DNA of 64,000 nt from a virus, in IMG/VR virus record IMGVR_UViG_3300017917_003339, positions 1 to 64,000 of that record. One strand, written 5' to 3'. Each line of letters starts with the position of its first letter. Positions within the stretch are counted from its first letter, which is position 1. The notes below the pieces were generated by a model. The model was given only the letters and a program-made list of their open reading frames with translations. It had not been told where the DNA came from and searched no databases. Position numbers and translations under genes: made by a program. This document shows positions 1 to 64,000 of the stretch, in pieces.

Positions 1-800
1 ACCATTTCTCTGGTCAACCCGATTTCATCACCAACTTCTTGAAGTGTCATTGGTTGGTAACCATTAAGACCAAAAAGCATTTCCATGATTTTCTTGTTTC
101 TTGGTTTAAGTGTTGACAAGGCAATATTGATTTCTGACTTGATGTCAGTATCACCCAACAAATGGTCGGTTCTATCTGCGTCCTCATCAAACATTAAATC
201 AGAAACACATGTGGCGTTACCCTCATCTGAATGGATTTCTCTATCCAAAGAATCGATAGTCATTCCGTTAAGGCTATCCAACAAACGGAAATCATCTGAT
301 GACATTTCTCTAGAAAATTCAGAGATAACTTCCTCGATGTCAACTCTGTGACAGTTCTTTTGTTCAACAGCTGAAATGTATTTGTTCAACTTTGACAATT
401 CGTTGATACGATTTGCTGGGATACGTACAGTCTTACCGTAGTTAGATACATATTCCATGATTAATTTTCTCACCCACCAAACAGCGAACGAAATGAATTT
501 ATACCCTTTGGTTGGGTCATATTTCTCCACGGCTTTGATAAGACCGATGTTGCCCTCGTTTACCAAGTCTTCCAATGAAATCTTATCAGTGGCGTATTGC
601 TTAGCCACAGAAATTACGAAACGCAAGTTTTTAACCACCAATTCTTCTGAGGCTTCTTTGTCACCATTTACGGCTCTTTCAGCCAACTCAGCTTCTTGTG
701 CTGGTGTTAACATTTCGATTTCACTAACTTCTCTCATGTATTGAACGAAAGAAGAATTTTCTCTACTGGTAATCTTTTGATTGATTTTTAACGCTTTCAT
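1..800 (-). CDS. Sigma-70 family RNA polymerase sigma factor (Bacteroidota RpoD-like), 3' end outside window
   Basis: Missing from ORF track; manual translation MKALKINQKITSRENSSFVQYMREV...NLRFVISVAKQY...DLVNEGNIGLIKAVEKYD...FISFAVWWVR (region 2)...MTLQEVGDEIGLTREMV (region 4.2). Confidence 0.93.
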   Translation of the reverse strand, partial: MKALKINQKITSRENSSFVQYMREVSEIEMLTPAQEAELAERAVNGDKEASEELVVKNLRFVISVAKQYATDKISLEDLVNEGNIGLIKAVEKYDPTKGYKFISFAVWWVRKLIMEYVSNYGKTVRIPANRINELSKLNKYISAVEQKNCHRVDIEEVISEFSREMSSDDFRLLDSLNGMTIDSLDREIHSDEGNATCVSDLMFDEDADRTDHLLGDTDIKSEINIALSTLKPRNKKIMEMLFGLNGYQPMTLQEVGDEIGLTREM

Positions 801-845
801 ATACTGTAATTTTAATTATTATGGGGCAAAGATAATACTTTATTT

Positions 846-1304
846 TTATTCTCCAAAACTTTTTTTCAAAGTTTTTTTCATGTCTCGGTCTAAGTCTTTT
901 TCTTTTATAGCTAATGACTTGTCTCTCACGTTTTTACCCTTAGCAAGACCGACAATAATTTTTATAAGACCCTTGTCGTTTAACACAATTTGTAAGGGAA
1001 CTATTGTTAAACCTTTCTCACCAACTTTCTGACCGAGGCGTTCAATTTCAATTTTTTTGGCCAACAGCTTTCTATCTCTGTTAGTGTCGTGGACGTAATT
1101 CTTAACACCACCGTTGTGTGGTGCCACATACATGCCCTTAACAAACAATTCACCCTCAGATATGTAGCAATAAGCCTCACTGATAGATGTTCTAGAATCT
1201 TTTATTGGTCTTATTTCAGAACCCTTTAATTGAATCCCGCATGAGAGTGTGTCAAGTATTTGGTATTCATAATACGCTTTACGATTCGATATTAGTGTTT
1301 TCAT
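846..1304 (-). CDS. smpB: SsrA-binding protein SmpB
   Basis: NRKAYYEY...GIQLKGSEI...RDRKLL...GLTIVPL...GLAKGK motifs. Confidence 0.93.
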   Translation of the reverse strand: MKTLISNRKAYYEYQILDTLSCGIQLKGSEIRPIKDSRTSISEAYCYISEGELFVKGMYVAPHNGGVKNYVHDTNRDRKLLAKKIEIERLGQKVGEKGLTIVPLQIVLNDKGLIKIIVGLAKGKNVRDKSLAIKEKDLDRDMKKTLKKSFGE

Positions 1305-1758
1305 GTTTCTTTATAATTTTGGTTGATATATAGATTAAATCTATCGTTTTTACTTTTACTATAACATCCTTACGCCCATCCCTCTGATACAACTCGTATG
1401 GGTCTTTTACTTTCCCCACTTTTTTACCAGTCATTTTGGTTCTCATAAAGTCTTGTAATTTTAGTTTGTCAACTAAAATCCAATAATCTTCTGTTTCAAA
1501 AGCAAAGTAATCAGCTTCACCATATAACCAAGACAATTTTCCATGAACGTTTTTAATTTCGACCCAATGGAAATTCTCGTTATAAACAGTATCGTAGCGA
1601 TTTTCTTTTTTGATTGCTTTTACATCAATCTTTGTTGTTAGTTTCAAATCCCAATGTTCATACATGTCTTGTTCTTTGGTGGATGGTGTGACATTGGTGA
1701 AAAGGTTTGCAAACTCAGCTTCGCTTAATTTGCCAATAATAAATTCTTTATTGTTCAT
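1279..1758 (-). CDS. Phage protein, possible PD-(D/E)XK nuclease fold
   Basis: D...IDVK...E motif pattern; overlaps neighbours in tight operon. Confidence 0.45.
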   Translation of the reverse strand: MNNKEFIIGKLSEAEFANLFTNVTPSTKEQDMYEHWDLKLTTKIDVKAIKKENRYDTVYNENFHWVEIKNVHGKLSWLYGEADYFAFETEDYWILVDKLKLQDFMRTKMTGKKVGKVKDPYELYQRDGRKDVIVKVKTIDLIYISTKIIKKHENTNIES

Positions 1759-2461
1759 TGTTTAAAATAATCTTTCTGGCTAACGGTTCACCATTTTGAA
1801 TCACCAAATATTCATTACTGGTCCCAAGACAATCAATAGCTATGACATTTCCAGCCATATGCATTTGTCGAACAGTAGTGTGACCAACAACGTATGTAAA
1901 CCCCTTGACCATATTTCTGAGCAAAGATGGAATTCTAACCCAGATTGGTGATTGGGTTACATCATCACCGCTTCGGTCAAGATTTTCACCATATTCAAAT
2001 CTGAACGCTTCCATGTTTTTCATAAACTTAACGTTTACAGATTCTTCAATGTTATACAAGTCAATTTCGTTGTTCTCAACCCAAGTTTGTGTTAGTCCAG
2101 CATGTGAAAAAATGTATTCATCAAACACGTGACACACTTGCAAGTGACCAGAAGTCAAAGCTGGTTGCAATACTTCGTTAATATCCATTGCAGCATACTG
2201 TTGATAACCTGAATAGGTTTCACCACATCCTTTAAGATAATGAAAGTCATGGTTGCCGATAAGCAAGAATACTTTGTCTGGGTTGGCTTTTTTAAATTCT
2301 AGAATTTCTTTGAAGTTTTGAATTTGAGTAGATGCGTCGATACCGTCTCTGGTGTCAAAGTAATCACCAATAAAAATAAATTTGTCAAAGTCTTCTTCAA
2401 CCTTGACAATTTGTTTCCATATATCACGACCATGTGTATCGCCTAAAGCAACAATTTTCAT
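1748..2461 (-). CDS. Calcineurin-like metallophosphoesterase
   Basis: GDTHG, GDYFD, GNHD, HAG, GHT motifs; start moved to MKIVALGD. Confidence 0.88.
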   Translation of the reverse strand: MKIVALGDTHGRDIWKQIVKVEEDFDKFIFIGDYFDTRDGIDASTQIQNFKEILEFKKANPDKVFLLIGNHDFHYLKGCGETYSGYQQYAAMDINEVLQPALTSGHLQVCHVFDEYIFSHAGLTQTWVENNEIDLYNIEESVNVKFMKNMEAFRFEYGENLDRSGDDVTQSPIWVRIPSLLRNMVKGFTYVVGHTTVRQMHMAGNVIAIDCLGTSNEYLVIQNGEPLARKIILNNEQ

Positions 2462-2554
2462 ATTCAGTACTATTTTTTGCAAATATACTAAATAAAATGA
2501 AAAAAATCAATTTTTTTTTAATATTTTTTAAAACAATTAAACTATTGGGGTAAA

Positions 2555-2710
2555 TTAATTGTATGTCCAGTTTGATGAATCATTGTGGTTATCTAATTCG
2601 ATATTATGATGATGACCATGGTGTTTGTCCTTTTTGTTATTTCTAACAATACTCATGATTCTATTTTTGATTTTGTATGTCTTTTGAATTATGTTTACAA
2701 TTTTTTTCAT
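2555..2710 (-). CDS. Small His-rich hypothetical protein (51 aa)
   Basis: Manual translation MKKIVNIIQK...KHHGHHHNIELD...; follows glycosyltransferase. Confidence 0.4.
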   Translation of the reverse strand: MKKIVNIIQKTYKIKNRIMSIVRNNKKDKHHGHHHNIELDNHNDSSNWTYN

Positions 2711-2714
2711 GTTT

Positions 2715-3743
2715 TTAATTTTTTAATTTTAATAACCATTGTAATTTGGCTTTAATGTTATATAAATTCAAACTAAAACTTTGTAACCATGTGATAAACT
2801 TTCTATATTTGTAAGCGAATTTTAGTTTTTTAACAATACCTTCATGTGAGGTAGGTGACACTTTCATTATCCATGGCATCCAACTTATATCATCAGAAGC
2901 CACTATTGGAACCTTAGCTGTAACAAAATCAGCTGTTACAATATTGAAAGATTCCGAGAAAGATACTTGCATTCCGATATCCATTTTAGAAGCAACTTCT
3001 AAAAATTCAGCGTGTTTGTACCATCTATGTTCAATCAATTCATGTTTAGAATGTTCAAACAACGCTCGAATATTTTTTAACACATTATCCCCAGATTGTT
3101 CAGTTCTAGTTCCATTGATATGGAATCTTAATTTTTTACCAATAAGCTCAGCAAATTCAATAGCCGCCATTGCTTGTTGGTATGTATTTTTCATTGGTCT
3201 AATAGCACCGAAAGAACCAATATCAACGTGGTCATTACTTTTCACATGCTCTTTTGGTGTGAATGGTTTTGCTTTATAAATATTAGGTAAAAAGATAAAC
3301 TTACCTTCTGGGAAACAGTAACTTAACTGTTCCGTTAGTTCAGTTGTGTTAGGAGCTATTTCAATTTTCAAATCATCGATAGAAGCATATTGTTTAATCC
3401 ATCTAGTTGCGATACCTTCATTGGCCAAAAATGGCGCTTTTGAATGTAACCTTACTATCCATCTTCTGTTCTTGTGTCTTTGGATTTGAAATAATTCTTT
3501 GAATTTTGCTGGTGGAACCCATATGGCCTCAATTATAACTACATCTGGATTGAATTTAGTAACAACCTTGTCGATAGCATTTGAGTCAACAACTGGGGTG
3601 ATTTTGGCATCAAAATCATTTTCATTTAGATAATTAACAACAAAACTAGCAGAATTAAATAACCCAGAAGTGACACCATAAGTGTCTTTTACTCTGTCAC
3701 ATGTTATAAATTGTATACGTTTTTTTGGTCTTTTTTCTTCCAT
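2715..3743 (-). CDS. Glycosyltransferase (GT-B/GT4-like)
   Basis: FGAIRPMKN and SFSESFNIVTAD...VPIVAS GT-B motifs; ATATTTAT motif upstream. Confidence 0.7.
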   Translation of the reverse strand: MEEKRPKKRIQFITCDRVKDTYGVTSGLFNSASFVVNYLNENDFDAKITPVVDSNAIDKVVTKFNPDVVIIEAIWVPPAKFKELFQIQRHKNRRWIVRLHSKAPFLANEGIATRWIKQYASIDDLKIEIAPNTTELTEQLSYCFPEGKFIFLPNIYKAKPFTPKEHVKSNDHVDIGSFGAIRPMKNTYQQAMAAIEFAELIGKKLRFHINGTRTEQSGDNVLKNIRALFEHSKHELIEHRWYKHAEFLEVASKMDIGMQVSFSESFNIVTADFVTAKVPIVASDDISWMPWIMKVSPTSHEGIVKKLKFAYKYRKFITWLQSFSLNLYNIKAKLQWLLKLKN

Positions 3744-3820
3744 GATTGTTGTTTAATAATAAATATATAAACAACGTCTAAACTAGTATTTTTTTTATGT
3801 TAATTTTGTAGAATTTTTTG

Positions 3821-3915
3821 TGGCTAGGGCAGGGCTCGAACCTGCGACCTCTCTTTGCTTTTAACAATGTTATTACGTCTAATAACGAGCGCTCTACCAA
3901 CTGAGCTACCTAGCC
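3821..3915 (-). ncRNA. tRNA-like RNA with a branched, anticodon-less arm
   Basis: GGCTAGG/CCTAGCC acceptor, canonical D and T arms; anticodon arm replaced by two hairpins (GTTATTA-GACG-TAATAAC and TTG..CAA). Confidence 0.75.
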
Positions 3916-4153
3916 GTTTTCTAGTCTATTCCCAGTGTCAACCATGGCAGTAAAGTGTTCTAGACCACTTTTGTCAATTACCTATTGCTAGGGACTTAAC
4001 CGTTGGATTTCTTGCGGCCAATATTAGGGTCTTCACCTAAAAGAGACTCTTGTTCTCGGAAACCACTTGTGCTTCCATCGCCTTTTGCGACTCTTGACCT
4101 AATTGTGATGCAAATATACTAACTTTTTAATCTAAAGTCAAATTTTCACCAAA

Positions 4154-4807
4154 TTATTTTTTAATTTCAACCACAATTGGTTTATTTTGAACGTTGTAGT
4201 TGAAGTTTAGCGTTGATGCGTTGACAAACACACCACCATCTGGGAACTCAAATTTACCATAAGCCTCATGTATGTGACCACACACAAACAATTTTAAGTT
4301 TGTCATTTCAGCTGACTTCTCCAACAGATAAGGACAACCAGTAGATACACCTCTTAGAGTCAAATCCAAGATACCTTTCATTGGTCCGTGTGTAATAAGA
4401 ACATCAGTGTCAAGCGGTATCATATCCCAATGTCTGCAAATGTCAGTACCCATTCTGTTGAAAGCCCAATCGTAGAACCATGGTTGAACTGGTGAACCCC
4501 AGAACTTTACGCCATCGATTTCAACACCACTATCATTTAGATAAGTAATGTTTGGGTACTTTTCTTGAAGCATTTCATTAACAACAAAACCAGTTGTCTT
4601 TTCAAACCAGAAATCATGATTCCCAGCGATAAAAATTTTATGTGTGTATGGTAATTCATTGAACCATTCTAAGAAGGCTTCAATTTCTTTAAAGCTACCT
4701 CTTCCTGACACATCACCAGCGTGTACCAACACATCCCCACCTTCTAACCAATCAGGTGGGATGTGCAAGTGTTGATTATGTGTATCGCTTATGCAAGTTA
4801 TTTTCAT
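4154..4807 (-). CDS. Metallophosphoesterase (MPPED/239FB-like)
   Basis: SDTH, HAGD, AGNHD, THGP, GHIHE. Confidence 0.9.
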   Translation of the reverse strand: MKITCISDTHNQHLHIPPDWLEGGDVLVHAGDVSGRGSFKEIEAFLEWFNELPYTHKIFIAGNHDFWFEKTTGFVVNEMLQEKYPNITYLNDSGVEIDGVKFWGSPVQPWFYDWAFNRMGTDICRHWDMIPLDTDVLITHGPMKGILDLTLRGVSTGCPYLLEKSAEMTNLKLFVCGHIHEAYGKFEFPDGGVFVNASTLNFNYNVQNKPIVVEIKK

Positions 4808-6024
4808 TACGAAAAGTTTTCATTTATGTCGAATGAACCACCAGAACCTGAACCTGAGAAGTCACCACCCCCAAATCCTTCTTTAAATGATTCATCGTTA
4901 TTATTTAACGCATCACCAACAATGGCGCCTAGTGGGTTTCCACCTACCATAGTCCCAATCATTGCTGAATCTGTAATGTAACCAATCATTGCTGATTCAA
5001 CAAAAGAATCATCGTTGTTTACTCTTACATTTGTTGTTTGAGTTTGACCAGTGTTTTCTCTATGTTTGAAATAACTTTTAACATAGGTATCGTCTTCGGC
5101 CACATACAAACCATTCTCATCTTTCTTGTTAATGGTCTTAGCAATCGGTGTGAACTCAGTAATGCGTTTTAAGTATTGTCTATTTTCAAGAGCACCATGC
5201 CAAATGTGGTACAAGTCACCTTCAACGTATCCCAATTTACCCTTGGTCTTTTTAAAGAATTTTTTAGACCATTTGTTTACAGCGTCAATGTCTTCGGTAA
5301 ACGATTTTGTAATACACTTATGACACAAGTGACCAGCAGCAGCGTGTGCTATGATGTGGTCAGCCCCACCAACAAGCGCTTTGTCATACAAAGGCATTTC
5401 GTCTAATAGACTTCTTTTAGCTCCCCATGCAAAACCAACGTGACCGTGTTTGTCATAGTTATGGTCATCAGAATAGTTTGTGTTTACGTAGTTAGCAGCA
5501 AAGCTTGTCCACATTCTTGGGTGGCGATGGCTTGTTGCTGTTAAATATCTGTAAGAGTCCAAATTAAAATCTGGTTCGAATTGGTCCTTTTCCAAGTGAA
5601 CGCAGTATTCAAACAGTTGAACGATACGATTTTTCTGTAATTGTTCAACGGCATCAACTAACCATCTTTTGTTTGTGAACAACACATCAGCATCAACCCA
5701 CATTACGTATTTAAACGAAGCTGGCAATTTTTTAATCAAACCATTTAACAATGTTTCTTTGTGCCAAAGAGTTGTCTGTGTATGTACAAGACTAAAGTTA
5801 GGGTTTGTATGGTCCAACTCTGGTTCATCATCACCAATAACACATTCAACAATTCTGTGATTCAAATGCTTGATTGATTCATAAAACTTGTTAAAAGCAA
5901 TCAAACGATAAGGATTTTTTTCTGGGTTGAAGTAACAAGCTACAATAACAGCCTCTGGATGGTTTACATATCCGTTATTGGTTACGCTAAGGAAAAGATT
6001 TTTGATTAATTGGAATATTCTCAT
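4807..6024 (-). CDS. Glycosyltransferase-like protein (GT-A, DAD motif) with Gly-rich C-terminal tail
   Basis: WHKETLLN...WVDADV...HIWHG; tail GFGGGDFSGSGSGGSF. Confidence 0.55.
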   Translation of the reverse strand: MRIFQLIKNLFLSVTNNGYVNHPEAVIVACYFNPEKNPYRLIAFNKFYESIKHLNHRIVECVIGDDEPELDHTNPNFSLVHTQTTLWHKETLLNGLIKKLPASFKYVMWVDADVLFTNKRWLVDAVEQLQKNRIVQLFEYCVHLEKDQFEPDFNLDSYRYLTATSHRHPRMWTSFAANYVNTNYSDDHNYDKHGHVGFAWGAKRSLLDEMPLYDKALVGGADHIIAHAAAGHLCHKCITKSFTEDIDAVNKWSKKFFKKTKGKLGYVEGDLYHIWHGALENRQYLKRITEFTPIAKTINKKDENGLYVAEDDTYVKSYFKHRENTGQTQTTNVRVNNDDSFVESAMIGYITDSAMIGTMVGGNPLGAIVGDALNNNDESFKEGFGGGDFSGSGSGGSFDINENFS

Positions 6025-6185
6025 TTTGTTTTTATTTTAAATTCTTCGCAAAGATACCAAAAGAATTTTAATCTTCCAAACAAATTTATGAATTATTTTT
6101 CTTTTCTTTTTCTTCTTTTAGTTGCATGTATATCGTTTTACTACCCTTAAATCGAGTTGAAGCTCCGAACTCTCTTATGTGAGTC

Positions 6186-6998
6186 TTAGTTGTCCCACTG
6201 GCGTCTAAGTGTTTGTATTCCATATTCAAAAGTTGATGGGTTGTTACTCATTAAGCGTTCTGACGCTCTTTCCACAGCGCCATCATACCATACGTCGTAA
6301 CGTTTCATTATGTATTCATAGATACTTGGTGATTGACTACCAAAAATAGATTCAATCTTAGGTCTAGTTAACTCACCATGACCAATCCATGTGACTTTCC
6401 AGTTTCTTGGACCCAATGTTACAACTAGCTGACTGAACAAATCATTTATCTTTTCATCAATCACAGTATCTTTATACCATGTTAACAAATACTCGTTGGC
6501 ATATTCTCGTTGTTGGAACCCTTCAAACTTCAATTCGTTTTCAAAATCTGAAATAGCCTTGTCAAAAGATAATCTATCTGAATCAACCTTTTTTAGGTAT
6601 TGAATATGCTTTTCCAACTTAGGTAACAAAACGGCTTGATTGTAATAGTCTGACAAGTATTCTAAAATAAAAGACTTTTTGTATTTTTCAGAATCACCAA
6701 ATTTTTTCAATAACTCCTCTGAAATCTTAACAAACCCCTTATTCAAATTTTGTTTTTTAACAAAATCATCCAAGTCTTTTACAAGTTTTCCTTTTTGGTC
6801 GGTTATCCACTCACTTACAATGTTGTATGTGCTGTGTTCACCACCACCAAAGTCTCCTAGAATCAGTCTTAATTCAGAATGAAACGCATCAATAGATAAT
6901 GTTTTGTTTTCTACTTTATCATAAATTTTAAATTGGTCCGACAATTGAACAACATAATTTCTATTTACAAAATTCGTAATAATCTTTTTATCAGTCAT
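6186..6998 (-). CDS. Hypothetical protein
   Basis: 270-aa ORF on coding strand. Confidence 0.6.
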   Translation of the reverse strand: MTDKKIITNFVNRNYVVQLSDQFKIYDKVENKTLSIDAFHSELRLILGDFGGGEHSTYNIVSEWITDQKGKLVKDLDDFVKKQNLNKGFVKISEELLKKFGDSEKYKKSFILEYLSDYYNQAVLLPKLEKHIQYLKKVDSDRLSFDKAISDFENELKFEGFQQREYANEYLLTWYKDTVIDEKINDLFSQLVVTLGPRNWKVTWIGHGELTRPKIESIFGSQSPSIYEYIMKRYDVWYDGAVERASERLMSNNPSTFEYGIQTLRRQWDN

Positions 6999-7046
6999 AT
7001 ATCTAATTTTTACCCAATATAGTAATTTTATGTGTAAAAATAAATA

Positions 7047-9026
7047 TTAAAGATTGATTAAAGATAAATTTATGTTCTTTTTTTCAATGTCTACACTAGA
7101 TACAATTACATGAACCATATCACCAAGTCTAATTTTGTGACCTGTGTTGTAACCCTTGATACAATGGTTATTCACATCAGCTTGATACGTATCCCCTTGT
7201 ACCTCAGACAACTTGATAAGTCCCTCACACTTGTTTTCAAGTATCTCAACAAAGATACCGTACTCAGTAACCGAACTCACGATTCCCTTGAATACTTTGC
7301 CAATGTTATCATTCATGTAAACACATTGCATGAATTTGATTGAATCTCTTTCAGCCTTTTGAGCCTTTTGTTCTCTGGCCGACAAGTGTTGACACTTGGT
7401 TTCAAGCTTCTCAATCTTTGGCAGCGTTGGTTTGTTTTCCAAATACAAACTAAGCAATCTGTGAACGATTACGTCTGGATAACGTCTGATTGGACTGGTA
7501 AAGTGGCTGTAGTCTTTGAATCCAAGACCGTAGTGACCAATGTTCTTTGTAGAATAGTTGGCTTTCTGCATGGTTCTTACAACCAAGTTGTTAATCATGT
7601 CTTCCTCAGCAGTTCCTCTTACATCAATCAATAACTGATTAAGAGACCTTGTGGTTTCCTCTGGTGTGTCTATGCGTATGTCATATCCAAACTGTGAAAT
7701 AAACTCTTTTAAAGAGGCTAATTTTACTTCGTTTGGTTTGTCATGGGCTCTGTTTACGTTAGGCAACCCTCGGCTGTTTATGTATTGGGCAACGTGTCTG
7801 TTTGCCAACAACATAAATTCCTCAATCAACTTGTTTGAGTCTTTGGCAACCTTGAAGTGAATACCAATTGGCTTGTTGTTTTCATCCAACTTGAACTTAA
7901 CCTCTTGCTTGTCAAAGGAAATTGAACCTCTCTTTGAACGAGTCTTACGCATTCTCTGAGCTATCTTATTTAACAGTCTAACAGCATCAAACATTTTCTT
8001 TACTTCCGTAGCATATCTCATACTACTATCAATATTCATGTTTTTTATAAATTCAAAATCAGATATGTCAGTTTCCCATTTACCTTCCGATTCAATAATT
8101 GTTTGCGCTTCTTCGTATGTAAGTCTACAATCAGAGTTTATTACAGTTCTACCGAACCATTCTTCCAACACATGACCGTTTTGGTCAATCTTAAACACCG
8201 CTGAGAAACACAACTTGTCCTCGTTAGGTCTAAGACTACACAATCCATTAGACAAGTTCTCAGGAAGCATTGGAACACATCTGTCAACTAGATACACACT
8301 GGTACCTCTGGCAAACGCTTCTTTATCCAACTGTGTATCTGGTCGCAAGTAATGTGATACGTCAGCAATGTGAACACCAACATACAATTCACCGTCAACC
8401 CATTCAACACTCAACGCGTCATCAAAGTCTTTAGCATCCGCTGGGTCAATGGTAAACGTCAATACGTTACGCATATCTCTGCGCTTGTCAATCTCAGCTT
8501 GTGTGATTTCTGTTGGGATTGCTCTAGCCTCAGCCAATACTTCTTCATCAAAGTCGTATGGCAACCCATATTCTTCAAGAATACTGTGGATTTCAGTTTC
8601 GTGTTCACCAGCTTCACCCAACACCTTAACAACTTCACCGTTAGGGTTCTTGGCATCATCTTTCCATTCAGTAAGTCTAACCACAACCTTTTGCCCATCC
8701 TCAGCGTTATTAATCGCGTTTAATGGAATATAAAAGTCAACTGGTAGTTTGTTACTATCAGGGATAAAAAATGCGAATTTGGGACTTATTTGAAGCGTAC
8801 CCACAAACTCTGTTCTGAATCGTTCAACGATTTCAATTACTTCACCTTCCATTGCACGACCAACACCTTCTTTCACACGGATTTTAACTTTATCCAAGTG
8901 CAATGCTTTGTTGGTGTTAGACTTGTGAATGTAGATGTCTTTTGGTAGGTTTGGGTCAGTCAAGTATGCTGAACCACTGGCGTTTACACTAATTCTTCCT
9001 TCTAAAATATCTCCTATGTTAATCAT
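7047..9026 (-). CDS. rnr: Ribonuclease R (RNB family)
   Basis: TIDPADAKDFDDALS, HIADVSHY, IEEFMLLAN, HFTSPIRRYPD, C-terminal S1 domain. Confidence 0.95.
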   Translation of the reverse strand: MINIGDILEGRISVNASGSAYLTDPNLPKDIYIHKSNTNKALHLDKVKIRVKEGVGRAMEGEVIEIVERFRTEFVGTLQISPKFAFFIPDSNKLPVDFYIPLNAINNAEDGQKVVVRLTEWKDDAKNPNGEVVKVLGEAGEHETEIHSILEEYGLPYDFDEEVLAEARAIPTEITQAEIDKRRDMRNVLTFTIDPADAKDFDDALSVEWVDGELYVGVHIADVSHYLRPDTQLDKEAFARGTSVYLVDRCVPMLPENLSNGLCSLRPNEDKLCFSAVFKIDQNGHVLEEWFGRTVINSDCRLTYEEAQTIIESEGKWETDISDFEFIKNMNIDSSMRYATEVKKMFDAVRLLNKIAQRMRKTRSKRGSISFDKQEVKFKLDENNKPIGIHFKVAKDSNKLIEEFMLLANRHVAQYINSRGLPNVNRAHDKPNEVKLASLKEFISQFGYDIRIDTPEETTRSLNQLLIDVRGTAEEDMINNLVVRTMQKANYSTKNIGHYGLGFKDYSHFTSPIRRYPDVIVHRLLSLYLENKPTLPKIEKLETKCQHLSAREQKAQKAERDSIKFMQCVYMNDNIGKVFKGIVSSVTEYGIFVEILENKCEGLIKLSEVQGDTYQADVNNHCIKGYNTGHKIRLGDMVHVIVSSVDIEKKNINLSLINL

Positions 9027-9309
9027 AAATTTCTACTACTTTTCCATAGACTTGTTTGGTCCAACCATTAACAAATCCTTGATTATTACTAATTTGGCAA
9101 CCTCTTTTGTCATTCTTAGCAGTTACTAGGTGAGTATAAAACTTACCCTTTACCTTGCAGTAAACGATGTCATCAACTTCTACAGACTCCCACGTTGCTG
9201 GTTCCAGCTTGTGTTTCTGTCCAGATTTGATTAGAGGCAGCATTGAGTTTCCTTTTTCACTGGTAGTCACCGTTCCACCACTCAATAATATTTCTAATTT
9301 CTTATTCAT
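9019..9309 (-). CDS. S24/S26 peptidase-like small protein
   Basis: GNSMLPLIKSG...DIVYCK...HLV. Confidence 0.55.
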   Translation of the reverse strand: MNKKLEILLSGGTVTTSEKGNSMLPLIKSGQKHKLEPATWESVEVDDIVYCKVKGKFYTHLVTAKNDKRGCQISNNQGFVNGWTKQVYGKVVEIYD

Positions 9310-9346
9310 ATTGCAAAAATACTTAATTTTTTTGTTATTACCAATA

Positions 9347-9372
9347 AAAAAACCCACTAATTTTTAGTGGGC
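9347..9372 (-). terminator. Rho-independent terminator
   Basis: GCCCACTAA..TTAGTGGGT hairpin followed by T-run on minus strand. Confidence 0.65.
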
Positions 9373-9378
9373 TGTTTA

Positions 9379-9900
9379 TCAGTGCCTTGTTGAAGGTACA
9401 ACGTTTATGTTAAAATCGTTAAGTCTGCCTGACTCAACCTTATCATCACCCCACGCTTGGAAGATTGGAATGTGTTCTTCCCTATCATCCCATAATTCAA
9501 CCTCTTTGATTGATGGGTGTTGTTGAAGAATCTGGTCAAAGGTTTTCTTCTTTGCAGATTCTGTGCTACCACCTCTGTTAAAGTGATATTCGTGGAACTT
9601 AAGTCCATGTCTATCAAGGATGTCTTTAACCAAATCAGTTAATTTAACCATTCTACCAGTAACCATAACAACCATGGTGTTAGGGTCTTGAATTTCTTTT
9701 TTGTAATCTCTGATTACGCTTGGTATTGTTGGCATGTCAAACACTTGCATGTCAAGGCTCATGGGTTGTCCCCACCATCCAGCATGTGGCCAATCCTTGC
9801 CAGTTTTTTGTTTGTATGTTTTTTTACCGTCTTCTGGTAGCGGTGTGTCTACAAGCGTTCCGTCAAAGTCAAATACCGCTAATTTTGTAAATTTTTTCAT
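9379..9900 (-). CDS. HAD-family phosphatase (Swiss-Army-Knife RNA repair-like)
   Basis: FDFDGTL, TGR, WDDR motifs. Confidence 0.75.
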   Translation of the reverse strand: MKKFTKLAVFDFDGTLVDTPLPEDGKKTYKQKTGKDWPHAGWWGQPMSLDMQVFDMPTIPSVIRDYKKEIQDPNTMVVMVTGRMVKLTDLVKDILDRHGLKFHEYHFNRGGSTESAKKKTFDQILQQHPSIKEVELWDDREEHIPIFQAWGDDKVESGRLNDFNINVVPSTRH

Positions 9901-9904
9901 AATT

Positions 9905-10747
9905 TTAATTTTCTGTTTCTAAACGTTTAATAACGTCTTTAATGTTGATAAACGATATAATGATTTGTGGTAAGATTGAAACAGCTGCCACGAAATCAAA
10001 CAAATATCGATATGTTGAAAATACACTACCCACACTCACTGTATTAAATACTACGTAATATGTCAATAGCGCTGTCACTGTACCGTAGGCAATGAATTGA
10101 ATCAAGAAGAAAAACTTAGCATCCAAGTTAGATAACTTTATAGATAGCATTTGTCTACGTCTTAATAAATTGTTAACCAACGAAATTTTTCTATGGTTGA
10201 TTATCTCCGTTTGTTCTTCAGATATGTCGTTTGAAGCCTTGGTAATCTCAGCAATTTTTGGTGAGAAGTAATAACTTACAAACAAAGTCAAAGCACCGCT
10301 AATAATCAAAAAAGGAATCAATGTTGCATCCACTAACGATATGAAATAAATTGAACCCAACAAACCGAAAGCGGCATAAAGTATGCTAAGCATGTCTTTT
10401 TCAAAGAAACTAACAACGCTGGCCATAAGACTAAGTCTGGCGTTTATCTTGGTCGTTTCAACATTGTTGTCAAATTGATTGCTGGTTTCAATGGAAGCAA
10501 ATCGTCTGTATATCTTTGAGAAAACGATTGTATCGTAAATCCTACTCATGTAGTTGAACACCATGAGACCTAGGAAAGTAAGAAGCAAATAAATTACAAA
10601 CGAATAATCCTTAGCAATTAAGTGGTCGATTGACTCACCTAACACCTTAGGGTATATTAACATGAAAATTGATTGCATTGAAAATAAGAAATACGATAGT
10701 AAAATCTGTTTCCAGTTTTCTGTGAATATTGCTTTTAATTTGTCCAT
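9905..10747 (-). CDS. ABC transporter six-TM membrane domain protein
   Basis: Multiple TM helices; YDTIVFSKIY, SVGSVFSTYRY. Confidence 0.6.
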   Translation of the reverse strand: MDKLKAIFTENWKQILLSYFLFSMQSIFMLIYPKVLGESIDHLIAKDYSFVIYLLLTFLGLMVFNYMSRIYDTIVFSKIYRRFASIETSNQFDNNVETTKINARLSLMASVVSFFEKDMLSILYAAFGLLGSIYFISLVDATLIPFLIISGALTLFVSYYFSPKIAEITKASNDISEEQTEIINHRKISLVNNLLRRRQMLSIKLSNLDAKFFFLIQFIAYGTVTALLTYYVVFNTVSVGSVFSTYRYLFDFVAAVSILPQIIISFINIKDVIKRLETEN

Positions 10748-10769
10748 TTAAAACACTGTTATTGGTTAT

Positions 10770-11162
10770 CTAAAATATAAAAGAGAATAAAGCAAAACAA
10801 AAAACAAACATTAACATAAACAATAACAACAAATTTCCCTTGTGTATCTTAAGATAACCAGAATATGCGTTTTTATCAGCCAACAACGAACCGTATATTC
10901 TCTTGGTTGCTGAACCAATCAGCTCTTTGGTAATTGGACCATGAGCATTTATGGCTTGTTTCAAGGCACCGCTGATTCTTTTGGTTTCAAGCGTTTTGTC
11001 TTTTTTTAATTTATCAATGGTTGCTAGATTGGCCTTCTCGTAATCTTCAACTATCGACATCAACTGGTCTATGTCTTTCTCAGTTAGTTTGTTTTTTGGA
11101 AAATTATTTGATAATTTGTTTCTTAATTTTCCGTTTCTTGTTTTTAAAATATTAAACTTCAT
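10770..11162 (-). CDS. Hypothetical protein with C-terminal TM helix
   Basis: ORF on coding strand with hydrophobic C-terminus. Confidence 0.55.
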   Translation of the reverse strand: MKFNILKTRNGKLRNKLSNNFPKNKLTEKDIDQLMSIVEDYEKANLATIDKLKKDKTLETKRISGALKQAINAHGPITKELIGSATKRIYGSLLADKNAYSGYLKIHKGNLLLLFMLMFVFCFALFSFIF

Positions 11163-11227
11163 TCATTAAACAGTGCAAAAATACATCTTATATTTGAGTT
11201 ATGCAACTCTTTTAATAAATATTTTTA

Positions 11228-11815
11228 TTATTCCAAAAGTTGTCTACTTTGTGCTTCATAAAGTGCAGCAAGACTTTGTTTGGCATCGTCACCCACGTTG
11301 TCTAATAAACCACTATCTATCCATTTTCTTAGAATTTCTTGTCTATCTGGGTTTCTAGGTTTTGCTATGGTTATGTTTGGATTTTCATCCACTGGGTCAG
11401 CCGCTAATATGTAGTTTGGTGTTGGGTGGTCTAGTTCCCCATATTGATGGTCCAAGTGGAACAAATGACCAGTTGGTCCTTTTAGTGGTTGTACCGCCAC
11501 TAAATCTTGCCCTACAGTAGCTGCCATAACTCTTCTAACAATAGGCATAGCGAAATTGTAATCAATGCTATTGCTTTTCCAATAGAACTTTAAACAGTAA
11601 TCTGGTTTTTGTGATTTAGCCCAATCGTGTATAAGCCATTTGGTTCTAGTAAAAGAATAACCAAATAGTGTGACAAGTTCTTCAATTAGCTTTTTAGCGT
11701 CGGTAGGTACCTTCCATTGTCTTTCATCATCAAACGCATATATACCAGCGTTTCCAATTTCGCTTTTGTCTAAATAATAATTTTCCGTTAGATAACTGAC
11801 TATGTATTTTTTCAT
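11228..11815 (-). CDS. Protein containing T4 gp23-like major-capsid N-terminal segments
   Basis: AMPIVRRVMAATVGQDLVAVQPLKGPTGHLFHLD and KWIDSGLLD...LAALYEAQSRQLL. Confidence 0.6.
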   Translation of the reverse strand: MKKYIVSYLTENYYLDKSEIGNAGIYAFDDERQWKVPTDAKKLIEELVTLFGYSFTRTKWLIHDWAKSQKPDYCLKFYWKSNSIDYNFAMPIVRRVMAATVGQDLVAVQPLKGPTGHLFHLDHQYGELDHPTPNYILAADPVDENPNITIAKPRNPDRQEILRKWIDSGLLDNVGDDAKQSLAALYEAQSRQLLE

Positions 11816-11852
11816 AGTCCAATTATACTAACGGAAAACTAAAATGTAAACC

Positions 11853-12359
11853 TTATTTTTTTGTTTTAGGTTTAAGAGTACATTGCAATTTTTTGCCTTC
11901 AAGTTTTGGAATAGATTCAGCCGAACCATGTTCTTCAACACTAACAATAAGCTTTAACATAAGTTCTTGACCCTTATCTACAAAAGCCATCTCACGACCT
12001 CTAAACTGCATGGTTAATTTAACCTTGTGTCCTTTGTCTAAGAACTCACAGATGTGTTTTGTTCTGTATGACAAATCGTTTTCAGAAGTGTTTGGTCCCA
12101 ATTTGATTTCTTTTACGTCAAGAGATTTTTGTTTAGGTTTTTTGCTTAGTTCGTAAACAAATTTCTCATAGTTCATAATTTTACAAACTGGTGGTTGAGC
12201 GTTTTCATTGATAAGAACCAAATCCAACTCTTGTTCATCAGCCATTTTCTGGGCTTCTCTAATGGATATGATTCCATGTTCACCAACACGCACTATTGGG
12301 TGTGTAATTTCAGAATTTAACTTGTGTTGTTTTTCTTTTTGCTTGTTTTTTTTGTTCAT
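11853..12359 (-). CDS. infC: Translation initiation factor IF-3
   Basis: LDLVLINENAQPPVCKIMNYEK, VKEIKLGP, FLDKGHKVK, FRGRE. Confidence 0.95.
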   Translation of the reverse strand: MNKKNKQKEKQHKLNSEITHPIVRVGEHGIISIREAQKMADEQELDLVLINENAQPPVCKIMNYEKFVYELSKKPKQKSLDVKEIKLGPNTSENDLSYRTKHICEFLDKGHKVKLTMQFRGREMAFVDKGQELMLKLIVSVEEHGSAESIPKLEGKKLQCTLKPKTKK

Positions 12360-12827
12360 CTAAATGTGTTTTCTCATAAATTCGATTAACTCTTCCATGG
12401 TATCAAATTGGTTGACACCGTAAAACTCACAGGTTACATCTATGTTACCTTTTTTCCAGAAACCATCTGGACATACCACCATAAGTTTTTTCTCTTTAGC
12501 ATGCAAGCCTAATTCAAGCATACTAATTGGTGATAGAGTGTTTGGGTCATATACCATTACAATAATGTGAGACATTTCCATTGAGTTTAACTCCCAATTT
12601 ACTTGTTCAACAAAATTGGAATCTTCAATTGTTTGACCCCATGATGAATCCCAATCATCTCGTCTTGGGTTAAGAAATCTGATAGGTTTATCAGACAACG
12701 CGGCAATAAATTCTTTTTGCCATTCTTTTGCTTTGCCCATCTCGATGCTACCAGCCAAGAATACGTTGATGTATTCTTGGTCAATGGTAACAGGGTTTGG
12801 GGCTTGTACTTCAATTGCTTTTGGCAT
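12360..12827 (-). CDS. Nucleoside 2-deoxyribosyltransferase-like protein
   Basis: VFLAGSIEMG..WQ, NPRRDDWDSSW, EQVNWE, SPISMLELG. Confidence 0.85.
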   Translation of the reverse strand: MPKAIEVQAPNPVTIDQEYINVFLAGSIEMGKAKEWQKEFIAALSDKPIRFLNPRRDDWDSSWGQTIEDSNFVEQVNWELNSMEMSHIIVMVYDPNTLSPISMLELGLHAKEKKLMVVCPDGFWKKGNIDVTCEFYGVNQFDTMEELIEFMRKHI

Positions 12828-12831
12828 AAAT

Positions 12832-13035
12832 TTAGTTTAAACTGATATCTATGTCTATGGCTGCATCATTATCTTCGTCGTCATCGTTTCCAGAATCTTC
12901 GACGTTGGTAATATTCATCGATTCGATAATTTCATGTAATTCATCTAAAACATCTACGGATATTGAACCCGTTTCATTGTCATAGGTGATATTCACAATG
13001 TATTCACCTAAATCGATTGTTTTTTTAGTAACCAT
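12832..13035 (-). CDS. Small acidic hypothetical protein
   Basis: ORF in operon. Confidence 0.5.
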   Translation of the reverse strand: MVTKKTIDLGEYIVNITYDNETGSISVDVLDELHEIIESMNITNVEDSGNDDDEDNDAAIDIDISLN

Positions 13036-13064
13036 TTCTTTTTCATAGTTATCAAAATGTTATT

Positions 13065-14309
13065 TTATCCACCAGAAGACTCGCTTATGTCAAAGGATTC
13101 GTGAATCATTGGTTCTTCGCTAGAAAGCTTAAACGAAATGCTCTCACCGACAGATTTTTTGTTTTGGTTTCTACGACCATTTTCGTAATCATCCCAAGCC
13201 TTAGTTATGTTTTTAAGGAACTCAGAAGATTTCTTCTTAGGTCTAGTAACTTGTGTGCTTCCGAAACCATCATAAGCGTAAGCGTAGTTAACAAGGTCAG
13301 CATCTTCAATTTTAACCATGATGTTTTCTTTGAAACCAACTGGTTGACCGTCTTCCAATTCGTATGGCTCAACTTCAATTGTGTTGTAGTTAATAACTCT
13401 TACGATTTCACCAACACTCACATTGTCAACTTCTAATGAATAACCCACTGTGCCTTCGTTAAACATAGGTCTTGGGTGAACAGCAATGTTTGAAGCGATT
13501 TCAGTAAGCGTACCATCTTCCTCACGGATAGATACGTTATATTTACCTTTAAGCTTTTTAACGTTGAAGATTCCCTCGAACGCTGTTGGTGATTCTTCGT
13601 GAATGTTAACCTCATTCAACACCGCTTTAACAATATCCACTGTGATTGTTTCAAGACTAGAAATGAATTGAACACAATCGTTTGTGAATTGTTTGTGAAT
13701 CAAGATATCATCAATGATTTCTTTGATAATAGCTGGTTTCAAGTGGTCGAATGTTTTAAGATAACGAACACGACCTGGTCTTTGAATCATGTTAGATTCA
13801 ACTCTCAACTCATTGGTTGTCAACAAAAACACACGTCTGTACTCAGAGTTTGATGCACCATCCATGATTGTAAGCATGTTTGAAGCGTTTCCAAATGTCT
13901 TCTCGTACTCATCAATAAATATCGTGATATTTTGAGGAATACTATTTAAGAACGGAGGAAATTGTGGTTTATTTTCACCAACAATGATAATCGGCTGATT
14001 TAGCTGATTAGCGATTTGTTTTGATGTAACCGTTTTTCCAGTTCCTTTGAGACCATTTAACAAGATACCCAAGTTACCATGGTCAGTTGCGTTGTATGTT
14101 TTGAGAACACGTTTAATTAAATCGGATTCCAAACCATATAATTTGTAATCAAACGTAAAGTTGTCAGCAACCTTAGCCAAATATGGTCTTTCGAACATAT
14201 CCAAAGCTACTTTATAAATTACGTTTTCGAGTTTTTCAAACTCCTCTGATGGATAACCCAAATACAAGGCGTTACCATCGGCATTCCAGACTTTTTTTAC
14301 TTCAGCCAT
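13065..14309 (-). CDS. AAA+ ATPase
   Basis: GLKGTGKT Walker A, IFIDEYEK Walker B, RPGR finger. Confidence 0.88.
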   Translation of the reverse strand: MAEVKKVWNADGNALYLGYPSEEFEKLENVIYKVALDMFERPYLAKVADNFTFDYKLYGLESDLIKRVLKTYNATDHGNLGILLNGLKGTGKTVTSKQIANQLNQPIIIVGENKPQFPPFLNSIPQNITIFIDEYEKTFGNASNMLTIMDGASNSEYRRVFLLTTNELRVESNMIQRPGRVRYLKTFDHLKPAIIKEIIDDILIHKQFTNDCVQFISSLETITVDIVKAVLNEVNIHEESPTAFEGIFNVKKLKGKYNVSIREEDGTLTEIASNIAVHPRPMFNEGTVGYSLEVDNVSVGEIVRVINYNTIEVEPYELEDGQPVGFKENIMVKIEDADLVNYAYAYDGFGSTQVTRPKKKSSEFLKNITKAWDDYENGRRNQNKKSVGESISFKLSSEEPMIHESFDISESSGG

Positions 14310-14318
14310 ATATTAATT

Positions 14319-14543
14319 TTAAATTGTTACAAAATCAACGGTAAGACTACCGCCCATGTTAAAGAATTTACAAGGCTCAAGCCCATAATCCATTAACACA
14401 TTTTTTACTATTGTTTTCATTTCTGTCGAGTTGCCAGTGATAATTTCTGCTTGGTCGACTCCAAGTTTTATGCAATCCCAAACAAATGAATCTAACACGT
14501 CTGGAACTTCGCTATGTCTTAACCCGTGTAAATCTAGTTTCAT
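14319..14543 (-). CDS. Smr-domain protein
   Basis: LDLHG...IITGNS. Confidence 0.75.
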   Translation of the reverse strand: MKLDLHGLRHSEVPDVLDSFVWDCIKLGVDQAEIITGNSTEMKTIVKNVLMDYGLEPCKFFNMGGSLTVDFVTI

Positions 14544-14995
14544 TGTTCTATGATTTCTTTAATTTTGTCTAAACACTTAACTTGCGTATCGTGCAATATG
14601 TCTTTGGCTTCGTCAAGTGTTACCCACTTGTAACCATCCATTTCAGGAAAACCACCTCTGTCCTCTGGTACGTTTGAGTTGCATTTCAACTCAACAGCAT
14701 CCCAATCAAACTTTGAATTCTTGTTCTCATAAACCAAAAAAGGATAAAGCATCTTTTTCTTGTGTTTGTAGTTAACAGAGTTCAACGGATATATTGTGAA
14801 ATCGGTAGAACCGTTCAAGTCCAAGTTGGTTTCTTCGTAAGTTTCCCTAAACGCTGCTTCTAGGAAGATTTCATCATCTTCCACTTTACCCTTGGGAATA
14901 CTGTAAAAATTTTTTGGGTGGTTTGTTGGATGACAAACCAATAATGTCTTGTCTTTTTTGACAATAAACAACCCAGATGCAATCGTTTTACCCAT
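14540..14995 (-). CDS. Nudix hydrolase
   Basis: PKGKVEDDEIFLEAAFRETYEETNL Nudix box. Confidence 0.88.
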   Translation of the reverse strand: MGKTIASGLFIVKKDKTLLVCHPTNHPKNFYSIPKGKVEDDEIFLEAAFRETYEETNLDLNGSTDFTIYPLNSVNYKHKKKMLYPFLVYENKNSKFDWDAVELKCNSNVPEDRGGFPEMDGYKWVTLDEAKDILHDTQVKCLDKIKEIIEQ

Positions 14996-14997
14996 GA

Positions 14998-15363
14998 TTA
15001 AATAAGTTTAGAACCAACACTAAAGTAATCCAAACCAACTCGTGGTTTTTCAGCGTCATCATTTGTACCAACAACAATCATCGCTTCACTTACAATACCC
15101 ATCATAGTAACAGGTTCCAAGTTAACAATAAAAGGCATTGTCAAATCAAACAAAAATTCTGGTTCATGTGTTGAACCAATGTTTGTGACAACAGTTTTTT
15201 GGTCTTCTTCGTTAACCCCAAAAATAACTGTCAATTTAAGCAATTTACTGCTTTTTGGGACACGTTCAGCATGAATAATTTTACCAATGCGTATATCCAA
15301 CTTCTTCTCGATTTCCAAGAACTCTGAGAAGGGTATTTTATCCTTTGTTTTCATTAAAACCAA
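14998..15363 (-). CDS. tRNA-binding OB-fold protein (Trbp111/CsaA/MetG C-terminal-like)
   Basis: LDIRIGKII..ERVPKSSKLLKL, VNLEP..MMGIVSEAM. Confidence 0.85.
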   Translation of the reverse strand: MVLMKTKDKIPFSEFLEIEKKLDIRIGKIIHAERVPKSSKLLKLTVIFGVNEEDQKTVVTNIGSTHEPEFLFDLTMPFIVNLEPVTMMGIVSEAMIVVGTNDDAEKPRVGLDYFSVGSKLI

Positions 15364-15520
15364 AATTATTTTTTATTAACTCAATTTGTTTATTGTTTTC
15401 AGCAATCGCGTCATAAACTTCTGATGTACGAGTATGACCAACCATACGTCGTAAAATTAGATTTGATTGTTCTAAAGAAGCAATTACCCCCTCTAAAACG
15501 TGAATAGGTACTTTGTACAT
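15338..15520 (-). CDS. Hypothetical protein
   Basis: Short ORF coupled to neighbours. Confidence 0.45.
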   Translation of the reverse strand: MYKVPIHVLEGVIASLEQSNLILRRMVGHTRTSEVYDAIAENNKQIELIKNNFGFNENKG

Positions 15521-15939
15521 TATATAATAGAATTAGCTTTTAATATCATTTCTAAATGAAACCAATCAACATAAGGTCTTGACGATAACTCTTTGTTAAA
15601 AGCCAATGGAACACCAATAGCTATATCATCTATCAAGTATTGACCGTAGGCCTTTGGACTATCAGTCCACTCATGTTGGGTTGGGTTTGTGTTAATACCG
15701 TACAATGGAATGTCGTTCTTTGCAAACCAATCTACAGCTTCTTGTAAACAATCTCTTACCTCACCATCAGGGTGAATGTAAGGTCTGTGACTTCGCATTG
15801 TAAACAAAATCAGTTTGTGACCTTTAGCCACTAATTGTTTAAGGACTGGTACCGCACCTATGTCTTTACCAACGTATGGGAAGTCATGTGTTGTACACGT
15901 ACCGTCAAAATCAACTAATATTTCAAATGTTTTATTCAT
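15520..15939 (-). CDS. HAD-family hydrolase (BT0820-like)
   Basis: VDFDGT, LFTMR, YLIDD. Confidence 0.8.
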   Translation of the reverse strand: MNKTFEILVDFDGTCTTHDFPYVGKDIGAVPVLKQLVAKGHKLILFTMRSHRPYIHPDGEVRDCLQEAVDWFAKNDIPLYGINTNPTQHEWTDSPKAYGQYLIDDIAIGVPLAFNKELSSRPYVDWFHLEMILKANSII

Positions 15940-16001
15940 AATACAAAGATACTAAATTACTTTTAATGTTGCAATAAAAAAGTGGGATTTTTTATCCCAC
16001 T

Positions 16002-17588
16002 TTATATTTTAAATGTTGTAAACTCACCATCGACAAAGTTTATGTGTTGAGCCCTACCATCGTTGTGAATGATTACGTGTGATTGTAACCATGAACTTGG
16101 TCCTTGATTGTAGCCAACTCGAAGTTTGGTGGTGGTTCCTACAGCCATAGCACCGTCCTTACGACCTGGTGAATGATAGTGACCAACCACAATCTTAGTG
16201 TTCAATTTTCTGAACTGTAACAAAGAACCTCTACTACCGTTTGAACCCACATCACCATGCTGTCCTAACTCCCAACCCTTAACTCGATATGATGATGCTC
16301 TACCAAGTGTTTTGAACCTTGGGAACTTCTCGTTAATCAATGCTGGGATAACTCCTTTCACACTGTAAGGGTCTTTACCATATTGTTCAAGCAATATGTC
16401 AGAATACTTCATGTAAAGCCTTGAGTTTTTGAAAGTTGGTTGTTTTTTCCAATCCTCATTCTTAAGCCATCTGTCCAAGAAATCATCGTGGTTACTTCTT
16501 ACAATTACCACATTCTTAAATTTGTCAAATGGTTCAAGACCCATAAGCATTGCGTTAACTTCTTTCTCCAAGTCGTTGGTACCAGCAATTTCTTTACCAT
16601 ACTGAATGAAAGGGTCTTTCATTTGATGGTGGCTGATTGAATCACCATCGAATACGTCATGCAACACAACGTGTTCTGGTGTGACCTTGTCTAAGAATTC
16701 AAGTGTTTTATCTAACACTTCTTGGTCGTGGTGTCCGTAGTGTAAATCACCCAACACCGCAGCGGCCACTGAATTTATCTGGTGTATGCTACCATCTTCA
16801 ACTCGATAAATTAAATCAGTGAAGTTACCAGACTTGTCGTCAGCAGTTACTTGTCTTACAAAGAACGTTTCATCATCCTTGATTTCAACAACAGCAAAAC
16901 CAAATGTGTGGTGGAATTCACCAACTTTACCTGCCTTGGCATCTGTATAGTTCTTAACCGTTACAGCACCAGTTGTAAGCATGATTTTTGGCTTATTTCC
17001 GTCTAATACAGGAATCATTTCTAGCTGTACCTTCGGACTACCAAAGATACACGAGTTAACCCCGCTAATGGCTTGCATTCCAGTCATTGGATTTACAGCA
17101 GTTGGTTGTACTTTGATGTCAGACATAATTGACACGTACTTGTGAATGTCATGTCGGTTAGCATCTAAATAGGGTTCAACTTCTTTTTTCCAATGTTCTT
17201 CGTTTTTGTTATTGTTAGTCCAAATACTAGTTGGGTTTTTATAACGGCCAGCAATTATAAGAATCTCAGCATCAATAAATTCAGCATAAGCTTCCATATT
17301 GCGCAACAATTTCTTATGAACTGGAGTGTTATTTTGAGCCCAGCTTATAATGAACCTTTTCTTTTCAGAGTCGTGTTCTTTAGACTTGGCTTTAATGTAC
17401 TGTTCGGGTTCTACTTCTTGTTTTTCTTTAAACCCCAACTTTTCAGAACACCATTTACGGACTGTTCTTTCAGATTTACCGAAAAGCTTCATAAGAAGAA
17501 TCATTCGGTCATCCCATGGCAAATCTTTATTTAAATAAATGCTTCGGGCTTGTTCAATTTGTTCATTTGTAAGTTCTTTAAACTTCAT
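16002..17588 (-). CDS. Phage protein with N-terminal HTH and metallophosphoesterase domain
   Basis: SERTVRKW helix; GDLH, HDVFD, SNHD, HGD, GHYH. Confidence 0.75.
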   Translation of the reverse strand: MKFKELTNEQIEQARSIYLNKDLPWDDRMILLMKLFGKSERTVRKWCSEKLGFKEKQEVEPEQYIKAKSKEHDSEKKRFIISWAQNNTPVHKKLLRNMEAYAEFIDAEILIIAGRYKNPTSIWTNNNKNEEHWKKEVEPYLDANRHDIHKYVSIMSDIKVQPTAVNPMTGMQAISGVNSCIFGSPKVQLEMIPVLDGNKPKIMLTTGAVTVKNYTDAKAGKVGEFHHTFGFAVVEIKDDETFFVRQVTADDKSGNFTDLIYRVEDGSIHQINSVAAAVLGDLHYGHHDQEVLDKTLEFLDKVTPEHVVLHDVFDGDSISHHQMKDPFIQYGKEIAGTNDLEKEVNAMLMGLEPFDKFKNVVIVRSNHDDFLDRWLKNEDWKKQPTFKNSRLYMKYSDILLEQYGKDPYSVKGVIPALINEKFPRFKTLGRASSYRVKGWELGQHGDVGSNGSRGSLLQFRKLNTKIVVGHYHSPGRKDGAMAVGTTTKLRVGYNQGPSSWLQSHVIIHNDGRAQHINFVDGEFTTFKI

Positions 17589-17653
17589 TAAAAATTTTGT
17601 GTTATCAAAATGTTATTTTTACAAATATACTAACATATTTGCATATAAGCAAG

Positions 17654-18469
17654 TTAATCAGTGACTATCTCACTTTTTGGTATCAAAGACATGAGGTATT
17701 CTCGGTCTTGAGTGAAAACTGGTGTGTTATAATCTGGTAACCATTTACTACGTTGTACTGGTTCACCGTTTTGTCCTTCAATTGTTATCACATGTCTTTT
17801 AATGACAGTGCCTCGTTTATACTTTGGCGCATAGTCATTCCAATTAACACCCTTCTCTTGGAAAAGCATTTCTTGTTTTTCGTCACTAGACTTGTTCATT
17901 GTAGCTGAGTGACCCAACAACGCGTGTGCCGCCATACTAACGCTGTTACGAGTACAGTCTTGCTGGCGCCAGATAAAATAGTTGGCAACCTCTCTGATGT
18001 CTGGAATAACAAACACCCTTGAGTCGAATACCGCATCAATTTCTGGAAAATCACCAGTTACAAGCTTTTCGATTACTTCTTCTTTGGTGTATTTAAAACT
18101 CAATAAAAGTCTAAGCATCATTTTGTTAAACGAAGCTGTTATCTTTGAAGCTGAAATACTACATAGCTTCTGTACTTTACCATCAAATGGTAACTCAGAA
18201 TCAATGTTGTCAATTGTTGAAAACACAAGGCTGATTTCATCTGATTGAGTATAAGCAAAGGCTGGTACCATGTACTTACATAACTCGATTGTAGCAGCAT
18301 CCATTACGTTTGACAACAAGTCATCAAACGGCTTATTGAATTTTTTGGTATATTTGCTAAAACCCTTACCATCAAGTCGTATGATAACATACGACCTGTT
18401 TGGTATCTTAAGGTTATAACATGACTCGTATTCTTTCATACGGTCTGATAATGATTGAGTTTTTCCCAT
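17654..18469 (-). CDS. tRNA-His guanylyltransferase Thg1-like protein
   Basis: RLDGKGFSKYT, YTQSDEISL, FDSRV, WRQQDCTRNS, GVNWND. Confidence 0.93.
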   Translation of the reverse strand: MGKTQSLSDRMKEYESCYNLKIPNRSYVIIRLDGKGFSKYTKKFNKPFDDLLSNVMDAATIELCKYMVPAFAYTQSDEISLVFSTIDNIDSELPFDGKVQKLCSISASKITASFNKMMLRLLLSFKYTKEEVIEKLVTGDFPEIDAVFDSRVFVIPDIREVANYFIWRQQDCTRNSVSMAAHALLGHSATMNKSSDEKQEMLFQEKGVNWNDYAPKYKRGTVIKRHVITIEGQNGEPVQRSKWLPDYNTPVFTQDREYLMSLIPKSEIVTD

Positions 18470-18474
18470 TGTGT

Positions 18475-18750
18475 TTAAAAATTTTTTAAAATATCTTTAA
18501 TGATTTCCTCTCTTGTTATCACTCCATCTGAAATAAGTTTATTGTTAGCATTAACCTGAGCTTTAAGTAAAGTATCCATGTCTTCCATTTTGACAATAAA
18601 TTTACTTCCATTTCTTTGGTAAAAAATTTCTTTGGTTTTTAACTCTTCCTCAACAAGATTATATACTTTATTCATGTACTCGTCTGGAAGTGAAGTGTTA
18701 AAATCTTCACCTTTACTGTTTTTAAATCTAATTTTTTCTATTTTTCCCAT
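18475..18750 (-). CDS. Hypothetical protein
   Basis: ORF in operon. Confidence 0.5.
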   Translation of the reverse strand: MGKIEKIRFKNSKGEDFNTSLPDEYMNKVYNLVEEELKTKEIFYQRNGSKFIVKMEDMDTLLKAQVNANNKLISDGVITREEIIKDILKNF

Positions 18751-18762
18751 AATTATAATTTT

Positions 18763-19707
18763 TTAACCTCCACAACCACCGCAGCCACCGCATCCTGATG
18801 AACCACACCCTGATGAACCACACCCTGATGAACCACATCCTGATGAACTACTACTGCTGTCGCTACCGCACCCGAAAAAAGATGAGATTATCGTACAACC
18901 GCTGTCAGCCGAGCTAGATGAAGAATTAGATGAGGACCTAGATGATGAACTAGATGAGGACCTAGACGATGAACTAGATGAGGACCTAGACGATGAACTA
19001 TTGTATCTACTAGAAGTGTTATTGTATCTGTTGCTTCTAGAACTTCTAGTTAAATATCGATATATACCTCTGAATAAGAAGTAGAAACCAATAGAAATTA
19101 AAATAGCCCAGATAACGACTGATATCTCACCTTCTGAATCCGATGGTTTTGCTGATAAAAACAAAACCGCACCAAACAATGTAAACAAGATTGTCGCAAG
19201 GCTTAATGTGTGTTTTTGAACCTTTTCTTTGTTTAACACATAGTTATCGTGCATGCTCACACGTCTAAAGTTAATCTTACCAAATCTGATTTCGTGACTT
19301 GGCCAAATGTCTCTTGGTGCGTCATGGCCGAATTCGTTTCGATAAAATTCAAGCGTTTGTGAGTATTGGTCGTCGTATCTTTTTTTCTCTACAACACCAC
19401 CCTTGGTTGGACCGTGATGTAATCTAAACCCACCGAGAGTATTTTCACACATTTCTACCCAATATGAGTAGGAATAAACCAAGTGCAAATGCCATGCTTG
19501 GTCTACTTCATCTGATGGCGTCAAGGACTTTCCAGATACGACTGACATGTAGATGAATTTCTTGTATTCATCAACCACTCGTTTTGAAAACTCAATCGAC
19601 CATCCATTCTCTCTGGCAAGTCTGTCAGTAAAAGAGAATGACGCTTCTGGGTTATCTAAACTAAAGTTAGATAGTTTTTCCCACAATTCTAAATTTGTCT
19701 TTACCAT
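18763..19707 (-). CDS. Glycine-rich-domain membrane protein with Ser-rich linker and (SSGCG)n/GCGG tail
   Basis: RLARENGWS, PSDEVDQAWHLHL, LHHGP; two TM helices; Cys/Gly tail. Confidence 0.8.
   Translation of the reverse strand: MVKTNLELWEKLSNFSLDNPEASFSFTDRLARENGWSIEFSKRVVDEYKKFIYMSVVSGKSLTPSDEVDQAWHLHLVYSYSYWVEMCENTLGGFRLHHGPTKGGVVEKKRYDDQYSQTLEFYRNEFGHDAPRDIWPSHEIRFGKINFRRVSMHDNYVLNKEKVQKHTLSLATILFTLFGAVLFLSAKPSDSEGEISVVIWAILISIGFYFLFRGIYRYLTRSSRSNRYNNTSSRYNSSSSRSSSSSSSRSSSSSSSRSSSNSSSSSADSGCTIISSFFGCGSDSSSSSSGCGSSGCGSSGCGSSGCGGCGGCGG
18764..18998. repeat. Coding tandem repeats (15-bp GATGAACCACAYCCT-type and 21-bp GATGAACTAGATGAGGACCTA-type)
   Basis: About three copies of each, encoding SSGCG and RSSSSSS. 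Confidence 0.8.
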
Positions 19708-19732
19708 ATTTTAATTTTTACAAATATACTGA

Positions 19733-20668
19733 TTATTTTTCTAACCACAAAAAATCATGGCTAATTTTTGTGTCATACAAGCAAAATTCTACGATAACCT
19801 TTTCGTATTCCATACCATTTCTGGTCAAATGCAATTTGGTTCGTTGTACATCATGCTTAACTTTCTCATAGTTAACATCATACCATCTGAGTGTCATCAT
19901 GTTAACAAACATTCCGTTGTCCAACTTCTTAAAGTAGTTTCTGGACAAGTGAGCATTGTTAATCTCTGCCAATTCTTGAAGTCTTGGTTTCTGGTCTTCC
20001 GTTATAATACAACCAATATGTGCTTCAAAGTAACAATCCTTTGGCATCGGGGCATCACCAACTGGAGCAGCTGGGTGCCATGGCACTGTTTCAATCTTCT
20101 TGCGGACAACCTTAAAACCTTGGCTTTCTAACACACTTTCAATCTTTAAACATTCATTGTAAGCCCCAGTGTTGGTACCGAAAAAGTGTGATGATGTCAT
20201 TACGTCACGCATAACGCTTTGACCTTTGTTCTCTAAATCTAAGATGATTGGTTTAACTGGGGTTGCTGAATTTATCAACCCACAGATACCTCTGAATCTA
20301 TCTTCTTGACCTTCTTTCAATTGTACCGTAACATGTATCTCAAATGGAATCATGTCGTCAACTTGGGATTCTTTGTATTGAATACCTTGCCATTTTTCCG
20401 CTTTTAAGCGCATTGTTTCTTCGATTTCCTCGTGGGAATACCCTAACTCATATGCGATGGAGATAGCGGTTAAAATCACGTCTACTGACTCTTCTAGGAT
20501 TCTACCTTTCTCTATGAATCTGTGGATTGTACCAGCAGCATTGTCAAAAGGCAATACCACCTTGGCCAACTCACCAGATTCCTCAGCAACCTTAAGTGCT
20601 TTTTGAGATAGCGTTTTCTTGTCAGCTAGTGAAAGTCTTTGTATATAGTCTAATAACTTGAATTCCAT
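19733..20668 (-). CDS. MazG-like nucleotide pyrophosphohydrolase domain fused to unknown domain
   Basis: KVAEESGELAK...EESVDV. Confidence 0.7.
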   Translation of the reverse strand: MEFKLLDYIQRLSLADKKTLSQKALKVAEESGELAKVVLPFDNAAGTIHRFIEKGRILEESVDVILTAISIAYELGYSHEEIEETMRLKAEKWQGIQYKESQVDDMIPFEIHVTVQLKEGQEDRFRGICGLINSATPVKPIILDLENKGQSVMRDVMTSSHFFGTNTGAYNECLKIESVLESQGFKVVRKKIETVPWHPAAPVGDAPMPKDCYFEAHIGCIITEDQKPRLQELAEINNAHLSRNYFKKLDNGMFVNMMTLRWYDVNYEKVKHDVQRTKLHLTRNGMEYEKVIVEFCLYDTKISHDFLWLEK

Positions 20669-21651
20669 TAGAATCTTTCCCCTTTTAAACCTTCATAACT
20701 TGAATGACTGTTAATGGCTAGGATGGCTAAACCAATTTGTTTTGCCATAGATACCACTTTTATCTTAGGGATACCGTAACCTATAGGTTCGTTACCCTTA
20801 TCCAACGAATCACTGATAACCAATTCGGTAAGAACTGATTTTTCAATACGACCCAAAGCAGGACCAGACAACACGCCATGGCTGATAATTGCTCTAACGC
20901 TGTTGGCACCAGCTTCCATGATAACTTCAGCGGCTTTACATAGTGTACCAGCGGTATCAACCATATCATCCAATATGATTACGTCTTTGCCAGTTACATC
21001 ACCGATGATAACCATTTCATCAATTACGTTAGCTTGTTTACGTGTTTTATCAAGCATTACATAGTTAATAGCAATATCATGATATTTACCCAATTGGTCT
21101 TTCATGCGCTTAACGCGTTTACCAGAACCAGCATCAGGACCACACAAGATTGTATTCTCGTTGTAGATGCTAGCGATGTAGCTATCGAAAATGTTTTTAC
21201 CTTCCAAGTGTGTTATTGGAATGTTGAAGAACCCTTGGATTTGGTCAGCATGTAAGTCAAATGTAACCACACCTGTGGCACCACGATGCTCAATCATTTC
21301 AGCCATAACCTTTGCACCGATTGGACCACGAGATTGGTCTTTCTTGTCTTGGCGAGCATAAGGAAAGTAAGGTAAGATAGGGATAATCTCTTTGGCGGCA
21401 GCACGCTTAGCAGCATCTATCGCCAAATTGAGTTTGATAATCTCATCTGAGTTGTTAGGGCTTGTCAGCAAGTAAACACGTTTACCTCTGATTGAATTGC
21501 AGAAATCAACACATAATTCACCATCGGAAAATTTTTGTGAATTGGCATAATCAACAAAAATTGGGTCTGTAGACTTTTCTCGAATTGATTTGATAATCGC
21601 TTCGGCCAATTTTTGTCTGTCATCAATTGATATAAGGACTGATTCTAACAT
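20668..21651 (-). CDS. prs: Ribose-phosphate pyrophosphokinase
   Basis: FSDGE, PYFPYARQDKK, DLHADQIQGFF, PDAG, DDMVDTAGTL. Confidence 0.93.
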   Translation of the reverse strand: MLESVLISIDDRQKLAEAIIKSIREKSTDPIFVDYANSQKFSDGELCVDFCNSIRGKRVYLLTSPNNSDEIIKLNLAIDAAKRAAAKEIIPILPYFPYARQDKKDQSRGPIGAKVMAEMIEHRGATGVVTFDLHADQIQGFFNIPITHLEGKNIFDSYIASIYNENTILCGPDAGSGKRVKRMKDQLGKYHDIAINYVMLDKTRKQANVIDEMVIIGDVTGKDVIILDDMVDTAGTLCKAAEVIMEAGANSVRAIISHGVLSGPALGRIEKSVLTELVISDSLDKGNEPIGYGIPKIKVVSMAKQIGLAILAINSHSSYEGLKGERF

Positions 21652-21887
21652 AAGTTGTAATTTTTAGCAAAGATACAAAATAAAAAATGAATAACCAAGC
21701 GGTTATTCATCTTTTTTTAATTTTTTGCTAATCCAGTAGGCTCCATATGCGATAGCGGCTGCTATTGCTATGTATTTTACAAGATGAACAAAGATTACCA
21801 CACCAACAAATATCATCTTAAAGACGATAATAAGCAGCAATGCTGCCAAAAAGAATAAAATTAGTTTAAGTTTCATATTTTTTGTTT

Positions 21888-22244
21888 TTAATCAATTTTT
21901 TTCCACACTCTATCGTGCCATTTTGTCTTGTATGTCCCTAACTCATAGCTACCATTGTACAACACAATGTCAAGCGCTGTTGGTAGTTCGGAATACAATT
22001 TATCCCATTCAGCTTTCTGTTCTTCTGAAAAACCCTCCGTTTGTATTTTGAAAGTTTTTTCTTCATCCCTGAAACCATTTAGAATTATGTCTATGGCTTC
22101 ATAAATGGTGTCTTCACCGAACGGTGGTATATAATCTTCACCATCGTTATGCATGTTAACTATAAAACCGTCTTTTAGGCTCCAACGTAAATTTTTTAAG
22201 AGTTTTACGTGTTCCTCTTTTAATTCAAATTTAATTACGCTCAT
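21888..22244 (-). CDS. Hypothetical protein
   Basis: ORF in operon. Confidence 0.55.
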   Translation of the reverse strand: MSVIKFELKEEHVKLLKNLRWSLKDGFIVNMHNDGEDYIPPFGEDTIYEAIDIILNGFRDEEKTFKIQTEGFSEEQKAEWDKLYSELPTALDIVLYNGSYELGTYKTKWHDRVWKKID

Positions 22245-22999
22245 TACTCGTCGTTTTTATCACTTCCAATGGCTTGAACCATTAGATTATTAACCAATTC
22301 TGTTACCCCTTCAACAGCACCCTTTTCAATGTAAGTGATGTTAAGTTCTGGGTACTCCAACCCTAACGATTTTGTTGGCGCTGGGTCGACAAAATAGATA
22401 GGCACATCTCGTTTACACTTTTCAAAAAAGTTATAAGTGTAACCAATATTCATACTGGTACCAATCACAATGATTATGTCAGCTTCAATAAACGCTTCTA
22501 ACGCATTGTAAAAGAAAAACGGAAACTCACCAAACCAAACAATGTGTGGTCTTAACTGTGAACCGTATTCTTCATCCTTATCACCAATGTTTATATCATC
22601 GTAACCAATATCATAAACCTTTTGTGTTGCAACTAATAGTGGGTTGTCCATACCAAAACATGTTCTAGCCTTAGTCAACTCACCGTGTAAGTGTAAGATT
22701 TTAGTTGAACCCGCTCTTTCGTGTAGGTCGTCTACGTTTTGTGTGACAATCGTTACATCATACTCTGATTCAAGTGTAACCAACGCTTTGTGGGCATCGT
22801 TAGGATGAACAGTTGGTAACTGTCTACGTCTTGCGTTGTAGAAATCCAATACCTTAGAACGGTCTTTTCTCCAACCTTCTGGTGTGGCAACTTCATCAAT
22901 CTTAAAGTTTTCCCACAACCCATCCTTGGTATCCCTAAACGTATCGATACCAGACTCTTTGCTGACTCCAGCACCTGTAAATATAACTACCTTTTTCAT
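22244..22999 (-). CDS. Sir2/CobB-family NAD-dependent deacylase
   Basis: TGAGVSKESGIDTFR, TQNVDDLHERAG, HLHG, RPHIVWFGE, GTS. Confidence 0.93.
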   Translation of the reverse strand: MKKVVIFTGAGVSKESGIDTFRDTKDGLWENFKIDEVATPEGWRKDRSKVLDFYNARRRQLPTVHPNDAHKALVTLESEYDVTIVTQNVDDLHERAGSTKILHLHGELTKARTCFGMDNPLLVATQKVYDIGYDDINIGDKDEEYGSQLRPHIVWFGEFPFFFYNALEAFIEADIIIVIGTSMNIGYTYNFFEKCKRDVPIYFVDPAPTKSLGLEYPELNITYIEKGAVEGVTELVNNLMVQAIGSDKNDE

Positions 23000-23301
23000 T
23001 ATCTAAGGGTTCTAATGAACGCCAAGGTTCTTAGAAATAATCTAAGTGTTATGAAAAAACCACCAACAAAACCAAAGTCATACCATGCTCCGTTGTTACG
23101 TACTGCATATATCGCCACATCGTCCCATATAAGACTACCAATAAAAGATGGGAACATAATCAAACCATGCCATGTTCCACCCCAGAACCCGTATACATGC
23201 TCGTCAGGGTTCGTGAAAGTCACATGTGCTGCATCAGCACATCCAGTGAATAACATTGCTGCCAGCAACGCTATAATTACTACTAAAATTCTTTTTTTCA
23301 T
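22999..23301 (-). CDS. Small membrane lipoprotein
   Basis: Lipobox-like FTGC; GFWGGTWHG, NNGAWYDFGF. Confidence 0.65.
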   Translation of the reverse strand: MKKRILVVIIALLAAMLFTGCADAAHVTFTNPDEHVYGFWGGTWHGLIMFPSFIGSLIWDDVAIYAVRNNGAWYDFGFVGGFFITLRLFLRTLAFIRTLR

Positions 23302-23684
23302 TCGTCTAATAATTTTTTAAGTCTTTTTTTAACTTCTTGTTTTACCCTTTCTTCAAAGGTTCTACTCATTACATTTTCAATGACTTCTTGAGTAATTTTG
23401 TTTATTTTGTTATCAACGTGTTGTCTTAAAGATAACTCAAATTCATTTAGTTTTTTATCAAGTTCACGCTTAAGGTATTCTTTCTTACATTCAATCTCAT
23501 CACTTGTCATTGAACTAAAATGTAAGTCAATAAATTTATTCAACTCTTCTTTGAGTTCTATTGGTGTGATAACCATTGTATCACCCTTTTGGTTTTCAAA
23601 ACTTATTGTTTTCTTTTCAAATGGTAACCATGTGTCATCGATTCTTAACTTATTAAATTCTTTTAATTTAGATATTCTCGCCAT
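23298..23684 (-). CDS. Hypothetical coiled-coil protein
   Basis: ORF in operon. Confidence 0.5.
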   Translation of the reverse strand: MARISKLKEFNKLRIDDTWLPFEKKTISFENQKGDTMVITPIELKEELNKFIDLHFSSMTSDEIECKKEYLKRELDKKLNEFELSLRQHVDNKINKITQEVIENVMSRTFEERVKQEVKKRLKKLLDE

Positions 23685-24111
23685 AATGGTTAAACATTAA
23701 CTCATAAACCTCAGCCCATTCTGTTTCGGCATCAAAACCAGCCTTGTCTTCAAACAAAACATTCATGTAAGGTTTTTTATCGTAATTGCCATAACCCTTA
23801 AGGTCTGTGACAACTTCTGGATTTTCATTCACATACTTAAAATGAATGTTATTCTCTTCAAACAATTGAAGATATTCTTCAACTTCATTTGGGTGAGAAC
23901 ATGTGTATATCACCATTTCAACATCTGGCAATTTGCTTAAATATTGCAAGGTCTCTTTGGCCATTGGGTAAAATTCCTTTGGAACATTACCTGCCTTGTA
24001 ATTTGGTCTTAGTATTGTACTATGAATGTCAAAAAACCAAAATGTTTTGTCCCACCCTCTTTGACTCTTAAGGTCAAAATGATTGATTTGAATTGCTCTT
24101 GTTATGCTCAT
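23668..24111 (-). CDS. HAD-like protein
   Basis: FDIHST, YTCS, FEDKAGF. Confidence 0.65.
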   Translation of the reverse strand: MSITRAIQINHFDLKSQRGWDKTFWFFDIHSTILRPNYKAGNVPKEFYPMAKETLQYLSKLPDVEMVIYTCSHPNEVEEYLQLFEENNIHFKYVNENPEVVTDLKGYGNYDKKPYMNVLFEDKAGFDAETEWAEVYELMFNHYGENI

Positions 24112-24290
24112 AATTTGTATAATTGTCTAAAATCAACTACTTTCATTGAATAATACGTATCTCCTTGTTTGAAGAATACGGTGTCGCCAATTTGTGTTGT
24201 GTTTTTAGGTTCCCATTTTTCCAACACACTTATTGGTAACACGGTTTCGCCTTCATTGGCTACACCAACTTTAATCGACTGTTCCGCCAT
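24108..24290 (-). CDS. Hypothetical protein
   Basis: Short coupled ORF. Confidence 0.45.
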   Translation of the reverse strand: MAEQSIKVGVANEGETVLPISVLEKWEPKNTTQIGDTVFFKQGDTYYSMKVVDFRQLYKL

Positions 24291-24858
24291 TAGTATCGTT
24301 TAAAAATTTTATTATTTTCTCTTTGACCCCAGATTGTTTAATACCCTCATAGAGTCTTGGTGTGTGAACAAAGTTCTTAAGTCCATAAACCAAATTACCG
24401 TCAGGTGTTATGTATTCACCAAGTTGCATATCATCTACCGCCACCCAAGATTCAACTTGGTTGTTTTTAAGCCAATGGTCAATCTCAAGAATTCTAGCAC
24501 GTTCATACCAACCCTTGTACATAAACATAGCACCAGCCAATTCATCAAAATCGCTAAGTTTAGGTGTTAGTGCTATGGGTTTTTTTATAATGCCTTGTGA
24601 TTCATAAAAAATACCTAATTCTTCTAAATTAGCCCATCTTTTCCAATCAGAAGAAACAACTATTTCAGCACCAGTTTTTTCAAGGATTTCATTAAGAACC
24701 TTTATGGCTTTTTTGTTGAAATTATCAAATCGTTCTATAACTGGAATAGACCCGTCGGCTATTGTTTGCCCAACACTTCTATTTTGTTTCTTGAATCGGC
24801 TACCAAATTCACTACCTAAACATATAACCCCATCGTGGTCTAAAAATATAACTTTCAT
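24271..24858 (-). CDS. HAD-domain protein (Swiss-Army-Knife RNA repair type)
   Basis: IFLDHDGV, VSSDW, VAVDD. Confidence 0.8.
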   Translation of the reverse strand: MKVIFLDHDGVICLGSEFGSRFKKQNRSVGQTIADGSIPVIERFDNFNKKAIKVLNEILEKTGAEIVVSSDWKRWANLEELGIFYESQGIIKKPIALTPKLSDFDELAGAMFMYKGWYERARILEIDHWLKNNQVESWVAVDDMQLGEYITPDGNLVYGLKNFVHTPRLYEGIKQSGVKEKIIKFLNDTNGGTVD

Positions 24859-24904
24859 AAAAAAATAAATTCGTACCGCAAAGATACGAATTTATTTTGA
24901 AAAA

Positions 24905-25159
24905 TCAAAGCTTTATTACGATTATTTCCATTGTCCCTCTTTGTTCAAAAGTTTCCACGAATTCAACCCATTTGTCGTCATCTATTTCAAACAAATCTGA
25001 TTCTAATTCTAAACCTATTTCATTTAGAGAATCTTCATAGGTATTCTCCCAATAATCACCATCGTGAATTACCTTTAAAAGCTCTAATACTTCTTTTCTA
25101 TTCTCTAACTTAGCAACATTGAAATGGCCATTGCCATCCATACATACACAGGCTACCAT
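24905..25159 (-). CDS. Hypothetical protein
   Basis: ORF in operon. Confidence 0.5.
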   Translation of the reverse strand: MVACVCMDGNGHFNVAKLENRKEVLELLKVIHDGDYWENTYEDSLNEIGLELESDLFEIDDDKWVEFVETFEQRGTMEIIVIKL

Positions 25160-25824
25160 TATGGAACATATTTTACAACCGTAACATCTTCACCGTTCAG
25201 TTCCTCTTGGATTATCCTTTCAATGATATTCCAATCACCACCAGCCAATCCAGCGCCAATCATCGGCAACCCGAATTTCTTGCCACTAAACTTAGCTTTC
25301 ATGGCAGCTAAGGACTTGCGTAAAGCTGTGTAATCTAAGTCCATTCTACCTTGCAAACGTCCCTTGTAGTCAAATTGACCATACAAGTTTACAACGATGG
25401 GTGTTGTGTTCTCAGTGTAGGTAATGGTTCCTAGCTTGTCTTGGTCACCAGAATTGGTGGTGCAATCAACAGCGTAAGCCTCAGGGAACTTATGTTTAAT
25501 TTGTGGGGCTATACCAGCACCCATTGTACAAAAGCAGTTGCAACAGTGTGCGATAACTTCGTACTGGTCAGCGTCGCGAACTAAATCGCCTTCTACATAC
25601 TTTATCATACTCAATACAGGTTTTGTTAAGTCTCGGTATAAGAACACAGTCTCAACACTGTATCGTCTTAAACCGTTAATTATTGTTGGATTCAATACTG
25701 AATCAATTGTTTTCAATCGGTGTTTTCCGATTTTAAGGATTTTTTTTACTTGGCCGCTTCTTAGCGTTTTGTATCTCCCAGTCTTTTTGATTAGGAAATC
25801 GTCTTTTTTCAACTCGTTAACCAT
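25159..25824 (-). CDS. Macrodomain protein (ADP-ribose binding/hydrolase); domain begins near MIKYVEGDL
   Basis: AHCCNCFCTMGAGIA, NLYGQ, PMIGAGLAGGDW. Confidence 0.88.
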   Translation of the reverse strand: MVNELKKDDFLIKKTGRYKTLRSGQVKKILKIGKHRLKTIDSVLNPTIINGLRRYSVETVFLYRDLTKPVLSMIKYVEGDLVRDADQYEVIAHCCNCFCTMGAGIAPQIKHKFPEAYAVDCTTNSGDQDKLGTITYTENTTPIVVNLYGQFDYKGRLQGRMDLDYTALRKSLAAMKAKFSGKKFGLPMIGAGLAGGDWNIIERIIQEELNGEDVTVVKYVP

Positions 25825-26302
25825 TTTGTTCTTTTTTTATAGTTTCACGTACTTTCATGATGGCTTCACCAAGCCAGTTGGTTCCTTTCCATTTTGACTT
25901 GTCAAGGATGTGTGGGTCTGTTTCATGTAACCCTATACCCCAAATGGTATCGTAAGGACTAGCTTCAACTAATTCTCTATCGCCAGTTTTTAACAACTCC
26001 GATTTCATTTTAGGGTTTTGTGTGAACTTAGCGTAGTTTGCTTCGTAAACGATTTCACGACATACAGCTTCCCATTGGTCTTTGTCAAACCCCTTAACTT
26101 TTCTACCCAAGGCTTTTTGTTCTTTTGGACCTTTGGTTTCCATGATTTCTTTGTAAGAATCAACATCACCAAACAACAAGGCTTTTTTGGCCATCATGTA
26201 TTGCTCACAGCAATTGTATTTAACTCCGTCGATTGTAAACTCTGAGGGACACCATTGGCTAAACGTGCCACCCCAGAAGAATACGTATTTGTCTGTTTTC
26301 AT
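25817..26302 (-). CDS. NADAR-family protein (YbiA-like)
   Basis: FSQW, EQYMMAKKA, KFTQN, EASPYDTIWGIG, GTNWLG. Confidence 0.92.
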   Translation of the reverse strand: MKTDKYVFFWGGTFSQWCPSEFTIDGVKYNCCEQYMMAKKALLFGDVDSYKEIMETKGPKEQKALGRKVKGFDKDQWEAVCREIVYEANYAKFTQNPKMKSELLKTGDRELVEASPYDTIWGIGLHETDPHILDKSKWKGTNWLGEAIMKVRETIKKEQNG

Positions 26303-26916
26303 TATTCAGATAAAGATTTAAAGTGTCTTTTACCGATTTCGTCATAAGCGTTAGCCACAAGGCTGTACGTATACTCGAATAATCGTCTAAAAGGGTTGTT
26401 CAACAAAGTTGCTAACAATGACAACGGCCAATAAGAAATCCAAGCTACAATAGCTGATTTGTTTTCACTACCTATTGGCACGACTTTTATTTTTAACTCA
26501 GCCATTGATTTAACATTGTAACTCCAGATACTTAACCCATTATCTTTAAGCCTATCGCATAACATGGATATATGATTATCATTTTTTTCATCAAAGTCAG
26601 GTCGGTCTATAATTAACTTGGCTTTTGTTCTTTTGAAAATGTTAATTTTACGTTTAACAAATTCATTCCACTTCAAGAATGACCAAATTACACCTGCGAC
26701 TAAATACCCTAACACAAATAGTGTTGTGGATGCATAATCGTTCTTCACGAATTCCCAGACATCACGTCCGTAATTCCATAACAACAAAGCTAATGCAATA
26801 CTTACTGCGGTTGTTGCTACCCCTTCTTTTTCTACCTCTAGTGAAATCATTGTCACTATGGCCGCTACTATACCTACTATAAGTATTACATAGCTATTTG
26901 CTAAAATTTCTAACAT
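26302..26916 (-). CDS. Membrane protein
   Basis: Several TM helices. Confidence 0.6.
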   Translation of the reverse strand: MLEILANSYVILIVGIVAAIVTMISLEVEKEGVATTAVSIALALLLWNYGRDVWEFVKNDYASTTLFVLGYLVAGVIWSFLKWNEFVKRKINIFKRTKAKLIIDRPDFDEKNDNHISMLCDRLKDNGLSIWSYNVKSMAELKIKVVPIGSENKSAIVAWISYWPLSLLATLLNNPFRRLFEYTYSLVANAYDEIGKRHFKSLSE

Positions 26917-27145
26917 CTCTAATGTGTGTTAATATTGGTTTATAAATAATTTTTAACCCTAAGAGTTTTAATAAGTCGGTAATAGTTGATAATTCGTGTT
27001 TAAGAATTGGGGTGTTTTCTATAAATTCAATTATGGGTTCAAAATCATTTGAATATTTATCAAACTTTATAAAAACACCCCTATCTTCCAATCTGATTGT
27101 AACGTTATTACCGAGTAACGTTTCAGCAGATACATCTTTAATCAT
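26894..27145 (-). CDS. Hypothetical protein
   Basis: ORF in operon. Confidence 0.45.
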   Translation of the reverse strand: MIKDVSAETLLGNNVTIRLEDRGVFIKFDKYSNDFEPIIEFIENTPILKHELSTITDLLKLLGLKIIYKPILTHIRDVRNFSK

Positions 27146-27150
27146 ACGTA

Positions 27151-28713
27151 TTAAACTAATTTGGCACGTTCTCTAACCTCTTCAAAGGTCCATTCTTGGG
27201 TTAGTTTACCCATGTTAAACACTTCTACTAATTCGTCTTTTACAGTCTCAAAATCAGGTTCAGCTGATGTTACAGTTCTGTATGTACCATCATCGTTTTT
27301 AACCAATTTCAATCGACCTTTTTTAGACTTCTTGAATGAGCGAGTAATATTACCGTCAGCATCCATTTCAGTTGGTGATTTAACCACGTCGACCTCTTTA
27401 CCATCCAACACAGCAAAGCATGCTTTGGTTGCGAAGTTTTGAGTATCACGGTCAATACCAGCTTGTAGCAATTTACCACCCATACCCAACGCTAAGTTCT
27501 CTGGAGAAATCTTTTCTTCTTCAAGCAACGCGTAGATTTCTTTGATAGATTCCAAGTTGATACCATCACCTTGAATCACACGTACTTGTGGTGGCAATAC
27601 TTTGTAACCTTTATCGTTTACAGTGTAACCGAATTTGTCAAAAAGAATACGGAAAATCTCTCTAAGTGAGTTGATTACGTGTCCAGAATCAGGACGGATA
27701 ACGAGTTGGTTGCCAGGCTCGGCAGGTCTAGAAAGGATAAGGTCTTTCAATTCACCACCCCAATAATCAGAACATGCTCTAAAGATGTTAAATGAGTCAG
27801 AAACACAAGCCACAAGCCCAGTTGGGAACAATGTCAATACGCGTTTCATCATTTCAATTTCACCATCTTCACCTCTAAGTGTCATGATTGAGTGTTCAGT
27901 TGCAGGGATTGACAAACCATAAACGGTGTCAGTGTTGTAGTTTTCTACAATGTACTTAGAGCCCATTAGCGTGTCTGAACCTCTAAAGTTTACAAGGTGA
28001 GCAGAACCACCAATACCCGCTGATTCAACAGAAGATACACCTCTGAAACCGAAGTCATTCAATACGAAATCTACAAGGAAACTTCTAAGAGCATCATCGT
28101 AAGATGTGCAGTTTTTGAACGCTTCGTCAACAATTTTACGAACTTCTCTTGAAAGAGTAGCTACAGTGATAGGATACCACACTTGTAAAAGGATTGTTTC
28201 TAAGAAGTTAGTTAACCAAGCACACTCTGGGTCAAGGCTTTCGATAATCATAAGTACGTTGTGTGTACCTACTACAGTCCCCTCAGGAACAGCTTTGATG
28301 CTTACTGGCAAACGACCATCGTATTTGTCAACGATGTAGTCAAATTTACGTCTGTCAAATACATCGTCACGACCAAACACACCATGTTTGGTTCCAAGAT
28401 AATCATACGCTTCATCAATTTCCTCACGTGTGATAGCTAAACCCTCTAGGTATCGTTTCATGATGATTTGAAGACCGTAGAATACAGTTTCTGAGAATTT
28501 ACCACCTCTTGATTCCAAATAGGAAACCATTTTGGTCATTTCAGTACCGTAAAACTCATGATGCGAATACTTGTAAGCATCAGAACAAAGAATTAAATTC
28601 TCTGGTTTTTCTAGGATTTTAGCAATTGGTTTTGCTAAGGATTCAACCAACGCCATGTCGTTGATTTCAATCGCTTCCCTAAGTCGCTCAATAAGATATT
28701 TTTTTAGTCTCAT
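27151..28713 (-). CDS. nadV: Nicotinamide phosphoribosyltransferase (Nampt/NadV)
   Basis: DAYKYSH, DFGFRG, GSDT, SIPATEHS, VIRPDSG, IQGDG. Confidence 0.92.
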   Translation of the reverse strand: MRLKKYLIERLREAIEINDMALVESLAKPIAKILEKPENLILCSDAYKYSHHEFYGTEMTKMVSYLESRGGKFSETVFYGLQIIMKRYLEGLAITREEIDEAYDYLGTKHGVFGRDDVFDRRKFDYIVDKYDGRLPVSIKAVPEGTVVGTHNVLMIIESLDPECAWLTNFLETILLQVWYPITVATLSREVRKIVDEAFKNCTSYDDALRSFLVDFVLNDFGFRGVSSVESAGIGGSAHLVNFRGSDTLMGSKYIVENYNTDTVYGLSIPATEHSIMTLRGEDGEIEMMKRVLTLFPTGLVACVSDSFNIFRACSDYWGGELKDLILSRPAEPGNQLVIRPDSGHVINSLREIFRILFDKFGYTVNDKGYKVLPPQVRVIQGDGINLESIKEIYALLEEEKISPENLALGMGGKLLQAGIDRDTQNFATKACFAVLDGKEVDVVKSPTEMDADGNITRSFKKSKKGRLKLVKNDDGTYRTVTSAEPDFETVKDELVEVFNMGKLTQEWTFEEVRERAKLV

Positions 28714-28755
28714 ATTAATTAAAATTTATGCAAATATACAATTTTATTTTTGTTC

Positions 28756-29100
28756 CTACAAATTATTTGTGTTAATTATCAACACTTTTTTTCCTAGTTT
28801 TTCCGCTTTGGATATGGAATCCTTGGTACCCTTAGATTCCATATCCCAGAAAGCAACTACAAATTCAGCTTCTTCAATTATTTGAGTATTGCGTTTAAAA
28901 CCAGCTGATTTACCATACTTTTCCCAATCAGGTAAAAAGATTTTTGTCGGTATGTTGTTTTCGTTGGCAAAGCGCTCACCTAATTTGTCAGCACCAACAG
29001 CGCCACCGCTAACTATTTCGGTTATTTTTAACCCTGATAGCGTTTCAACAACTTTATCATAGTTGTTAAACCCTCTTGAACCAACCACAGCTACTTTCAT
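28756..29100 (-). CDS. SLOG-superfamily protein (DUF2493-like)
   Basis: VVGSR, VSGGAVGAD, GKSAGFKRN, AFWD..SKGT. Confidence 0.85.
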   Translation of the reverse strand: MKVAVVGSRGFNNYDKVVETLSGLKITEIVSGGAVGADKLGERFANENNIPTKIFLPDWEKYGKSAGFKRNTQIIEEAEFVVAFWDMESKGTKDSISKAEKLGKKVLIINTNNL

Positions 29101-30597
29101 TCTAACACACCATTTTCGTTTCTAACCGCAAAGTACTCTGTGGTTAACTTTGATGGTTCTTTAACCCCAGCAGCAGCCAATAACTCTTTCATTTCGTGCA
29201 TAACAGCCTTGTGGTAGTTGTACACCCTAACTTTTTTGTCTTCTGGGTTAAGACCCTTGATAAGAATTTTGTTTTGGGTTGCTATACCTACTGGGCATGT
29301 GTTTTTATTGCACTCTCTAGCTTGAATACATCCAAGGCTAAGCATGAACGCTCTAGCAGCGTTTACAATGTCAGCACCGTTGGCTCTTAGCTTAAGTATG
29401 TCATAAGCTGACGTGGCTTTACCAGAAGCTATAACTCTGATATCCTCTCTAAGTCCAAACAAAGACAATGTTTCATCAACATAACGCAACGCATCCATAA
29501 GTGGCATACCAACATGGTTGGTGAATACTATTGGAGCAGCACCAGTACCGCCTTCACCACCGTCAACTGTTATGAAATCTGGCCACATTTTATGAACAGC
29601 CATTTCATTACAAAGTCTTTTAAATTCATATTCATCACCCAAACACAATTTAATTCCGATTGGAAGACCATTGCTAAGGCTACGCAAACGTGCAATAAAG
29701 ATTAATAATTCTTTTGGATTTGAAAAAGCAGAGTGAAATGGTGGGCTTAACACATCAGTGTTTGGTTCTACACCACGAATATCCGCAATTTCTTGTGTAT
29801 TCTTGGCAGCTGGCAATATACCGCCGTGACCAGGTTTGGCCCCTTGTGACAGTTTAATTTCCACCAACTTAACGTTGGCTTTTTTGATAGAAGCTAAGAA
29901 TGCTTTCTCATCAAAAACTCTTTTACCATCAATGGTTTTACCAGCTCCAAAATACCCTGTACCTATTTGGAAACACAAATCACCACCGTTTTTGATATGG
30001 TATGGGGAAATCCCACCCTCACCAGTATTGTGATAAAATTGTCCCAACTTGGCACCACCATTCAAAGCCAACACAGCAGCGTTGGACAATGCGCCATAAC
30101 TCATGGCGCTGATATTGAAGATAGAAGCTGAATAAGGCTTCTTACAAAATTTTGAACCTATTTGTATTCTAGGGATTGTTACATCGTCAACAGATACTGG
30201 GTACATAGAATGTCTAAGGAATTCGTACCCTTTTTTGGTATACGTCTAGCTGAGTTCCAAATGGTGTGCTATTGACATCACCCTTGGCTTTTTGGTAAAC
30301 GTCAGAGCGTTTCTCTCTGTTGTAAGGCGTTCCGTTAGTATCGTGTTCAATAAAGTATTGCTGTATCTTTGAACGCTCGTGTTCAAAAACCCATCTAAGC
30401 CTACCCAATAGTGGATAGTTTCGTAACAACGCGTGTTTTGTTTGCATAATGTCGTGAATAACAACAACCAAACAAACAGCTGAAATAGTTGCCAAAGCCC
30501 ATAACACAGGACTTTGTAGGAAGTATGATGCAAATCCGAAGATAAACATCCAAGCGATAAAAAATGTCAGTATTTTATCTCTAGTAAGATTGCTCAT
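29097..30597 (-). pseudogene. FMN-binding glutamate synthase family protein split by a 1-nt frameshift (ORFs 30214-30597 and 29097-30206)
   Basis: N-part RNYPLLGRLR...VYQKAKG..PFGT; C-part SAMSYGALS, NTGEGG, EIKLSQGAKPGHGG, CPVGIATQ; removing one A from CAAAAAAGGG restores VYQKGYEFLRHSMYP. Confidence 0.8.
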
Positions 30598-30599
30598 GA

Positions 30600-31205
30600 T
30601 TATTTAATTTTTACGTTCTCAAAATCAACGTGTAAGTCTGTGGTAAATTCTTTACCGAATCTGTTTTTAACAACTTTTAAAGTTGTGTTAGGTCTTTTCT
30701 TCCAAAACAAAAGAAAATCATACCATTTTTTTCCGTGGTTAACTCTTTTAATAGCGACAAACATGTCAGCAAGATGTAATTGAGAACGATTGGTTTGAAA
30801 ACTATCGTTCTTTGGTGCAAAACGTTTTAACTGAGTTGAGACGAATATTGGTGTATTGTAGTCTTGAGACAGACGAGCCAAATCTTCATAATTTATAATC
30901 GGAAAATCAATTATCACCAAATCAAATCCCTTTTGGAAAAAAGGTTTTAAGTTAGTTTCAGGTAAGACCACAGAGTCAATAGTGATAGCACCATTAACAT
31001 CTACTTTTTTACCCAAATATTTCTCAATTCTTTTTAAGATTGGTTTAGATTTTGTTTCGGTAAGATATAATACTTTCTTCCCATCTAAATAAACCTCAGC
31101 GGCCAATATAGAAAGCAATGTGGTTTTACCACTACCAGCGTATGAACCAAAAAACACTTTTGGTTTGTCTTCTAGGTTTAGCCCTAGTAATTTTAATAAT
31201 TTCAT
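30600..31205 (-). CDS. P-loop NTPase, RecA/DnaB-like short domain
   Basis: AGSGKTT, LVIID, STQLKR, VVKNRFG. Confidence 0.65.
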   Translation of the reverse strand: MKLLKLLGLNLEDKPKVFFGSYAGSGKTTLLSILAAEVYLDGKKVLYLTETKSKPILKRIEKYLGKKVDVNGAITIDSVVLPETNLKPFFQKGFDLVIIDFPIINYEDLARLSQDYNTPIFVSTQLKRFAPKNDSFQTNRSQLHLADMFVAIKRVNHGKKWYDFLLFWKKRPNTTLKVVKNRFGKEFTTDLHVDFENVKIK

Positions 31206-32188
31206 TTTAAAGCAATCAATTTGTCGGTTACTACTTTTTTCAAGAATGTTTTCATAAGTTCAATATGCTCTGGAACGATTTTATCCTCCAATTTCCATGT
31301 GTATTTGATTGGTGGTACGTGACCGTCGCCAAGACTTGGTTCTTGTTCATGTTCAAACAAATCAGTCAAATCAAAATATTTAACCTCAGCAATATCGTCA
31401 GAAGCCTCAGGTTTTCCCATTTGGTCCCATTCATAGAACAAGAACAATGTTGTCATGATACCAGAATCTTCTCTCTCATAACGCCAATCCTTGATTTGTT
31501 GACTGGCAACATACGTTGGTTTAAGGCCAGATAATTTGGTTTCTTCAAACAACTCTCTACGAGCAGCGGTTTCATAACAATCATCCGTTCTGTCGACAAA
31601 CCCACCAACAAATCTAAATTTGTCTTCTGCTGGTTTTCTCGCTAAAAGGATTTGTCCGTTATAGTTGGCTACAACAATGTCAACAGTTGGATAAGTTACT
31701 GGTCTTTGTTTTGAAATACCGTAGATGACCCCAGCTCTGAAATCCTCAGAGTCTAACACTTCACTAGAAGCATTTGCTCTAATATCTGTAGCGTTGTGTG
31801 AAGACACTTGGTCTAGCATTTCTGTTTTGTGTTCCCCTGAATAGAAAGGAATAAATGAATCTCTGCTACCATACAAGATAGCTTGTTTTTCAGGGAATAT
31901 CGTTGCAAGAGTGTTGTCAACATTTTCAGACCATTTTTCATCGCTTCTATGGTCTGGCAACGCCATAACAATAACCTCTGGGTATCTTTCTTGGATTAAT
32001 TTTCTACGAGTTGCAAAATCCAATGGATTTCTTTTTGTGTTTTGAATTCTAGGGATTCCCAAGAAAACAACAACGTTTGAGTGCATTTCACATACTTTGT
32101 CTAAAACGCTAGTATGTCCTTCGTGTAAATATGGTGTTTGGAATCTTCCAATCATTACACCAACTTCTGGTTTTTTAATATCTTCCAT
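31202..32188 (-). CDS. Bifunctional NMN adenylyltransferase/Nudix hydrolase (NadM-Nudix)
   Basis: GRFQTPYLHEGH, NPL, NATDIR; GGFVD..AARRELFEET, ASDD. Confidence 0.9.
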   Translation of the reverse strand: MEDIKKPEVGVMIGRFQTPYLHEGHTSVLDKVCEMHSNVVVFLGIPRIQNTKRNPLDFATRRKLIQERYPEVIVMALPDHRSDEKWSENVDNTLATIFPEKQAILYGSRDSFIPFYSGEHKTEMLDQVSSHNATDIRANASSEVLDSEDFRAGVIYGISKQRPVTYPTVDIVVANYNGQILLARKPAEDKFRFVGGFVDRTDDCYETAARRELFEETKLSGLKPTYVASQQIKDWRYEREDSGIMTTLFLFYEWDQMGKPEASDDIAEVKYFDLTDLFEHEQEPSLGDGHVPPIKYTWKLEDKIVPEHIELMKTFLKKVVTDKLIALK

Positions 32189-32256
32189 TTTTTATTCTTT
32201 TACGATGCAAATATACACAAAAAATCCCAATAAAAAAATTTATTGGGACTTTTTTT

Positions 32257-33573
32257 TTAGTTAATAAAACCCATTTTGGATTTTTCTTTGTCTACTTGGC
32301 TCATATAGAAGCCTTTGTACGACTCTTTGATAAGACTCACAGTGTCTTCAAGGGTCCAATTTTCATCTTCTTCTGACATTTCAATGATGTTGTCAGCCAA
32401 GTTAGCAATAAACGCACCAGTAATATTTGGTTTTTTACCACCAATGTTTTCGGTTAACGCATCATATACTTCTTTGATTCTCCATTTCTCTGGTAAGTGG
32501 ATATCACAAACTTTGATGATTTGTTCTTCGTTCAAGAATGTGTAATCCAAAGTGAAGTTGAAACGACCTGGTCTCTCTGCCGCTTTGTCAACAAGTCCTT
32601 TGTCGTTGGTTGAAGCCAAAAGGCTGATTTTACGTTTCTTAACACCATCAAAGAATGATAAGAATTGACCAAGCATTCTTGTGTAGGACCCGTTATCACG
32701 AGAACCCAAGTACAAGTCGATGTCGTCCATGATGATTACAGCGCTTTCAAAAATCTCACATGCTTCCATGATTGAATTCAAGTCACCAGTAGTGGTAAAG
32801 TCTGGAATCACAAAGGTAACATCTGGGATAAGACGACGACAGATTTCACGGATACTTTCGGTTTTTCCCGTACCAGGCTCGCCATTCAATAAGTATCTAG
32901 CACTACCACCTCTGGCCACACGAGTAATAAAGTGTTCAATGTATCTACGTTGAACAGGAGTCATAATTAACTCGTTAGACGCCTCTTTGATGTCGATTAC
33001 AGAGATACCCTTAAAACGACCCTCGATAAGAGAAATTTTAATACACTTGCCTTTGTACTCAGAGTTGTTGAACGCAAGAGATTTGATTTTCTTGAACGCT
33101 TCTTCGAACTCTTTGTATTTGAGACCTTTCTTGCTTGTGATGTGGATTTGGTTAATTAAATCACCTCTACCATCTGTAAACATTTTGGTTTGGATAAACC
33201 ACTCATTTTCATCCTCGGCAAACGTACAGTTAAACCAGAAAGAATCAATGTTGTTGAAAGAACCACCAATAGTAATTCTACCGATGTTATCAGTGTCACC
33301 GTACATTCTAACACTGATGTCTTTGTTGTTTTTTTTGACGTATGCGTCATGAAGAAAAGAATTTACGATAGCAAATTCAACAAACGATACTTCTTCTGTG
33401 TGTTCGTTGCTAGTATAGTCATCAAATTCATCTTCATCTAGGTCGATTGGCTTAGATTCTGGGTCCGTATAAGTAATTTCTGGTTCTTGCATGTTTTTAC
33501 TTTTTTTATTTGATTTTAAAGAGTTAACAATGTCTTCAAATGGTAACTCTATTGTTTTAATCTTATTTGACAT
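32257..33573 (-). CDS. AAA+ ATPase
   Basis: GEPGTGKT, IMDDID, RPGRF. Confidence 0.85.
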   Translation of the reverse strand: MSNKIKTIELPFEDIVNSLKSNKKSKNMQEPEITYTDPESKPIDLDEDEFDDYTSNEHTEEVSFVEFAIVNSFLHDAYVKKNNKDISVRMYGDTDNIGRITIGGSFNNIDSFWFNCTFAEDENEWFIQTKMFTDGRGDLINQIHITSKKGLKYKEFEEAFKKIKSLAFNNSEYKGKCIKISLIEGRFKGISVIDIKEASNELIMTPVQRRYIEHFITRVARGGSARYLLNGEPGTGKTESIREICRRLIPDVTFVIPDFTTTGDLNSIMEACEIFESAVIIMDDIDLYLGSRDNGSYTRMLGQFLSFFDGVKKRKISLLASTNDKGLVDKAAERPGRFNFTLDYTFLNEEQIIKVCDIHLPEKWRIKEVYDALTENIGGKKPNITGAFIANLADNIIEMSEEDENWTLEDTVSLIKESYKGFYMSQVDKEKSKMGFIN

Positions 33574-33595
33574 AAAATTTGTTTTAATGGTTATT

Positions 33596-34186
33596 TTAAT
33601 GGTGGTCAACTGATTCAATTTCTCTACTTTTCATAATCTCTTTGATTTGAGAATAGCTGACTGGCTTATAATCCCATCCGTTGCAACCCATATCCAAAAC
33701 TTTACGTTTGTAATACTCTGGGTTGTTTGGTACCAGACTCTGGTGACAGTGACCGTGCAAATGCCAATCACCGTGGTGTGCTTTGTCCCATGATAATATA
33801 GGATAGTGCATTATCATTATCCCTTGATATTTTCTTGGGTTATCAGTGTCTAACACCGATAAGTTAATGTAATCGCTTACTGTTTCAAATCTGCCTAGTT
33901 TGCGTATGTCTTTTTCATTGTCATGATTACCCAATACGAAGTGTATCTTACCGTTTAGCTGGTCTACAATCGCCTTTGCAGCACCGCCAGAGCGGTCGAA
34001 GCATAAGTCACCCATGTAGATTACTGTATCGTTTACACCAACCAATTCGTTCCAATTCTCTATGAGCGTATGGTCCATCTCTTGCGAGTTGGCGAATGGT
34101 CGGTTATCGTATTTAATAACGTTAGTATGACAAAAATGATAATCAGACGCAAACCAAACGTTTTGGTTATCTATTTTTAATCTCAT
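33596..34186 (-). CDS. Calcineurin-like phosphoesterase
   Basis: SDYHF, MGD, GNHD, HYP, HGHCH. Confidence 0.88.
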   Translation of the reverse strand: MRLKIDNQNVWFASDYHFCHTNVIKYDNRPFANSQEMDHTLIENWNELVGVNDTVIYMGDLCFDRSGGAAKAIVDQLNGKIHFVLGNHDNEKDIRKLGRFETVSDYINLSVLDTDNPRKYQGIMIMHYPILSWDKAHHGDWHLHGHCHQSLVPNNPEYYKRKVLDMGCNGWDYKPVSYSQIKEIMKSREIESVDHH

Positions 34187-34769
34187 TTTTTTCTAACTGT
34201 TCTTTTAATTTTAACAGCGCTTCACTGGCGTCACCCAATGAATATGTTGCACCATGTTTTTTTGTTTCTAATTTTTTTACTTTGTTTTGGATGTTCTCGT
34301 CTCCAATTTGTTTTGCTCTTTCTAAGAAAGACTCACGTCTGATGTCACCCAACAACCAATTGATGTGTTTATCACCTCTAAGTGATTTGGTGATAACCCA
34401 ATCAAAAAATTCTTGATAGGCATCGATAGACATGAACGTTGTGGTTTTTTCGCCAGTCACCCCAAGTTTTCTATCACCAACTAATTTTTTCATTGGTGTA
34501 ATGCTAGGTGCCTTGTCATCCAACGCTAGTTTAAGACTTTCCAAAAAGTCTTTTTTGAACTGCTCAGTTTGTGTTCCTTCAAGGATGTCTTGGATTGAGA
34601 ATAGTTTATCCCCAGTTAAAACACAAACGAATGGTCCTTTTGGTCTGTCGAAAACTTTTTCAGCTTTGTTTATTGGTACATATGAACGTACCAAATGGTT
34701 TAAAAAGTTTCTCTTTTTGTTGTCGGTTAGCATAGCATCTAGCTTTGCGAAAATTTCTTGTTTGTCCAT
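34167..34769 (-). CDS. Hypothetical protein
   Basis: ORF in operon. Confidence 0.55.
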   Translation of the reverse strand: MDKQEIFAKLDAMLTDNKKRNFLNHLVRSYVPINKAEKVFDRPKGPFVCVLTGDKLFSIQDILEGTQTEQFKKDFLESLKLALDDKAPSITPMKKLVGDRKLGVTGEKTTTFMSIDAYQEFFDWVITKSLRGDKHINWLLGDIRRESFLERAKQIGDENIQNKVKKLETKKHGATYSLGDASEALLKLKEQLEKNEIKNR

Positions 34770-34771
34770 TT

Positions 34772-35167
34772 TTATGATAAAATTATGTAATTAAATACTG
34801 CAAAAATTTGAAGATAATGTAACCATTGGTCAAAGCCTATGGTGGTGAAAAACTGCCTATATTTTTTGTTTTTGTAATATCTTCCAGTGATACGACTGGT
34901 GATGTAATCCGTAATAAAATGCATCACAAATATCGACAAAGCTGCTATTACGTATTGTAATAAGGTTGCATGTAAGCCAACTATCGAAAATAGTATAAAC
35001 CATGATAGAATAGTCGTTAAAGTATAAACACCTACATGCATCCCTAACCAATAATTGCTGGTACTTTTATTGTTAGCCATTTGTTCGGTTTGCAAAACGA
35101 AATCCGCAACCCAATGAACAAATAGGAAAAATAATACGTAAGCAAAAAATATAGTAACTAAATCCAT
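34772..35167 (-). CDS. DUF3307-like membrane protein
   Basis: HWVADFVLQ, HFITD, GFDQWLH. Confidence 0.8.
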   Translation of the reverse strand: MDLVTIFFAYVLFFLFVHWVADFVLQTEQMANNKSTSNYWLGMHVGVYTLTTILSWFILFSIVGLHATLLQYVIAALSIFVMHFITDYITSRITGRYYKNKKYRQFFTTIGFDQWLHYLQIFAVFNYIILS

Positions 35168-35559
35168 TACACTTCTGCAATTATAGTAGAAACTAGCTTC
35201 ATATCAGCTAACCCTTTATATTCTTTGCTAAACAAGCCCATGATTTGACCTGCGTTTGTAAAACCGCTATTTTTGTAACCACTGATGATTTCTCTGATTT
35301 GAGCTTCATCCATCAATTGTGGTAAATACGGTTTTAAGTATTCCAACTCAGTCAAAGATTGTTCGTTGTCAGTTTGTTTAAGCGATTTTTCCAATCTACG
35401 TAGAATAGTCAATGTGTTACCGTCATTGCTAACCACATTTGGTCGCATTTCTTCATTTTGGATTTCACTCTTTAAGAGACCCAAAAAATTCTTTCTATCC
35501 ATGTCCTTGGCTTTAAACGCTTCGATAAAATCTGCGTTAATTCTTTCTTTAATTGTCAT
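35167..35559 (-). CDS. GatB/YqeY-domain protein
   Basis: AFKAKD..LKSEI, YLPQLM, GQIMG..ADMKLVS. Confidence 0.85.
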   Translation of the reverse strand: MTIKERINADFIEAFKAKDMDRKNFLGLLKSEIQNEEMRPNVVSNDGNTLTILRRLEKSLKQTDNEQSLTELEYLKPYLPQLMDEAQIREIISGYKNSGFTNAGQIMGLFSKEYKGLADMKLVSTIIAEV

Positions 35560-35564
35560 GATAA

Positions 35565-35903
35565 TTAATGTTTGTTTATGAAATAATAATGATAAGCGTT
35601 GTCTCCGTCAACAGCATAATACGCTAAAGTTAACTCACCTTTTTGTACTCTATCGGCTATGTGTTTTCTTTCTTCGATATCAGCATTGGATGCGACTCTT
35701 ATCGTTTTAAAATCTGTTTTTTTTCTTTTTTCTTCTTTTGGTTTTGGTTCCTCTATAGAAACCTCAACGGGTTTAACTTCCTCAACTTTAGGTTTTGTAA
35801 CTCTAGTCTTAACGGGTTTTGGTTCCTCAACTTTCTCCCTTTTTTTAGGAACTATGGGTTTAACCACTGGTTTAAGTTCTGCTTTTTTTCTTTCCTTAGC
35901 CAT
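35565..35903 (-). CDS. Lys/Pro/Glu-rich hypothetical protein
   Basis: ORF on coding strand. Confidence 0.5.
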   Translation of the reverse strand: MAKERKKAELKPVVKPIVPKKREKVEEPKPVKTRVTKPKVEEVKPVEVSIEEPKPKEEKRKKTDFKTIRVASNADIEERKHIADRVQKGELTLAYYAVDGDNAYHYYFINKH

Positions 35904-35930
35904 ATGTTACAAAGTTACTAAATTAAAATG

Positions 35931-36437
35931 TTAAAAACAATCTTTTAGTTGTTTTTTTTCGTATAATTCAAATCTGAATTTAAGACCATTTTCTTCGTGC
36001 ATCTCACTACCTTCAACAAGACACCAATCTTCTGAGTTTAACCCTTCCAAAAAGACATCACCTTCAATCTCGTGGTGTATTTGAGTCAAATACAATCTGT
36101 GAGCGTATTTAAACGCTTCTCTGTACAATTCAGCACCACCAATTATGAAAACTTGGTCATGGCTATTTTCGTTTGATGTTAGGATTTGTTCTAAGTCATT
36201 TGACACAATAGCACCGTTGGCCACATAATTTTCATCTCTAGTCATCACAATGTTCTTACGATTAGGCAAAGGTCTGAATTTTTCTGGTATACTCTCCCAA
36301 CACTTACGACCCATAACCACAGTGTGTCCCTTGGTTGTGTCTTTAAAGTATTTCATGTCTGTTGGCAAATGCCATGGCAAATCGTTATCTTTACCGATAA
36401 CTAAATTAGTTGACGCTGCTACGATTATGTTTATCAT
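35931..36437 (-). CDS. folA: Dihydrofolate reductase
   Basis: IGKDNDLPWHLPTDMKYFK, VMGRK, RPLPNRKN, IIGGAELY. Confidence 0.95.
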   Translation of the reverse strand: MINIIVAASTNLVIGKDNDLPWHLPTDMKYFKDTTKGHTVVMGRKCWESIPEKFRPLPNRKNIVMTRDENYVANGAIVSNDLEQILTSNENSHDQVFIIGGAELYREAFKYAHRLYLTQIHHEIEGDVFLEGLNSEDWCLVEGSEMHEENGLKFRFELYEKKQLKDCF

Positions 36438-36615
36438 CTTCTTGTTGTTTTAAGGTTTCGTCTGTTATTGATACTAGAGTGTTTTTATCGTAAGTCATTA
36501 CATCAAAAACAACTGAGCGGCCTTGGTTTAGCCAGCGTTTGAAAATGAGTTCTCCTTTTCCATTGAATAAGTACAACTCGTTTCCGTGAATTTCTTTTCT
36601 AAATGTCCCTTCCAT
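36406..36615 (-). CDS. Hypothetical protein
   Basis: ORF in operon. Confidence 0.5.
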   Translation of the reverse strand: MEGTFRKEIHGNELYLFNGKGELIFKRWLNQGRSVVFDVMTYDKNTLVSITDETLKQQEDDKHNRSSVN

Positions 36616-36617
36616 AA

Positions 36618-37529
36618 TTATGATTTTAAGGTTTCAAGCATTGTTTTAAACAATTTATGTGTTGGTAAATCGTTAGGGTCTCCAGCAAACGGATTTTCAA
36701 TCTCACTACTGATAATCTCAACCCCAGCAATTATATAATATATCAACATTACTAGTGGAACTGACCAGATACCTAAGTCATGGAACATACCGAATGGCAA
36801 TGTTAACAAATAAATCATCACACTAACTTTGATATGAAACACGTAAGACAAAGGGATTGGTGTGTTTTTGATTCTTTCCAATTGGTTAGAATATTCCATC
36901 AATTTTAAGAAAGAATTATTTAACATACCCTTTACGTTATCGTCTTGTTTAAGATATGAAACGTTTCTAAACAAACTTTCCAAGTAATTTTTTTGTTTTA
37001 CATGAAAAGCAAGTGAATGTTGATTGTCTTGACCAATGGTAAGGTAATTTCTAAGTGATAATAGAAAATCATTCAATTGTTTCTTTATTTCACGTACATG
37101 GTCCGATTCATATATATCTAAATGTGATATTCTTAAACTATTAAGTCTAGCTGTTACGATTGATACTTCGCTGGCTACACTAGCGATAATCTTTCTACCA
37201 TCCCACCAACGGTCATACGCTGTATTGGTTCTAAATACTAACAATAAACCAATCACGATACCAATAAGGCTGTGCATAGCTGATGGGATTGTAAAAGATG
37301 TTAATTCAAAATATTTTATTGAATACCAAACAACAAATGTAAACAACCCCATCCCTAGTGTTCTGTATAACAAAACCTTCAAGTAAATGTTCGGTTTAGC
37401 AAACAATAAATAAAAAATGTTACCCTTGATTTTACTCTGAATCTCGTTGGATTTAATATCTGAAATCACAACTAAGTTCTTGCCTTTTTTCGTTAAGCTT
37501 TTCAACCAATTTGGTATAAAATTCTTCAT
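36618..37529 (-). CDS. Bestrophin-family ion channel
   Basis: LLVFRTNTAYDRWWDGR, ERIKNTPIP, EIENPFAGDPNDLP. Confidence 0.9.
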   Translation of the reverse strand: MKNFIPNWLKSLTKKGKNLVVISDIKSNEIQSKIKGNIFYLLFAKPNIYLKVLLYRTLGMGLFTFVVWYSIKYFELTSFTIPSAMHSLIGIVIGLLLVFRTNTAYDRWWDGRKIIASVASEVSIVTARLNSLRISHLDIYESDHVREIKKQLNDFLLSLRNYLTIGQDNQHSLAFHVKQKNYLESLFRNVSYLKQDDNVKGMLNNSFLKLMEYSNQLERIKNTPIPLSYVFHIKVSVMIYLLTLPFGMFHDLGIWSVPLVMLIYYIIAGVEIISSEIENPFAGDPNDLPTHKLFKTMLETLKS

Positions 37530-37653
37530 TGTTTGTTTGTTGTTTAAAATTTTCTAAATAGTTTGCAGCATTCTTTACATGCACACATGTTGTACATGAA
37601 GCTATAATGTTACTAGCCTTGTTAACCGCTTTTGTTAAATCAAGTTTATTCAT
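37453..37653 (-). CDS. Hypothetical protein
   Basis: ORF in operon. Confidence 0.45.
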   Translation of the reverse strand: MNKLDLTKAVNKASNIIASCTTCVHVKNAANYLENFKQQTNNEEFYTKLVEKLNEKRQELSCDFRY

Positions 37654-37654
37654 A

Positions 37655-38074
37655 TTATTCCTCTTTAAGAGAAAGCTTTTCAAAACTCAAATTGTGGTGG
37701 TGAGATTTTTTGTTTTTCATACTAACAAACGTAAAGTTAGCAGCACATATTTCTTCAACTTCACCAGTTTGGCTTTCTCGCGTTACTGTAATTTTGATTT
37801 GGATAGAAGAACGACCTAGTCCCTTAATCTCAGCTTTCATTGTAATTAAATCACCTAAGAAGGCTGGTTTCTTGAAGTCGATTTTGTCGACACTAGCGGT
37901 AACCGCCCCATCACATTCTGTGTCATATAATGCTCTACGAACAACCTTAACACCAGCAACGTCCATCTCGGCCATTACTTTACCACCAAATAGTGTATCA
38001 GCATAATTTAAGTCTTGCGGGAACACTGTGAATGAATGAGTGGCAGTTAATCTATCACCTTTAAATTTTTCCAT
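37655..38074 (-). CDS. Acyl-CoA thioesterase (hotdog fold)
   Basis: VFPQDLN..TLFGG..MD, VTASVDKIDF. Confidence 0.88.
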   Translation of the reverse strand: MEKFKGDRLTATHSFTVFPQDLNYADTLFGGKVMAEMDVAGVKVVRRALYDTECDGAVTASVDKIDFKKPAFLGDLITMKAEIKGLGRSSIQIKITVTRESQTGEVEEICAANFTFVSMKNKKSHHHNLSFEKLSLKEE

Positions 38075-38316
38075 TACTTTAATTCTTTATTTAGTCTAAC
38101 AATAATTTTTGTAATCATGTCATTCCCATTGACGTATCCGTTGTCTTCGGCCACACCAACCATAAAACATAACGCTTCTGTTAAACAGTTTATGTCTGTG
38201 GTAATCACCTCTTTAGCTTCTTCAGCTGTTGTTGGTGGTGCCACATCCTCAGGTTTGTTTATTGAAATCGGAGTTTTGCTTTCTGTGTCGATGGTAATGT
38301 TTATTACGGTTTTCAT
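38074..38316 (-). CDS. Hypothetical protein
   Basis: ORF downstream of host-type promoter. Confidence 0.5.
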   Translation of the reverse strand: MKTVINITIDTESKTPISINKPEDVAPPTTAEEAKEVITTDINCLTEALCFMVGVAEDNGYVNGNDMITKIIVRLNKELK

Positions 38317-38384
38317 ACTAATATTTTTTGCAAATATACTAATTATTTCAACAAATACCAATATTTATAGTAAAAATTAATGTT

Positions 38385-38537
38385 ATGGCTAAAACACAAT
38401 CAAAATCAACAAGCGTTTCTGTTAGAATTGCAAAACCTAAGAAAAAAAGACCAGGCGTACACGCAAAGTCAAAGTCGTCAAAATTAAAGAAATCTAAAAA
38501 TTACTTGAAAAAGTACAAAGGACAGGGTCAAAATTAA
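38385..38537 (+). CDS. Small highly basic protein (50 aa)
   Basis: MAKTQSKSTSVSVRIAKPKKKRPGVHAKSKSSKLKKSKNYLKKYKGQGQN; ATATTTATA motif upstream and terminator downstream. Confidence 0.7.
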   Translation: MAKTQSKSTSVSVRIAKPKKKRPGVHAKSKSSKLKKSKNYLKKYKGQGQN

Positions 38538-38563
38538 AAAGAGGGGTCAAACCCCTCTTTTTT
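38536..38563. terminator. Bidirectional terminator
   Basis: AAAAAGAGGGGT-CAA-ACCCCTCTTTTT between convergent genes. Confidence 0.8.
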
Positions 38564-40017
38564 TAATATGTGTATTTAAACCACGTTTCATAATTTTTAC
38601 CTAACGCATCCAGCGCTAACTCAACTTCTTTTAAACATTCGTTGATACCGCCACCGACGAGAACTATATTGTTAAGTCTATCTATAAAATCCATAAGGTC
38701 TGGAATGTTAATACAATCATCAGAATCTTCCATAAGTTCTCTTATGTTCTCTGAACCATATTCATCAACAAACGCCCCCCAAAAATCCTCATCTAGCTCC
38801 CTAGAATCGTTTATGTTGTTATCACGCATGAATTTAACTAAGTTTACTAGTTCTTCATCATCACCACCACGGTCCATACAATTCCTAAAGAAGGCATAAC
38901 CCTTGTCGTATAAAGTAGCTTCATAAGCTATATCTTCATCAAGCCCATTTTCAAAAAGCCAATTTCTATACTCACCTTCTGATACCATACCTAAAGTGTC
39001 ATAACCATTGTATAAGAATGTAAGACCAGCTAACTCATCTATGTGTTGGTTGATATATTGAAACAATTTATATTGCATACCACCCATATATGGTGCGTAC
39101 TCTGGTTGAACATCTACCACGACTAAGTGTCTACCAACAGCGCTTTCTTTAATAAGGTCAGATTCTTTAAGTGTTTTTTGTTGTAATTTGTCTACCCCTC
39201 TATTTAATAACTTTTCCCTTACAGAGATATAATAGGTGTATAGTCGTTTAATTAAACGAGTAGCCATTTTAGGTTTAATAACTTTAAACCCTTCAAATTT
39301 TTGTTCAAATTCGTTTTTTACCCTATCAAAAGGCACCATATCAAAAGAACCATCGCTTTTTTTAAAGATTAATCTTAGATTTTTAATTGTTTCTGTGAAT
39401 CTAGCGTTTATTTCGTGTGGTAACCTTAAATAATCTTTGTATTGTTGTGGTGTGATTGGAGCGTTTTCATCTGGATAATCAGCTCTATATTTTGCAACAG
39501 TCTTATTAGCCACATATTTTCTTTTGCTTCTCCAAGCATCATAAGCATGTTGTAATTCATGTGCAACCGTATCACGCATATCATTGGTTATAATATCTTT
39601 ATAAACATTATCAACCATTTGTTCAATTGATTCTTGGGTGATAGGTCCTGATAACTTTGTTAACACATGTCTTTCTAACGATTCTTTAATTTGTTGTGGA
39701 GACAACCTTAATATTAACAAACCATCATCATCTGAATATGGTTTGAATTTCCCTGCGGTGCTATCATCACCTAATGACCTACTAAATTTAACAACTAATT
39801 TAAAATTACTTAAAAAATCATTTATTTTAGTGTATATAGCTTTGGTTTTATCAAATATATTAAAAATAGATGTAAAAACGTTTAAAGCACTTCTTTGTCG
39901 TATTGCAAGATTAACAATATTCCTAATAGCCGCTTTTAAGACATCAGCGCTCAACACACTGATATCCGTAATTGTTTCAAAATCTTCTTTTAATAGTTTT
40001 TTGATTAAATCTCTCAT
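38563..40017 (-). CDS. Two-domain late protein: HExxH metallopeptidase-like plus cysteine-hydrolase (isochorismatase-like) domain
   Basis: AHELQHAYD...HEINA; LVVVDVQPEY...VGGGINECL. Confidence 0.55.
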   Translation of the reverse strand: MRDLIKKLLKEDFETITDISVLSADVLKAAIRNIVNLAIRQRSALNVFTSIFNIFDKTKAIYTKINDFLSNFKLVVKFSRSLGDDSTAGKFKPYSDDDGLLILRLSPQQIKESLERHVLTKLSGPITQESIEQMVDNVYKDIITNDMRDTVAHELQHAYDAWRSKRKYVANKTVAKYRADYPDENAPITPQQYKDYLRLPHEINARFTETIKNLRLIFKKSDGSFDMVPFDRVKNEFEQKFEGFKVIKPKMATRLIKRLYTYYISVREKLLNRGVDKLQQKTLKESDLIKESAVGRHLVVVDVQPEYAPYMGGMQYKLFQYINQHIDELAGLTFLYNGYDTLGMVSEGEYRNWLFENGLDEDIAYEATLYDKGYAFFRNCMDRGGDDEELVNLVKFMRDNNINDSRELDEDFWGAFVDEYGSENIRELMEDSDDCINIPDLMDFIDRLNNIVLVGGGINECLKEVELALDALGKNYETWFKYTY

Positions 40018-40021
40018 TTGA

Positions 40022-40129
40022 TTATTTTAATTTACTTAGAATTTCTTCGTTTTGTCTGATTAATTTAATTCTTTTTACAATGTTACCTCTGTTAGGTTTT
40101 GCTTTGGGTTTTTCTTTTCTTCTTGCCAT
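40022..40129 (-). CDS. Small basic protein (35 aa)
   Basis: MARRKENPKAKPNRGNIVKRIKLIRQNEEILSKLK after GATATTTATA motif. Confidence 0.45.
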   Translation of the reverse strand: MARRKEKPKAKPNRGNIVKRIKLIRQNEEILSKLK

Positions 40130-40163
40130 AATATTGTTTTTACTATAAATATCTGGCCTAAAT

Positions 40164-40189
40164 AAAAAAACCCATCATATGATGGGTTT
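40164..40189 (-). terminator. Rho-independent terminator ending tRNA-like cluster
   Basis: AAACCCATC-ATAT-GATGGGTTT plus T-run. Confidence 0.75.
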
Positions 40190-40191
40190 AG

Positions 40192-40316
40192 TGGAGGGGG
40201 CGGGAATCGAACCACGCGTTTTTCAAATTTACAGTTTGCTTGATAATAAATTTATTTGCTGCAAACATTCTTTAACAGAAGCAGAATGTGTGTTTAACCA
40301 ACATTTCAACCCCTCC
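40192..40316 (-). ncRNA. tRNA-Tyr(GTA)-like RNA with helix+CAGCAA insertion
   Basis: GGAGGGG/CCCCTCC acceptor, T arm, CAAA-CTGTAAA-TTTG; insert ACATTCT..AGAATGT-TTGCAGCAA. Confidence 0.7.
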
Positions 40317-40325
40317 TTGTTTTAG

Positions 40326-40438
40326 AGCCTAGCAGAGGACTCGAACCTCTCCTTATTCACCTAACGCAGCTTGTACAATGCCACTTGGTTCTCTTTCTGC
40401 TGGGATTTGCAGCGTGCTCCCTGATACACTAACTAGGC
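40326..40438 (-). ncRNA. tRNA-like RNA (Thr-type body) with expanded central region containing CCCAGCAG
   Basis: GCCTAGT/GCTAGGC acceptor, D arm GTGT/GCAC, T arm AGAGG-TTCGAGT-CCTCT. Confidence 0.6.
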
Positions 40439-40456
40439 AAATTCATGAAGCTTTTT

Positions 40457-40544
40457 CACACCTGACAGGATTCGAACCTGCAATCTGGGGCTATCTAAAA
40501 CGCAAGTGCTGGGTCCCCATGTGATACCCTTTCACTACAAGCAT
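40457..40544 (-). ncRNA. tRNA-like RNA with 24-nt anticodon loop starting ACCCAGCAC
   Basis: D arm GTGA/TCAC, stem TGGGG/CCCCA, T arm GCAGG-TTCGAAT-CCTGT; weak acceptor. Confidence 0.6.
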
Positions 40545-40765
40545 AATACTCACTTCAAGACTACTCAGTACACGTACTAACCATACCTACGCATCTTTTT
40601 ACTCATTTACCATTCTTTACCGCTTTTTCCCAAAATACCTTATCATGCCCTTCCCATGATTTGGTTTTTAAAGCCTTTGCGTTTGATATATTCTGGAATA
40701 CTCACAGCACGCCTTGATAAACTTTCAATCAACTCTCAATATGCTTTTCAACATACCTTTCATAG

Positions 40766-40797
40766 AGCGGATGACGGGATTCGAACCCGCGACCTCT
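40766..40797 (-). pseudogene. 3' half of a disrupted tRNA (Gly-type acceptor)
   Basis: AGGTCGCGGGTTCGAATCCCGTCATCCGCT; complements 5' half at 41334-41361. Confidence 0.75.
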
Positions 40798-40798
40798 G

Positions 40799-40870
40799 AG
40801 CGACTAACCAGAATCGAACTGGCATCCTCGACTTGGCAAGCCGATGCACTAACCGTTGTGCTATAGTCGC
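40799..40870 (-). tRNA. tRNA-Gly(GCC)
   Basis: Cloverleaf; TCGGC-TTGCCAA-GTCGA; U73. Confidence 0.9.
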
Positions 40871-40871
40871 G

Positions 40872-41276
40872 TTATTTTTTTTCTTGTCTCTTTACCCTAC
40901 GTAATTCTCTACCATTACCTTTATTCAGCGCACCAAATGTTGGTGTTAGAGAATGACAATTAGGGCAAAGTAACTTTAAATTATCCAAAGAATTATTATC
41001 AGAATTCCCATCAATATGTTCTAATTGTATTGGAACGTTATTGGTGATTGGGTTTCTTTCATTCCAACCACATTCCATACATTTTTCACCATATTTGAAA
41101 ATTAAATAATTTCGATAATTATTGATATAAAGAGTGGTATCACCTTTTTCAATATTTTCAAATATTAATTTTCTTTTATGTTCACCTTGGCAGTTATTAT
41201 TACAGTATACATTCCTATTAGGGATTTTACCACCGCAATTTAAACATTCTTTTTCTAATTTTTCTCTTTCTCTCAC
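40872..41276 (-). CDS. HNH homing endonuclease (probable GTG start)
   Basis: CMECGW...LEHIDGNSDNNSLDNLKLLCPNCH. Confidence 0.88.
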   Translation of the reverse strand: MREREKLEKECLNCGGKIPNRNVYCNNNCQGEHKRKLIFENIEKGDTTLYINNYRNYLIFKYGEKCMECGWNERNPITNNVPIQLEHIDGNSDNNSLDNLKLLCPNCHSLTPTFGALNKGNGRELRRVKRQEKK

Positions 41277-41333
41277 GGACAACCTTATTTTATTATAAAT
41301 ATCGGTCGTCCGTGAAAAAGTTAAAAAAAATTT

Positions 41334-41361
41334 GGCGCTCAACCAGCCGAGCTCCATCCGC
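41334..41361 (-). pseudogene. 5' half of disrupted tRNA (GCGGATG acceptor plus D arm)
   Basis: GCGGATG-GA-GCTC-GGCTGGTT-GAGC; pairs with CATCCGC at 40767-40773. Confidence 0.75.
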
Positions 41362-41441
41362 AGTTTGTGGCACTCTCGCCACCCGTCACCTTATCCTGTG
41401 TTGTTTAATTTCGGACGTTTAAGGTCACACCGACGTACTTC

Positions 41442-42248
41442 TTACCAATACCACCATTTAGCTTCGTTTCTTGGTCTGTATTTGAACTCGTAGAAGTCTT
41501 GACTCCAAGCACTTGCACAAGCCCAATTGGTCCAATCACTATCGGTGATAAATTCTTTTTCAGACATCTCAACACCTTGTTCTTTATACCACTCATAAGA
41601 GTCGTTAATGAAATCAGTGTTAAGGTTCTTTTGAAGAGCCATTTTATCATTTCTTCTGTTGGCTTTTTTGTATCTTTTCAAAAATCTAGAATAACCGCTG
41701 TCGTTCCATGGTTTCATTCTAACTTCAATAGCCCAGATTTGGTCTTTGATAAAAGCTCTTTCACTTTCCAACTCACCATCTACCACTTTGCGGTGAGTGA
41801 TGTAGCTGTTTTTGATTTTAGTAACCAAGTAGTGTTGTGGGATGTAAGGAACATAGTAACTATATTCTTGTCCCCAAACAAACTCGGTTCTTTTGTGAAG
41901 ATACTCTTGAACCCATGGTAAAAAACCATCGTATTCTTTTTGAGTGACTCTTCTAAAGTATGGTCTTTTGTCCCACACTTTACCTTTTTTGTTTTTGATA
42001 TAGAACTCTTTGGTTCTAGACCAAGTTTCAACTGCAAAGTTGTCAATAAAGTATTGGTATAACCAAGCTACTCTATCTTCTCGTTTTGCAACATCTTCTC
42101 TTAGAGTTAAGAAAGCGTTGTAACCGTGATGTACTGGTTTTTCAAGCTCAACATAACCTAAATTTCTGATGGCTTGGATAAGCTCATCTTCTCTTTCGCG
42201 TAACGCTAATAAGCGTTTGTAATCTTTGTGTTTTGTGTTTTTACTCAT
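41442..42248 (-). CDS. Hypothetical basic/aromatic protein
   Basis: 268-aa ORF on coding strand. Confidence 0.6.
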   Translation of the reverse strand: MSKNTKHKDYKRLLALREREDELIQAIRNLGYVELEKPVHHGYNAFLTLREDVAKREDRVAWLYQYFIDNFAVETWSRTKEFYIKNKKGKVWDKRPYFRRVTQKEYDGFLPWVQEYLHKRTEFVWGQEYSYYVPYIPQHYLVTKIKNSYITHRKVVDGELESERAFIKDQIWAIEVRMKPWNDSGYSRFLKRYKKANRRNDKMALQKNLNTDFINDSYEWYKEQGVEMSEKEFITDSDWTNWACASAWSQDFYEFKYRPRNEAKWWYW

Positions 42249-42312
42249 TGTTCTCGGTGTTGGTAATTAGTACCTTACCACCTCGAACCTTTAAAAATTG
42301 CCATCATAGTTT

Positions 42313-42579
42313 TTATTTTAAATCAATTTTACCAACTATTGTAAAACCCTTAGGTTTCCATCTTTCTTTTTCTTTGTCACTTATTGTGTTGCCGTTTTTA
42401 CCGACATGAAATTTATGACAAGACTTGCATTTATACGCCACCACTTTGAATTTTCTTTCAGGTAGTGCGTTCACACTCTTAGCGTGCTTGATAGCTTGCT
42501 CAAGTGTGTCGAAGGCTTTTTTAGGTTTATCAACCAATTGACCGTTTATTCTACTTACTACTTGAGTTGTGCAATCCAT
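42313..42579 (-). CDS. Small Zn-finger-like protein
   Basis: YKCKSCHKFHVG. Confidence 0.55.
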   Translation of the reverse strand: MDCTTQVVSRINGQLVDKPKKAFDTLEQAIKHAKSVNALPERKFKVVAYKCKSCHKFHVGKNGNTISDKEKERWKPKGFTIVGKIDLK

Positions 42580-42806
42580 TATGAATTTTCTTTGATGTAT
42601 CTTCTGATTACCGCTTCGCAATCACGCTCAACATCTGGTTGTTTTCTTTTTTTCTTTTGACTTTCCCATTTGTCTTTCTCAACTTCTTTGAAAAACAAAT
42701 CATCAAAAATTTCTACATAACCAATAATTTTATCTTGATAAAGAATATATGTTAAATTGTTGGTTGAATAGAATTTTGGTACGATTCTGAAATCTTCTCT
42801 ATTCAT
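42579..42806 (-). CDS. Hypothetical protein
   Basis: ORF after host-type promoter. Confidence 0.5.
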   Translation of the reverse strand: MNREDFRIVPKFYSTNNLTYILYQDKIIGYVEIFDDLFFKEVEKDKWESQKKKRKQPDVERDCEAVIRRYIKENS

Positions 42807-42845
42807 AATATTTACGTTTTATGATGCAAATATACGAATTATTTT

Positions 42846-43115
42846 TTAAATACCAAAATTTTCTTCACCCATTTTTTTTATTAACACAGCTTCAGAAATA
42901 GCATGTTTAGCATCTTCTAAATCCTTGGCAAATGTAACAACCTCACCATCCCATAGGGTTATTTTAATATAACCATCTTCACCCTTTTCAATGACAGTGT
43001 TTTTCATATCTTCAACCATCTTAGCCAATCGTCTATTTCTACTTTCCCAGTCTCTGAGAAATCTTTTCTTTCCTTCTTCGGTCATAAAACGACCAGTAAA
43101 ACTTAACCCTTTCAT
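42846..43115 (-). CDS. Hypothetical protein
   Basis: ORF after tRNA array. Confidence 0.5.
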   Translation of the reverse strand: MKGLSFTGRFMTEEGKKRFLRDWESRNRRLAKMVEDMKNTVIEKGEDGYIKITLWDGEVVTFAKDLEDAKHAISEAVLIKKMGEENFGI

Positions 43116-43134
43116 AATACTTAAATTTAATTTG

Positions 43135-43207
43135 AGCACTAGACGGGCCTCGAACCCATGACCTCTCCCATACCAAGGGAGTGTTCTGCCTACTGAACTA
43201 CAAGTGC
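43135..43207 (-). tRNA. tRNA-Thr(GGT)
   Basis: CTCCC-TTGGTAT-GGGAG. Confidence 0.88.
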
Positions 43208-43213
43208 ATTTAG

Positions 43214-43287
43214 AGCCTCCGACAGGAATCGAACCTGCGACCTTCTCCTTACAAGGGAGTTGCTCTGGCCTGCTGAGCTACGGAGGC
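43214..43287 (-). tRNA. tRNA-Thr(TGT)
   Basis: CTCC-CTTGTAA-GGAG. Confidence 0.9.
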
Positions 43288-43351
43288 ATAACGGCCTATA
43301 ACGTTTGCCATTCGGTGCATTTTGTTTCTCGCAGAACACTTACTGCTTGTG

Positions 43352-43434
43352 TGAGAGTAGTAGGATTCGAACCTACTCAGGCATAGCCAACGGTTTTACA
43401 GACCGCCCCAGCTCTCCAACTCTGGCGTACTCCC
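43352..43434 (-). tRNA. tRNA-Tyr(GTA)
   Basis: GCGGT-CTGTAAA-ACCGT with long variable arm. Confidence 0.9.
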
Positions 43435-43443
43435 AATATTTAG

Positions 43444-43522
43444 TGGGCCTAGTAGGAATCGAACCTACAAGAATTAACACGATTTTACAGACCGCTGAGC
43501 TCACCACCTGCTCAATAGACCC
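43444..43522 (-). tRNA. tRNA-Tyr(GTA)
   Basis: GCGGT-CTGTAAA-ATCGT. Confidence 0.85.
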
Positions 43523-43527
43523 AAGTT

Positions 43528-43589
43528 CAGGGTGGTGTATCGGTTTCAAATTAAAAGTTTGATGATAATGATTGCTGAAACCACCCTTT
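43528..43589 (-). ncRNA. Helix+CAGCAA RNA presenting an isolated Lys(TTT) anticodon stem-loop
   Basis: AGGGTGGT-TTCAGCAA...TCAAA-CTTTTAA-TTTGA...ACCACCCT-G. Confidence 0.7.
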
Positions 43590-43591
43590 AG

Positions 43592-43663
43592 TTGGAGGAT
43601 AGGGACTCGAACCCTAAAAACGACAGTCAAAGTGTCGTATGTTGCCAATTACATCATCCTCCA
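43592..43663 (-). tRNA. tRNA-Gln(TTG)
   Basis: CGACA-CTTTGAC-TGTCG. Confidence 0.88.
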
Positions 43664-43672
43664 ATATGTTAG

Positions 43673-43754
43673 TTGGGAAAGAGGGACTCGAACCCCCATG
43701 TACTTCGCGTCTTCTGGCTCAAAACCAGAGGTGTTACCATTACACCATTTCCCA
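43673..43754 (-). tRNA. tRNA-Gln(TTG) with long variable region
   Basis: TCTGG-TTTTGAG-CCAGA; 15-nt variable region. Confidence 0.8.
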
Positions 43755-43812
43755 AAATTTCTAATTCTATGCTTGTCCTCACGCAACTCTATGAATTAGT
43801 AACAGTCTCATC
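43755..43812 (-). repeat. Conserved inter-tRNA element, copy 1
   Basis: GATGAGACTGTTA-CTAATTC-ATAG..GCATA-GAATTAG-AAATTT. Confidence 0.8.
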
Positions 43813-43817
43813 AACTG

Positions 43818-43890
43818 AGCGGAAGACGGGACTCGAACCCGCAACCCCCGACTTGGAAGGACGGTGCTCTACCAATTGAGCTACTTCCGC
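43818..43890 (-). tRNA. tRNA-Gly(TCC)
   Basis: GCGGAAG acceptor; loop CTTCCAA. Confidence 0.9.
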
Positions 43891-43952
43891 AAATTTTTAA
43901 TTCTATGCAGACACTTACAAATGGGCCCCTATGAATTAATAACAGTCTCTTC
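43891..43952 (-). repeat. Conserved inter-tRNA element, copy 2
   Basis: GAAGAGACTGTTA-TTAATTC-ATAG..GCATA-GAATTAA-AAATTT. Confidence 0.8.
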
Positions 43953-43955
43953 TCG

Positions 43956-44031
43956 TCGGGATGACTGGACTCGAACCAGCATGATGTCCTGCTCCCAAAG
44001 CAGGCGACTTAACCAATTAGTCCACATCCCG
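43956..44031 (-). tRNA. tRNA-Pro(TGG)
   Basis: CCTGC-TTTGGGA-GCAGG; C1-G72, A73. Confidence 0.9.
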
Positions 44032-44568
44032 TTTAAATTTTTCTACATATTCTAAAACCGTTTCTTCTATTAAATTTCTATACCTACTATGCCAATAAGC
44101 ATGATGTGTTGCACATAGAGGTATTAAATTCTCAGGTTTATTATTGTTTCTATCCCCATCTAAATGGTGAACATCTAACAATAATTTTTCATCACAAACA
44201 ACACATTTATGTTCGTGGTGTAAGAAACATGTTGACCTGTATGCATGTTCTTTCCAGTTTGGGTTTTTATCACCACTTCTAAAGAAAGAGTTTGCACAAG
44301 CATGAGAACATGTAATTTTTTCTCTTTTTGAACCTGATTGAGTTTCAAATTCATTCTCACAAACAGGACAAATTTTAATTATTCGTTCATATTTGAGAAA
44401 ATGTTTTTTCTTTCTATTAGGTTCAAATTTTAAACCATTTATTTCAAATAACGCATCTAACTTTTTATACCCAGCACCATTATTGCTGATATTTAACCTT
44501 TTACAAGCTTCATTTTTAGAACTACATTCTAGTATAATTTTTTCTAATTCTTCTTTTTCGATATTCAT
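44017..44568 (-). CDS. HNH homing endonuclease
   Basis: CPVC, CSHAC, CVVC..DVHHLDGDRNNNKPENLIPLCATHH; stop lies inside tRNA-Pro. Confidence 0.88.
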   Translation of the reverse strand: MNIEKEELEKIILECSSKNEACKRLNISNNGAGYKKLDALFEINGLKFEPNRKKKHFLKYERIIKICPVCENEFETQSGSKREKITCSHACANSFFRSGDKNPNWKEHAYRSTCFLHHEHKCVVCDEKLLLDVHHLDGDRNNNKPENLIPLCATHHAYWHSRYRNLIEETVLEYVEKFKRDVD

Positions 44569-44631
44569 AACTTATTTTTATTATAAATATCATCAAATGT
44601 CGAAAAAATCACTTTTGGGAAATTTTATTTT

Positions 44632-44675
44632 CTGCATCCCAAATGCAGCGGATTAGCCAACTTTCCCACTACCCG
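44632..44675 (-). pseudogene. Truncated tRNA-Pro(TGG), 5' two-thirds only
   Basis: CGGGTAG, D arm, CTGCA-TTTGGGA-TGCAG, then no T arm. Confidence 0.8.
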
Positions 44676-44684
44676 TAATATTTG

Positions 44685-44758
44685 TACCCCCGAAGGGACT
44701 CGAACCCATGACCCCCCGCTTAAAAGGCGGGTGCTCTAACCAACTGAGCTACGAAGGC
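44685..44758 (-). tRNA. tRNA-Lys(TTT)
   Basis: CCCGC-CTTTTAA-GCGGG. Confidence 0.9.
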
Positions 44759-44763
44759 ATTTG

Positions 44764-44836
44764 TTCCCCCGACGGGCCTCGAACCCGCTACCCACTGGTT
44801 AAAAGCCAGTTGCCCGTCCACATGAGCTTCGAAGGA
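44764..44836 (-). tRNA. tRNA-Lys(TTT)
   Basis: ACTGG-CTTTTAA-CCAGT. Confidence 0.88.
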
Positions 44837-44853
44837 ATTTATATTTCTATTTG

Positions 44854-44925
44854 TTCCCCCGCCCAGAGTCGAACTGGATTCCGTAGATTAAAAGTCTACT
44901 GCATCACCACCAATGCTTCGAGGGA
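44854..44925 (-). tRNA. tRNA-Lys(TTT)
   Basis: GTAGA-CTTTTAA-TCTAC. Confidence 0.85.
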
Positions 44926-45009
44926 ATATGTATCTTGCCCCTCAAAACATTGAGGGAATTACTGTTTACTCTTTATCTTCTTTATTGTTTTCATTGTTTT
45001 TATTTTATT

Positions 45010-45087
45010 TGGCCTCCCAGAAGGATTCGAACCTTCCATCCATAAGCCCCCAATGGGCTGCGCTTTTCCTACTAAGCTATGGGACGC
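45010..45087 (-). ncRNA. Atypical tRNA-like gene (loop CATTGGG; Gln/Pro-like)
   Basis: D and T arms intact, CCA encoded; non-canonical anticodon loop and acceptor top. Confidence 0.55.
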
Positions 45088-45101
45088 ATATTTTATTTTT
45101 G

Positions 45102-45196
45102 TCTGGTAAACAGGATTCGAACCTGTGGTAGACACTACCTTTGTGCCCACATCGGATTCCAAGTCCGACCGCTTAAACCATCTCGCGCATTACCAG
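45102..45196 (-). tRNA. tRNA-Pro(TGG) with long (class II-like) variable arm
   Basis: CTGGTAA/TTACCAG, A73; TCGGA-CTTGGAA-TCCGA; 25-nt variable arm. Confidence 0.75.
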
Positions 45197-45210
45197 TTAT
45201 TTTGTTGCAT

Positions 45211-45246
45211 AAAAAAACCCAGTTTAGATTTTACTCTGAACTGGGT
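45211..45246 (-). terminator. Attenuator terminator A
   Basis: ACCCAGTTCAGA-GTAAAA-TCTAAACTGGGT-TTTTTT just 5' of first tRNA. Confidence 0.88.
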
Positions 45247-45271
45247 CTATAATTTGTACTTGCGTACTTTA

Positions 45272-45373
45272 TTATATTGTTGTCAAGTCTGAAAACATGA
45301 CATACCCAGTCGACCTGAACGGTTTCCCGCCCTTAGGTTGATATTGCGTTTGATATGTTTTAGTTGTTTTCAT
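45272..45373 (-). CDS. Leader peptide A (33 aa) MKTTKTYQTQYQPKGGKPFRSTGYVMFSDLTTI
   Basis: Manual translation; codons 2-18 encode only K,T,Y,Q,P,G; contains antiterminator GACTGGGT. Confidence 0.85.
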   Translation of the reverse strand: MKTTKTYQTQYQPKGGKPFRSTGYVMFSDLTTI

Positions 45374-45390
45374 AACTTTGTTTTTTGTTT

Positions 45391-45481
45391 TGTTTATAAA
45401 TATGTTGTTTTTTAAAAAAATTCTGTTTTTGTTTATTAATTTTTACAATGCAAAGATACTAACTATTATAATACAAGTCAA
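45391..45481 (-). promoter_or_regulatory. Dual promoter of leader A: host-type TTGAC..TATCTTTG and phage ACATATTTATAAAC motif
   Basis: TATCTTTG at 45451-45458, TATTTATA at 45395-45402; homologous to 61925-62015. Confidence 0.7.
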
Positions 45482-45515
45482 GTTTTTTTGTAAAAAAATT
45501 TAAAATATTTTATAA

Positions 45516-45995
45516 CTACTTGAATTTCAGTTTAATATCCATTGAAATTTTTTCTGGCGCTGGGGTTGAACCACCGAAATATGGGTTTAATTGGTATCTT
45601 ACAAAATCCCATGATGAGGTTCTTTTTGCCGCCACAACTGATTTATTGATTCTTATCTTGTAATAATCGTCAAGAATATCAATTGCAAAATAGTGTTGTT
45701 TGTTAGGTTCCACGTGTGTTATTGCAAACACACTTCTAACGGTATTGTTGTAAATTATCCCAACTATCTCAACCATGTCTGGATATCTTGGGTTGTATCT
45801 CCAACCGATTCTAACGCTATCAATATGGTGTGACCAGCTATCTGATAACCCAATTAGTTTGTTTGAATCCTTTTGTTTTGGTATTGAATACTTGTAACCA
45901 TCTATAAAGGTAAAGACCCCACTTATGGAGTCTTTGATAGTGAACGTTGGAATCAACGTACTTCTATGTTTACCTTTATTGATAGTGTATATCAT
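45516..45995 (-). CDS. Hypothetical protein (possible beta-sandwich)
   Basis: ORF on coding strand; PYFGG motif. Confidence 0.5.
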   Translation of the reverse strand: MIYTINKGKHRSTLIPTFTIKDSISGVFTFIDGYKYSIPKQKDSNKLIGLSDSWSHHIDSVRIGWRYNPRYPDMVEIVGIIYNNTVRSVFAITHVEPNKQHYFAIDILDDYYKIRINKSVVAAKRTSSWDFVRYQLNPYFGGSTPAPEKISMDIKLKFK

Positions 45996-46168
45996 TTTCT
46001 TCTGTAAGAGTTTATCGCAAAATATGTTAGTGCTATAAAGCTGTAACCGATGTATAGACCACAAGGGATTGTTATAAATTTAGACCAAGCTTCATCTTGG
46101 AAAAGAAGACCTACAAAACCTAGTATGGCCGATGTTACTAATAAATATAAATTTACTTTCATTTATTT

Positions 46169-46609
46169 TTATTTTTTTGCTTTATTAGCGTTTCGCTTTG
46201 CGATTCTATCTCTTAGCTTTGCCGCCAACTCGTAATTTTCTTCTTTAACCGCAGTTTCCAATTGTTGTTCCAATGGGATTCTAGGTTTCTTGGTGTTTGT
46301 TTTGTTTTTTGATTCAGAAAACGGAACATCTGATATAACCGTCTTAATAATTTTACCGTGTTGTGTTTCCCAAATTCTTTTTTGGTAATACATACCACCT
46401 TCCTCATAGCTTTCCACCTTGTCTGGCTCACCCAAAGAAGAATCAAAATTCTTAAGAGCCTTAATGTGGTCAAAAATGTCTCTGTCGCTGATATCACCAT
46501 TATCGTTTAACTTATTAAAAAGTTTATCCATAAAGTTTTCAGCCTCGTTTTTTTTATTGTTTGACTTATCATTCATAAAGTCATTGAACAATGAATCGAA
46601 ATCACTCAT
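46169..46609 (-). CDS. UvrB/UvrC-motif protein
   Basis: LEQQLETAVKEENYELAAKLRDRI. Confidence 0.75.
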   Translation of the reverse strand: MSDFDSLFNDFMNDKSNNKKNEAENFMDKLFNKLNDNGDISDRDIFDHIKALKNFDSSLGEPDKVESYEEGGMYYQKRIWETQHGKIIKTVISDVPFSESKNKTNTKKPRIPLEQQLETAVKEENYELAAKLRDRIAKRNANKAKK

Positions 46610-47034
46610 TTTTTAGCAGATTTATTTGTTAGTTTCTTTTTTGTTTTAATAGTACTGTATTTTAGAATTCTATAAACATTTATCTTTGACAAATAAATGA
46701 ATAAACCGAAAAATACTGTAGCCAAAAAATACATTATTGACATTGTGTACCAATAGTTTTGTGTTAGTTGGTTTATACCGTAAACAACCCAATCGTAACC
46801 TAACGGATTTAAAAATAACCCTACCGTTACCAACATGTTGCCTACAGCTCTTTTGTTTGTTTTAAAGAAGTAGTAAGACAAGGATAACGCTAACAGCGCC
46901 AACCCATATAGAACGTACATTGTACTCCAATAATCGTTGGTCAATTGAGTCAGTTTGTATACCAAAATATCGAACCCAAAAGGGTTTAGAAAGGTCGCCA
47001 TCATCAAGCTGGCTGTCGCCATTTTCTTTCTCAT
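46606..47034 (-). CDS. Membrane protein with internal duplication
   Basis: FLNPFGFD..LTNDYWSTM and FLNPLGYD..LTQNYWYTM. Confidence 0.65.
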   Translation of the reverse strand: MRKKMATASLMMATFLNPFGFDILVYKLTQLTNDYWSTMYVLYGLALLALSLSYYFFKTNKRAVGNMLVTVGLFLNPLGYDWVVYGINQLTQNYWYTMSIMYFLATVFFGLFIYLSKINVYRILKYSTIKTKKKLTNKSAKK

Positions 47035-47151
47035 TCCTGTAACTATCACCTTCCATACATTTGTGTTTAATGACATGTCGGGTAACACATCATATTGTTA
47101 CCCAACATCTTATTTTATTATAAATATACTGAAATATTTATTTTTGTCAAC

Positions 47152-47973
47152 TTATGAGTTTAACAAAATTTCTTTCATTTCAGTCACTAACTTTCTATGA
47201 CCCTCACCGTACTGTGTCCAAGCCAACCCCATTTGTTTTAGGTCATAGTGTTTCAATACTGTACTGTAGTCTTCAACACCCTCTGGTCTACCGATGATAT
47301 AGATACTGTCAGCTAATTCAGCCGCAAGTCTAATATCGTGTGTTGAGAACATAATGGTGTTAGACTCATGTGCAGCACCAATTCTTTCAAAGGATTGTTT
47401 AACCTTTTCAATGTTACCAACATCCAAACCAGAGAATGGTTCATCAAGAATCATAAAGTGTTTGTTGGTAAGCATTTGCTCAATAATCGCTGTGCGCTGT
47501 CTTTGACCACCCGACAATTCACAAGGGTATTTGTCTTTGTGTTCTAACAACCCCCATTCAGTTAAGTAATCCGTGATGATTGTGTCCTTTTCAGCTTTTG
47601 ATAAGTTTGATTTACGCATAGCGTATTGACAAATCTGAGTCACGGTCTTGTGTCTGAAAAGCGTGTATTTTTGGTCCACAAAACCTACATCACCCTCATC
47701 AAGTTGTTTGGCATCATTCACATCGTCTGTGTTCATGTTGGCCAAAAGGATTTGGCCAGATATTGGTTTTAACAACCCAGTTAACACTTTAAACAATGTT
47801 GATTTACCACGTCCAGAACGACCTAATACTGCAATCACTTGACCAGTTGAGTCGATGTCTTTTCTGATAACATTCTTTTCAATAATGCTAATGTCTTTGA
47901 TGATAACCTTACCATCGTAGCCAGCGCTTACGTTATCAACGTATAATAGCGTTTCATTTGTTGTATATGGCAT
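47152..47973 (-). CDS. ABC transporter ATP-binding protein (TauB/SsuB-like)
   Basis: GRSGRGKST, LSGGQRQR, LDEPFSGLD, THD. Confidence 0.92.
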   Translation of the reverse strand: MPYTTNETLLYVDNVSAGYDGKVIIKDISIIEKNVIRKDIDSTGQVIAVLGRSGRGKSTLFKVLTGLLKPISGQILLANMNTDDVNDAKQLDEGDVGFVDQKYTLFRHKTVTQICQYAMRKSNLSKAEKDTIITDYLTEWGLLEHKDKYPCELSGGQRQRTAIIEQMLTNKHFMILDEPFSGLDVGNIEKVKQSFERIGAAHESNTIMFSTHDIRLAAELADSIYIIGRPEGVEDYSTVLKHYDLKQMGLAWTQYGEGHRKLVTEMKEILLNS

Positions 47974-47984
47974 AATTCTTAGTT

Positions 47985-48764
47985 TTAGAAGTTAGAATAT
48001 CTGAAAATTAACTTTCTTAATTTAGTCATTAAGAAGTCCAATAAAATCCCTACAAGGATAATAACAATCTGTACCGCAATAACTCTACCGTTATCACCCA
48101 CTTTGTCACCATTTTTGATAAGTACACCCAAACCACCAGCAGCGATAAGGATACTTTCAATACTTACAAGCATCATCCATACAATCGCAAGGTTTTGTCT
48201 TACCAATTCAAATACGTAGTCAAAACGACCTTTGATTACCACTTCCCAAAGCATTTCCCATCTGTTACAACCCAACGTTCTAGCATGGTCAAATTCTTCT
48301 TGTGGAATGTCTTTAATCATCTGTACAAGGCTTGTAATCAAATAAGTCGACATGAACATTACAAGCACCCATACTTGGATAGTTCTTGCGCTAGAAAGGA
48401 TAATAGTAATGTAGAACGTAATACCAGCCAGAGGTAAGAATCTAAGTTTTGAAATGAAATCAGCCCAACCCTTAAAGAATGGCAACGTACTCAAATAGGT
48501 GAAAAACAAAGAGATAATCACCGATAGTACAACAGCTTGAGCACACAATGACAAAGAACTGAACAAATGTACAATAAGACCATCGTTCCAGATTGTACTA
48601 AAACCCTTCAACACCTGTGCTGGTGTTGGAAACAAATTTGTCGTCCCAGTAGACGATAAACCCCAAAAAGCAAACAATAGACCTAACCAAATGGTCAGCA
48701 TCAATGTTTTACTAGAACCCTTTACTGACTGAAAGGGGATAAACATTTTCAATACGTTTTTCAT
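47985..48764 (-). CDS. ABC transporter permease (TauC/SsuC-like)
   Basis: FPTPAQV, ARTLG EAA-like loop, GGLG. Confidence 0.88.
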   Translation of the reverse strand: MKNVLKMFIPFQSVKGSSKTLMLTIWLGLLFAFWGLSSTGTTNLFPTPAQVLKGFSTIWNDGLIVHLFSSLSLCAQAVVLSVIISLFFTYLSTLPFFKGWADFISKLRFLPLAGITFYITIILSSARTIQVWVLVMFMSTYLITSLVQMIKDIPQEEFDHARTLGCNRWEMLWEVVIKGRFDYVFELVRQNLAIVWMMLVSIESILIAAGGLGVLIKNGDKVGDNGRVIAVQIVIILVGILLDFLMTKLRKLIFRYSNF

Positions 48765-48878
48765 TATTGTTATTTTTAAATTCTTTACAAAAATACGATT
48801 TAATTTCCATTCTACCAAATAATTAGGTAAAAAAAAAAATCCCTGATTTCTCAGGGACTTTTTAATTAAGCATAAGCA

Positions 48879-50693
48879 TTATTTCAAGAGAGTAATTTCT
48901 ACACGTCTGTTTTTAGCTTTACCTGACACGGTGTTGTTGTCACCGATAGGTTGAGTATCACCTCTACCGTCTACCAATTGGAAACGTTCTTTTGAGATAC
49001 CACGGCTAGTTAAGTATTCAACTACTGAGTTAGCACGACCTCTAGACAATACTAAGTTTGAATCTGGGTTACCTACGTTGTCAGTGTGACCAACAATTTT
49101 AAGTTTAGTTTCCTCAGCTTGAACTAACAAGTTGTAAATGGTTTCTAAGTCTTTTTCGGAACCTTGGATAGCAGTACTACCAGTTGCGAAGTTGATATTC
49201 CATTGACCGTTAGCCAATACTTTAGTTTTTGTTTCAGCATATGAAATCTTTTCAACTTTACCAGCATCACCGATGTTGATTGATTTCAAGAAGTACAAGT
49301 TAACTGCATCATCGTAAGGTACTACACCGTCAGGACACATACCGTTGAAATCCATAGGGTTCAAGTCGGTTAAGTAAGCAGAAACTTGGTCGTACACAGC
49401 TTTATATCTGTTGTTACCGTCAGAGATACCGTTGTATTGCATCGCATCAGCGTAGTTGAATACTCTTGTACCACCGATATCGTAACCTAAACCAGCTTTG
49501 GTACCTTTTTGCCCTTTGAACATGTTGTACCAATATTCAGGTGTTTCAGCATTGTATGTTTTAGCGACACATTCAGCAGCTTTACGAGCCCACTCGTCAT
49601 ATTGTTTGATTTGGTTACAAGCCACGTAAGTTTGTTTCAATAAGTTGATAACTTCTTTATCGTGTTGTACAGCCCACTCTTTGATGATTACAAGTGTAGT
49701 AGCCATTTGATTTACGAACTCTTTAGTTGATACCACATCGGTGAAACCTGTTAGAGCATCGAAAGCCATTTTGTCACCTGGAGTCCACGTAGTGGCACCA
49801 TCAATTTTACGGTTAACTGTTTTACCAGTCAATTTACCATCTTTAACCTCTTTCAAAGGCACAGTGTAACCTGCGGTTTGAGATTTAATTAAGTCTTTTA
49901 CAGACTCAATGAAATCATCGTTTGGTGATGGAACGAAGTTAATCGCATTAGGGTCGTAAGTTTTAGGGTCTGGGTTTACTGGAATTTTGTTAGCGAACGC
50001 ATAGTTACAAGCTACAACCCAGTCACCGTCACCGATTACAGAAGAGATAACACAACCTTTCATCGATTGAGGATTATCTTTCCAAATTTGTGGACCAATC
50101 AACTTGTCCTCACCGTATGATAAACCATATTGTGCGATAGCTTGAACGTGGTATTTACCCTTACCGAATTTTTCGTCTAATGATTTCTGAGTAGTTGTGA
50201 TATAGAACGGTACACCATCACCCATGATAGATACAGCTACAGCTGATTTATCAGATTTAGGATAAGCGGCACCACCGTCAAATTCCTCAACAAACTTGAT
50301 TTGCATATCACGTAAACCACCAACCATGTCTTGACGAACGATTTCTAAGTTTACACCTGCGGCTTCCATAAGTGACCCCTCAGTTGTACGAGGACCACCG
50401 TTGGCTACAATCATACCAGAGTTACCATTCCATGCATACTCTGCAATTCTAATAAGACCTTTTGAAGCAACTTCACTTGATGGAGCGCTAGATGGCAAAG
50501 GCAATTTAGCACCAGCCGTTACGTTGTTCAAGTTTTCGGAATTAAGTTCCAAACCACCAAGGGTTTTTGAAACTTCCACTCGTAGACCTGGTGAAACGAA
50601 ATACACCACAGCCATTACCAATACTGCTCCAAGAGCAACTAAAGCACCTTCTGCGAAGGTTGTCAATTTCTGAATTTTAAGGATTCTTCCCAT
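48879..50693 (-). CDS. Substrate-binding-like protein fused to OmpA C-terminal domain
   Basis: N-terminal TM; INFATGS, VGHTDNVG..NLVLSRGRA, NRRVEI. Confidence 0.85.
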   Translation of the reverse strand: MGRILKIQKLTTFAEGALVALGAVLVMAVVYFVSPGLRVEVSKTLGGLELNSENLNNVTAGAKLPLPSSAPSSEVASKGLIRIAEYAWNGNSGMIVANGGPRTTEGSLMEAAGVNLEIVRQDMVGGLRDMQIKFVEEFDGGAAYPKSDKSAVAVSIMGDGVPFYITTTQKSLDEKFGKGKYHVQAIAQYGLSYGEDKLIGPQIWKDNPQSMKGCVISSVIGDGDWVVACNYAFANKIPVNPDPKTYDPNAINFVPSPNDDFIESVKDLIKSQTAGYTVPLKEVKDGKLTGKTVNRKIDGATTWTPGDKMAFDALTGFTDVVSTKEFVNQMATTLVIIKEWAVQHDKEVINLLKQTYVACNQIKQYDEWARKAAECVAKTYNAETPEYWYNMFKGQKGTKAGLGYDIGGTRVFNYADAMQYNGISDGNNRYKAVYDQVSAYLTDLNPMDFNGMCPDGVVPYDDAVNLYFLKSINIGDAGKVEKISYAETKTKVLANGQWNINFATGSTAIQGSEKDLETIYNLLVQAEETKLKIVGHTDNVGNPDSNLVLSRGRANSVVEYLTSRGISKERFQLVDGRGDTQPIGDNNTVSGKAKNRRVEITLLK

Positions 50694-50946
50694 TTTGTTA
50701 TAAATTTTAATGTTATTGTTTTACGGTACAAATATACGAACTAATTTTTAATGTACCAAATTTTCTTTTGTTTGTTAACTTTTTTTTAATGTTCGCCAGT
50801 TAGAGGAACTACCCATGCGGTATAAAACTCTTCTGACTTCCTACTTACGTATATTGGCTCGGCAATCCTCATTATTATGTCCACCACTTTGCTTGGGGAT
50901 ACATGGTCAACCCACAGCTACTCGAACAGTTCTTTATTGTTTTTGA

Positions 50947-52077
50947 TTAGAACAACTCACCAAAACCACCAGATTTTTGTCTGTCAGTTGATGACAACAC
51001 ATACTCTGGGTTGTTGTATTGTTTTGCGCTAGGGATGATATCTTCTCCCACTTTGATTTTGTCAGCAACAGCATTCAAGTTAGCGAACAACTCATCAGAG
51101 TCTAACGTGTAGTTAGTGGTAAGTGTTTCGATATCCTTCAAATTACCAGCGGTAATTGCGATATCAGCGGCAATTGTTGATGTTACTACGTCAAGGGCAT
51201 AGTCGAACTCCCATCCTTTGGTGAAGCCCATTGCGTTTTTAGCGGCAGTTGTAGCAGCGTTTGATTTACGACCAAACTCGTAGTCTTTCTTAAGCATTTC
51301 AACGGTAGCGTCAAAATCAGAGATTTTAATCTCCATGGCAGTTTCAACCATTGTCAACTTGTGACCCATTTTCTTCATGATGTTGGCACGGGTACCATAT
51401 TTTTGCACGAAGTCTTTGGCTTGAGTCAATTTGTTTGACACACGCAACGCTTCAGCGTTTACTTTTTGGAATTCAGCGGCCAAGTTTACATATTCATCTT
51501 CACCTCTAGCTTCAACACCACCCTTTTGAACCATTTCGTCCATTCTGGTTTTGATTTTTTGTGCTTTAGCTTGAAGTCTTAGAATAGACTTTTGCCCTTC
51601 CTCAGCTTCTGTTTGTGCTCTACTAGCTTCCAATTCCATGTCGTTTTTCAACTGAGCGATGTTACCCTTAGCAACTCTAAATGTTTGTTGGTTGGCAATC
51701 ATCTTTTGACGCTCAATGTCCAACTGAGCAAAAGGGTCGTGACGGATAATCATCTTGTGAAGACCTCTTGTAAGCGCTCTAAGACCCTTAAGGATTACTG
51801 GTGCAGCGATTATAAGACCTACAATCATTACCCCAGTTGCGGCAACAGCAAGCATGTGACCGATGGCTTGGAATACGGTTGGTAATACATATTTCCATAA
51901 CCCGTATCCAATAGCACCAAATGCGGCTAATTTAATGAACCAGAAAAGGTTTTTTTCACCTTTACGGAAAGTGTCTACCTTAGTAGCAATTTGATTTTGG
52001 TCAAAGTGCTTAAGGATTGGTAACTCCATCAAATTGGCATTCAATGTAGTTTGTTTGAATTGTGTTTGTGTACTCAT
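50947..52077 (-). CDS. Membrane-anchored coiled-coil protein (PspA/IM30-like)
   Basis: Two TM helices then DP-led long coiled coil. Confidence 0.5.
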   Translation of the reverse strand: MSTQTQFKQTTLNANLMELPILKHFDQNQIATKVDTFRKGEKNLFWFIKLAAFGAIGYGLWKYVLPTVFQAIGHMLAVAATGVMIVGLIIAAPVILKGLRALTRGLHKMIIRHDPFAQLDIERQKMIANQQTFRVAKGNIAQLKNDMELEASRAQTEAEEGQKSILRLQAKAQKIKTRMDEMVQKGGVEARGEDEYVNLAAEFQKVNAEALRVSNKLTQAKDFVQKYGTRANIMKKMGHKLTMVETAMEIKISDFDATVEMLKKDYEFGRKSNAATTAAKNAMGFTKGWEFDYALDVVTSTIAADIAITAGNLKDIETLTTNYTLDSDELFANLNAVADKIKVGEDIIPSAKQYNNPEYVLSSTDRQKSGGFGELF

Positions 52078-52078
52078 C

Positions 52079-52801
52079 TTATTTAATGTTTATGTTAATT
52101 CCAGATTTTACTGTTTCGATAGCTTCAACAATTTTGTTTTTAGCAATAGTGTTAGCATTTAACTTGCTATCAACTTCATCCAACTGTGGTTGGTATTTAC
52201 CATCAATGTCTTGAAGCTTGGATTGTCTGTCAGCAATTTGAATTTGCAACGCTTCCAATTGTTGTTGGAACATTGTCAATTCGTTAGCTAGAGTTTGATT
52301 CTCAGATTCTTTTTGTTTCAAAAGATTGTCTTTTTTACCCTTACCCTTAGCAACGTTTTCATCGTATACTTTGGTAATCTCACCAATATAGAAATCAGCT
52401 TGAGAGATAAGTTTCTCTTTGCTAATCGTTTTATCCATTGCCGTACCCATAGCGTATGCCATTGCATATACTTGTGGATTGGTCATACCACCATGTGATA
52501 CTGATTGGAAAAACTCATAGAAATCAAAACCATCTTGGTTAAGGGAGTTAAAACCATTCTCATACAATTCAACAGCTTTTTCTAAGTGTTCTTGAGACAC
52601 GTTAGCTTGCGATGCAAATGTTGGTTGTGGAGTTGGTGCTGAAGTTGGAAACGAGAAAACAGGTGTTGCAACCTCAGATGTTTGCGCATTTTCAGGAAAC
52701 TTTGTAGCAGTTTGCTGTTTAGCAGGTGCTGGCGCTTGTTGACTAGTACCCTCACTAGAATTTTCATCTTGAGTGAAGATTAGATTTCTTAAAAAACTCA
52801 T
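52079..52801 (-). CDS. Coiled-coil hypothetical protein, first gene of ABC/OmpA operon
   Basis: Pro/Ala linker, GFDFYEF motif, coiled coil. Confidence 0.55.
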   Translation of the reverse strand: MSFLRNLIFTQDENSSEGTSQQAPAPAKQQTATKFPENAQTSEVATPVFSFPTSAPTPQPTFASQANVSQEHLEKAVELYENGFNSLNQDGFDFYEFFQSVSHGGMTNPQVYAMAYAMGTAMDKTISKEKLISQADFYIGEITKVYDENVAKGKGKKDNLLKQKESENQTLANELTMFQQQLEALQIQIADRQSKLQDIDGKYQPQLDEVDSKLNANTIAKNKIVEAIETVKSGININIK

Positions 52802-53034
52802 TTTGTAATTGTTTATGTTTTACGATGCAAATATACGAAGTGTTTTTGTGTGTACCAAATTTTTAATGTTAACTGATTGTTAACAAAGACAGCGGCACGT
52901 GGGAATGACAAAACCTAAGTTCTAGAAACCGTTCACTCGTAAACGAGCTACACGCGCTTGTCTTTTTTATTAAGTTTAGAGGTAGCTTTACCGATAAAGT
53001 CAATGGACGATATCAATACATTTTACTAAACTAG

Positions 53035-53119
53035 TACAAGGAGCAGGACTCGAACCTGCGACCCTTCGGTCTGGGATTTCTCCCTCGCCAACCGCTCTAA
53101 CCAACTGAGCTACCCCCGT
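53035..53119 (-). ncRNA. tRNA-like RNA with anticodon replaced by GGGA-GAAA-TCCC tetraloop stem
   Basis: Canonical D and T arms; extended arm TTGG-CGA-GGGA-GAAA-TCCC-AGA-CCGA. Confidence 0.75.
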
Positions 53120-53120
53120 A

Positions 53121-53276
53121 TATAGGCAACAAGATTAACTTTTTAATACGCGCTCTAAACCAACTGAGCTACCACCCGAAATCTTTAATCTAGTTGGGTG
53201 GGAAGGACTCGAACCTCCGACCTCGTGCTTAAGAGGCTATTGATTTAAATTGCTGAAATAATCTTTTATACCTATT
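53121..53276 (-). ncRNA. Circularly permuted tRNA-Lys(CTT) enclosed by helix+CAGCAA module
   Basis: 3' half (53194-53237) is transcribed before 5' half (53148-53178); joining CGT|GC gives CGTGC-CTCTTAA-GCACG. Confidence 0.8.
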
Positions 53277-53278
53277 TT

Positions 53279-53458
53279 TTAAGCCTTAACTTTGGCTTTT
53301 AAAATGTCAATCTGTTTGTTGATGCGTTGTCTATCCGCATCGGTCAAAGCAACCTTTACGTCACTTGTACCCTTTTGGGTTTTTACACCACTTTTAAGTT
53401 GCGCCTCAAATTGCGCTAATGCTCTAGCTTGTCTAGATTTTTGTGCTAATGTAGCCAT
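53279..53458 (-). CDS. Small basic hypothetical protein (59 aa)
   Basis: MATLAQKSRQARALAQFEAQLKSGVKT... Confidence 0.6.
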   Translation of the reverse strand: MATLAQKSRQARALAQFEAQLKSGVKTQKGTSDVKVALTDADRQRINKQIDILKAKVKA

Positions 53459-53479
53459 ATTTAAAAATTAATAATTTAG

Positions 53480-53556
53480 TCGAGGAGAAGGGACTCGAAC
53501 CCTTCAGCAACTAGTATACACCCCGCAATGAGGCTGCCGCACCAATACCATCCCCG
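53480..53556 (-). ncRNA. tRNA-like RNA lacking D stem, with G3.U70 and A73
   Basis: CGGGGA/TCCTCG-A acceptor, AAGGG-TTCGAGT-CCCTT T arm, GGCAGC/GTTGCT helix. Confidence 0.55.
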
Positions 53557-53729
53557 TGTTTTGGTGCTAACTTTCCCACGATAGCACCGTTGCAGTCTTT
53601 TCTTTGGGAGAGGGTCCGAACTGCAAACCCAGAAGTTGTAGCACTTCCTCAGCTGTTACGCTCATTTCCTTTTAACACCTTCCATGGTATGTTAAAATTC
53701 TTTACGTAAGTGTAACCGTCTTACTGTAG

Positions 53730-53802
53730 TGGTACCGACTGGAATCGAACCAGTGACACATGGATTTTCAGTCCATTGCTCTACCAACTGAGCTACGGTA
53801 CC
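53730..53802 (-). tRNA. tRNA-Phe(GAA)
   Basis: ATGGA-CTGAAAA-TCCAT. Confidence 0.92.
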
Positions 53803-54030
53803 TTGAATGGATAAACATTTCCAAGTGTTTACCCTAGCAGTTTTTACGCACTAGCACGGCTAAAAAACTACAAAAAACCTACTCGATGTTTTATGCTTGG
53901 ACAAGGGGCTGCACGAGCAACAACCCAGTTGTTCTGGTACAACTTTAAACCCCAAACTTGAGTCGTTGGCACTGAGTCAATAGTTCCGACACAAAGATTC
54001 CTAGGTTTTTGTGTGTTTCCTATTTAGTCG

Positions 54031-54107
54031 TGGGGGAAGCTGGACTCGAACCAGCGACCTTTCGCTCTCCTAAGACAGCGAACATCTGCCAACTGAAATA
54101 TTCCCCC
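54031..54107 (-). ncRNA. tRNA-like RNA with enlarged anticodon arm
   Basis: GGGGGAA/TTCCCCC; TTCGCT-GTCTTAGGAG-AGCGAA. Confidence 0.65.
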
Positions 54108-54336
54108 GATTGCCTCGGTTAAAAACCGAGGGCTTGTTCCGTGACGCTACCGCCCCAGAGATTTACGTCTTTGTGTTTGATACCACCGCCAGTACAAAGT
54201 TTCATTATCACAAAGATAAGAGGAGGAACTTTCCTATTGGCTACTACTCTCAAACACCCTACGATGTCTAATTAAAATTACAATGCAAATATACTAAGTG
54301 TTTTTCAATCTTGCAAGTTTTTTAAAAGTTTTTTTT

Positions 54337-54963
54337 TTAAGAGTTAGGGTAATTTATCAACTTTTCACTAAAATAGTAAAAACTTGTTTTACCCATTCTT
54401 TTAAACCCTAAATTTTCCCAAAACTTTTTAACTCTTTTATGGCTTGCTTTGTTTTCTCTGTCGTCAATCGCAAAAGGTATAACAACAAACAAACTATCAG
54501 GTTTACCTATAGTGTCTATTATTTCATGTATTACAGCAGAACCAATACCCATACCTCTATTTTTTTCATTTATTCTAAATAAATCAATATAGATATATTC
54601 ACTAAACTCTTCCAAACTAAATTTAGTTTTGCTTCTGCTATCAGAATCTTTGAAACACGCATCGAAACCATCCACAAAGTTTTGTGATATAATATCACAA
54701 AAATCATAAGCTTCTTCAAACCCCATCCAAGAAATGTGACGCATAAAATTTATTTTAACTTCACCAATTTCTTCAACGACATCTTTATTTGTCTCTTCGT
54801 CATATGAATAATTATCAACTATTTTAACGTTAATATCTTTTATATGACCCTCACATTCATAATGGATAGATGTTGAATAGTTTATTTCTATCAAGTTTTC
54901 TCTCAAAAGTTCAATAGAATCTGCCACATCTTCACCTAGCATTAACTCAAAGTATTGTTCCAT
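54337..54963 (-). CDS. GNAT-family acetyltransferase-like protein
   Basis: NRGMGIGS, KFWENLGFK. Confidence 0.7.
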   Translation of the reverse strand: MEQYFELMLGEDVADSIELLRENLIEINYSTSIHYECEGHIKDINVKIVDNYSYDEETNKDVVEEIGEVKINFMRHISWMGFEEAYDFCDIISQNFVDGFDACFKDSDSRSKTKFSLEEFSEYIYIDLFRINEKNRGMGIGSAVIHEIIDTIGKPDSLFVVIPFAIDDRENKASHKRVKKFWENLGFKRMGKTSFYYFSEKLINYPNS

Positions 54964-55031
54964 TTTTTTTATTATTATTATTATTAATACAATGCAAATA
55001 TACTAAGTGTTTTTTAATGTTACAAGTATTT

Positions 55032-55547
55032 TTAAAATTTTTTTCCAATCAACAGATAATAGTTTGAATTTGTTTTTCTTACAGATGTTGATTCTGATGC
55101 GTATATAGGTTCATCAGAATCAATATAGTAATCACGTACTATATCATCTAAAACCTCTTTCAAACTACAACCATCTTCTGAAAAATAAAGTTCAGCATAG
55201 TTTACGTAATCATCCTCATCGATTCCAACAGTGTCTTCAATCATCGATGTATCACAATCATCACTAGTGATGACAATAATGTTATCCGAATTATGTAAAC
55301 TTTTTCTTGAAAAAGCTTCAATTTGTTCATAAAGACCCTTACCGATAATCGCGAAATCTTCACACGCATCAACTTCTGCTGGTACGATAACCATTTGGTC
55401 ACATTCCAATAATTGTTTATGTGAATAGGTACCACCTTTGAATTCAACTATTTCCAAGTTGTAATTGGAAAGAGTTTGGCGAACTCTAGCCACCACATCT
55501 GGGTTAGCTTTGTTAGACTTCGCCAAGTACACTTTCATCTTTTTCAT
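55032..55547 (-). CDS. Hypothetical protein (TIR/NDT-like Rossmann fold possible)
   Basis: KVYLAKSN...IIGKGLYEQI. Confidence 0.45.
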   Translation of the reverse strand: MKKMKVYLAKSNKANPDVVARVRQTLSNYNLEIVEFKGGTYSHKQLLECDQMVIVPAEVDACEDFAIIGKGLYEQIEAFSRKSLHNSDNIIVITSDDCDTSMIEDTVGIDEDDYVNYAELYFSEDGCSLKEVLDDIVRDYYIDSDEPIYASESTSVRKTNSNYYLLIGKKF

Positions 55548-55553
55548 AGCAGA

Positions 55554-55889
55554 TTACTTTTCAGTTTCTTCTTCACCGAAGTATTCGTTGTAGATAGCTT
55601 CGGCTTCAGCCAATTCAACCTCTTTCAAAGCTAAATCCATACGACATTGGTGTAATTCGGAAACCCATTTAGCTGGTTCGAAATCTGGATGACCAGGTCT
55701 CAACGATGTTGTGTTTTCTGGTGCCAAGTCGGTTAACTTGTTGATAGTGCTTTTTAATTTAGATTTCTCTTTTTTCAAGTTGTTGATGAAAGAGTTTAAC
55801 TCCAATACAACATCTTCTGCCAAGTCGCTTGCTCTATTAGCCAATGTAGCTGAATTGCTAGACGAAATCATTTTTTCAAATTTACTCAT
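55554..55889 (-). CDS. Hypothetical coiled-coil protein
   Basis: ORF after host-type promoter. Confidence 0.55.
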   Translation of the reverse strand: MSKFEKMISSSNSATLANRASDLAEDVVLELNSFINNLKKEKSKLKSTINKLTDLAPENTTSLRPGHPDFEPAKWVSELHQCRMDLALKEVELAEAEAIYNEYFGEEETEK

Positions 55890-55957
55890 AAAGTTTATTT
55901 TTAATGTTATAATTAATACATTGCAAATATACGAGTAATTTTCCAATCTAGCAAATC

Positions 55958-58285
55958 TTACTTAAGAAATTTTTTGATTTTTTTGATTTCTTCAAATAAT
56001 TTGTAGTTTTTGAAGTAAGAAGGGATATCTTTGATAAACATGAATCCATTATAGGTGCTGTTATCATCCTTATGGACCACAGTGGTATATATTGAACCGT
56101 TGGTTTTGATTTTGCTTCTGTCGAAGACAATTCTAACCAATTCGTTTTCTATCTCATTGGTGTTTTCATCTTGACCTAAATTTTTAAGTGTTTTTTCAAA
56201 AGCGGTAAGAATATCGTACTTGGTTTTCTTCAGAGCTTCAATTTCATCTTCTGAACGTTCATCTTCCTCATCGTTATCATATATTTTGTCATCTATGATT
56301 TCGTAGATTTCATCTTTTATACGTTGCTCTATCGCAGCACTATCAATATTCATGTTATTATGTTCTCTTATGGTTTCCCATAATTCATCATAACTGCTCG
56401 GTAACTCAGCTTGTTCAAGCATGTCCTCCAACAAAGATTCAAAAGCACTTTCAAAGTCTGTTTTGTCTTTGGTTAAAATATCAGCATCTGAAATCAACGC
56501 ACCAATAAAATTAGGTATTGCTATTGTTATCTCTTTATAGTCTCTACTACGATAACTATATCTATTTGATTCATATGTTATTATTTTTTGAAACTTATTA
56601 CTAAGGTCTGTAAAGGTTTCTTCTTCAGCTTCATCTTGAGCATTTGAATATACTTCGTCTATGTATTCTTTGATTGAATCTTCTACCCCAAATTTTTCTA
56701 ACATAGAAGCTACAATTTCTTGTGTTGGGTTGATTCCATTTTTTCTTAACCTCGTAACCAATTCTGAATCTGTTAAGACTCTTTCAATAAAATGCTGATA
56801 TTCTTCGTCAAGACCATCTCTCCATCCTTCAAAATAACTATCATTCCATGACTGCCAATTGCTATCTGACAATTCAGACATTAAGTCTTCCAAATTATGA
56901 CCAAACTTAACATCAGAACCAAATTCAAATGTAAGTTTATCTGAATAATCGCCATATGTAACAGATACTGTATCTGGTAGCATTTCATTTAAAGTTTCAA
57001 TGGTCGCATCATCTTCTTTATACCTATGTTCAGCACTATGTTTTAACCCATCGATAATTGGTTTAATTTCAGAATAGTTTTTTACCAATTTACCAGAAGC
57101 ATGTTTTTCAAGCATTTCTAATTTATCAGCACCGTTAATAGCAATGAAATTACCAATTTGTTTTTTGTTTAGGCTACTTAAATACGCTGAAATTCTATCG
57201 TCTGGTAAAACAACCAACTCAGTATACATCATACGTAGCCTTTTTCTATTCCAATTGTCAGCGTTCAAATAAGTGTCCAATTTTCTATCACTAATTTGTG
57301 CATAACGCTTAACAAGTTTAGAATTGTTTTTGATACTAGCAAATTGCTCATCATCCAATCCAATACCAAATGAAACATACAAATTCTTTAAGTCATCTGG
57401 CAGCATCAAGAATTGGTTAGTTGAAATTGGCCTTGCAATTGTTGGGTATATATCCAAATAAGCCTTTTTATCTTCGTAGCTAAGACTTTTAAATTCGTTG
57501 TCGCTTATCCCTTTTTTGAATCTCTCATGTTGAGCTCTTTCTTCTGGTGTGAACGGTTTTGGTTTTAATACTTCTTTGATACCAGCTAACTTAGGGTTTA
57601 TTTCAAGTATTTGGTTCCAACTCATTTGATTATCACCATCATTGTTTGCTGATGTAACTATGTATTGTGGTGTTTCGTTATCCTCAGGGTTAAGGTTCTT
57701 AGGTACTTGAATAACAAAGAAGTGGTATCTATTTTCAAAACCACCACTAACACCGCCTTTTTTTGCAATAGCAGCCAATTCTGTTTCAGTTGCTTTAACA
57801 TCCTTAACAAAATAAAATGCTGGTTCGTATGGTTTAAATCTGTAAGTATAGAACATGTTTGAAGAGTCTGACCTTGCGACACACCAGCTATATGGCATAC
57901 TACCCTTGTATTTGATACAAGCTCTTGGGCTATCAGCATAAAACACTTCTATACCATTTTTGTTGTACACAGCTTCACCAGTAACTTCAATGTCATTTTG
58001 TTTCGACATAGTTGTTTTTACTGGTCTTTGACCTGACACATAATCTACAAGAGTTTCAAGGGAATTAAATGTTGGATAAGCGTCAATATCAAAACGCTTT
58101 TCAACTGGAACGTTGATATTTAAGTCTGGATTAAGAGCTTCACGGTATTTACCATCTCTAATGTGTTTGAATTTTTCAATATAACTTCTAACAATCTCTG
58201 GGTCATAATTTTGAGATATGAATTTCTGAGTTTGACTCTTGAAATCTTCGTTTAATAAATCCTTGAATATATGTGATAATTTCAT
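55958..58285 (-). CDS. Large late protein, probable virion/internal protein
   Basis: 775 aa; GATATTTATA upstream; N-terminal FKDLLNE. Confidence 0.55.
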   Translation of the reverse strand: MKLSHIFKDLLNEDFKSQTQKFISQNYDPEIVRSYIEKFKHIRDGKYREALNPDLNINVPVEKRFDIDAYPTFNSLETLVDYVSGQRPVKTTMSKQNDIEVTGEAVYNKNGIEVFYADSPRACIKYKGSMPYSWCVARSDSSNMFYTYRFKPYEPAFYFVKDVKATETELAAIAKKGGVSGGFENRYHFFVIQVPKNLNPEDNETPQYIVTSANNDGDNQMSWNQILEINPKLAGIKEVLKPKPFTPEERAQHERFKKGISDNEFKSLSYEDKKAYLDIYPTIARPISTNQFLMLPDDLKNLYVSFGIGLDDEQFASIKNNSKLVKRYAQISDRKLDTYLNADNWNRKRLRMMYTELVVLPDDRISAYLSSLNKKQIGNFIAINGADKLEMLEKHASGKLVKNYSEIKPIIDGLKHSAEHRYKEDDATIETLNEMLPDTVSVTYGDYSDKLTFEFGSDVKFGHNLEDLMSELSDSNWQSWNDSYFEGWRDGLDEEYQHFIERVLTDSELVTRLRKNGINPTQEIVASMLEKFGVEDSIKEYIDEVYSNAQDEAEEETFTDLSNKFQKIITYESNRYSYRSRDYKEITIAIPNFIGALISDADILTKDKTDFESAFESLLEDMLEQAELPSSYDELWETIREHNNMNIDSAAIEQRIKDEIYEIIDDKIYDNDEEDERSEDEIEALKKTKYDILTAFEKTLKNLGQDENTNEIENELVRIVFDRSKIKTNGSIYTTVVHKDDNSTYNGFMFIKDIPSYFKNYKLFEEIKKIKKFLK

Positions 58286-58317
58286 GCTAATTTTTTAATA
58301 TAAATATCACAAAAAAA

Positions 58318-58842
58318 CTAAACAGACATCCTTTTAACCATCTTTCTGTATATTCTATCTTCAAAATCTTTCATCAAAGAATCTGGGATTCTAATTCCTT
58401 TAGATTCGAATTCACCTATAATCTCACGTTTAAGAAATGTACCCTCAACAATTCCATCACCCCATTGGTCACACCAAAGTCCCCAGCTTTTCTTACCAAC
58501 AATCACAGCCTTGACTATGTTTGGGTGTCTGGTTACTATGGGTTTTCCACCAGAGTATTGTCCGTTATCGAATTTTCTAAATGTGTTTTTACCTTCGGAT
58601 TCATTGACATCAAATTCAACATTGACGATAGAACCGCAAAAGGTAAGAATACCTTTCCTATAAGAAGATAGAAAGAAATTGAAGATTTCATTGAAGTTGT
58701 CGGAATACTTTGATAACTTTCTATCAAGTCTGTTACCAGTTTCCTTTTTGCGTAATTCAATACGCTCTTGTTTTGTTAGGCTCCCAAGCGGTCGCCTCCT
58801 GATTGTGTTGTTTTCATATTCTTGTGTTTTTTGTTTAACCAA
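58318..58842 (-). CDS. Hypothetical protein
   Basis: ORF on coding strand. Confidence 0.5.
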   Translation of the reverse strand: MVKQKTQEYENNTIRRRPLGSLTKQERIELRKKETGNRLDRKLSKYSDNFNEIFNFFLSSYRKGILTFCGSIVNVEFDVNESEGKNTFRKFDNGQYSGGKPIVTRHPNIVKAVIVGKKSWGLWCDQWGDGIVEGTFLKREIIGEFESKGIRIPDSLMKDFEDRIYRKMVKRMSV

Positions 58843-59579
58843 TTTAATTTATTCAAGTCAATACTTGAATTAGATTTTACAATATGACCATCTGGAAAAT
58901 GTTTTATCATATCAGACATACTCAATACTGGAAAATCTTTGTCAAAGTTTGCGTTTGGATGTGACCAACCAAATTTAAACAACCAATTCAACAACGCATC
59001 AACATCATAGTCATTATAATCATCCGTAGTACAGTTACCAGTTCTTTTAGATAACTTACTACCCTTATAAAACAATAAACCAGCATGTTGAACATTTGGA
59101 AATTGTTTTTGACCATATACGTTGCAAATCATATCCCACAACTTTTGTTGTTTTGGTAAATTTGTAATGTGGTCCACACCTCTGATTATGTCTGTAATGT
59201 CATAATCATAGTCATCTAATATCGAAGCAAAATTATAGGTTGGATAACCGTTATCTCTAAGGATAACCATATCGTAATCTCCCATGTTTACGTTTAACGT
59301 ACCATCGTCTTTTTTAAACCCTATAGCTGTTGCCACTTGTTTGTATCGGTCAAGTCTGCTACTTTGCTTAAATGTTACATCATAATTTAACCCAAAGTAA
59401 TTCATTTGTTGATATATGAAATCTACATCTGAATCATTGTTCCTAGACAAATCTGTGTCATCGATTCTAAGGATAAAATTACCATCATTTGATTTACTCA
59501 ATAAATAATTGAATAAAGCAGTACGTAATGTCCCTAAATGAAATTTGCCCGTTGGTGAAGGGGCAATTCTTGTTTTCAT
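58776..59579 (-). CDS. Truncated glutamyl-tRNA synthetase-like protein (GluQ/YadB-like catalytic domain)
   Basis: TRIAPSPTG.FHLGTLRTA, LRIDDTD, PTYNFA, IRGVDH, KLSKR; no anticodon-binding domain. Confidence 0.85.
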   Translation of the reverse strand: MKTRIAPSPTGKFHLGTLRTALFNYLLSKSNDGNFILRIDDTDLSRNNDSDVDFIYQQMNYFGLNYDVTFKQSSRLDRYKQVATAIGFKKDDGTLNVNMGDYDMVILRDNGYPTYNFASILDDYDYDITDIIRGVDHITNLPKQQKLWDMICNVYGQKQFPNVQHAGLLFYKGSKLSKRTGNCTTDDYNDYDVDALLNWLFKFGWSHPNANFDKDFPVLSMSDMIKHFPDGHIVKSNSSIDLNKLNWLNKKHKNMKTTQSGGDRLGA

Positions 59580-59600
59580 AATACTATTTTTTATATTTTG

Positions 59601-59673
59601 TGGAGCTGACGGGAGTTGAACCCGCATCCTCTACCTTGCAAAGGTAGCGCTCAGCCAGTTGAGCTACAGCCCC
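59601..59673 (-). tRNA. tRNA-Ala(TGC)
   Basis: G3.U70; CTACC-TTTGCAA-GGTAG. Confidence 0.9.
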
Positions 59674-59674
59674 A

Positions 59675-59731
59675 AAATTTCTAATTCTACGCTTACAATA
59701 TGTAGTTCTATGAATTAGTAACAGTCTCATC
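59675..59731 (-). repeat. Conserved inter-tRNA element, copy 3
   Basis: GATGAGACTGTTA-CTAATTC-ATAG..GCGTA-GAATTAG-AAATTT. Confidence 0.8.
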
Positions 59732-59735
59732 TGTG

Positions 59736-59856
59736 CGGACGCAGTGGGACTCGAACCCACAGCTTTTTCGTGACAGGAAAATTAACTAATGCTGCTGGAG
59801 ATAACCTTGTCAGGTTATGACTTGTTTTTAACATGTTACCCTTACACCATACGTCC
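59736..59856 (-). ncRNA. tRNA-Asp(GTC) with ~50-nt helix+CAGCAG insertion before the anticodon stem
   Basis: GGACGTA/TGCGTCC-G73; TTTTC-CTGTCAC-GAAAA; insert ATAACCT-GACA-AGGTTAT-CTCCAGCAG. Confidence 0.8.
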
Positions 59857-59994
59857 AAAAATACCTTTACATTTCAAAGGTTAAGCAGGTTTAGTTGCGG
59901 ACTTTCCTTCCAGTCAGTGCTTCTTTTTCCAGAGATTGCCTCTATACGCACGTTATCTGACAATTTTAACACGAAGCGACCGTGTTAGCAATCG

Positions 59995-60068
59995 TGGAGA
60001 CTGCGGGAGTCGAACCCGCGACCTTCTGCGTGCAAGGCAGACGCTCTAGCCAGCTGAGCTAAGTCCCC
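59995..60068 (-). tRNA. tRNA-Ala(TGC)
   Basis: TCTGC-CTTGCAC-GCAGA; G3.U70. Confidence 0.92.
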
Positions 60069-60078
60069 AAATATTTTA

Positions 60079-60149
60079 GAAGCGCAATTGGTTTCGAACC
60101 AATGTTTCCAGCTACGCGCCAGCGTCCTAAGCCCCTAGACGATACACTT
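60079..60149 (-). ncRNA. tRNA-like RNA (Glu-type D arm) with 5-nt loop
   Basis: GTCTAG..AGGAC; CTGGC-GCGTA-GCTGG; ATTGG-TTCGAAA-CCAAT. Confidence 0.55.
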
Positions 60150-60251
60150 TAACTACTCTCAATACAACTGCCATCATATATTGAGTAGAATGGCCTTGTT
60201 ACTTCACCTTTCAGTTGGCAGACCTACTTGGTTTTTCACTCACCTTTTTTG

Positions 60252-60325
60252 CCGAGATACTGGGATTCGAACCCAGTTCGCACGCCGTGACAGGGCGGCA
60301 TCCTTCGCCAGTGGACCTTACCTCG
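60252..60325 (-). tRNA. tRNA-Asp(GTC)
   Basis: CGCC-CTGTCAC-GGCG; G73. Confidence 0.82.
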
Positions 60326-60331
60326 AATCTA

Positions 60332-60408
60332 TGGCGGTCTGTACGGGACTCGAACCCGTGACCTTCGCCGTGACAGGGCGACATTGTAACCAACTCTACT
60401 AACAGACC
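60332..60408 (-). tRNA. tRNA-Asp(GTC)
   Basis: TCGCC-CTGTCAC-GGCGA; GCCA end. Confidence 0.92.
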
Positions 60409-60414
60409 AAATAT

Positions 60415-60490
60415 TGGTAGTCTGTACGGGATTCGAACCCGTGTTTTACCCGTGAAAGGGGCACGTCCTGACCAACTAGACGAACAGACC
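60415..60490 (-). tRNA. tRNA-Glu(TTC)
   Basis: TGCCC-CTTTCAC-GGGTA; CCA encoded. Confidence 0.9.
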
Positions 60491-60524
60491 ATTTAGATTT
60501 TTGATTACTGGAATCTTAACCAGA

Positions 60525-61163
60525 TTATTTTCTCCCTTTTAACCAACCTTCGTTTAAATAAGTTTCAAGGTCTTCTTTTTTAATTTTTTTGTTAGTACCA
60601 TCCTTGGTTATCCAACATGTACCATATTGACTGTTTGTTTCACCAGTCCCAGTACCTTTTCTTTTTTCTGATATTAATTGTTTAGTTTCTTCCGAATGAC
60701 ATTTACCTTCAAAAGTATTATAATTAATTTTACCTAATTTATGTGCTTTTTTTAATGTTTCAGATGATATTTCTGTATGTTTTTTAAAAAACTCTTCATC
60801 AATTTTTAATTTGTCAGAAAACGCTTTTCCACCAGCCTTAATACATTTCTCCATATGTTCTTTATTAGCAAAACCACCTTGACCACCTTCTTTTAAATTC
60901 ATACATAAACCATCAGATATCAACTCTTTTGTTATAATTTCAATCTCTCTAAGAACTAATTTTTCTCTTGTTGGTAAAAATTCTAATATTTCTTTTGTAT
61001 GGTTTTCAACACCATATTTCCTAATACTATATCTTAATATCTTACCACTTCCCATGTAACCGTCATCTAATTTCGTAGTTGAATGCATTCCAATATACCA
61101 TCTTCCTGTTACATTACATGTTGTTTTATATATGTAATGTATATTTGCTTTTTTTCTTGCCAT
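60525..61163 (-). CDS. GIY-YIG (Seg-like) homing endonuclease with NUMOD3-like region
   Basis: YIYKTT..TGRWYIG.H..YMGSG...NLKEGG; HSEETKQLISEK. Confidence 0.88.
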   Translation of the reverse strand: MARKKANIHYIYKTTCNVTGRWYIGMHSTTKLDDGYMGSGKILRYSIRKYGVENHTKEILEFLPTREKLVLREIEIITKELISDGLCMNLKEGGQGGFANKEHMEKCIKAGGKAFSDKLKIDEEFFKKHTEISSETLKKAHKLGKINYNTFEGKCHSEETKQLISEKRKGTGTGETNSQYGTCWITKDGTNKKIKKEDLETYLNEGWLKGRK

Positions 61164-61220
61164 TTCAGTTTATCTTTAATAATAAATATCAAGATAAACT
61201 GAAAAGTACAAAAAAGTTTA

Positions 61221-61299
61221 TGGTAGCCTCGACGGGGCTCGAACCCGCATTGCACACCTTGAAAGGATGGCTTCCTAGTCCGATTTAGAAGACAAGGCC
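61221..61299 (-). tRNA. tRNA-Glu(TTC)
   Basis: loop CTTTCAA; imperfect anticodon stem; CCA encoded. Confidence 0.78.
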
Positions 61300-61356
61300 A
61301 TGTTTATCGTTTCGGTTACCCCCACGCAGTGCACTTACGCAGGGACCTACTCCTTG

Positions 61357-61520
61357 TAGGAATGAGTGGATTCGAACCACTGACCTTCTCCCTTATGATG
61401 GGAGTCGTTCTGAATGTGTTTTTTCAACCAACTTAATGGTAATTCATTAAGCACACACCCCGATTGTTGTTATTTACCATCTCCTTAAGGAGCCAATCAG
61501 ACCGCTGAACGTACATTCCT
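61357..61520 (-). ncRNA. tRNA(CAT), Ile2/Met, with ~90-nt structured insertion in the D loop
   Basis: AGGAATG/CATTCCT; GTTC..GAAC D stem split by insert; CTCCC-ATCATAA-GGGAG. Confidence 0.75.
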
Positions 61521-61522
61521 AG

Positions 61523-61595
61523 TGGTACCTCCCAGATTCGAACTGGGGACACCTGCATCTTCAGTGCAGTGCTCTACCAACTGAGCTAAGGTACC
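61523..61595 (-). tRNA. tRNA-Phe(GAA)
   Basis: CTGCA-CTGAAGA-TGCAG. Confidence 0.92.
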
Positions 61596-61605
61596 TTTTA
61601 ATTTC

Positions 61606-61640
61606 GTTGCAAAGATACAACTTATTTTTTAATCTCCAAA
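61606..61640 (-). promoter_or_regulatory. Internal host-type promoter (TTTG..TATCTTTG)
   Basis: TTTGGAGATTAAAAAATAAGTTGTATCTTTGCAAC. Confidence 0.55.
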
Positions 61641-61674
61641 TTTTCAATGAACTTTTTTTATTTTTTTTTTCTTG

Positions 61675-61745
61675 TGGAATCAACGGGAGTCGACCCCGTG
61701 TCTCTGGCTCTTCAGGCCAGCGCTAAACCCCTCAGCTATGACTCC
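61675..61745 (-). tRNA. tRNA-Phe(GAA), variant T loop
   Basis: CTGGC-CTGAAGA-GCCAG; T loop GTCGACT. Confidence 0.8.
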
Positions 61746-61758
61746 AATTTTTGTACAT

Positions 61759-61789
61759 AAAAAAAGCCTGACTTATTAGGGTCAGGCTT
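61759..61789 (-). terminator. Attenuator terminator B
   Basis: AAGCCTGAC-CCTAATAA-GTCAGGCTT-TTTTT just 5' of first tRNA-Phe. Confidence 0.88.
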
Positions 61790-61817
61790 GTTACTATGGT
61801 TGAGTTATTTCTAACTG

Positions 61818-61907
61818 TTAACTATTGGCAACACACGACCCTCCAGAAGAGCAATCCTCCTCGGCAGCAAAAAATGCAAAATCAAATATGTTAGCAAAAG
61901 TTCTCAT
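61818..61907 (-). CDS. Leader peptide B (29 aa) MRTFANIFDFAFFAAEEDCSSGGSCVANS
   Basis: Manual translation; codons 4-18 almost only F,A,D,E,I; contains antiterminator AGGGTCG. Confidence 0.85.
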   Translation of the reverse strand: MRTFANIFDFAFFAAEEDCSSGGSCVANS

Positions 61908-61924
61908 AGTAATATTTTTATGTT

Positions 61925-62015
61925 TGTTTATAAATATGTTCTTTTTTTAAAAAGTTTATTTTTTGTTTGTTTTTAAATTCTTTGCAAATATACGAACTAT
62001 TTTAATACTAGTCAA
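61925..62015 (-). promoter_or_regulatory. Dual promoter of leader B
   Basis: TTGAC at 62011-62015, TATATTTG at 61985-61992, ACATATTTATAAAC near 61926-61939. Confidence 0.7.
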
Positions 62016-62042
62016 GTTTTTTTGCAACTTTTTTAAATTATT

Positions 62043-62630
62043 TTATAATTCGTTGTTTCTCAATTGATTAAGATAAGCTTCCATTTCATCTTTTTCATCG
62101 TATTTGAATGTTTTTAACACTCTCACGCTTTTGGTTGAAATTGATTTACCACCAGCTGCTCCTTTCCTAACATATATTCTATCAGAATCTAACTGATGTG
62201 CTGGTACAGCTTGATAGTAATATTTAGGGTCTAAATATGCCATTGGTATTATGATTTCAATAACTGCATAATCTGGACCTTCAAATTCTTCTGTCATGTT
62301 GAATAAATCATCGTGGTGTTTATGTTTGAATTTAACACCTAAGTCAGTCATCATAGAAGGAACGTATTTTGCATCTGGATGTTGTTGTTTAATATACTGC
62401 ATCATCTTAGAACCAATTCCTAACCTTCTATATTTTGGTAAGACTATAATATTACCAACAGTCAATTCACCATCGTATATTGTGTATTGTACCATTCCAA
62501 GAATGTCATCATTCAAATACACACCCAACTCATAATCATCTTGACCATGGTGATAACCCATGTGTTCTGTTCTATAATCTAACTCGCCAGTGAGCCCTTC
62601 TCTTAACAATTTTTTTATTAGTGCTTTCAT
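62043..62630 (-). CDS. GNAT-domain late protein
   Basis: MKALIKKLLREG; PKYRRLGIGSKMM. Confidence 0.7.
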   Translation of the reverse strand: MKALIKKLLREGLTGELDYRTEHMGYHHGQDDYELGVYLNDDILGMVQYTIYDGELTVGNIIVLPKYRRLGIGSKMMQYIKQQHPDAKYVPSMMTDLGVKFKHKHHDDLFNMTEEFEGPDYAVIEIIIPMAYLDPKYYYQAVPAHQLDSDRIYVRKGAAGGKSISTKSVRVLKTFKYDEKDEMEAYLNQLRNNEL

Positions 62631-62659
62631 ACTAATAAATATGTCAAAGAATTGATTTG

Positions 62660-62742
62660 TACCGCTGACTGGACTCGAACCAGCACACCCTTTCGGGCAC
62701 CAGATTCTTAGTCTGGCGTGTCTACCATTCCACCACAGCGGC
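62660..62742 (-). tRNA. tRNA-Leu(AAG)
   Basis: CCAGA-CTAAGAA-TCTGG; long variable arm. Confidence 0.88.
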
Positions 62743-62747
62743 AGGTA

Positions 62748-62836
62748 CAAGATAGTTAATTTTGTGGATTTGAACCACTTCGTTCGCATTTTAAGTGTGA
62801 ATTTTTAACCAATTTTGTTTGCTGAAACTATCTTTT
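62748..62836 (-). ncRNA. Helix+CAGCAA RNA with Leu(TAA) anticodon hairpin and T arm but no acceptor stem
   Basis: AAGATAGTT-TCAGCAA..TTCACA-CTTAAAA-TGCGAA..GTGG-TTCAAAT-CCAC..AACTATCTT-G. Confidence 0.72.
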
Positions 62837-62837
62837 G

Positions 62838-62912
62838 TAGGTCTGGAGGGATTCGAACCCCCGACTTTTTCCTTGTAAGAGAAACACTCTGAACCAACTG
62901 AGTTACAGACCC
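62838..62912 (-). tRNA. tRNA-Val(TAC)
   Basis: TTTCT-CTTACAA-GGAAA. Confidence 0.9.
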
Positions 62913-62921
62913 ATTATATTG

Positions 62922-63004
62922 TACCGCTGGCGAGACTCGAACTCGCACGCTTATTTCAGCACTGGTTTCTAAGACCAGCGGGTCTACCATTCCCCCACAG
63001 CGGC
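62922..63004 (-). tRNA. tRNA-Leu(TAG)
   Basis: CTGGT-CTTAGAA-ACCAG. Confidence 0.92.
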
Positions 63005-63014
63005 ATATATGATG

Positions 63015-63155
63015 TTAAGCTTCTTCTAGCTCAACATCTTCAATTTCTTTATCTTGTTCTAATTTTTTAGCACATGTAATGTGCATAAATTTTTTGTCTA
63101 CTACTAAAGCAGCACCGTGGATAACACCACCACATTCACAACAATTAAACTTCAT
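63015..63155 (-). CDS. Small Zn-binding protein (46 aa)
   Basis: MKFNCCECGG...MHITC. Confidence 0.55.
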   Translation of the reverse strand: MKFNCCECGGVIHGAALVVDKKFMHITCAKKLEQDKEIEDVELEEA

Positions 63156-63188
63156 ACTTCCATAATTTTAATTAACACGTTATTTTTG

Positions 63189-63272
63189 TAGCCAGAGTGG
63201 GAATCGAACCCACACGTCCTTGCGGACACCAGATTTTGAGTCTGGCGCGTCTACCAATTCCGCCATCTGGCC
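63189..63272 (-). tRNA. tRNA-Leu(CAA)
   Basis: CCAGA-CTCAAAA-TCTGG. Confidence 0.92.
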
Positions 63273-63277
63273 AGTTG

Positions 63278-63363
63278 TAGCCGAGGAGGGACTCGAACCC
63301 TCACGCCCATTACTGAGCACGGGATTTTAAGTCCCGCGTGTCTACCAATTCCACCACTCGGCC
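63278..63363 (-). tRNA. tRNA-Leu(TAA)
   Basis: CGGGA-CTTAAAA-TCCCG. Confidence 0.92.
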
Positions 63364-63464
63364 ATTTATGTGTTGTGAGAACTGTACCGTAGGCTATTCT
63401 CCGCATACCACATGGGTATTGTTCTATCGCCATAGCAGCCTCCATAAAGGACAACACATATTTT

Positions 63465-63542
63465 TGGTACACCCAACTGGATTCGAACCAGTGGCCTCTT
63501 GCGTGTAAAACAAGCGCTCTCAACCAACTGAGCTATGGGTGC
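63465..63542 (-). tRNA. tRNA-Val(TAC)
   Basis: CTTGT-TTTACAC-GCAAG; CCA encoded. Confidence 0.9.
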
Positions 63543-63554
63543 ATATGGTAGGGT

Positions 63555-63872
63555 TTAACCTACCTTGATAAAATCTTCATTATCGATGGCTCTTTCAATC
63601 CATCTGATTAATTCTGAACCCTTGATTTCTGCATCGAATGTGGTTGTACCCAAATCCTCAGCCAATACTAGTGTTGCAATTTTTTCTCTTTCAAAAGAAT
63701 CCATTACAAATGATTTTTGTACAGTTTTGATTGGAAACTGATAGGTTCCATCCAACACATCAACTTTATAATATAGGTTCCCACCTACATAGTGACTAAA
63801 TTTAGCCAGATTCTTTGACTTATACAAGTCTTTTTTAATTTCATTCTTTTCCATTGTTTCACTCTTTATCAT
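63555..63872 (-). CDS. Hypothetical phage protein
   Basis: ORF on coding strand within tRNA array. Confidence 0.6.
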   Translation of the reverse strand: MIKSETMEKNEIKKDLYKSKNLAKFSHYVGGNLYYKVDVLDGTYQFPIKTVQKSFVMDSFEREKIATLVLAEDLGTTTFDAEIKGSELIRWIERAIDNEDFIKVG

Positions 63873-63874
63873 TG

Positions 63875-63945
63875 AGGCGCCGACTGGATTCGAACCAGTG
63901 TACGGGGTTTTGCAGACCCCTGCCTAGCCACTCGGCCACGGCGCC
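63875..63945 (-). tRNA. tRNA-Cys(GCA)
   Basis: GGGGT-CTGCAAA-ACCCC; U73. Confidence 0.92.
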
Positions 63946-63958
63946 ATTGTTATAAAAT

Positions 63959-63989
63959 AAAAAACCCATCTGGTTAGGATGGGCTTTTT
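63959..63989 (-). terminator. Terminator immediately 5' of Cys/Val/Leu tRNA array (candidate attenuator C)
   Basis: GCCCATC-CTAACCA-GATGGGT-TTTTT about 13 nt before tRNA-Cys. Confidence 0.75.
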
Positions 63990-64000
63990 GAGAGATACTT

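Follow-up and report, generated by a model that had tools for sequence, protein, structure and literature searches.

The window considered here is the whole 64,000-nt stretch of DNA that was analysed, which covers positions 1-64000 of a viral contig 92,494 nt long; sequence past position 64000 was therefore read from the contig, in contig numbering. The contig has a G+C content of 35.8% and an estimated completeness of 26% (CheckV). ARAGORN identified 47 tRNA genes in the contig, 32 of them in the window, on the minus strand throughout. A megablast search of window positions 61000-64000 against GenBank phages gave no match.

At the end of the window lies array C (62659-63945, minus strand), a group of seven tRNA genes found by both ARAGORN and Rfam. 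All are on the minus strand and are transcribed in the order Cys(gca) (63874-63945), Val(tac) (63465-63542), Leu(taa) (63277-63363), Leu(caa) (63188-63272), Leu(tag) (62921-63004), a second Val(tac) (62837-62912) and Leu(aag) (62659-62742), which is exactly the composition of one Cys, two Val and four Leu genes given in the preliminary description. Two small ORFs of 105 aa (63555-63872) and 46 aa (63015-63155), also on the minus strand, occur among the tRNA genes, and neither matched Pfam. A GNAT-family acetyltransferase gene (window 62043-62789, minus strand) follows directly after the array, ahead of the promoter of leader B, and may be co-transcribed with the Cys/Val/Leu tRNAs.

The array is preceded by an intrinsic terminator (63989-63959, minus strand; L006 1989-1959) with 12 pairs, a 7-nt loop and a U-tract, its 5' arm at 63989-63978, its 3' arm and U-tract at 63970-63959, and a fold energy of about -14 kcal/mol. 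A consensus scanner called this terminator at the position where it had first been noticed. The first tRNA gene begins 13 nt past it, and the spacing of about 13 nt that had been proposed as common to arrays A, B and C is borne out by distances of 14 nt before array A (45196) and 13 nt before array B (61745).

The preliminary description had also predicted a short ORF of about 30 codons, rich in Cys, Val and Leu, past position 64000. Such an ORF, leader ORF C (64096-64013, minus strand), is present and has 27 codons; its 26 residues following Met include eight Leu, three Val and two Cys (13 in total), whereas the background frequency of these three amino acids is 0.16 (P = 5e-5). Codons 8-17 (64075-64046, minus strand) form a sensor block, LVLLGLCLLV. 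The Leu codons of the leader (TTA, TTG, CTT, CTA and CTG) cover the four Leu anticodons of the array, and the leader also draws on both codons for Cys and on three for Val. A spacer of about 23-24 nt (window part 63990-64000, minus strand) separates the ORF from the terminator. The antiterminator segment, forecast as resembling GATGGG, was found within codons 21-23 as UGGGCU (64035-64030, minus strand), part of CUGGGCU; it resembles the GAUGGG of the terminator 3' arm, pairs with AGCCCA (63985-63980) in the 5' arm, and covaries in 18 relatives.

Promoter C, TTGACT-17-TATCTTTGCA (64158-64126, minus strand, contig numbering), lies beyond the window edge and is followed by an A-rich leader of about 30 nt before the ORF. 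The expectation that array C would share the dual promoter of arrays A and B holds only in part: the same extended promoter precedes cassettes A, B, C and D, but it appears as a single promoter, which matches both the TTGACT-17-TATCTT reading and the Bacteroidota-type TAnnTTTG -7 box reading. The type of promoter found at the cassettes is the one that the phage uses generally. Immediately upstream of leader C, on the contig's minus strand, are genes for an RlaP-family "RNA repair pathway" nucleotidyltransferase (65519-66769) and an HD-domain phosphohydrolase (64997-65515). Their position by the tRNA region suggests, by analogy with rtcB beside the Anabaena array, an RNA-repair setting.

Four such cassettes (A-D), each with promoter, leader ORF, terminator and tRNA array, occur on the minus strand of the contig. 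Cassette A (45211-45490) has its -7 box at 45458, its leader ORF at 45373-45272 and its terminator at 45248-45211; codons 2-18 of the leader all encode K, T, Y, Q, P or G. Array A (45196-43134) contains Pro, Gln, three Lys, Pro, Gly, two Gln, two Tyr and two Thr genes, with a further Gly(gcc) gene at 40798-40870. Cassette B (61759-62024) has its -7 box at 61992, its leader ORF at 61907-61818, with the sensor FDFAFFAAEED, and its terminator at 61789-61759; array B (61745-59600) reads Phe, Phe, (tca), Glu, Asp, Asp, Ala, Ala. Cassette D lies outside the window, with its -7 box at 85295, its leader ORF at 85249-85148 and its terminator at 85125-85091 of the contig, and array D (84909-81872) consists of Ser, two His, Trp, Ser, two Ile, Met, three Asn, three Arg and Ser. 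It had been suggested that the isotypes of arrays A, B and C do not overlap, that the genome divides the genetic code among separately sensed arrays, and that arrays for R, S, H, N, W and M would be found elsewhere. The first three arrays share no isotype, the fourth (S, H, W, I, M, N and R; 81872-84909) has its own matched leader, and the four isotype sets cover the 20 amino acids with zero overlap.

Several further genes and signals are associated with the arrays. The UCA-anticodon tRNA of array B (window 61221-61299, minus strand), labelled "SeC" by ARAGORN, would read UGA; it has the same position in related contigs, is sampled by no leader codon, and could be a suppressor or recoding tRNA. 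Promoters of near-identical sequence (…AAAAAATAAGTTGTATCTTTGCAACG) occur on the minus strand inside arrays B (61617, just ahead of Phe at 61595) and D (contig 83576, just ahead of Ile at 83557), and thus the downstream tRNAs of each array may partly escape the attenuator. Directly after the last tRNA of array B, a gene on the minus strand (window 58776-59627) encodes a 283-aa protein with only the catalytic domain of a class-I Glu/Gln-tRNA synthetase (Pfam E = 2e-46); its size and make-up recall GluQ-RS-type enzymes acting on tRNA-Asp, and the gene is probably co-transcribed under attenuator B. Homing-endonuclease-type genes are located within the arrays on the minus strand (window 60525-61163, 44017-44568 and 40872-41357), of the GIY-YIG/NUMOD3 type in B and the HNH type in A, and a paralogue of the GIY-YIG gene appears to be present in array D. 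In cassette D, a 59-codon ORF (contig 84910-85090, minus strand), kept in the related locus L018, lies between the terminator and the first tRNA, so that attenuator D would control a small protein besides tRNAs.

Elsewhere in the window, ARAGORN reported an odd tRNA with a two-base anticodon (54030-54107, minus strand), preceded by about 180 nt of non-coding, structured-looking sequence (54108-54293) that starts at a phage promoter with its -7 box at 54293. The promoter at 4118 is similar; it is followed by about 200 nt of non-coding sequence and then by tRNA-Ser(aga) at 3915. Both non-coding stretches may represent further non-coding RNAs, or permuted or split tRNAs. The window also encodes, on the minus strand, an RNase II/R-type exoribonuclease with RNB, CSD2 and S1 domains (E = 4e-111) and a nicotinamide phosphoribosyltransferase (7047-9026 and 27151-28713, respectively).

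Each leader is specific for its own array. The fraction of leader residues 2-18 falling within the isotype set of the cognate array was 17/17 for leader A, 13/17 for B, 9/17 for C and 16/17 for D, against 0-4/17 for foreign arrays, and the true assignment of leaders to arrays in the contig ranked first of the 24 possible. Under strict wobble rules, the leader codons sample all the anticodon species encoded by array A, by array C and by array D, and four out of five in B. This sampling often relies on codons that are rare in the genome, including CGC (4% of its family), GGC (6%), TCG (6%), CTG (2%) and CCG (6%).

The same organization was found in related viruses. A scan for the shared promoter yielded 22 sites, spread over about 11 viral contigs (the largest of 362 kb), across which all four leader types occur with their cognate arrays and substitutions in the sensor blocks remain inside the cognate amino-acid set. 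With the RlaP-family nucleotidyltransferase encoded upstream of leader C as query, 80 loci were retrieved at 37-84% identity; these were scanned with a composition-blind detector, which required a terminator, a tRNA within 300 nt and then an ORF ending just upstream. The four leader types, with their cognate arrays, were present at many of the 80 loci, with C-type and B-type leaders widespread, and new types appeared in distant genomes. In all, dozens of contigs from related huge phages show the same arrangement, among them GenBank entries LR745206 and LR756502. Leader ORF, frame and sensor block are conserved among relatives, and the tails are variable. Prevotella phage Lak-A1 has tRNA clusters with no evident leaders. 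Tenacibaculum phage PTm1, the nearest cultured relative by its RlaP-like protein, was considered as a model and rejected, as it carries no tRNA genes.

Where relatives divide the code differently, the composition of the leader follows that of the array. A complete 482-kb genome has the code in at least six blocks, with every leader spelling its own block; examples are LSLSLS before a Leu/Ser array, NNNNQQQYQQNNY before an Asn/Gln/Tyr array, PQFQFVVPF before a Pro/Phe/Val array and ADCADE before an Asp/Cys/Glu/Ala array. Other related genomes have YYYEAYEE before a Glu/Tyr array, QQQQQQ before four Gln tRNAs and PQDQDQP before a Gln/Asp/Pro array, and SSSRSSS precedes an Arg/Ser array in a relative with a different code split. 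Genomes LR745206.1 and LR756502.1 (635 and 642 kb) contain seven leader-array pairs apiece. In a permutation analysis of 18 elements from five genomes, the observed match scored 55.1, whereas random pairings averaged 10.1 and never exceeded 34.8 (0/100,000 as high); all isotypes of the array were present in the leader in 16 of the 18 elements. A "longest ORF" rule selected wrong frames at L052, L054, L099 and L114, where the true leaders are in another frame or begin with GTG, and the permutation statistics were given under both ORF-choice rules.

Cassette C is best read as a ribosome-mediated (leader-peptide) transcription attenuator placed before a phage tRNA block, with a probability of about 0.8. 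We infer that the leader is translated, that stalling in it leads to read-through rather than to termination, and that the physiological trigger is shortage or damage of host tRNAs in infection. Transcription would start at about 64130 from promoter C, and a ribosome would translate the 27-codon leader, in which the block LVLLGLCLLV and the tail codons together sample every downstream anticodon. When a charged cognate tRNA is scarce, the ribosome would stall in the sensor block and leave CUGGGCU free to pair with the 5' arm of the terminator, which would then not form, and the polymerase would read into the Cys/Val/Leu tRNA genes. When the tRNAs are plentiful, the ribosome would advance and cover CUGGGCU, the hairpin would form, and transcription would stop 13 nt before tRNA-Cys. 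As scarcity of cognate tRNA would drive read-through, the products of the array would feed back on their own synthesis. Four cassettes splitting 20 amino acids would provide separate supply control for each tRNA block, and the phage probably turns on each block only when its codons are read slowly.

The same cassette might instead respond to a different signal, namely amino-acid supply or general elongation speed, with the arrays being switched on under any translational stress as in the trn operon of Anabaena. Leader-peptide attenuators inherently respond to charged tRNA, as established for trp, his and ilv, and general translation stress switches on the Anabaena tRNA array (PMC8421152). A point against the favoured reading is that amino-acid starvation would induce the phage arrays too, since attenuation senses charged tRNA, with no obvious benefit. 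For general stress sensing, however, one leader of any composition would suffice; there would be no need for four to seven separate leaders, or for their composition to follow the isotypes and isoacceptors of each array as far as the rare codons, which makes this alternative improbable.

The RNA switch itself was approached by folding and by covariation. When the complete leaders were folded at equilibrium with ribosome masks, the terminator prevailed in A and C almost wherever the ribosome was placed, and the folds were not discriminating; the attenuation model therefore depends on co-transcriptional kinetics. These folds were replaced by a model in which the transcript is cut before the 3' arm of the terminator and a modelled ribosome is moved along the leader. 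In all four leaders, a ribosome in the sensor codons left the 5' arm paired with the ORF segment, and a ribosome beyond them freed the 5' arm. In this computation, the antiterminator would exclude the terminator depending on the position of the ribosome in the leader. The ORF runs 5-10 codons past the antiterminator segment, which in the model could be re-exposed behind the ribosome (e.g., leader D codons 28-33).

In an alignment of 18 C-type leaders, the antiterminator was paired in 93.5% of cases, with compensatory changes in four of its six pairs; none of 500 shuffles scored as high, and slid controls gave 17-59%. The terminator was 91% paired in the same set, with compensatory changes in 7 of 12 pairs. 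Three-way changes, affecting antiterminator, 5' arm and 3' arm together, were observed at L045, L047 and L013/L024, which have very different terminator stems, each with a matching copy of the 3' arm in the ORF. In a duplex test of own against foreign arms, 32 of 61 leaders bound their own arm more strongly than they bound 90% of the foreign ones. The test fails for type-B leaders, whose antiterminator is weak; there the pairing partly uses loop nucleotides outside the arm definition employed. A 1:2 protector or pause helix, the element that in attenuators of this class brings about termination when the leader goes untranslated, was predicted for leader C, at 79% paired and with no covariation beyond shuffles; folds of A, B and D with no ribosome contained no protector helix, and the antiterminator formed even then.

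These results bear on the alternative that the leader is translated and codon-matched with no hairpin switch, regulation being exerted through Rho-type polarity, RNA processing or stability of the tRNA precursor. The preference of equilibrium folds for the terminator at any ribosome position would fit such a mechanism, as would the weakness of the type-B antiterminator and a protector helix that lacks covariation support. Against it, the antiterminator covaries with the terminator arms, three-way changes included, and the ORF segment of most leaders matches its own arm much more closely than it does foreign ones, so that this explanation appears quite unlikely. An inverse logic, in which stalling promotes termination and transcription of the tRNA genes is confined to times of efficient translation, is very unlikely: in 4/4 leaders the modelled ribosome frees the antiterminator when in the sensor block and masks it when beyond, which is the geometry of trp, his and ilv. 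Coincidence, with the terminator ending an unrelated short transcript or an upstream gene and the small ORF being non-functional, can draw on the frequency of short ORFs in AT-rich DNA and on the few loci where the "longest ORF" rule chose wrong frames, but it is effectively refuted by the permutation result (0/100,000), by the conservation of ORF, frame and sensor block despite variable tails, and by the finding that apparent exceptions do have true leaders, which are read in a different frame or start at GTG.

Attenuation by the leaders may also be placed in a wider frame, which is proposed tentatively and rates as somewhat less than an even chance. The leaders would constitute a codon-resolved tRNA homeostat, independent of the host, and at the same time a counter-defence sensor: loss of tRNAs to host anticodon nucleases, or to shut-off of the host by the phage, would switch on only the array that replaces them. 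The division of the code would be evolving, with four blocks here and seven in the 635-642-kb relatives, and the RlaP-family and HD-domain genes would take part in the same response.

The -7 box TAnnTTTG, the Tenacibaculum and Prevotella phage relatives and placement in the Mahaphage clade point to Bacteroidota hosts. Genomes of the 635-642-kb size class were assigned to the "Mahaphage" clade, with predicted Bacteroidetes hosts, in a study where attenuators or leaders go unmentioned (PMC7162821). The system apparently passed unremarked in the published genomes LR745206.1 and LR756502.1. It suggests that huge Bacteroidota phages gauge decoding speed codon by codon and make tRNA sets on demand. 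Why and when phages use their own tRNA genes is a long-standing question, to which the proposed answers include matching codon usage, making up for host tRNAs that have been degraded, and evading defences that cleave tRNA. The question becomes experimental here, in that the leader sequence states which tRNAs its array would back up. The system would also extend multivalent sensing to seven or eight amino acids in one leader, and it would provide compact, programmable sensors of tRNA shortage that could find use in synthetic biology.

No account of leader-peptide attenuation of tRNA genes was found in the literature searched, which covered few subscription journals; the nearest system is the trn operon of Anabaena sp. 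PCC 7120. This operon (L-array) is supernumerary, horizontally mobile, normally silent and induced by impaired translation, and it is controlled at its promoter, where the ribbon-helix-helix repressor TrcR binds direct repeats overlapping the -10 box (PMC8421152; PMC10272220). The terms "leader peptide", "attenuat" and "terminator" are absent from both papers. The L-array is a single array with no isotype matching, whereas the phage has several isotype-matched cassettes.

T-box riboswitches resemble the phage cassettes in using terminator/antiterminator control of translation-supply genes according to the state of a specific tRNA, but they bind the uncharged tRNA directly through a specifier codon, with neither ribosome nor ORF, and are typical of Firmicutes. 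A permissive cmscan search of Rfam, T-box included (E up to 1), of the sequences carrying leaders B, C and D (L002 and L007) returned only tRNAs and chance matches, none of them on the leaders.

The pheM leader of the E. coli pheST operon is a known leader-peptide attenuator that acts on the translation machinery, again with a match to the codons of the leader. That attenuator regulates an aminoacyl-tRNA synthetase for one amino acid, whereas the phage cassettes would regulate tRNA genes. Closest in design are the multivalent attenuators of enterobacteria, in which the ilvGMEDA leader senses Ile, Leu and Val and the thr leader Thr and Ile; trpL, hisL, leuL and pheL are further examples of the class. 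The phage cassettes share with the ilvGMEDA and thr types a short ORF rich in several amino acids, a terminator, and a mutually exclusive antiterminator overlapping the distal ORF, with ribosome position deciding between the two. Classical targets, amino-acid biosynthesis enzymes or synthetases, are not immediately downstream in the phage, where tRNA genes are found instead; the enterobacterial attenuators regulate biosynthetic enzymes, whereas here the sensed molecule would be the product of the regulated genes. The phage leaders differ further in covering up to seven or eight amino acids plus isoacceptors per sensor, in jointly spanning the whole code, and in occurring in a Bacteroidota phage. 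To our knowledge, this would be the first case of classical leader-peptide attenuation closing a direct feedback loop on tRNA genes. The mechanism is classical; new are the tRNA genes as its target, the closing of the feedback loop and the partition of the entire code.
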